Shown here: piece after piece, positions 1 through 4,763 of the stretch | Layout: each line of letters opens with the position of its first letter | How positions within the stretch are numbered: position 1 is the first letter of the stretch | Virus record (IMG/VR): IMGVR_UViG_2609459844_000002 | Span: 1-4,763 of that record | From: a virus | Lineage: Duplodnaviria; Heunggongvirae; Uroviricota; Caudoviricetes | Length of the DNA stretch: 4,763 nucleotides | Reading direction: 5' to 3' (one strand) | Translations under genes and position numbers: made by a program | The notes under the pieces: generated by a model | Told to the model about the DNA's origin: nothing | The model's input: the letters and a program-made list of their open reading frames with translations, nothing else | Database searches by the model: none

Positions 1-55
1 GAGCAATTGCCTTCTAAGCAATCGGTCACTGGTTCGAATCCAGTACAACGCGCCA
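1..55 (+). tRNA. tRNA-Arg (anticodon UCU), 3' portion; 5' end lies outside the window
   Basis: Foldable by eye: anticodon stem 6-10/18-22 (ATTGC/GCAAT), 7-nt loop CTTCTAA with anticodon TCT at 13-15, U33 and A37 present; 5-nt variable loop; T-arm ACTGG-TTCGAAT-CCAGT (28-44); acceptor 3' strand 45-51, discriminator G52, CCA 53-55. Lambdoid and Stx phages carry rare-codon Arg tRNAs (argN/argO type) downstream of Q. Confidence 0.7.
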
Positions 56-69
56 CACTTATTTTCCCT

Positions 70-96
70 GGCTCGCTTTTGCGGGCCTTTTTTTTT
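70..96 (+). terminator. Rho-independent terminator downstream of the tRNA
   Basis: Stem GGCTCGC (70-76), loop TTTT, stem GCGGGCC (81-87) with one G-U pair, followed by a run of nine T (88-96). Confidence 0.55.
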
Positions 97-293
97 AAAT
101 GTCTCACAATTCAGACGGTTGACTGTTGTCTGGTTTGCGGGGAGTTTGTTAAAAGAAACTGGCATGGTGAATCCCCCTGTGCGGAGGGGCAATCAGCGAG
201 TAGGTATATGGGATAATCGCGGATTCAGGTGCTGGTACTGAATTCACCGGGAGGCACCCGGCACCATGCAATGGCACATAGCGCCACTCTCCA

Positions 294-320
294 GCCCCTC
301 TCCGGAGGGGCTTTCTTGTG
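294..320 (+). terminator. Putative rho-independent terminator
   Basis: Perfect 7-bp stem GCCCCTC (294-300) / GAGGGGC (305-311), loop TCCG, followed by the T-rich stretch TTTCTTGTG. Confidence 0.45.
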
Positions 321-323
321 GGC

Positions 324-352
324 AAAAAAAGCCCGCGCTGGGAGACGCGGGC
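324..352 (-). terminator. Putative rho-independent terminator for leftward transcription
   Basis: Perfect 7-bp stem GCCCGCG (331-337) / CGCGGGC (346-352) with an 8-nt loop, preceded on the + strand by A7 (324-330), which is a U7 tail on the - strand transcript. Confidence 0.4.
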
Positions 353-449
353 GGCAAGGAATAAACAATAAAACGTGAAGTAATATTTCAGCTGGCGAAT
401 AATACCCCATAGTAATCACTCTGCGCAACTGCGCGGTCTTTTTCGAATT

Positions 450-504
450 GCGGGCTGTCGTCTCTCTTCTGCCATTGTCCTGTAACTTCCGGACTTCAGC
501 CCGC
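450..504 (+). repeat. Perfect 8-bp inverted repeat (GCGGGCTG ... CAGCCCGC) with a 39-nt spacer, in the leader of the esterase gene
   Basis: Read directly: 450-457 is the reverse complement of 497-504. Lies about 40 nt upstream of the start at 546. Function unknown (leader stem-loop or protein-binding site). Confidence 0.5.
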
Positions 505-545
505 TCCTCATTTTACTCACAATATTATCCCGGCCGGGAGGATTC

Positions 546-1481
546 ATGGCATTTAAACACTATGATGTTGTCAGGGCGGCGTCGCCGTCAGACCTTGCGG
601 AAAAGCTGACACACAAACTGAAAGAGGGCTGGCAGCCATATGGCGGACCGGTTGCCATTACGCCGTACACACTGATGCAGGCGGTGGCTATTGAAGGAGA
701 TCCACAGGTCGGCCCTTCATCTGAGCCGGACTGGTTCTACGTGGTTGTGCTTGCCGGACAGTCCAACGGCATGGCCTACGGTGAAGGGCTTCCGTTACCG
801 GATTCTTACGATGCTCCGGATCCGCGCATTAAACAGCTGGCGCGCCGCAGCACGGTAACTCCGGGTGGAGAGAGTTGTACGTATAACGACATCATCCCGG
901 CTGACCACTGTCTGCATGATGTGCAGGATATGAGTACGCTGAATCATCCGAAGGCAGACCTGAGCAAAGGGCAGTACGGCTGTGTCGGCCAGGGCTTACA
1001 TATTGCCAAAAAACTGCTTCCGTATATCCCGAATAACGCGGGGATCCTGCTGGTACCATGCTGTCGTGGTGGTTCGGCATTCACCCAGGGCGCGGAGGGG
1101 ACATTCAGTGCGGACACGGGGGCCAGCCAGGATTCGGCACGCTGGGGTGTGGGTAAACCGTTATATCAGGACCTGATCGCACGCACCAAAGCGGCATTAC
1201 AGAAGAACCCGAAAAATGTGTTGCTGGCGGTGTGCTGGATGCAGGGAGAGTTTGACATGAGCGCCGCCACCTACGCACAGCAACCTGCGCTGTTTACAGC
1301 CATGCTGAAGCAGTTTCGTGCTGACCTCACTGTGTTTAACGCGCAGTGTCATGGTGGCAGTGCTGTAAATGTGCCGTGGATTTGTGGTGACACGACGTAT
1401 TACTGGAAAAATACATACGCTATTGCTGTGTCTCCGATGCTGTATGGGCTGGCAAAACTGGTCATTGCGCTGAAATCGTGA
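546..1481 (+). CDS. DUF1737-domain / SGNH-type (sialate O-acetylesterase-like, NanS-p-like) protein, 311 aa, possibly a short or truncated form
   Basis: Strong SD GGGAGGA 4 nt before the ATG. N-terminus (MAFKHYDVV...KEGWQPYGGPV) has the pattern typical of DUF1737. The LAGQSNGMAYGEG motif is the GQSN nucleophile block of the SASA/SGNH esterase family. The position, downstream of phage tRNAs and upstream of the lysis genes, is where lambdoid/Stx phages carry nanS-p paralogs. Confidence 0.8.
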   Translation: MAFKHYDVVRAASPSDLAEKLTHKLKEGWQPYGGPVAITPYTLMQAVAIEGDPQVGPSSEPDWFYVVVLAGQSNGMAYGEGLPLPDSYDAPDPRIKQLARRSTVTPGGESCTYNDIIPADHCLHDVQDMSTLNHPKADLSKGQYGCVGQGLHIAKKLLPYIPNNAGILLVPCCRGGSAFTQGAEGTFSADTGASQDSARWGVGKPLYQDLIARTKAALQKNPKNVLLAVCWMQGEFDMSAATYAQQPALFTAMLKQFRADLTVFNAQCHGGSAVNVPWICGDTTYYWKNTYAIAVSPMLYGLAKLVIALKS

Positions 1482-1580
1482 ACTTTAAAAAGATGAGTGC
1501 TGAACTTATTCGGGCAATGGCATTTGCCATTCGTATTGTGGCCATTGCTGTTCTGGTCTGGACAATCCGTTGGTGGTGAT

Positions 1581-2048
1581 ATGAACCGTGTTCTGTGTGT
1601 GGTGATTATTGTCCTGCTGGTAGCCTGTGGTGTGCTTAGTCTGGGGCTGAATCATTACCGTGATAACGCCATTACCTACAAAGCCCAGCGCGACAAAAAT
1701 GTCAGAGAACTGAAGCTGGCGAACGCGGCAATTACTGACATGCAGATGCGTCAGCGTGATGTTGCTGCGCTCGATGCAAAATACACGAAGGAGTTAGCTG
1801 ATGCGAAAGCTGAAAATGATGCTCTTCGTCGCAAGCTTGATAATGGTGGCAGGGTGCTCGTCAAAGGAAAATGCCCTGTGCCATCCTCAGCCGAAACCTC
1901 CAGCGCCTCCGGCATGGGCAATGATGCCACCGTCGAACTCTCTCCAGTTGCTGGACGAAACGTTCTCGGTATCCGGGACGGAATTATCCGCGACCAAACA
2001 GCACTGAGAACGCTTCAGGAATACATCAGGACGCAATGCCTTCGATGA
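1581..2048 (+). CDS. Rz: Rz i-spanin (inner-membrane spanin subunit)
   Basis: N-terminal TM segment followed by [59 protein letters not shown], near-identical to lambda Rz as I recall it. I place the start at ATG 1581 (the track's GTG at 1497 is upstream in frame) because it aligns with the lambda Rz N-terminus and is preceded by a GGTGG SD-like sequence. Confidence 0.9.
1801..2007 (+). CDS. Rz1: Rz1 o-spanin (outer-membrane lipoprotein), embedded in the +1 frame of Rz
   Basis: Wholly inside Rz in a different frame. Signal peptide plus lipobox (LIMVAGC), then the proline-rich stretch [19 protein letters not shown] 8 nt upstream. N-terminus MRKLKMML resembles lambda Rz1 (MLKLKMML). Confidence 0.85.
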
Positions 2049-2222
2049 TAGCGATAATTTTACTCATCATCCTTCACATCTGGCTCTGTAGACAGGGTGG
2101 TGATCACTTCTGGAGTGAATCCAGATTTAACATCTCATTGCTGATGCTTGATATTGAGCATCTTGCGCGCGGTAAGGGGCTGCGTTGAGATAAGAGCCAG
2201 TCATCACAAACACCAGGATTTA

Positions 2223-2248
2223 GCCTCGCATTCGCGGGGCTTTTTATT
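2223..2248 (+). terminator. Rho-independent terminator downstream of Rz/Rz1
   Basis: Stem GCCTCGC (2223-2229), loop ATTC, stem GCGGGGC (2234-2240) with one G-U pair, followed by TTTTTATT. Confidence 0.5.
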
Positions 2249-2266
2249 GCAACAAAGGTAAAGACG

Positions 2267-2554
2267 ATGGATGAAGAATATCGTAAAGACCTGCAATTGT
2301 GGTTTGGCCTGACGCATGCGTCGTTCTGCGTGATGCCGAGAGTATTCATGGAGGCTATGCCGCAAGAATGGCAAGAGAAGATGGCGCAGTTGCTTTTTGA
2401 GTATGGCGACACGATCAAAACGGATGTCTGCGGAGTTCACTGCTGTTTCGTTACTGCCAAAGACGGCAACAACCGCTTTATGAGGATGCCAGAAGATATT
2501 CTGAACTATCGTCATCCCCGGCGTGAGTTCATCGAATCATTTCTGAAGAAGTAG
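2267..2554 (+). CDS. Hypothetical protein, 95 aa
   Basis: ORF with E. coli-like codon usage (CTG, CCG, GCG, ACG common) and balanced charged/hydrophobic composition; weak SD (AAGG) about 8 nt upstream; begins just after the terminator at 2223-2248. No family recognised. Confidence 0.55.
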   Translation: MDEEYRKDLQLWFGLTHASFCVMPRVFMEAMPQEWQEKMAQLLFEYGDTIKTDVCGVHCCFVTAKDGNNRFMRMPEDILNYRHPRREFIESFLKK

Positions 2555-2647
2555 CCATTACAAAGTCTATCTGCGGGGGGCTTGATAAAGGTGCTTTCAC
2601 CTCGCTTAGCATGGTATGTTCTGACTACCAACTTTTTGGGAGGACAC

Positions 2648-2872
2648 ATGGAACTGATAAATGGACGGCCAGGCAGAGATTTTATAGTGGGAACATATAC
2701 CTACTCAGAAATTAAAGATCTTAACTTCATGGCTAAGGAAGAGAAAAGAGCTCGTGAAGAGCTAAAGCATCGGGGTTACGAATTGGCGTATATCAAGGCG
2801 GACTCTGAATGTAACGGGATGTTTGTCAGGGCGTACCGGGTCTATACTGACAAAGCGCCATCTAATGTCTAA
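2648..2872 (+). CDS. Hypothetical small protein, 74 aa
   Basis: ATG at 2648 preceded by GGGAGGA (2638-2644). The track's TTG start at 2582 is in frame but has no SD, so I prefer 2648. AT-rich relative to the flanking phage genes; a T6 run follows the stop. No family recognised. Confidence 0.5.
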   Translation: MELINGRPGRDFIVGTYTYSEIKDLNFMAKEEKRAREELKHRGYELAYIKADSECNGMFVRAYRVYTDKAPSNV

Positions 2873-2938
2873 ATATACCTCGGGCGGTTTTTTACGTTCA
2901 TTACCGTACGCAATTACAGCAGGCATTCATTGAGTGCC

Positions 2939-2947
2939 TGTGATAAT
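2939..2947 (+). promoter_or_regulatory. Candidate extended -10 promoter element (TGTGATAAT) for the 134-aa ORF
   Basis: TG at 2939-2940 plus GATAAT at 2942-2947 (5/6 match to TATAAT), about 60 nt upstream of the GTG at 3008. No good -35 element, which is compatible with an extended -10 promoter. Prediction by eye only. Confidence 0.3.
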
Positions 2948-3007
2948 GATTTATCAACGTGCTTGCAAACGGTATTCTAGACCTCCAATTATCCTAAGGA
3001 GGTTTTT

Positions 3008-3412
3008 GTGGTTAAAAATTTAGAATACATGAAGGGGATGCTTGAGGTATTTTTGAAAGCGAAAACTCCCTTTATATCTACAAAAGACTTAGCTAATGCG
3101 GGGTACGATATCTGCTCGAATGAAGGGATGTTTCATTATCTACTTCTTATTGAGCAAGGTTATATCAGTAATAAAGATCTAATAACGGATGACATAACTA
3201 AACTGGGCTACATGCGCCATTGTGGCCATATGCTAGATATGGGTACCGACGTGCGACTATCTGCGCAGGGACAAGAATTCGCCCAGGCATTAAATGAACC
3301 TACGGTTTTTGAGAAATTAAAGTCAATGAGCGATGCCCCTTTGAGTACAATCAAAGATGTTGGGCTGGAGTTAACGAAGGCCTATTTAAAGAAGAAATTT
3401 GGCCTCGAGTAA
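3008..3412 (+). CDS. Hypothetical protein, 134 aa, in AT-rich moron; possibly DUF2513-like
   Basis: Canonical SD AAGGAGG (2996-3002) 5 nt before GTG 3008 (an alternative ATG lies 21 nt downstream in frame). Coding segment is visibly AT-rich compared with the flanking phage genes. The N-terminal pattern and the GYDI...HYLLLIEQGYI motif resemble my recollection of DUF2513 phage proteins; unverified. Confidence 0.6.
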   Translation: MVKNLEYMKGMLEVFLKAKTPFISTKDLANAGYDICSNEGMFHYLLLIEQGYISNKDLITDDITKLGYMRHCGHMLDMGTDVRLSAQGQEFAQALNEPTVFEKLKSMSDAPLSTIKDVGLELTKAYLKKKFGLE

Positions 3413-3624
3413 AATTTCTACCCTCACGAGTTAAGTTGTTTTGTGATGGTTATTCGCAATGAATATCTTTAGCCACTGGCATTTGCTGGTGGTTTTTTTA
3501 TGCGCATCCCTCGCGCACCACAAAGGGAGTCTTTCAGTAGTGATTCTGAATATCAGTGTGATAAACGTATTTGATAATCATTATCATTTTTGGTGGGTCC
3601 TTTCCGGCGATCCGACAGGTTACG

Positions 3625-3636
3625 GGGCGGCGACCT
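3625..3636 (+). other. cosN: lambda-type 12-nt cohesive-end sequence GGGCGGCGACCT
   Basis: Exact lambda cohesive-end sequence, preceded by the lambda right-end sequence ...GATCCGACAGGTTACG and followed by lambda left-end sequence running into the Nu1 start. The cos region overall (cosQ side, cosN, cosB) spans about 3560-3800. Confidence 0.8.
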
Positions 3637-3732
3637 CGCGGGTTTTCGCTATTTATGAAAATTTTCCGGTTTAAGGCGTTTCCGTTCTTCTTCGTCATAA
3701 CTTAATGTTTTTATTTAAAATACCCTCTGAAA

Positions 3733-3789
3733 AGAAAGGAAACGACAGGTGCTGAAAACGGGCTTTTTGGCCTCTGTCGTTTCCTTTCT
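3733..3789 (+). repeat. cosB region: perfect 16-bp inverted repeat (AGAAAGGAAACGACAG / CTGTCGTTTCCTTTCT) flanking a 25-bp spacer; probable Nu1-binding R elements with an intervening IHF site
   Basis: Inverted repeat read directly (3733-3748 and 3774-3789). Position between cosN and the Nu1 start matches lambda cosB, where oppositely oriented R sites flank the I1 IHF site. Confidence 0.6.
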
Positions 3790-3813
3790 CTGTTTTTGTC
3801 CGTGGAATGAACA

Positions 3814-4227
3814 ATGGAAGTCAACAAAAAGCAGCTGGCTGACATTTTCGGCGCGAGTATCCGTACCATTCAGAACTGGCAGGATTTGCCCGTAATCAAG
3901 CTGGGTAACGCGCGGGTTGTCCTTTCCCGCCGCAGACGTCGTAAAAAGGGGCAGCGTTCATCCCTGAAAGGTGGCGGCAGCGTGCTTGTGGTGGGAAACC
4001 GTCGTATTCCCGGCGCGTTTATTCAGCAACTGAAAAATGGCCGGTGGCATGTCATGCAGCGTGTGGCCGGGAAAAACCGTTACCCCATTGATGTGGTGAA
4101 AATCCCGATGGCGGTGCCGCTTACCACGGCGTTTAAACAGAATATTGAACGGATACGGCGTGAACGTCTTCCGAAAGAGCTGGGCTATGCGCTGCAGCAT
4201 CAACTGAGAATGGTAATAAAGCGATGA
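3814..4227 (+). CDS. Deletion-fusion ORF: Nu1 N-terminus (23 codons) joined in frame to the C-terminal ~114 codons of tail protein Z
   Basis: MEVNKKQLADIFGASIRTIQNWQ is the lambda Nu1 N-terminus; DNA similarity to lambda Nu1 stops at about 3884. The rest (DLPVIKLGNARVVLSRRRRRKKGQRS...LRMVIKR) matches my recollection of the lambda gpZ C-terminus and ends in the ATGA stop/start overlap with U, as Z/U do in lambda. Probably a non-functional remnant. Confidence 0.75.
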   Translation: MEVNKKQLADIFGASIRTIQNWQDLPVIKLGNARVVLSRRRRRKKGQRSSLKGGGSVLVVGNRRIPGAFIQQLKNGRWHVMQRVAGKNRYPIDVVKIPMAVPLTTAFKQNIERIRRERLPKELGYALQHQLRMVIKR

Positions 4228-4619
4228 AACATACTGAACTCCGTGCAGCCGTACTGGATGCACTGGAGAAGCATGACACCGGGGCGACGCTTTTTGATGG
4301 TCGCCCCGCTGTTTTTGATGAGGCGGATTTTCCGGCAATTGCCGTTTATCTCACCGGCGCTGAATACACGGGCGAAGAGCTGGACAGTGATACCTGGCAG
4401 GCGGAGCTGCATATTGAAGTTTTCCTGCCTGCTCAGGTGCCGGATTCAGAGCTGGATTCGTGGATGGAGTCCCGGATTTATCCGGTGATGAGCGATGTCC
4501 CGGCACTGTCAGATTTGATCACCAGTATGGTGGCCAGCGGCTATGACTACCGGCGCGACGATGATGCGGGCCTGTGGAGTTCTGCCGATCTGACTTATGT
4601 CATTACCTATGAAATGTGA
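4224..4619 (+). CDS. U: Tail tube terminator protein U
   Basis: 131 aa, near-identical to lambda gpU as I recall it ([22 protein letters not shown]...LTYVITYEM). Same length and same position between Z and V. Confidence 0.93.
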
Positions 4620-4626
4620 GGACGAT

Positions 4627-4763
4627 ATGCCTGTACCAAATCCAGCAATACCGGTGAAAGGTGCCGGAACCACCCTGTGGGTTTATAACGGGAGCGGCGA
4701 CCCTTATGCGAACCCGCTTTCAGACGTTGACTGGTCGCGTCTGGCTAAAGTTAAAGACCTGAC
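4627..4763 (+). CDS. V: Major tail protein V, N-terminal 45 codons; continues beyond the window
   Basis: [45 protein letters not shown] matches the lambda gpV N-terminus; GAGGA SD 5 nt upstream; 7-nt gap after U as in lambda. Confidence 0.92.

Follow-up and report, generated by a model that had tools for sequence, protein, structure and literature searches.

Orphan Rz/Rz1 spanin genes behind a truncated esterase gene in a defective lambdoid prophage of Escherichia coli

Introduction

What has become of a lambdoid lysis cassette in which the spanin genes Rz and Rz1 follow an esterase gene so closely that a holin and an endolysin gene find no room between them? The question is raised by a stretch of 4,763 nucleotides of viral DNA (Caudoviricetes; positions 1 to 4,763 of IMG/VR record IMGVR_UViG_2609459844_000002), referred to below as the window. 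A preliminary description, made from the sequence alone, placed the end of the esterase ORF at position 1481, a 28-codon hydrophobic ORF (here ORF28) at 1493–1579 and the start of Rz at 1581, and these coordinates are all correct. It also proposed that a deletion had joined the esterase gene to the tail of the lysis cassette, that the esterase might have lost its C-terminus in the event, and, by implication, that ORF28, whose stop codon forms with the Rz start codon the arrangement TGA-T-ATG, was linked to the scar or to the R gene. Comparison with intact relatives bears out the deletion scar and the truncation, places the joint at 1421–1422 and separates ORF28 from it. The features on which the argument relies are the following.

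546–1481, + strand: chimeric 311-aa ORF, codons 1–292 of a NanS-p-type esterase followed by 19 foreign codons (tblastn, Pfam, PHROG)
546–1420, + strand: native 5′ part of the esterase gene, 98.5% identical to the 617-aa esterase gene of E. coli 266917_2
1421–1422, no strand: deletion joint, a 2-nt TA microhomology present in both parental sequences (three-way alignment)
1423–1481, + strand: 3′ remnant of ORF51 (WP_042004856.1, 156 nt in intact prophages), equal to UPEC69 L001 7583–7641
1493–1579, + strand: ORF28 (ATG 1493, TGA 1577–1579), intact small hydrophobic ORF, WP_032159578.1 (homology)
1581–2048, + strand: Rz i-spanin, 155 aa, intact (PF03245 Phage_lysis, E=1e-31; PHROG 13, E=1.6e-71)
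1801–2007, + strand: Rz1 o-spanin lipoprotein, 68 aa (PF06085 Rz1, E=3.8e-21; lipobox MVAGC)
3814–4227, + strand: Nu1::Z, second deletion scar (Pfam Phage_Nu1 and Minor_tail_Z on one 137-aa product)

Results

The prophage remnant

The window is part of a defective, Stx-phage-like lambdoid prophage of E. coli. Its 5′ edge consists of the 3′ part of a tRNA gene (positions 1–52), recognised by Rfam and followed by an Rfam match to the small RNA STnc100 at 133–323; ARAGORN reported no tRNA in the window, because this tRNA is cut by the window edge. At the 3′ end are cos, the Nu1::Z ORF, U and the beginning of V.

The junction was located in other sequences by one search alone, a look-up of the exact 311-aa fusion protein. 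The protein is encoded on at least 16 contigs, and the whole window is present at 100% identity in each of the six contigs that were fetched, which derive from NCBI, ENA, JGI and Logan and from different samples. The carrier contigs reach up to 286 kb and their sources name E. coli. In these contigs the remnant adjoins the chromosomal genes cobB-potD-potC, with the integrase gene beside potC/potD/cobB. Viewed on its right side as far as the 10-kb flank, it runs from integrase, xis, a YdfE-type exonuclease and DicB through a block that is variably present (hok, DUF968, RusA, Q) to a DNA methylase and the tRNAs; it continues with the truncated esterase, ORF28, Rz/Rz1, three hypothetical genes, Nu1::Z and U, and ends with a truncated V, a truncated J, Lom, the tail fibre and Tfa. 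The remnant has no terminase, portal or head genes, and V and J have been shortened by a V/J deletion. The element is thus a defective (cryptic) lambdoid prophage, integrated and devoid of modules essential for the lytic cycle. In the Nu1::Z ORF, codons 1–23 of Nu1 are followed, in the same frame, by the C-terminal part of tail protein Z, the joint lying near 3882, the window position at which homology to Z begins.

Two structural variants of the remnant exist. In four of the six contigs a further deletion of 4720 bp has removed hok through Q together with the N-terminus of the methylase, and the joint between esterase and ORF51 is identical in the forms with and without the Q region. That the two variants have this joint in common implies that the deletion of the lysis genes came first and that decay went on afterwards.

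Position and content of the deletion

Megablast searches of 5426 complete E. coli genomes and of GenBank phages showed that homology on the left stops at 1422 and homology on the right begins at 1421. In a three-way alignment, the window equals the esterase parent through ...ACGCTA and equals the distal parent from TATTGCTG... onwards. The left flank (window 300–1422) is 98.5% identical to E. coli 266917_2, where it corresponds to the 5′ part of an esterase gene whose product has 617 aa. The right flank (window 1421–3669) is 99.96% identical to UPEC69 (L001 7581–9829), with a single nucleotide different in 2249, and 98.8% identical to the prophage of the O104:H4 outbreak strain. The crossover in the dinucleotide TA is a signature of illegitimate recombination.

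The content of the missing segment, which measures 2764 bp on the coordinates of UPEC69 and 3214 bp on those of O104:H4, can be read from these two intact prophages. Their gene order is tRNA-Ile, tRNA-Arg, tRNA-Arg, (iraM), an esterase of 617–618 aa, a class II holin, YdfR (DUF1327), a lysozyme of 177 aa, small ORFs of 132, 156 and 87 nt, and Rz. By Pfam, the deleted genes are Phage_holin_2_1 (the P21 holin S), DUF1327 and Phage_lysozyme.

The exact junction, taken as the 25-mer 1411–1435 or as window 1360–1480, had no spanning match in the GTDB representative genomes; nor did the exact junction have one in IMG/VR, in the GenBank phage collection or in the 5426 complete E. coli genomes. Among sequenced prophages, no intact one was found that combines an esterase of the 98.5% type with a distal cassette of the 99.96% type.

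The truncated esterase

The 311-aa ORF is a chimeric pseudogene. When the 617-aa esterase was used as a tblastn query, residues 1–292 alone matched the remnant, whereas codons 293–311 (IAVSPMLYGLAKLVIALKS) are the last 19 codons of ORF51, in frame, and the stop codon at 1479–1481 is ORF51's own. In agreement, PHROG 1115 and 3246 match residues 292–311 of the ORF. A native short form of 311 aa, the reading under which the esterase would be complete, is rejected: the native form has 617–618 aa and homology ends at residue 292.

NanS-p proteins consist of three domains in about 645 aa, and their genes are flanked by the tRNA/stx position on one side and by the holin gene S on the other (PMC10462455). 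The 311-aa ORF begins as a member of this group, with DUF1737 (PF08410, E=5e-16) at residues 3–49, but its SASA/SGNH domain is incomplete by Pfam. The catalytic domain of NanS (3PT5) aligns to residues 60–379 of the full-length esterase, and the C-terminal lectin-like domain of NanS-p (DUF6645; 6YP6), which corresponds to residues 422–613 of the 617-aa form, is absent. Catalysis by NanS depends on Ser19 and His301 (PMC9063846); converted by means of the 3PT5 chain tag offset, these become Ser73 and His359. The nucleophile Ser73 is retained, but His359 lies past the break at residue 292 and is lost, so that no complete catalytic domain is left. Devoid of the catalytic histidine and of the lectin-like domain, the fusion esterase would be catalytically dead.

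Spanins without holin or endolysin

Downstream of the joint, ORF28, Rz and Rz1 are all intact. The PF03245 match covers residues 29–153 of Rz, PHROG 13 is the family named 'Rz-like spanin', and the protein has the hydrophobic N-terminus of an i-spanin; it is 100% identical to an Rz in IMG/VR (locus L011), and its gene falls within the 2249 nt that are 99.96% identical to UPEC69. Rz1 is embedded in Rz in the +1 frame and has the lipobox cysteine of an o-spanin.

Holin and endolysin are absent across the remnant. The preliminary description had found neither in the window and had allowed for both in a rearranged cassette elsewhere in the same prophage. In the six contigs (L005–L010), over the interval from the integrase gene to the tail-fibre assembly gene, tblastn gave no match for P21-type holin, YdfR, lysozyme, lambda S or lambda R, and no holin, lysozyme or peptidase Pfam was present among the called genes of the carrier contigs. 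Of a complete lambdoid lysis cassette, the remnant thus has neither the holin nor the endolysin. The peptidoglycan meshwork restrains spanin complexes for as long as the endolysin has not removed it (PMC6139136). Since spanins act after the endolysin has cleared the peptidoglycan, the cassette should be unable to lyse the cell, as had been proposed for spanins alone. The Rz/Rz1 pair would accordingly be functionally orphaned, and the element probably can neither lyse its host nor make particles.

ORF28 and its relatives

An ORF of 28 codons is not significant in itself, since the window contains 67 ORFs of at least 25 codons; ORF28 is accepted as a real gene on account of its homology. In both intact prophages, that of UPEC69 and that of O104:H4, it is annotated with the same sequence and position, about 550 nt beyond the end of the lysozyme gene. 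There are records of the exact peptide on 592 contigs and of a variant with one residue changed on 998, and the 180-nt module made up of the ORF51 tail, ORF28 and the start of Rz is present at a coverage of at least 80% in 609 of the 5426 complete E. coli genomes.

ORF28 matches the small-protein families PHROG 4493 (E=5.8e-6) and PHROG 3246 (E=6e-5). As ORF51 matches both of them too, the two are tandem paralogues; they have in common ...RA(L/M)AFAI(K/R)...VA.... Homologues in viable phages, found by tblastn against the phage collection, are those of PhiR5_1 (96%), GER2 (81%, a 37-aa form) and phiSTEC1575-Stx2k (67%, a 57-aa form). All three finish in ...RWW-TGA-N-ATG, 1 nt before the ATG of the next gene. 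PhiR5_1 and GER2 have Rz there, phiSTEC1575-Stx2k a gene for a 60-aa lipoprotein. Both its profile matches and its conserved position directly upstream of a spanin gene thus assign ORF28 to the PHROG 4493/3246/1115 family. Over 22 codons, pN/pS is about 0.15–0.33 in five informative pairs, and pS exceeds pN in six of six pairs over the 22 alignable codons, in both cases a small sample; between GER2 and phiSTEC1575-Stx2k, pS is 0.61 and pN 0.09 (22 codons). The last codons, CGT TGG TGG TGA, as read from the sequence, contain GGTGGTGA, which resembles a Shine-Dalgarno sequence for Rz; this may be one reason why the terminal codons are conserved. An alternative GTG start at 1478, which overlaps the upstream stop codon (GTGA, 1478–1481), would give a product of 33 aa, the form used by some annotators.

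ORF28 is thus a native, intact gene and neither part of the scar nor a remnant of R, and the preliminary description has to be revised on this point. The joint is 70 nt upstream of ORF28, which is identical in the intact cassettes. The sequence TGA-T-ATG, taken before for a coupled R/Rz junction, is the native junction between ORF28 and Rz, and is also found in GER2 and phiSTEC1575-Stx2k. Together with GTGA at 1478–1481, the tight spacing at 1577–1583, by which Rz starts at ATG 1581 one base past the ORF28 stop, is the original gene arrangement and no product of the deletion. The frame of ORF28 does stay open upstream to 1391, after a TGA at 1388–1390, as had been observed, but the open stretch is an accident of the joint and has no meaning. 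Positions 1391–1492 are out-of-frame esterase sequence followed by out-of-frame ORF51 sequence, and only 1493–1579 is ORF28; the parent without the deletion has a stop codon in this frame just 5′ of the joint.

Pfam gave no match for ORF28, ORF43, ORF51 or the three downstream ORFs. Terminator-like hairpins inside ORF28 (1513–1542) consist of weak 5-pair stems.

Members of the ORF28/ORF51 family carry the AFAI motif, end in ...RWW or ...ALKS and occur in variable number between endolysin and spanin genes, in translational coupling with the spanin start. For this family of small membrane peptides coupled to spanin genes there is no Pfam family, and no described function was found in the literature. 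It is tempting to speculate that such single-pass peptides are an undescribed accessory component of P21-type-holin lysis cassettes with a genuine part in lysis, a proposal that we regard as rather doubtful. Candidate roles may be the tuning of spanin synthesis, of spanin activity or of endolysin release. If the proposal were true, the remnant would have kept one member of the family by accident. These genes are the only lead of wider value that the locus offers.

Discussion

Prophages decay by deletion, and it is very probable that a single deletion in a lambdoid prophage made the joint between esterase and ORF51, leaving ORF28, Rz and Rz1 untouched downstream. One illegitimate-recombination event of about 2.8–3.2 kb, with its crossover in the TA at 1421–1422, would have run from codon 292 of a NanS-p-type sialate O-acetylesterase gene (617 aa in full) to the final 19 codons of ORF51, which in the parent would have been located between the endolysin and the spanins. 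The esterase would thereby have lost its catalytic histidine and its lectin-like domain, and the cassette its P21-type class II holin, YdfR (DUF1327) and lysozyme. Also lost would have been an intrinsic-terminator-like hairpin, one small ORF and most of a second. Prophage decay or domestication would usually end in such a loss of the lethal genes.

Other explanations have to be weighed against this history. A chimera or other artefact of assembly might be suspected, given that the junction escaped detection in 5426 complete E. coli genomes, the phage collection, IMG/VR and the GTDB representatives. Such an error is hardly credible and the suggestion is rejected, because the window is repeated exactly in contigs of independent origin: at least 16 contigs carry the exact 311-aa fusion, six contigs from four independent sources carry the full window without a difference, and the joint is common to two structural variants of the remnant. 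It was likewise reasonable to expect that ORF28, with its frame open to 1391, might be the 3′ remnant of the endolysin gene R or of another lysis gene, and TGA-T-ATG an old R/Rz junction, since the endolysin gene directly abuts Rz, without intervening small ORFs, in 78 of the 80 IMG/VR loci of Rz relatives. This reading, too, is very improbable and was abandoned. Intact prophages with a full lysozyme gene upstream have ORF28 in complete form, from the same start codon to the same stop codon; ORF28 lacks similarity to lysozyme and to lambda R and instead matches families of small proteins; the homology on the right begins at 1421, upstream of ORF28; and in the parent a stop closes the ORF28 frame ahead of 1493.

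More weight attaches to the possibility that two resident lambdoid prophages, or an infecting phage and a prophage, recombined at the 2-nt microhomology and that the joint did not arise by deletion within one element. The left flank is matched best by 266917_2 and the right flank by another genome, UPEC69, the UPEC69 esterase is just 88.6% identical to that of the window, the distal cassette of 266917_2 is of a different type, and a genome of E. coli that has any esterase-homologous place has a median of three. We nevertheless consider such an origin unlikely: lambdoid phages are mosaic and a single parent with both flanks is perhaps unsequenced, and on both sides of the joint the genes have precisely the order and orientation of a single cassette. 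Under either origin S and R would equally be lost. Finally, the ORF28-Rz-Rz1 block, or an esterase fusion with a hydrophobic tail, might have been kept because it benefits the host. ORF28, Rz and Rz1 are indeed intact, the fusion keeps the reading frame up to a native stop codon overlapping the GTG start, so that the chain of translational coupling is kept, and the Rac prophage of K-12 also retains an intact rzoR. Domestication of this kind is nonetheless improbable. With one nucleotide different in 2249 from an intact prophage, the deletion is too recent for the intactness of the block to say anything about selection; chance alone gives an in-frame fusion in one case out of three; the deletion of the Q antiterminator region in one variant argues against a need for expression; and the esterase lacks its catalytic histidine.

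The consequences are mainly for annotation, and the locus is of little importance beyond it. For the 311-aa 'DUF1737 domain-containing protein' of several E. coli assemblies, the annotation should be that of a chimeric pseudogene made of a truncated esterase and a small-ORF remnant; the Rz/Rz1 pair should be entered as orphan spanins belonging to a lysis-dead remnant. The variants with and without the Q region, whose joint is resolved to 2 nt, nevertheless offer a clean and datable case of stepwise prophage decay.

Among the known systems close to the window are the prophages of O104:H4 2011C-3493 and UPEC69, which have the same distal cassette (ORF51, ORF28, Rz/Rz1 and the downstream hypothetical genes) at 98.8–99.96% DNA identity, and the viable phage PhiR5_1, which is 91.9% identical over window 1421–1828. 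In all three, the order of tRNA, esterase and lysis genes is as in the window, but they keep the 617–618-aa esterase, the holin, the YdfR/DUF1327 gene and the lysozyme, all of which the window lacks. The 311-aa ORF resembles the NanS-p proteins of the 933W L0105 type in its N-terminal DUF1737, in the SASA/SGNH region that follows and in its location between the tRNA/stx position and that of the holin gene S; unlike the characterised three-domain proteins of about 617–645 aa, it leaves the NanS-p sequence at residue 292. With the lambda and P21 cassettes the remnant shares an embedded, two-component Rz/Rz1 spanin, and the genes deleted here are a P21-type class II holin and a phage lysozyme. 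Lambda and most relatives of this Rz, however, are devoid of the small membrane-peptide genes between R and Rz that the cassette type of the window has. For these peptides, the releasin gp25 (DUF2730), an accessory protein tethered to the membrane and encoded in the lysis cassette of Mu, is a precedent in the regulation of SAR endolysins (PMC9239132), an analogy of possible function only, as gp25 and the ORF28 family have no sequence relationship. Finally, the Rac prophage of E. coli K-12 likewise has spanin genes in a defective lambdoid prophage without an adjacent holin or endolysin, in the order ydaW, rzpR, rzoR, trkG (NC_000913.3 annotation). In Rac, rzpR, the Rz homologue, is a truncated pseudogene of 300 nt, whereas in the window Rz and Rz1 are both of full length and the joint is mapped to the base. 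The locus is a product of ordinary prophage decay and adds to the orphan spanins already documented in Rac a further, cleanly mapped example.

Deletion scars and flanking genes

The same remnant exists in two variants, as seen when positions 4043-8762 of L005 are compared with L007, both being contigs that contain the entire window. One variant keeps hok, DUF968, RusA, the Q antiterminator and the full methylase, and the other has an extra deletion of 4720 bp by which the DicB region is joined to the middle of the methylase gene. The esterase/ORF51 joint is common to both variants, and this gives the order of the deletion events. Other features of the window are as follows.

1-52, tRNA truncated by the window edge, 3′ part only
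133-323, + strand, STnc100 (Rfam RF02076), full-length match, 139 bits versus a gathering score of 47
2267-2554, 95-aa ORF, PHROG 3527, E=2.5e-56
3814-4227, Nu1::Z in-frame deletion scar, joint near 3882, one 137-aa product

In this second scar, which represents the loss of all terminase, portal and head genes, codons 1-23 of Nu1 continue into the C-terminal portion of tail protein Z, and the product carries both Pfam domains, Phage_Nu1 and Minor_tail_Z. Of the 233 positions in the PHROG 3527 profile, the 95-aa ORF covers just 139-230 and so resembles a C-terminal fragment of some longer gene. Yet annotations of the intact prophages UPEC69 and O104:H4 contain this same 288-nt ORF; any truncation would therefore be older than the remnant in the window.

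The STnc100 match is flanked by the tRNA cluster and the esterase gene. In UPEC69 and O104:H4 the tRNAs and the esterase gene are separated by iraM, encoded on the minus strand; positions 313-544 of the window are unlike both prophages and correspond to the iraM-less arrangement, as in strain 266917_2.

Organization of the lysozyme-Rz interval

In related prophages, the lysozyme-Rz interval holds small ORFs for single-pass membrane peptides in tandem arrays that vary from one to four members, located as follows.

L001 (UPEC69), 7256-7739
L002, 3713-4159
L004, 10420-10748
L012, 2898-2999

The array ORFs, coupled via GTGA or a short spacer, can be divided by sequence into at least three types (WKFLLVW..., MSDKLITPAKVLCVIVG... 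and AFAI), and in strain 266917_2 the 132-nt and AFAI-type ORFs occur in swapped order. L012 contains a hybrid ORF whose 3′ end forms the same ...IRWW-TGA-A-ATG junction. Its small-ORF/Rz junction (about 2975-2990) reads ...CGCTGGTGGTGAAATG and contains a perfect Chi octamer, GCTGGTGG, whose counterpart in the window, GTTGGTGG, has one mismatch; the octamer at this position is probably a coincidence.

Intact cassettes carry a strong terminator-like hairpin, AAAAACCCCGTTTGTTGGCAGCAAGCGGGGTTTTGTTTTT, 3′ of the lysozyme gene. In UPEC69 (about 7180-7225 of L001) this hairpin comes before the array of small ORFs and Rz, in the part that the window has lost. In the window, Rz is followed by a comparable terminator-like hairpin (2222-2241).

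A 57-aa homologue of ORF28, the 28-codon AFAI-type ORF preceding Rz in the window, is found together with its following gene in phage phiSTEC1575-Stx2k (L093, 2411-2768), the cassette endolysin of which is an M15 peptidase. There, TGA-C-ATG couples the homologue not to Rz but to a 60-aa lipoprotein-like gene with the lipobox LLVGC; the small ORF thus accompanies the starts of differing downstream lysis-region genes.

Follow-up and report, generated by a model that had tools for sequence, protein, structure and literature searches.

A chimeric nanS-p reading frame, with high probability a deletion-derived pseudogene, in a decaying lambda-like prophage of Escherichia coli

We have identified a chimeric open reading frame (ORF) at positions 546..1481 of a 4,763-bp stretch of viral DNA, referred to throughout as the window. 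The ORF is, with high confidence, a nanS-p pseudogene derived by deletion in a decaying lambda-like prophage of E. coli. Its chimeric architecture, its breakpoint and the residues it has lost are directly visible when it is set beside intact relatives. The first 292 codons come from nanS-p and the last 19 from an unrelated small ORF. The features on which the analysis draws are listed below by window coordinates and strand.

1..55, + strand: 3' end of a tRNA-Arg, part of the Ile-Arg-Arg tRNA cluster preceding the stx site in lambdoid phages (window position 1 is position 1501 of the related locus L001, where the tRNA-Arg is annotated at 1479-1555)
546..1481, + strand: chimeric ORF of 311 aa plus stop (ORF list; PHROG scan)
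546..1421, + strand: nanS-p-derived part, codons 1-292, collinear with intact alleles of 616-618 aa
552..692, + strand: DUF1737 domain, residues 3-49 (Pfam PF08410, E=5e-16)
741..1331, + strand: partial SASA / SGNH type II esterase domain, residues 66-262 (Pfam PF03629, E=3.4e-13)
762..764, + strand: codon of Ser73, the nucleophile of GQSN, equivalent to NanS Ser19 (alignment to 3pt5, chain residue 30)
1421..1422, no strand: deletion junction with a 2-bp TA microhomology (three-way view of the window, L003 and L001; BLAST end points)
1422..1481, + strand: foreign tail, 19 codons plus stop, the 3'-terminal stretch of a small hydrophobic ORF (L001 match; phrog_1115/3246)
1581..2048, + strand: Rz i-spanin, intact, 155 aa (Pfam Phage_lysis, E=1e-31, profile positions 1-125 of 126)
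1801..2007, + strand: Rz1 o-spanin, 68 aa, embedded in Rz (ORF list; PF06085 Rz1 was called on this ORF in L004 and L006)

In the ORF list of the window, the 311-aa reading frame opens on the + strand with ATG, and a GGAGG Shine-Dalgarno sequence lies 7 nt 5' of it. The original prediction had described a DUF1737-like N-terminus and the GQSN nucleophile motif of sialate O-acetylesterases, and both were found: PF08410 matches residues 3-49, and GQSN occupies residues 71-74 (G71-Q72-S73-N74; window 756-767), with Ser73 aligned to NanS Ser19. Ser73 is conserved in 23 of 25 aligned sequences, these being the sequences that cover the region, and the WMQGEFD block is kept as well. The Pfam match of the 311-aa protein to the sialic-acid-specific acetylesterase (SASA) family covers profile positions 4-157 of 226 only, which represents the N-terminal two-thirds or so of the domain, and NanS-like sequence extends to residue 292. 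An NCBIfam search returned no family match for either the 311-aa or the intact protein.

The original prediction had given prophage NanS-p proteins as considerably longer and as carrying an extra C-terminal domain. This agrees with the relatives examined here, which are 616-618 aa (636-657 aa in Stx phages) and end in a DUF6645 / lectin-like domain (6yp6). The point at which the window ORF departs from them was mapped by BLAST. Window positions 1-1422 align without gaps, at 98.7% identity, to positions 3702-5123 of L003, a locus in a complete E. coli genome with an intact gene of 617 aa that bears the annotation DUF6645 / SASA family esterase. Within the nanS-p part there are 3 differences from the intact allele in 876 nt (one non-synonymous and two synonymous), with no stops or frameshifts, and residues 1-292 are 99.7% identical to the 617-aa allele (1 difference in 292). 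Window positions 1421-3669 match L001 6081-8329 at 99.96%, and in intact prophages this segment lies downstream of the endolysin. When the window, L003 and L001 were compared three ways, the left parent matched through window position 1422 and the right parent from 1421; the last nanS-p codon is 292 (GCT, Ala). Relative to L001, 2,763 bp are missing, and relative to L003, 3,420 bp. Between the two breakpoints, intact relatives carry the 3' half of nanS-p, a class II holin, a YdfR-family gene, lysozyme and small ORFs. The switch of collinearity at 1421/1422, with these intervening genes gone, marks the ORF as a pseudogene formed by deletion.

The donor of the last 19 codons is a small hydrophobic ORF (L001 5986-6141; WP_042004856.1) that is unrelated to nanS-p, normally sits between endolysin and Rz, and has a product ending ...IAVSPMLYGLAKLVIALKS. 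A PHROG scan of the 311-aa protein reproduced this division, with residues 1-295 matching positions 1-304 of 634 in phrog_143, the NanS-p family, and residues 292-311 matching the very C-terminal ends of phrog_1115 and phrog_3246, to which the donor ORF belongs. The tail is hydrophobic (mean Kyte-Doolittle 1.43) and contains no His. Two or three small hydrophobic ORFs stand in tandem in the endolysin-Rz interval of intact relatives. Just past the chimeric ORF, a 28-aa hydrophobic ORF (window 1493-1579, +) matches phrog_4493 and phrog_3246, which are families of the tail donor as well.

PMC9063846, citing Rangarajan 2011, presents NanS as an SGNH type II esterase with catalytic Ser19 and His301 and no catalytic Asp; the catalytic assignment followed here draws on this secondary citation and on conservation. 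The last SGNH block of NanS-p reads RSSH, RASH or RPTH (PMC10462455). An intact relative aligns with the NanS/YjhS structure 3pt5 over residues 60-379 (E=8.6e-120), and its C-terminal part, residues 422-613, aligns with the NanS-p lectin-like domain 6yp6. By this alignment, chain residue 312 of 3pt5 corresponds to NanS His301 and to His359 of intact NanS-p, within RPTHFSS. In an alignment of 25 sequences, this His block (R-x-x-H-F-S-S) was present in 24 of the 24 relatives, and the window protein had no residues there. The alignment with NanS and NanS-p that had been suggested for scoring catalytic residues thus finds Ser73 present and the His block missing. A C-terminal catalytic Asp/His block had earlier been looked for and not recognized; the last, His-containing block is truly absent, while the expectation of an Asp does not apply to this family, which works with a Ser-His dyad and R-x-x-H-F-S-S.

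The extent of the loss goes well beyond one residue. On the 326-residue scale of NanS the ORF reaches only to about residue 236, short of His301, and the ~90 NanS-equivalent residues that it lacks take in a core strand and the terminal helix as well as the general base. Also missing are the linker and, by Pfam, the C-terminal lectin-like jelly-roll domain (DUF6645; 6yp6), which spans residues 422-613 in the intact relative. Structure was considered through an AlphaFold2 model of P0018, a close relative in which the esterase domain is complete. Confidence in the P0018 model was only moderate, with a mean pLDDT of 63.5; most 10-residue blocks from residue 200 to residue 330 scored 75-94, and the loop surrounding Ser73 was poorly modelled. 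AlphaFold confidence is not a dependable gauge of how stably a protein folds. Foldseek gave NanS 3pt5 as the best structural match to the model (E=3e-32), with 56% identity across 320 columns and a TM of 0.82 for the target. Four elements of the model lie past the breakpoint, namely helix 292-300, strand 310-313, the loop bearing the His, and helix 362-380. Given the missing general base and fold elements, the 311-aa protein is predicted to have no esterase activity, and it is probably unable to fold stably. The suggestion that this copy is truncated and inactive is in keeping with what was found, in that Ser is kept while His, ~90 fold residues and the C-terminal domain were removed by the deletion after codon 292, although inactivity is a prediction from these losses.

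With respect to genomic context, the ORF lies between the tRNA-Arg upstream and the remnant of the lysis cassette downstream, in the same order as in L001, L003 and L010. ARAGORN reported no tRNA in the window, the tRNA-Arg being cut by the window edge. In the Stx1a phage (L010), the genes run stx1A, stx1B, nanS-p (616 aa), holin, endolysin and Rz, and homology to the window begins about 120 bp upstream of nanS-p. The stx-equivalent site therefore lies upstream of window position ~421, and nanS-p is its downstream neighbour and not its occupant. The original prediction had put the ORF at the stx-equivalent moron site, which is imprecise, as nanS-p comes immediately downstream of stx in Stx phages. 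The spacer between tRNA and nanS-p (window 57-545), which is the true stx-equivalent site, is variable among relatives. In some it holds iraM, encoding an anti-adapter protein, on the opposite strand (compare L001 1847-2182 and L002 2467-2802), and in Stx1 phages it holds stx1AB. Window 57-545 has neither and contains a fragment of a pseudogene annotated in relatives. Terminator-like hairpins are found in this spacer at 70-87, 293-312/331-352 and 421-436. A promoter scan detected no sigma-70-like site on the + strand upstream of ORF 546..1481, in keeping with a reliance on the phage late promoter and Q.

Downstream, intact relatives continue from nanS-p (617-618 aa) through holin, YdfR, lysozyme and small ORFs to Rz. 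Rz and Rz1 persist in the window, orphaned because holin and endolysin were deleted. Beyond them, a 95-aa hypothetical protein (window 2267-2554, +) matches only positions 139-230 of 233 in phrog_3527; it could represent the C-terminal portion of a larger phage protein, yet it is annotated at 95 aa in intact relatives.

Occurrence of the junction was assessed by megablast, using the window and an 86-nt junction probe as queries. Neither the set of complete E. coli genomes (5,426) nor that of phage records (50,697) gave a match spanning it. An exact-protein look-up placed the 311-aa protein on 16 draft or metagenome contigs, six of which were retrieved (NCBI, ENA, JGI and Logan). The retrieved contigs are up to 286 kb long and share a chromosomal context, with the integrase next to potC/potD, cobB and nagK, and all six match the whole 4,763-bp window at 100%. 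This identity points to one recent event and not to a clade, and the junction is a real allele of one recent lineage, neither an assembly artefact nor the mark of a divergent clade. Lambdoid prophage regions are repetitive (a median of 4 matching places per genome) and draft assemblies may mis-join them, which could in principle have hidden an intact nanS-p and lysis cassette in the true genome. That an assembly or sequencing error should have produced the exact protein on 16 contigs, and the same 100% match and chromosomal context in six contigs from four independent sources, is next to impossible.

The surroundings of the ORF are those of a lambda-like prophage in advanced decay. A 137-aa ORF at 3814..4227 (+) is a second deletion fusion, in which ~24 residues from the start of Nu1 run into the C-terminal part of tail protein Z. 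It matches Pfam positions 1-33 of Nu1 (terminase small subunit) and positions 74-190 (117 positions) of minor tail protein Z, and lambda/Nu1 homology ends at window 3884. The fusion implies that the genes for the large terminase subunit, the portal and the head were lost in a second deletion. Just upstream of the Nu1 stub the prophage retains a lambda-type cos region, with the 12-nt cosN GGGCGGCGACCT at window 3625-3636 (+). Taken with its flanks (3600-3813), the region shows 98.6% identity to phage lambda / DE3, in which the matching stretch bears the annotation 'cos site'. Downstream of the window, in the longer contigs, a truncated tail protein V directly precedes a C-terminal fragment of the tail tip protein J. 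In L005 (14082-15571) the shortened major tail protein V has 131 aa and the J fragment 346 aa, which suggests a further internal deletion of G, T, H, M, L, K, I and most of J. Upstream, the DUF968-RusA-Q segment was lost in four of the six retrieved contigs. Two forms can be told apart about 0.8-5.6 kb upstream of ORF 546..1481. One (L004/L008) still has hok/gef, DUF968, RusA and the Q antiterminator, along with a DNA methyltransferase of the full 349 aa, and in the other (L005, L006, L007 and L009) DicB is followed directly by a methyltransferase stub of 133-149 aa. The stub form indicates a further deletion within the lineage.

We propose that a single illegitimate recombination at the 2-bp TA microhomology would have deleted about 2.8-3.4 kb, reaching from nanS-p codon 293 across holin, YdfR and endolysin into the small hydrophobic ORF upstream of Rz. 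Reading frames would have matched by chance, such that 19 foreign codons would be translated to the stop of the donor ORF. The product would retain DUF1737, the capsid-binding domain, together with the N-terminal ~230 residues of the SGNH fold, Ser73 among them. It lacks a core beta-strand, the loop of the general-base His, the helix that ends the fold at its C-terminus, and the lectin-like, carbohydrate-binding domain. The event would then be neutral collateral damage of a deletion that also took the lysis genes. As a counterpoint, the retained part is nearly unmutated and has a strong Shine-Dalgarno sequence, and the protein could still be made. The presence of only 3 differences from the intact allele in 876 nt is attributed to the recency of the deletion and not to selection on the fragment.

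An open ORF with a good ribosome-binding site, the retention of Ser73 and the GQSN and WMQGEFD blocks, and the occurrence of the exact protein on 16 contigs would also be expected of a distinct, functional short NanS-p that manages without the C-terminal third, for example by using another residue as general base. Such a variant is extremely improbable: NanS-p homology ends exactly at the DNA deletion junction, PHROG assigns the 19 terminal residues to a different protein family, and the His block found in every one of the 24 relatives is missing with no His in the tail to replace it. The core strand and terminal helix of the fold are gone as well, the six retrieved contigs are identical over the window as expected of one recent event, and the junction occurs in none of the complete E. 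coli genomes or phage records searched. Junction mapping and the chimeric PHROG profile likewise led us to reject a distinct short family. The original prediction had left room for a distinct short variant, which is contradicted by a tail taken from another ORF and by a junction unique to one decaying prophage lineage.

It is also conceivable that the esterase is dead and the protein serves a non-catalytic role, through DUF1737 as a decoration or decoy on the capsids of co-resident lambdoid phages, or through the tail as a membrane anchor. DUF1737 was recently reported as a capsid-decoration or capsomer-binding domain in phi24B gp84; in phi24B it is reported to bind capsid hexons as a hexamer, and most DUF1737 proteins are single-domain (bioRxiv 10.64898/2026.04.10.717836). 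The domain is intact in the window protein, the foreign tail is hydrophobic, and E. coli strains carry several lambdoid prophages each, as reflected in the number of matching places per genome. Set against this, the prophage has lost its own head genes (the Nu1::Z fusion), the Q antiterminator needed for late-gene expression is gone from most of the retrieved contigs, terminator-like hairpins stand upstream with no promoter-like site found there on the + strand, and the fragment bears no sign of selection. The 19-residue tail is, in addition, only part of the hydrophobic segment of its parent. Taken as a whole, a non-catalytic role is very unlikely. The more particular proposal, that DUF1737 with a dead esterase stub is expressed as a decoy decoration protein on co-resident lambdoid or Stx capsids, is highly improbable; if true, it would mean that virion properties are altered or that a competitor phage is interfered with.

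A neutral, deletion-derived pseudogene remains the reading that we favour, and ORF 546..1481 is an ordinary member of a known family, of a kind already known. It carries little weight beyond annotation, for which the fitting label is truncated chimeric nanS-p pseudogene and not "DUF1737 domain-containing protein" or "SASA family esterase". The dosage of nanS-p genes is linked to growth of EHEC on 9-O-acetylated sialic acid, and the ORF should not be counted as a functional copy in tallies of that dosage. It does provide a clean example of how one microhomology-mediated deletion can ground a lambdoid prophage, through loss of holin and endolysin, and leave behind an open but dead fusion ORF.

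In EHEC prophages, NanS-p occurs in multiple functional copies, with three domains and a length of 636-657 aa in Stx phages (PMC10462455, PMC8065619). The window ORF is the same gene as NanS-p of 933W (Z1466/933Wp42) and phi24B (vb_24B_21/gp84), occupies the same slot, with the tRNA/stx region on one side and the lysis cassette on the other, and shares DUF1737, GQSN and the central SGNH blocks. It differs in being 311 aa long as opposed to 616-657, in lacking block IV (R-x-x-H), ~90 fold residues, the linker and the lectin-like domain, and in having a foreign 19-residue tail. With chromosomal NanS (YjhS, 3pt5), a 9-O-acetyl-Neu5Ac esterase, it has in common a homologous esterase core and the nucleophile Ser; NanS has neither DUF1737 nor a lectin domain but is complete, whereas the window ORF ends before His301. 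Further parallels are other broken nanS-p alleles, four of which (P0035, P0067, P0105 and P0018) were recovered from E. coli in the homologue search. P0035 is an in-frame fusion of nanS-p (1-~247) to the C-terminus of Rz, annotated by one source as 'i-spanin Rz', P0067 is a fusion of nanS-p to tail protein L, and both P0105 and P0018 are frameshifted. In the ETEC6 genome a DUF1737 pseudogene occupies the nanS-p site. As in these decayed alleles, a deletion or frameshift in the prophage has left an N-terminal NanS-p fragment fused to unrelated sequence; the window ORF is distinguished by its own breakpoints and partner (nanS-p codon 292 joined to the small ORF that precedes Rz) and is an independent event. 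The existence of several independently broken alleles argues that truncated nanS-p remnants are a routine by-product of prophage decay.

Follow-up and report, generated by a model that had tools for sequence, protein, structure and literature searches.

Introduction

The bor and lom genes of phage lambda are morons, and such genes are known to occupy the interval between Rz and cos. The morons of lambdoid and HK97-like phages reportedly carry their own promoter, as Juhala et al. are said to have described in 2000. RNase III processing hairpins are intercistronic elements of the early and late mRNAs of T7 and T3, REP elements occur in E. coli, and integron attC sites, which have conserved outer inverted boxes, form arrays with one site per gene cassette. 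PeSLs of T4-type phages (Arbiol et al. 2010, PMC2839356; Comeau et al. 2014, PMC4122927) are short conserved stem-loop regulatory motifs that recur at the edges of small non-essential ORFs within hyperplastic regions, where they provide shared homology for modular shuffling; they combine strong σ70 promoters with terminator stem-loops and belong to virulent myoviruses.

Here we describe a 4,763-nt window (the whole stretch of DNA that was analysed) from a lambda-like, defective prophage, in which two small genes, orf74 and orf134, lie between the lysis genes and cos (Table 1). We consider it reasonably probable that the locus comprises two accessory cassettes of one gene each, independent of one another, which lie stacked in the variable Rz-to-cos region of a defective lambdoid prophage and are read through junction hairpins that act in RNA and as homology for exchange.

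Like morons, the cassettes are single accessory genes among core late genes, with sporadic presence, deviant base composition, and a downstream factor-independent terminator. Unlike for morons, no convincing σ70 promoter was found for them, and the signal upstream is a conserved, covarying hairpin; in addition, they occur in tandem, have no simple empty site among 5426 E. coli genomes, and encode proteins unrelated to Bor and Lom. The hairpin resembles PeSLs in being a short conserved stem-loop motif that borders small accessory ORFs and has homology breakpoints at its edges, and differs from them in having neither a −35 element nor a U-tract, in its 2 × 2 internal loop, and in residing within the late regions of enterobacterial temperate phages. 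Like the RNase III hairpins of T7 and T3 and REP elements, it would be a sense-strand RNA hairpin of about 20 bp with an internal loop, located between cistrons or after stop codons and repeated many times per genome or lineage; unlike them, it is confined to one accessory region, has a predicted role in RNA, and shares no sequence similarity with either.

Results

The Rz-to-cos region is AT-rich and multi-allelic

A direct check of the letters located every sequence feature listed in a preliminary description of this DNA, including the placement of the segment between the lysis genes (Rz/Rz1, left) and cos (right). The right-hand landmark of the variable region is a lambda-type cos: the 12-nt cohesive end, which we take to be the lambda sequence, has a cosQ-like stretch just 5′ of it, and the annotation of phi80 has a homologous cos-region layout.

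Windowed GC and GC3 calculations bear out the AT-richness that had been noted by eye. Specifically, GC content is 41.8% in 2555–3412, versus 51.9% in 546–2554 and 54.0% in 3814–4763; GC3 is 0.45 for orf74 and 0.43 for orf134, versus 0.51–0.60 in neighbouring genes; and no 858-bp window entirely outside 2036–3813 falls below 50.9% GC. The AT-rich zone extends beyond the two ORFs to the entire Rz-to-Nu1 interval (2049–3813, 43.3% GC).

The block carrying the two genes is present in 35 of 5426 complete E. coli genomes, whereas the flanks are present in approximately 1500–4600: the orf95 flank, which lies outside the mobile block, in ~1550 records and the cos-proximal flank in ~4600. This distribution, together with the base composition, agrees with the earlier view of the segment as horizontally mobile, moron-type DNA. 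None of the 5426 genomes aligns across a chimeric orf95-to-cos-region query representing a simple empty site, and the Rz-to-cos site is a multi-allelic variable region with no simple filled and empty states.

Table 1. Features of the window, with positions counted from its first nucleotide
Feature	Position	Strand	Basis or remark
Rz	1581–2048		Pfam Phage_lysis, E = 1e-31
Terminator upstream of orf95	2222–2241		Terminator scan
orf95, accessory ORF, 95 aa	2267–2554	+	Matches C-terminal part of PHROG 3527
Hairpin A, degenerate (GCCATTACA-AAGTCT...GGGGCTT-GATAAAGG)	2554–2592	+	Covariance model R1
Palindrome AGGTG-CTTT-CACCT, judged a chance feature of the leader	2589–2602	+	Shuffles and homologue alignment
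Shine-Dalgarno site of orf74, GGGAGGA	2637–2643	+	GGGAGG or GGAGG in all four aligned homologues
orf74, 74-aa soluble protein, PHROG 6100	2648–2872	+	ATG start
Eroded intrinsic terminator of orf74 cassette (ATATACCTCGGGCGGTTTTTT), left stem arm lost	2873–2893	+	Alignment
Hairpin B, canonical; 5′ edge of orf134 cassette	2910–2950	+	Covariance model R1
Predicted stem AGACCUCC/GGAGGUUU sequestering the orf134 Shine-Dalgarno site	2979–3005	+	MFE and centroid folds
Shine-Dalgarno site of orf134, AAGGAGG	2996–3002		
orf134, 134 aa, PHROG 585, divergent DUF2513-family winged-helix protein	3008–3412	+	GTG start
Intrinsic terminator of orf134 cassette, 10-bp stem (3471–3494) and T-run	3471–3501	+	Terminator scan
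cosQ-like stretch and 12-nt cohesive end GGGCGGCGACCT (3625–3636)	3595–3636	+	Read from sequence
Nu1 N-terminus	starts 3814		Pfam search

orf74 and orf134 occur separately in diverged relatives

The two ORFs with strong Shine-Dalgarno (SD) sites that had been proposed are correctly placed, and the start codons and SD sites of both are kept in diverged homologues. Comparison with homologues at dS of 0.2–1.4 gives dN/dS of 0.08–0.19 for the two genes (0.11–0.19 for orf74), indicating that both are real genes under purifying selection.

A tblastn co-occurrence table over 55 loci reveals that orf74 and orf134 occur together only in copies that are ≥99% identical. Homologues of orf134 at 96, 87, 83, 65, and 47–55% identity are all without orf74, and homologues of orf74 at 83, 82, and 70% identity are all without orf134; inspection of gene neighbourhoods agrees that diverged homologues are single. 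DNA homology breaks between the genes, with cassette A ending at 2894 and cassette B starting at 2913. In particular, homology to related loci (denoted by L numbers) spans 2553/2556–2894 (L012, L008, L054) or 2913–3501 (L006, L030, L031), and never both: it begins at 2553–2556 for L012, L008, L016, L028, and L029, ends at 2894 for L012 and L054, begins at 2913 for L006 and L030, and ends at 3501, the 3′ edge of the orf134 cassette, for L006 and L031. With phage HF4s, homology stops at 2588.

This comparison of related prophages contradicts the reading of the segment as a two-gene unit. Because diverged homologues are single and the homology break is clean, a toxin-antitoxin or obligate two-component system, which the preliminary description had considered a candidate, is unlikely; no diverged lineage of either gene keeps the partner as a neighbour. 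Searches of PADLOC-DB 2.0 with orf74, orf134, orf95, and orf50 matched no known defence family at E ≤ 1. On the evidence of sequence comparison, orf74 and orf134 appear to be two independent single-gene cassettes stacked by happenstance.

Alternatively, the segment could be one two-gene moron that has its own σ70 promoter or promoters and operator, is expressed from the repressed prophage, and encodes a functional pair (toxin-antitoxin, two-component defence, or exclusion). The block 2555–3546 does move whole, at ≥99% identity, in at least four upstream contexts (E. coli prophages L001, L016, L028, and L029), the segment is AT-rich, and the inter-gene terminator is eroded in this lineage, so that orf74 and orf134 are probably co-transcribed here. 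We nevertheless judge this alternative improbable: besides the single state of diverged homologues and the lack of PADLOC matches, in relatives, orf74 and orf134 are each headed by a hairpin and followed by a terminator of their own, a promoter scan finds no −35/−10 element and the putative operator palindrome is at chance level and unconserved (see below), and hydrophobic segments are absent from both proteins (GRAVY −0.73 for orf74 and −0.17 for orf134), unlike the usual membrane exclusion proteins. All 35 of the 35 E. coli genomes with the whole segment carry both cassettes as one block, and, given this joint travel, two cassettes of independent origin may have acquired a functional link recently.

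The orf74 product is a small soluble PHROG 6100 protein

PHROG 6100 matches orf74 over positions 1–74 of 74 (E = 1e-55), and this full-length match to the 74-aa form favours the ATG at 2648 over a longer TTG start at 2582. The 96-aa version that would begin at the TTG was rejected: the extra upstream portion shows divergence and indels, and the PHROG model has a length of 74 aa. The earlier remark that no characterised family could be recognised holds for orf74, Pfam, NCBIfam, and PADLOC searches having returned no family. A word-indexed protein search found 5 relatives of orf74 (12 of orf134), and tblastn found homologues of orf74 in 0 records of isolated phages (of orf134 in 3).

The AF2 model of Orf74 (pLDDT 78) has a predicted β-β-α-β-β fold. 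A Foldseek comparison of the model with the PDB gave no significant match, the best having E = 0.2 (dodecin, MinE, archease); these were rejected as relatives and taken to reflect a generic small α/β fold, not homology. The model thus suggests a small soluble α/β protein without a recognised structural relative.

The terminator of the orf74 cassette, which is uncalled by the terminator scan in the window, is represented in L012 and L054 by an intact GCCGCCTCCGGGCGGTTTTTT.

orf134 encodes a divergent DUF2513 winged-helix protein

The preliminary description recognised no characterised family for either ORF and stated that neither is bor-like. The latter holds, as does the absence of a match to a characterised family, but for orf134 a family, itself functionally uncharacterised, can be assigned through relatives. 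Direct searches of Pfam, NCBIfam, and PADLOC with orf134 found no family; specifically, orf134 alone does not match PF10711 (DUF2513) in Pfam at E ≤ 0.1 and lies below the gathering threshold of that model. A profile of the orf134 family recovers 218 proteins at E ≤ 1e-3 (E for the whole library), and PF10711 is matched by 51 of 68 sampled relatives (best E = 3e-14). The predicted structure of Orf134 is a confident model with a winged-helix fold. Transitive profile search and predicted fold together identify Orf134, at the level of a model, as a divergent DUF2513 winged-helix protein.

DUF2513 is a winged helix of the MarR/PadR/Sso10a/TubR structural class. Unlike DUF2513 members, orf134 falls below every Pfam threshold and its product is slightly acidic (pI 5.9). 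Near-invariant residues (H43, G67, R83, G88, and F91) are positioned in or beside helix 3 and the wing, and Orf134 most likely binds nucleic acid. Helix 3 of Orf134 is rather hydrophobic, which, with the pI, is atypical for a DNA-binding winged helix. PDB sequence searches with two profiles returned chance-level matches only; neither PDB profile nor literature searches found a DUF2513 member with known function or solved structure, and the literature search found DUF2513 only in an unrelated context and did not find PF10711.

The 121-nt leader of orf134 has a folding z of −3.3. In L030, L006, and L031, the stem predicted to mask the SD site is preserved, C having changed to U at positions facing G, and in L002 it is broken; the terminator of the cassette is conserved in L030, L006, and L031.

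The gene order, with a small protein encoded ahead of a winged-helix protein, also raises the possibility of an anti-defence operon of the acr-aca type, in which orf74 would encode a small inhibitor of a defence system and orf134 a helix-turn-helix autorepressor. In other phages, orf134 homologues do adjoin different small genes, and anti-defence functions occur nearby: E. coli M505 has an annotated Acb2/Tad1-domain gene in the same accessory region, and a Lar-like restriction-alleviation match is found among the cargo genes of the junction hairpin described below. However, orf134 homologues, equipped with a hairpin, leader, and terminator of their own, often lie directly 3′ of DUF2560 or a spanin gene; between orf74 and orf134 stands a terminator or what is left of one; searches of Pfam and NCBIfam matched no known Aca family; and PHROG 6100 has no known inhibitor activity. 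We regard such an operon as having a low probability.

A junction hairpin marks the 5′ edge of each cassette

Each cassette begins with a hairpin. Hairpin B (~41 nt) comprises an outer stem, GCAUUA/UAAUGC, a 2 × 2 internal loop, CA/GA, a 10-bp inner stem, and a 3-nt loop, with an RNAfold energy of −17.2 kcal/mol. Covariance model R1 scores it at 63.6 bits (E = 1.6e-15) on the + strand versus 32.1 bits on the − strand. Hairpin A, whose first base is the final one of the orf95 stop codon and which delimits the orf74 cassette on its 5′ side, scores 17.4 bits (E = 0.18 for the window), whereas orthologous sites 5′ of orf74 homologues score 29–31 bits (E about 1e-5); it has an RNAfold energy of −9.3 kcal/mol and has two U-G wobbles where L012 has C-G. 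In a 25-kb stretch of O104:H4 prophage, R1 matches hairpins A and B only. A search with 4227 Rfam covariance models found nothing in 2500–3600 at E ≤ 1; elsewhere in the window, Rfam matches were STnc100, a tRNA, and three at chance level only.

The hairpin is conserved at gene junctions of many enterobacterial phages

A strict, orientation-specific pattern, applied to a set seeded with an exact 20-mer, identifies 179 hairpin instances in 135 loci of enterobacterial phage contigs, at gene junctions. The hosts of the hairpin are temperate enterobacterial phages: lambda-like, phi80, P22-like, and HK97-like, some with P2-type terminases. In 77 of 151 cases, the hairpin starts 0–2 nt past the stop codon that precedes it, and its end lies a median of 58 nt from the next start codon. 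The genes 3′ of it fall into 38 unrelated clusters. In phi80, the hairpin and the gene 3′ of it lie on different strands, indicating that the hairpin is not always a gene leader. A literature search found neither the core sequence of the hairpin nor any description of the element.

Base pairing is present in 94.1% of cells, versus 35–47% with the partner column slid, figures to be read with the qualification that the 20-mer seed and the derivation of the structure from the same sequences both inflate the percentage paired. Nine of 17 pairs change on both sides, with 62 doubly changed cells, and the observed value was reached in 0 of 500 shuffles. Among the non-Watson-Crick cells, G-U pairs number 85 on the + strand versus 12 on the − strand, and the presence of G-U pairs on the sense strand points to RNA. 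With compensatory changes and a one-sided wobble bias, the hairpin bears, as judged from alignment, the signature of a structured RNA. Variants of the hairpin that are perfect palindromes could reflect template-switch correction instead of selection.

The homology breakpoint of L031 falls inside the hairpin, and others fall at hairpin edges; in arrays, hairpins are spaced about 195–350 bp apart, each flanking one small ORF. Such a pattern could also be produced by a single-stranded DNA recombination site resembling integron attC, at which a recombinase inserts and excises cassettes. The hairpin shares with attC conserved outer inverted boxes, a variable but complementary inner stem, unpaired bases (two positions), and a strand bias. 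Unlike attC, it is much shorter (41 nt), lies 5′ of the cassette gene, and has no associated integrase, no dedicated recombinase having been found with it in the loci examined; moreover, the 3′ breakpoints fall at terminators and not at a second hairpin, and the pattern is also what ordinary homologous recombination across 40 shared base pairs would produce. We hold an attC-like site to be very improbable.

The candidate promoter is one strand of the hairpin

The preliminary description proposed that the genes have their own expression signals, including an extended −10 element. The −10-like GATAAT with TG in front of it at 2939–2947, TGTGATAAT, is present, and it is the 3′ strand of the conserved, covarying hairpin B; a consensus scan found no + strand −35/−10 promoter in 2555–3010. 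The 5-bp palindrome proposed as an operator also does not stand out from chance: shuffles give an expectation of 0.49 inverted repeats of 5 bp with a 3–8-nt loop in 2555–2647 (P = 0.33), and the palindrome is absent from the leaders of L012 and L008 and deleted in L054.

Several other readings were rejected. As a Fur box, TGTGATAATGATTTATCA has half matches only, in a part that is unconserved in other copies; as a CRP site, it is missing the second half; as a LexA or P2-Ogr dyad, it has the wrong orientation. For a uORF from the ATG within TAATG (2946), frame and length are unconserved in other copies.

A more serious alternative is that the element acts as DNA, combining a portable extended −10 promoter (TGnGATAAT) with a dyad operator, such that each cassette is an autonomous moron transcribed in the lysogen under a dimeric regulator. 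Almost all variants carry GAnAAT (A at −11, T at −7) on the 3′ strand of the hairpin, often (in the main class) preceded by TGn, and the element lies 27–60 nt upstream of start codons. Classical morons are, moreover, said to bring their own promoter. T4-type PeSLs join a promoter to a stem-loop (PMC2839356). Against a DNA signal of this kind, the inner stem varies freely yet remains complementary, unlike an operator for one regulator; the excess of G-T pairs on the sense strand is an asymmetry invisible to double-stranded DNA; there is no −35 element, and 21–25 bp separate the conserved left box from the −10; CTGTAAT variants are without A at −11; and the element often begins 0–2 nt past the preceding stop codon. 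We therefore consider a DNA signal as the explanation of the element rather unlikely, and note that the hairpin could have a promoter role, possibly alongside a role in RNA.

Discussion

In the account that we favour, of two cassettes read through junction hairpins, both cassettes share one build: a 5′ junction hairpin of ~41 nt, a leader of 55–60 nt with an SD site, one gene, and an intrinsic terminator. Sense transcription would enter each cassette from upstream, through the hairpin, and in an intact phage its source would be the Q-antiterminated late transcript, which would override the terminators. In RNA, the hairpin would serve as intercistronic punctuation, through processing, 3′-end stabilisation, or translational control, and the SD site of orf134 would additionally be masked by its leader stem. 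The occurrence of the same hairpin at many gene junctions in many phages suggests that it supplies short shared homology for the swapping of cassettes. Orf74 and Orf134 would each function without the other.

As a speculative extension, which we hold to be possible rather than probable, the hairpin could represent an undescribed and widespread class of phage element: punctuation in sense-strand RNA, or possibly single-stranded DNA, between lysis and packaging genes, and a handle for the expression and exchange of single-gene morons among unrelated phages, as a counterpart of PeSLs or even an attC-like element.

Taken alone, orf74 and orf134 are ordinary prophage dark matter, a small ORFan-like protein and a DUF2513 winged helix, and the finding that they do not form a pair does away with an attractive but mistaken toxin-antitoxin or defence lead. 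What deserves interest is the hairpin, which lies exactly at cassette borders, before at least 38 unrelated accessory families, in phages that differ in their packaging and virion modules. Ever since morons were named, it has been asked how they are acquired and move among mosaic phage genomes. The hairpin provides a testable handle on the expression of accessory genes, through RNA processing, stability, or translation, and on their shuffling, through shared micro-homology or a dedicated mechanism. It could also serve as a marker by which prophage annotation automatically delimits accessory and anti-defence cargo, and it may help to explain how cassettes are shuffled among enterobacterial phages.

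Coding status and prophage context of the segment

The sequence features that a preliminary description had listed for segment 2555–3412 are all present and correctly placed, and the AT-richness it had remarked on is borne out by calculation, with 41.8% GC in the segment versus 51.9% and 54.0% in the flanking coding DNA. AT-richness extends over the entire Rz-to-Nu1 interval (43.3% GC), beyond the two ORFs alone; no 858-bp window wholly outside this interval falls under 50.9% GC. GC3 is 0.45 and 0.43 for the two ORFs versus 0.51–0.60 for neighbouring genes. The start codons and Shine-Dalgarno sites of orf74 and orf134 are kept in diverged homologues, dN/dS is 0.11–0.19 for orf74 and 0.075–0.14 for orf134, and both match PHROGs over their full length (see table). 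By these sequence comparisons, orf74 and orf134 are genuine genes under purifying selection.

Judged from its sequence, the window comes from a lambdoid prophage of E. coli; its bases 1421–3734 are 98.8% identical to a prophage in E. coli O104:H4 2011C-3493. At the place that matches 1–52, the O104:H4 prophage has a tRNA-Ile/Arg/Arg cluster that follows a DNA methyltransferase gene. The STnc100 match has the tRNA cluster of the prophage on one side and the nanS-like esterase gene on the other; the esterase ORF is 311 aa long in the window, versus 1854 bp for the gene in O104:H4. The 50-aa ORF that overlaps the end of Rz has a hydrophobic N-terminus and is annotated in O104:H4 as a hypothetical protein. 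Esterase homology stops at ~1399 and homology to the DNA immediately 5′ of Rz begins at 1421, so that the holin and endolysin genes of the intact O104:H4 prophage are deleted here. The terminase-to-tail-gene-Z stretch is likewise missing, and residues 21–137 of the Nu1::gpZ fusion ORF match positions 74–190 of minor tail protein Z. Loss of holin and endolysin makes host lysis by the prophage impossible, and loss of the terminase-to-head-tail-joining genes precludes DNA packaging; the prophage is therefore defective. No complete E. coli genome of the collection searched contains the whole window.

Features of the window and hairpin arrays in other loci
Locus	Feature	Position	Strand	Evidence or remark
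Window	tRNA gene, 3′ part, truncated at window edge	1–52	+	Rfam tRNA, 38 bits
Window	STnc100, gammaproteobacterial sRNA	133–323	+	Rfam RF02076, full-length, 139 bits, E = 8.5e-32
Window	nanS-like DUF1737+SASA esterase gene	546–1481		311 aa
Window	Rz, with Rz1 embedded	1581–2048		
Window	50-aa ORF	2036–2188	+	Overlaps Rz end; PHROG 11822, full length, E = 1e-37
Window	Terminator	2222–2241	+	Terminator scan
Window	95-aa ORF	2267–2554		
Window	Hairpin A, degenerate	2554–2592		Heads orf74 cassette
Window	orf74 (74 aa)	2648–2872	+	PHROG 6100, E = 1e-55
Window	Hairpin B, canonical	2910–2950		Heads orf134 cassette
Window	orf134 (134 aa)	3008–3412	+	PHROG 585, E = 3e-31
Window	Terminator	3471–3494	+	Terminator scan
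Window	Lambda-type cos, carrying GGGCGGCGACCT	3625–3636		Lambda cohesive-end sequence
Window	Nu1::gpZ fusion ORF, then gpU	3814–4227	+	Residues 1–31 = Nu1 N-terminus
L129	Array of 3–4 hairpins, ~310–350 bp apart	2996–4029	One strand	
L079	Array, as for L129	6633–7326	One strand	
L117	Array, as for L129	46–2489	One strand	
L115	Array, as for L129	8695–9408	One strand	

Assortment of orf74 and orf134

Loci encoding homologues of either protein were gathered from assemblies and IMG/VR, and both proteins were compared with all of them by tblastn. The two genes co-occur only where both are 99–100% identical to the window, and these copies are, on their sequences, one recent E. coli block. In the collected loci, orf74 is never found beside orf134 homologues at 96, 87, 83, 65, or 47–55% identity, and orf134 is never found beside orf74 homologues at 83, 82, or 70% identity. 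DNA homology in other phages covers 2553/2556–2894 or 2913–3501, and never spans the gap. Neighbouring genes vary from one relative to the next: DUF6694 or DUF6953/DUF2158 genes lie downstream of orf74, and spanin or DUF2560 genes upstream of orf134. The homologues nevertheless all lie between lysis and terminase genes, the terminases being of the lambda, P2-GpA, P27/HNH, and Terminase_2 types. Block 2555–3546 has since spread, at ≥99% identity, to at least four upstream contexts (loci L001, L016, L028, and L029).

The loci demonstrate independent assortment. Because the diverged homologues are solitary and DNA homology never spans the gap, the segment is read here as two single-gene cassettes that have been neighbours since recently. 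The two-gene system first proposed is not supported, and a toxin–antitoxin or obligate two-component system is strongly disfavoured.

Predicted properties of Orf134 and Orf74

Orf134 has no direct match in Pfam, NCBIfam, or PADLOC. A protein profile built from 11 close relatives (A1) retrieved 218 proteins from a 1.84-billion-protein representative library, nearly all of them single-domain and 125–150 aa long, and 51 of 68 sampled members of the profile hits match Pfam DUF2513 (PF10711), a family for which sequence search found no solved structure and for which essentially no literature was found. The confident AlphaFold model of Orf134 (pLDDT 88.5) establishes a winged-helix fold, followed by C-terminal helices; near-invariant residues H43, G67, R83, G88, and F91 are in or adjoin the recognition helix and wing. 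We infer that the winged-helix protein Orf134 binds nucleic acid, is probably dimeric, and works by itself in a late or accessory role. Orf74 is soluble and hydrophilic by sequence and has a predicted beta-beta-alpha-beta-beta fold (pLDDT 78) with no significant structural neighbour in a structure search; it is probably a small soluble protein with a function unrelated to that of Orf134. Both genes are additions to kinds already known, namely moron cargo, DUF2513, and PHROG families.

A conserved hairpin at cassette junctions

A 36–42-bp stretch at the left edge (2913) of the orf134 cassette also matches unrelated sites in E. coli genomes and phages, and its 20-nt core is present in more than 119 IMG/VR contigs, a lower bound. 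Inspection and folding yield a hairpin of ~41 nt in total: an outer stem (GCAUUA/UAAUGC); a symmetric 2×2 internal loop, made of CA in the 5′ strand and GA in the 3′ strand in 32 of 36 distinct variants; a 10-bp inner stem, highly variable in sequence with complementarity kept (GCAGGCAUUC/GAGUGCCUGU, GGAGCCAUUC/GAGUGGCUUC, GAAGCUCUUC/GAGGAGCUUC, and AAGCCCA/UGGGCUU); and a 3-nt loop. Among the 36 distinct 41-mers, a set seeded with an exact 20-mer in which divergent variants are additional copies within the same loci, 94.1% of cells are paired versus 35–47% with slid partners. Both sides are changed in 9 of 17 pairs (62 doubly changed cells), values attained in 0 of 500 shuffles, the structure having been derived from the same sequences. 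Non-Watson-Crick cells comprise 85 G-U on the gene-sense strand versus 12 on the opposite strand. These data establish hairpin conservation, covariation, and strand bias. Since double-stranded DNA is blind to G-U asymmetry, the molecule under constraint is single-stranded and of the sense strand, most simply the mRNA. Perfect-palindrome variants could have come from template switching.

A covariance model of the hairpin (R1) scores 63.6 bits on the + strand versus 32.1 bits on the − strand at 2905–2955. It also detects the degenerate copy that heads the orf74 cassette (2549–2597; 17.4 bits, E = 0.18), in which two C-to-U changes preserve pairing as U-G; orthologous copies, in loci L008–L012, score 29–31 bits (E about 1e-5). 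No Rfam family matches the hairpin, neither its sequence nor its description was found in the papers searched, and it appears to be undescribed so far. It is best seen as a variant among repeated regulatory motifs flanking accessory ORFs, such as PeSLs.

A strict, orientation-specific pattern identifies 179 instances at 135 loci. In 77 of 151 cases, the hairpin starts 0–2 nt past the stop codon of an upstream ORF that runs in the same direction. The median distance from its end to the next start codon with a Shine-Dalgarno site is 58 nt. The 79 distinct downstream proteins form 38 unrelated clusters, including DUF2560, DUF2513, a HolE/theta-like protein, a BamE-like lipoprotein, DUF551, a Lar-like restriction-alleviation hit, HNH endonucleases, small terminase subunits, and many PHROGs without known function. 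Arrays have 3–4 copies ~195–350 bp apart, and those in the table have one small ORF between adjacent hairpins. In phi80, the hairpin immediately follows rha, and the gene that comes after it lies on the other strand; the hairpin also occurs in mEp390, P22-like phage HF4s, and Klebsiella and Pectobacterium phages. A 25-kb stretch of the O104:H4 prophage has two copies only, the counterparts of A and B. In the lysis-to-terminase region of an E. coli M505 prophage (L058), RefSeq records at 1624–1917 an Acb2/Tad1-domain protein, of the anti-CBASS/anti-Thoeris sponge family; a canonical junction hairpin lies two genes downstream of it. Relatives thus have known anti-defence cargo in the region that the hairpin punctuates.

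Homology breakpoints fall at hairpin edges (2553–2556, 2588, and 2913) and, on the 3′ side, directly past terminator T-runs (2894 and 3501). In L031, which has an orf134 homologue, the left arm is swapped for unrelated sequence right after a terminator (3909–3931, versus window 2913–2930), which places the breakpoint inside the hairpin, at 2923, just 5′ of the loop. The 18-bp inter-cassette spacer (2895–2912, + strand; CGTTCATTACCGTACGCA) has CATTAC, like the hairpin left box, and this may be the scar of an earlier junction. In E. coli CT282 (NZ_CP095798.1, hit H76), only window 2555–3012 is matched, at 100% identity, comprising the orf74 cassette, hairpin B, and leader, and the record has one further match at another place; since the match ends at the orf134 start, either orf134 is interrupted or another cargo gene follows the hairpin.

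Expression signals

Each cassette comprises a hairpin, leader, Shine-Dalgarno site, ORF, and terminator. The proposal that the genes have their own promoter is not supported by a consensus scan of the + strand at 2555–3010, which finds no −35/−10 promoter, and the supposed extended −10 element, TGTGATAAT, is one arm of the conserved hairpin. A promoter role of the GAnAAT box in the hairpin is possible, and is the main rival to an RNA role. The palindrome suggested as an operator is chance-level (P = 0.33) and missing from homologous leaders. The orf74-cassette terminator, GCCGCCTCCGGGCGGTTTTTT, is good in homologous loci L012 and L054, and has an eroded left arm in the window. In the orf134 leader (folding z-score −3.3), a predicted 8-bp stem at 2979–3005 (+ strand), in which AGACCUCC pairs with GGAGGUUU, would cover the Shine-Dalgarno site that had been called strong. 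The stem is kept in three close homologues via C-to-U changes opposite G, which suggests translational control.

Proposed working and significance

A constraint on the hairpin as sense RNA requires transcripts that come into it from upstream. In lambda, the Q-modified late transcript from pR′ reads through terminators; in an intact lambdoid phage, such a transcript would enter the hairpin, reading through intervening terminators. The hairpin would then serve as an RNA element between cistrons. With its ~19 bp and internal loop, and often abutting a stop codon, it is similar to T7 RNase III processing sites and to REP-type 3′ stabilisers. Translation of orf134 would be further controlled by the predicted leader stem over its Shine-Dalgarno region. 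The 40 bp shared at many junctions would lend themselves naturally to the exchange of cassettes, a way of working that has been shown for the PeSL motifs of T4-type phages (PMC2839356). The interest of the hairpin is clearly above that of the gene pair as first proposed: it makes the old question of moron expression and movement experimentally approachable.

Follow-up and report, generated by a model that had tools for sequence, protein, structure and literature searches.

The window analyzed here, a 4,763-bp stretch of DNA that is the entire draft contig JNPF01000082.1 of assembly GCA_000703525.1 (our locus L009), contains a complete lambda-type cos site at positions 3595–3789, composed of cosQ, cosN, I2, R3, I1, R2, and R1. 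We consider the surrounding DNA to be, with good probability, a passive relic of a lambda-family prophage in which cos survived an illegitimate deletion of 7.95 kb, and in which the site would be competent in trans while efficient mobilization from it would be unlikely.

A global alignment to circularized lambda (NC_001416) pairs window positions 3595–3884 with lambda 48473–48502 followed by 1–261, and the 290 aligned bp include four differences, none of them inside cosQ, cosN, I2, R3, I1, R2, or R1. Our names for these sub-sites follow the papers of the Feiss laboratory (PMC4856287, PMC4669245). The packaging-termination signal cosQ is the heptamer GGGTCCT (3595–3601, plus strand), which is identical to lambda, invariant across all seven of the seven cos sites aligned, and separated from cosN by the same spacing as in lambda, with no indel between the two. 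We take the corresponding lambda coordinates of cosQ to be 48473–48479. A highly conserved element of 7 bp is what has been described for cosQ (PMC4669245). The cosN segment of ~22 bp (3620–3641) is identical to lambda 48498–17 and contains both the 12-base cohesive-end sequence GGGCGGCGACCT and the conserved CG at each of the two nick positions; the cohesive-end sequence is found once in the window, at 3625–3636 (0.02 occurrences expected by chance, allowing up to 1 mismatch). The presence of cosN had been proposed in the original prediction and is borne out, as is the top-strand end placed at 3624/3625, which agrees with the lambda alignment. The bottom-strand nick, which in cosN falls between bp 12 and 13 (PMC9026076), is predicted at 3636/3637.

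The bent segment I2 (3642–3674, plus strand; lambda bp 18–50, including the critical bp 30–35), whose role has been described (PMC4856287), is identical to lambda and preserves the spacing between cosN and cosB. Within cosB, R3 (AAGGCGTTTCCGTTCT, 3673–3688, plus strand, equal to lambda 49–64) is a direct repeat of R1 and, by its identity with lambda, a predicted binding site for TerS (gpNu1). Between R3 and R2 lies the I1 region, with the IHF site and an intrinsic bend (3689–3732, plus strand; for its function see PMC4856287), which again is identical to lambda. R2 (3733–3748, minus strand) has a reverse complement that equals R1, and R1 itself (CTGTCGTTTCCTTTCT, 3774–3789, plus strand) is identical to lambda, the absence of A137 bringing it 1 bp nearer to R2. 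The R2/R1 pair constitutes the inverted repeat previously assigned to cosB, with arms at 3733–3758 and 3764–3789 that are 85% complementary, and the full layout of R3, I1, inverted R2, and R1 is found with R sequences of lambda specificity. A 238-bp fragment, lambda 48446–182, is a complete working cos used in cosmids (PMC4856287), and the span first assigned to the site, 3560–3800, coincides nearly exactly with this fragment. Judged by its sequence, the cos of the window is an ordinary lambda cos, and an intact one.

The original prediction also held that sequence upstream of cos matches the right end of lambda. Homology is present at 3572–3624 (plus strand; lambda ~48452–48502 in the alignment to NC_001416), ending at the top-strand nick 3624/3625, but it is short (~53 bp), and left of 3572 the window is a moron region unrelated to lambda.

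The four differences from lambda are 48486 T>C (window 3608), 134 G>A (3758), a missing A137, and, within Nu1, 229 T>C (3852). Point changes in the sub-sites of cosN and cosB were looked for, and none was detected in cosN, R3, R2, or R1. An alignment with isolated phages places 48486C in Turner, PhiR11_1, and an Stx1a phage, the pair of 134A and delta-137 in Stx1_112808 and phiSTEC1575-Stx2k, and delta-137 alone in Turner and PhiR11_1; the same single-base deletion occurs in Qin of K-12. Every difference of the cos from lambda recurs in this manner in isolated phages or other prophages, and in E. coli WP8-S17-ESBL-12 a 219-bp cos that is 100% identical adjoins Nu1 and A genes of full length. 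A TG insertion immediately 5' of cosQ is common to the window and an ETEC6 prophage, as is the sequence to the left. Because the same bases occur in isolated phages, the variant bases are predicted to be harmless to cos. Flanking context or the local topology of chromosomal DNA, for example, might render the site inactive in spite of its sequence, and I2 mutants illustrate that cleavage in vitro and use in vivo can diverge (PMC4856287). We find such inactivity very improbable: all sub-sites are wild type, including I2 bp 30–35, all variant bases are found in viable phages, and chromosomal cos is used efficiently in helper packaging (PMC4669245). The cos is thus likely to be a competent substrate for the terminase of a helper.

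To the right of cos, the terminase genes are gone, as originally predicted: Nu1 ends after 23 codons and A is absent, and no terminase gene is encoded in the three loci that span the whole element (L002, L003, and L004). The open reading frame at 3814–4227 (plus strand) is an in-frame fusion of Nu1 codons 1–23 to Z codons 80–192, the last 113 codons of Z, in which Pfam recognizes Phage_Nu1 at 1–31 and Minor_tail_Z at 21–137. The joint, at 3884|3885, corresponds to lambda 261|8213 and has GGA microhomology (3 bp) on both sides; the deletion comprises lambda 262–8212 (7,951 bp) and removed the remainder of Nu1 together with A, W, B, C, Nu3, D, E, FI, FII, and Z codons 1–79. We posit that the deletion, by way of the 3-bp microhomology, brought Nu1 codon 23 up against Z codon 80 and left cos in place. 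Beyond the fusion lie the intact tail terminator gene U (4224–4619, plus strand; 131 aa; Pfam Phage_tail_U, E 1.6e-61) and the 5' part of the major tail gene V (4627–4763, plus strand), which is cut by the contig end, and the stretch from truncated Z through U to truncated V has 96.6% DNA identity to lambda. A third deletion is visible in L003 (10814–12303), where a truncated V (tail-tube profile positions 1–94 of 135) is joined to the C-terminal 346 residues of J; this V/J joint is absent from all complete E. coli genomes searched.

Exactly this fusion protein is encoded by 21 public contigs, and 10 places were taken as loci. Because the other nine loci are 99.6–100% identical to the window, the comparison indicates one recent clonal E. 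coli lineage, to which assemblies GCA_020857475.1 and GCA_021449925.1 belong along with GCA_000703525.1. The Nu1/Z joint has 0 matches in 185,579 species-representative genomes and no single-piece match in 5,426 complete E. coli genomes. In L002, L003, and L004 the element lies in E. coli between potC and potB; its flanks match E. coli at 99% identity, and its right end is common to 817 complete genomes. It is ~16.7 kb long, with a variant of ~21.5 kb that includes the Q region (L001 and L005). From left to right, the element encodes int, xis, an exonuclease, DUF1482, dicB, a methylase fragment, and three tRNA genes; then a truncated nanS-p-like esterase, Rz/Rz1, small open reading frames, cos, the Nu1-Z fusion, and U; and finally truncated V, the C-terminal 346 aa of J only, lom, stf, and tfa. 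Pfam confirms int, xis, and the truncated V and J genes. The gene lists of L002, L003, and L004 include no terminase, portal, capsid, holin, endolysin, or replication gene in the complete element, and most of V to J is missing in the longer loci as well. Because these genes are absent, the element is predicted to be unable to package itself, build tails, lyse cells, or replicate; its inability to package itself had been part of the original prediction, and the loss of Nu1 beyond codon 23, A, W, B, C, D, E, FI, and FII agrees with it.

A ~4.8-kb stretch (at ~700–5900) that holds hok, DUF968, rusA, the Q antiterminator, and the full methylase is kept in L001 and L005 and deleted in L002, L003, and L004, the loci being otherwise identical; decay therefore appears to be still ongoing in this lineage. 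We also asked whether selection maintains cos, which loci that are ~100% identical, and so show no divergence, do not allow us to infer; their identity speaks for recency and leaves room for a role. We suggest that cos was probably retained by recency rather than by selection.

The window opens (1–52) within a tRNA gene, the third in a phage-borne set of Met-CAU, Arg-UCG, and Arg-UCU (L003 5993–6242), and a strong match to the sRNA family STnc100 (133–323; Rfam RF02076, score 139 bits, gathering threshold 47) follows directly downstream of the tRNA cluster. The nanS-p-like esterase (546–1481) combines DUF1737 with a SASA domain and is truncated, covering only positions 4–157 of 226 of the SASA profile; similarity to prophages of the O104:H4 type starts at 1421. 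Rz/Rz1 is located at 1581–2048, with Rz1 at 1801–2007, and no holin or endolysin genes are present between the esterase and Rz/Rz1. This arrangement is read as a second internal deletion, which took out lysis functions. Between Rz and cos are three conserved phage open reading frames (2267–2554, 2648–2872, and 3008–3412; phrog_3527, phrog_6100, and phrog_585), for which neither Pfam nor PADLOC gave a match; the first covers only profile positions 139–230 of 233 and may be a fragment. The stretch with these three frames has a GC content of 38–45%, against 52–58% elsewhere, and a terminator-like hairpin is located at 3471–3494.

The window is ~99% identical to prophages of the ETEC6/O104:H4 type up to ~3665, inside I2 (3555–3730 compared with L021 44340–44700). 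Past ~3665 the window goes on as lambda, while cosB in those prophages is a different one and their TerS is phage-21-like. The ETEC6 region, which is the best match to the left part of the window, was considered as the same locus and rejected, being a prophage at ompW with phage-21-like TerS and cosB. In this alignment the cosQ–cosN–I2 block appears to be a recombination crossover between packaging-specificity modules. A metagenome locus, L010 (700–900), encodes the identical Nu1-Z fusion with a different lambda-like right-arm sequence left of 3572, and it differs further by three substitutions and a gap of 2 bp near cosQ; the allele with this deletion therefore has at least two upstream contexts.

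These observations bear on an alternative in which the relic serves as a reservoir for recombination, the cosQ–cosN–I2 block being a homology joint at which superinfecting lambdoid phages would swap flanking modules, namely the late-region morons on the left and the tail-fiber genes on the right. Cryptic prophages of K-12 donate Q-S-R-cos segments to lambda. The mosaic structure of the window at cos and the second upstream context in L010 are in keeping with such exchange, and the Feiss laboratory avoided K-12 hosts in some assays on account of recombination with the cos DNA of defective prophages (PMC4669245). This is, however, a general property of lambdoid mosaics and not particular to this site; we regard exchange at this locus as possible and on balance rather doubtful.

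Phages with a TerS of lambda specificity are common in E. coli generally. The original prediction further proposed that a helper phage could recognize this cos and mobilize the region. Use of cos in trans is plausible, with precedents in passive prophages and in Sp4, but mobilization of this region, as it was worded, is not supported: packaging runs one way from cos and needs a second co-oriented cos, and none was seen in the DNA searched. Under the reading we favor, that of a passive relic with a competent cos, a terminase of lambda specificity would act together with IHF, TerS binding R3, R2, and R1 with IHF at I1, and TerL would nick at 3624/3625 and 3636/3637. Terminase would remain on the cosB end and move rightward, in the direction of Nu1. 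Its path would cross ~7.8 kb of prophage remnant (U, truncated V and J, lom, stf, and tfa), then potB, potA, pepT, and roxA, and would continue through phoQ, phoP, and purB to icd and beyond. The DNA left of 3625, which holds the morons, Rz, and the nanS-p-like gene, would not be taken, because cos packaging is unidirectional, toward the cosB/Nu1 side. Because cosQ, cosN, and I2 are intact, a run arriving from the left could equally end at this cos. Lambda packages DNA of ~38–51 kb, and an element of ~16.7–21.5 kb is far too short as a packaging unit. As a packageable unit, a trimer with three ~16.7-kb copies (~50 kb in all) was considered and rejected, there being no replication genes to make concatemers. 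Unless a second co-oriented cosQ–cosN lay ~38–51 kb away, the run would not be cut off and would be abortive, giving at best rare aberrant "docL"-like particles rather than efficient mobilization. The binding of cos, nicking, and translocation by terminase are treated in PMC4856287, PMC4669245, and PMC9026076.

A more generous reading of the same run is that a single cos is enough for packaging of the docL type, the head being filled from cos with the ~7.8 kb of remnant and ~40 kb of chromosome (potBA to ~umuDC) and the unterminated DNA being trimmed nonspecifically, which would result in rare polar transduction of right-flank markers. The initiation elements are all intact, the downstream gene order is known, and excision-defective lambda lysogens reportedly gave docL particles, with a cos start and an end in bacterial DNA (Sternberg & Weisberg 1975; Sternberg 1986). 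We nonetheless consider this outcome improbable. The cos terminase needs a second co-oriented cosQ–cosN in order to cut, since otherwise protruding DNA blocks tail joining (PMC6687093); a second cos is likewise said to be needed for the terminal cut in PMC8575938, and recent papers say that lateral transduction is not among the activities of cos phages (PMC12829572, PMC8575938). The site is, moreover, single-copy and non-replicating, and it would compete with the concatemers of the helper. A single cos alone is unlikely to move host DNA efficiently.

A second cosQ–cosN was found neither in the 20.4-kb loci, including the 10.6 kb readable downstream, nor in the 48 kb downstream of potB in E24377A, which is a proxy for the backbone and not the source strain. 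Contigs covering the whole element extend to 24.6 kb beyond cosN. These searches weigh against a natural cos-to-cos cassette, in which a second co-oriented lambda-like cosQ–cosN would lie 38–51 kb from 3625 in another prophage of the source strain, and any lambda-specific helper would package a defined chromosomal block into infectious particles, as in the tandem-prophage system of Feiss. Potential partners are abundant: requiring at least 80% of a 219-bp query to be covered, we found a lambda-type cos in 3,998 of 5,426 complete E. coli genomes (74%), at a median of two places per positive genome. Furthermore, the breaks of the draft contig at the phage tRNA gene and within V suggest that its genome holds further lambdoid prophages sharing these segments. 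Short-read contigs nevertheless cross the 313-bp cos/Nu1 segment, which would be a weak argument against another identical copy in the strains concerned, and the right spacing and orientation are unlikely to arise by chance (PMC6687093). We give the cassette only a very small probability, and we give hardly any to its specific form, in which the orphan cos is paired with a co-oriented cosQ–cosN one head-length away, beyond the contig break at 24.6 kb or upstream of potD. Were this form true, ~40–50 kb of core chromosome (potBA-pepT-phoPQ-purB-icd and onward) would be packageable from cos to cos whenever a lambda-specific helper grows, at ~1 complete lambda particle per cell, a cos-phage counterpart of lateral transduction with a dead prophage as its driver.

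The kind of feature described here is already known: orphan cos sites exist in K-12 and have long been used in the laboratory, and use in trans of the cos of a terminase-less prophage is textbook phage genetics and not new. The passive relic in the window is a further example of lambdoid prophages decaying by internal deletions while short cis-acting sites persist, and it calls to mind that terminase-less remnants can still serve as substrates for the packaging enzyme of a co-resident phage. Given a rightly placed partner cos, core genes including phoPQ might be movable in phage particles. Laboratory constructs and O157 Sakai have demonstrated the principle; on current evidence a single cos gives no efficient transfer.

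Compared with the cos of phage lambda (48446–182), the window has the same sub-sites in sequence, order, and spacing, apart from R1 lying 1 bp nearer to R2; it differs in having a 23-codon Nu1 stub fused to Z and only ~53 bp of the lambda right arm upstream. The Qin prophage of K-12 (cos-nohA) is likewise a decayed lambdoid prophage with a lambda-type cos and without TerL or head genes, its cosQ–cosN being identical to lambda and followed by nohA, a truncated tail fiber gene, tfaQ, and pinQ. Qin, however, keeps a full-length Nu1 homolog (nohA) and carries altered bases in and around R3, whereas the window combines a perfect cosB with a Nu1 stub. A second K-12 match to cos besides Qin is present in our results, which we take to be DLP12.

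Phage-inducible chromosomal islands of the cos type (cos-type PICIs, such as EcCICFT073) resemble this element in that they are small, integrated, and equipped with int and a lambda-like cosQ–cosN; they rely on lambda or phi80 as helper. They have a non-phage cosB read by Rpp-TerS and their own replicon, and they lack remnants of phage structural or lysis genes (PMC6739421, PMC9026076). The open reading frame adjacent to cos in the window is the Nu1-Z fusion and not rpp, and the gene lists contain no primase or replicase and do contain Rz/Rz1, truncated Z, U, truncated V and J, lom, stf, and tfa. Based on the phage cosB, the absence of rpp, the lack of a visible replicon, and the many phage gene remnants, we reject a reading of this element as a PICI or satellite.

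In the "passive prophage" assay of Feiss, a helper terminase packages the chromosomal DNA between two cos sites (PMC4669245), with a yield of ~0.7–2 virions per cell when the two sites are a genome length apart (PMC4669245). The passive-prophage cos works in trans for both initiation and termination, and termination is independent of cosB specificity (PMC4669245). In strain MF532 the prophage is deleted from Nu1 rightward, like the window, and in MF713 the prophage retains cos rightward (PMC4669245). The Feiss strains and the window have in common a chromosomal cos in a partial, non-replicating prophage, the Feiss prophages being repressed and their cos used in trans; the strains differ in having a built-in second cos one genome length away, where none was seen for the window locus in the DNA searched. 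The Sp4 prophage of O157:H7 Sakai is near full length (~50 kb), in contrast to the window element of 16.7–21.5 kb, in which no replication module is seen. In Sp4, nu1 is disrupted, cos is kept, and its DNA is found in particles, which has been credited to the terminase of Sp14, a prophage with an identical cos (PMC2669165); Sp4 was excised after amplification by regional replication from the neighboring Sp5 (PMC2669165). The window is similar to Sp4 in that its small terminase gene is inactivated and its cos is kept.

Follow-up and report, generated by a model that had tools for sequence, protein, structure and literature searches.

Among the lambdoid prophages of Escherichia coli O157 Sakai, defects in packaging and morphogenesis genes have been described: Sp3, Sp4, Sp6, Sp9, Sp14 and Sp15 are examples of such elements, with deletions or disruptions that affect packaging, head, tail and lysis modules, and defective Sakai prophages without head and packaging genes were found to be packaged with the help of other prophages (PMC2669165). 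The prophage remnant described here resembles these elements and lies next to potC, an insertion site of lambdoid (Stx) phage (PMC8065619). With phage lambda (NC_001416) it shares the cos site, the start of nu1, the 3' 114 codons of Z, the gene U and the start of V, in the same order and at 96.6-98.9% DNA identity, whereas ten genes are missing and the truncated remains of two others are fused. Like the cos-type satellites (cos PICIs and P4-like elements), it is small, has its own integrase and a helper-type cos and lacks packaging and head genes; unlike them, it shows no replication or helper-interference module. Its gene content and its near-identity to functional lambda-like phages show the remnant to be a recently deleted full prophage and not a dedicated satellite lineage. 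We take the cryptic prophages Qin and DLP12 of K-12, with their nu1 homologues nohA/nohD, to be similar defective lambdoid prophages, and the early region of the remnant (ydfE-like, DUF1482, dicB, hok, DUF968, rusA) presumably resembles Qin of K-12.

The window, by which we mean the whole stretch of 4,763 bp that was analysed, is contig JNPF01000082.1 of the E. coli draft assembly GCA_000703525.1 and has the layout of a lambdoid prophage's late region. At its left end stands the 3' part of a tRNA (1-52), whose counterpart in UPEC69 is the final member of an Ile-Arg-Arg tRNA cluster. Just 3' of this truncated tRNA, in prophage sequence that separates the tRNA cluster from the esterase gene, lies the sRNA STnc100 (133-323, plus strand), a full-length Rfam match (139 bits; gathering score, 47). 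In UPEC69 an iraM-like anti-adapter gene occupies the interval from the tRNA cluster to the esterase gene; window 313-544 is without alignment to UPEC69, the window sequence being shorter and different here, and this comparison suggests that the segment is another mosaic or deletion boundary.

A truncated sialate-O-acetylesterase-like gene (546-1481; DUF1737 and SASA, the Pfam SASA match being limited to profile positions 4-157 of 226) is followed by Rz with embedded Rz1 (1581-2048) and by four small ORFs to which no function is assigned (2036-3412). Adjoining cos on its upstream side is a 134-aa ORF (WP_000240372.1; 3008-3412, plus strand) with a match to phrog_585 and no Pfam family, and 3' of it lies a terminator-like hairpin (3471-3494). 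This ORF is kept at the same position in the prophages of TA8571, DETEC-P169, UPEC69 and O104:H4, which otherwise differ, and it looks like a moron, its function being unassigned. The lambda-type cos site (from 3595) and the chimeric nu1'-'Z ORF come next, followed by an intact U gene for the tail terminator (4224-4619, plus strand; Pfam Phage_tail_U, profile 1-130 of 130, E 2e-61) and the first 46 codons of the gene for the major tail protein V (4627-4763, plus strand), which is cut by the contig end.

The cos site and the nu1'-'Z junction

The cos site upstream of the chimeric ORF is intact, complete and of the lambda type. An exact cosQ-like heptamer, GGGTCCT (3595-3601, plus strand; equivalent position lambda 48473), which we take to be cosQ from the general anatomy of lambda cos, precedes cosN with the 12-nt cohesive-end sequence GGGCGGCGACCT (3625-3636, plus strand), equal to lambda bases 1-12. 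Within cosB (3677-3789, plus strand) three Nu1-binding repeats, presumably corresponding to R3 (3677), R2 (3734) and R1 (3774) of lambda cosB, are identical to those at lambda positions 53, 110 and 151, as determined by alignment and motif positions. The sole changes in cosB with respect to lambda are one substitution and one 1-bp gap between R2 and R1, and from cos to nu1 codon 23 the nu1 start region is identical to that of lambda except for one synonymous change. The site has been kept because the deletion begins only 70 bp into nu1.

The ORF at 3814-4227 (plus strand) has an ATG start and a TGA stop and encodes 137 aa, which the initial annotation had read as Nu1 codons 1-23 joined to the C-terminal part of Z. 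Two partial Pfam matches and alignments to lambda bear this reading out. Phage_Nu1 (PF07471) matches residues 1-31 (profile 1-33 of 164, E 1e-9) and Minor_tail_Z (PF06763) residues 21-137 (profile 74-190 of 190, E 5e-49); by blastn against NC_001416, window 3625-3884 corresponds to lambda 1-261 (98.9% identity) and window 3874-4763 to lambda 8202-9091 (96.6%). At single-base resolution, the match to lambda is unbroken up to and including 3884 on the left side and from 3882 onward on the right. The two overlap at 3882-3884, and the crossover therefore lies within GGA, a 3-bp perfect microhomology on the plus strand that is nested in an imperfect match of 8 out of 11 bases (AACTGGCAGGA versus AACCGGGGGGA). 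The lambda alignment proposed as a check in the initial annotation thus mapped the junction and revealed the microhomology, and the position of about 3884/3885 suggested there is the right-most placement within GGA.

Three-way alignments with lambda, TA8571 and ATCC 8739, the last two being the closest available relatives on the left and right side, respectively, gave the same picture of the junction. In TA8571 the 134-aa ORF and cos are present too (window 2555-3884, 99.3% identity), and after cos the genes continue in lambda order, the complete series from nu1 to FII being followed by Z, U and V. ATCC 8739 likewise has the full set from nohA, a nu1 homologue, to Z, U and V, and its Z-U stretch shows 100% identity to the window where the two were compared (3882-4300), as does that of many E. 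coli prophages. The Z gene of ATCC 8739 is annotated as frameshifted (9770-10346 of our record L017), in an otherwise intact lambda-like prophage.

In lambda coordinates the deletion amounts to 7,951 bp (261 joined to 8213; bases 262-8212 absent), and in those of ATCC 8739 to 7,946 bp; for both the size and the microhomology, close relatives stand in for the true parent phage, and these relatives are 98.5-99.3% identical to the window overall across the aligned flanks and match it exactly right beside the join. The gap against lambda confirms the loss of roughly 8 kb, from the rest of Nu1 to the 5' part of Z, that had been predicted from lambda gene order. According to the lambda annotation, nu1 codons 25-181, A, W, B, C, nu3, D, E, FI, FII and Z codons 1-78 are lost. 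The junction is that of a clean single deletion, with neither filler bases nor an IS element.

The nu1' segment (3814-3884, plus strand) comprises codons 1-23 and two bases of codon 24, together with the native start and upstream region, and the 'Z segment (3885-4227, plus strand) codons 79-192 of the tail completion protein Z and its stop. The phases of nu1 and Z coincide at every possible crossover position, so that the product consists of Nu1 1-23 and Z 79-192. As for Z and U in lambda, the stop overlaps the U start in an ATGA (4224-4227). Preservation of the frame, of the native nu1 start and of the coupling to U, as stated in the initial annotation, thus holds.

That the ORF might instead be a complete, unrelated gene merely similar to Nu1 and Z could be argued from its NCBI name, which is just 'phage tail protein', and from its best PHROG match, phrog_8274, a 354-position profile of unassigned function that matches residues 17-137 (E 2e-73). 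However, DNA identity to nu1 (98.9%) and to Z (96.6-100%) ends abruptly at one point, and both Pfam matches hit truncated parts of their profiles. The partial Pfam matches and the lambda alignment refute this possibility, and we assign it a negligible probability. The last 121 positions of phrog_8274 are the Z C-terminus, and other fusions that end in 'Z may have been the source of this profile.

Both parts of the chimera are incomplete. The Nu1 part is identical to residues 1-23 of the gpNu1 DNA-binding domain structures 1J9I, 7LW0 and 6HN7, and in the PDB alignments identity ends at residue 23, which leaves 23 of the 68 residues of this N-terminal winged helix-turn-helix domain (PDB 1J9I, residues 1-68 of lambda gpNu1). 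The C-terminal part of Nu1, for self-assembly and gpA binding, is absent, and gene A is not downstream. Compared with full-length gpZ (PHROG 27; ~190 aa), the chimera is without the N-terminal 40% (profile positions 1-73), and a PDB sequence search with the Z part returned no match. In position the ORF resembles a Z gene, as it lies directly upstream of a full-length U with overlapping stop and start codons. A promoter and terminator scan around the chimeric ORF yielded sites no more numerous than in shuffled sequence.

Occurrence of the junction and related deletions

The exact 137-aa protein is present on at least 21 contigs, and its database entries include NCBI HBK9559536.1, HBN0458590.1, HBN0498994.1 and HBN0668392.1 as well as UPI00098A88F5. 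Nine of the contigs were retrieved, from assemblies of NCBI isolates, of ENA and JGI metagenomes and of Logan, and a 51-mer spanning the junction was found in every one (9/9); the search for the same junction in related strains suggested in the initial annotation has thus produced nine other contigs. Seven of the nine are 100% identical to the window across the shared stretch, and the remaining two show, taken together, 7 substitutions and one gap of 2 bp, none of which lies in the ORF. The junction is thus inherited in several isolates. The chimeric ORF is 100% identical in all copies found, and hence no divergence among them speaks for or against selection.

A short-read contig collapsing two lambdoid prophages of one genome could in principle create such a junction artificially: the window is a 4,763-bp draft contig with both ends in repeated prophage sequence (tRNA cluster and V gene), and places similar to the window region number up to 11 per E. 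coli genome (median 2). Yet the identical junction is found inside contigs of up to 286 kb, obtained with different pipelines in different laboratories and with consistent host flanks. An assembly artefact is refuted by the nine independent contigs with the same 51-mer, and we consider its probability to be close to nil.

The contiguous junction is absent from all 5,426 complete RefSeq E. coli genomes searched, and the sole high-coverage match among them is a different deletion. The exact 27-base junction likewise gave 0 matches in a genome collection with a single representative per species, in the viral contigs of IMG/VR (2.9 million) and in JGI metagenome contigs, collections that are incomplete for this purpose, as the JGI scan overlooked a junction-bearing JGI sample (L005). 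No papers describing a nu1'-'Z junction were found in a general literature search. Because the junction is rare, being absent from the complete genomes and the scanned collections, it marks either a single small lineage or an element that spread recently.

Independent, analogous deletions have occurred elsewhere, in two of the complete genomes. In L3452210II (NZ_CP076527) a head-module deletion joins lambda 708 to 8063 and runs from nu1 into Z at about codon 29, and in DETEC-P169 (NZ_CP116166) another joins lambda 583 to 5895 and runs from nu1 into D. Like that of the window remnant, both deletions start in nu1 and keep cos and the downstream tail genes; unlike it, they have other endpoints, lie in other prophages and are out of frame, and they are annotated as pseudogene fragments. 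A deletion hotspot in nu1, considered for the three independent deletions that start there, was rejected on grounds of ascertainment bias: the shared start is an ascertainment effect, because the query spanned nu1' and 'Z.

The prophage remnant on longer contigs

Longer junction-bearing contigs place the remnant, 17-21 kb in size, between potC and potB. Its left border consists of potD-potC and the integrase, and its right border of tail-fibre and tail-fibre-assembly genes, followed by potB-potA-pepT. A search for an att core repeat at the prophage ends returned a best shared word of 12 bp, which is not convincing. The element is chromosomal, bounded left and right by host genes and carrying an integrase at one of its ends, and its late genes are in lambda order and of high identity to those of functional phages; essentials of the lytic cycle, namely packaging and head, holin and endolysin, and V-to-J functions, are lost, as expected of a defective lambdoid prophage. 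It is thus more degraded than is visible in the window, since holin, endolysin and V to J are gone as well.

In the gene lists of the longer contigs, genes for terminase, portal, protease, decoration protein, capsid, FI and FII are all missing between the integrase and the right host flank. Lacking terminase, portal, protease/scaffold, decoration protein, capsid, FI and FII, the element is unable to cut cos, to package DNA or to assemble heads. The initial annotation had reached the same conclusion for the prophage, and its proviso that head genes might lie adjacent in a misread arrangement is answered by their absence from the element on these contigs.

Besides the nu1'-'Z deletion (7,951 bp, lambda 261 to 8213, in frame), three further deletions were mapped. 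The V'-'J deletion, out of frame and 8,474 bp long in lambda coordinates, has its ends at V codon 112 and approximately J codon 755 and takes out G, T, H, M, L, K and I; its join, where three bases match neither parent, lies at 11148-11152 of contig L003, ~200 bp past the right end of the window. The esterase'-to-Rz deletion, with its junction at 1419-1421 (plus strand), comprises 2,764 bp relative to UPEC69 and removes holin, ydfR and endolysin. Here the esterase-like gene is cut at about codon 292 and joined 160 bp upstream of Rz; past the junction its frame continues for 20 codons and then stops. Identity to UPEC69 is 88.6% on the left side of this junction and 99.96% on the right side.

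The remaining deletion, of 4,720 bp, affects a stretch with hok, DUF968, rusA and Q that is gone in four of the six contigs reaching that far. Two remnant architectures can accordingly be distinguished, the stretch being present at 775-5494 of contig L002 and lost at position 5496 of contig L003, while the remaining loci are 100% identical. The longer architecture holds hok, DUF968, rusA, the Q antiterminator gene and a full DNA methyltransferase gene, and the shorter one only the 3' part of the methyltransferase gene. The nu1'-'Z, V'-'J and esterase'-to-Rz deletions are common to every contig crossing those junctions, and loss of the Q region is a later step, in a subset of copies.

Integrase and excisionase are kept by the remnant, and this raises the question whether it is a helper-dependent element for which a lambda-like phage supplies terminase, heads and tails. 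In this case a co-resident or infecting lambda-like phage would mobilize it, either as a multimer or by in-situ packaging initiated at cos. Alternatively, the chimera might interfere with such phages. The cosQ-like motif, cosN and the lambda-identical R3/R2/R1 repeats agree with mobilization, as do the integrase and a small ORF upstream in the longer contigs and the precedent of the Sakai prophages that, without head and packaging genes of their own, were packaged with help (PMC2669165).

Retention of cos, however, is the plain remainder of a deletion starting at this point of nu1, and the junction is absent from the viral contigs scanned. Lambda packages roughly 38-51 kb of DNA, and the element is far below this size. 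Neither capsid-size nor helper-sensing genes are in the gene lists of the longer contigs, which also lack a replication module; in agreement, no primase, replication-initiator or repressor family is among the Pfam matches of called genes in contigs L002-L007, a precomputed list that could overlook unknown genes. We regard both mobilization and the helper-dependent reading as a whole as very improbable, and interference by a Nu1'-'Z fragment with lambda-like phages as less likely than mobilization. If the element were mobilized in situ from cos, adjacent host DNA on the potB-potA-pepT side would be carried along.

Origin and meaning of the junction

We propose that the junction is very probably a neutral deletion scar in a decaying lambda-like E. 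coli prophage between potC and potB, and the chimeric ORF a by-product. None of the observations made here speaks against this reading. One illegitimate recombination between nu1 codon 23/24 and Z codon 78/79, via the GGA microhomology, would have removed ~7.95 kb, that is, the rest of nu1, A, W, B, C/Nu3, D, E, FI, FII and the first 78 codons of Z. It would have left an in-frame 137-aa ORF after the native nu1 start, a by-product rather than a new gene, and have deprived the prophage of cos cutting, DNA packaging and head building. Further deletions would have taken the lysis genes and the V-to-J tail module, and the grounded remnant would be inherited with the chromosome. As to the route, slipped mispairing or microhomology-mediated end joining may be envisaged, both being established for E. 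coli deletions between short repeats. The 3-bp overlap is mildly above random expectation, with an estimate of ~5% for 3 bp or more.

The open frame could also be taken as a sign that the Nu1'-'Z chimera was co-opted, with the frame kept by selection, for example as a dominant-negative product against superinfecting lambda-like phages that would target, e.g., tail completion or the binding of terminase to cos. In favour of this view, the fusion has retained its reading frame, the native start and its ATGA coupling to U, and the ORF is intact in every contig carrying it. However, an in-frame outcome, expected about one time in three, is best read as due to chance: just one of the five deletions assessed for frame is in frame, as chance predicts, and because the other four are out of frame, preservation of the frame carries no weight. 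Moreover, the copies are identical in DNA, and their intactness reflects recent common ancestry, not constraint. Absence of the junction from all complete E. coli genomes searched argues in the same direction.

Because the Nu1 part covers only a third of the domain residues counted above (23/68) and the Z part is without 40%, a functional chimeric product is unlikely on sequence grounds. Transcription of the late operon requires activation by Q, and expression of the chimera would need Q, whose gene is gone in most related contigs. The suggestion in the initial annotation that a chimeric protein could be made stands as a possibility, ORF, start and coupling being present, but the loss of Q in four of the six sufficiently long contigs speaks against its realization as well as against co-option. 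We judge co-option to be very improbable; neither co-option nor helper mobilization has positive support.

Read as a scar of prophage decay, the nu1'-'Z junction is an ordinary, well-understood product that matters little beyond annotation. Public database entries for the 'phage tail protein' would be corrected to a nu1'-'Z fusion pseudogene, and the junction cleanly marks the lineage formed by a small set of E. coli isolates. For tools that call prophages it is a caution that a cos site and a nu1 start need not mean a packaging module. The remnant adds one further well-mapped example of stepwise prophage decay, in which ~7.95 kb were lost across a 3-bp microhomology and, with its sister deletions, it shows the order of events: the nu1'-'Z, V'-'J and lysis deletions are common to all contigs crossing those junctions, and loss of the Q region followed later, in a subset.
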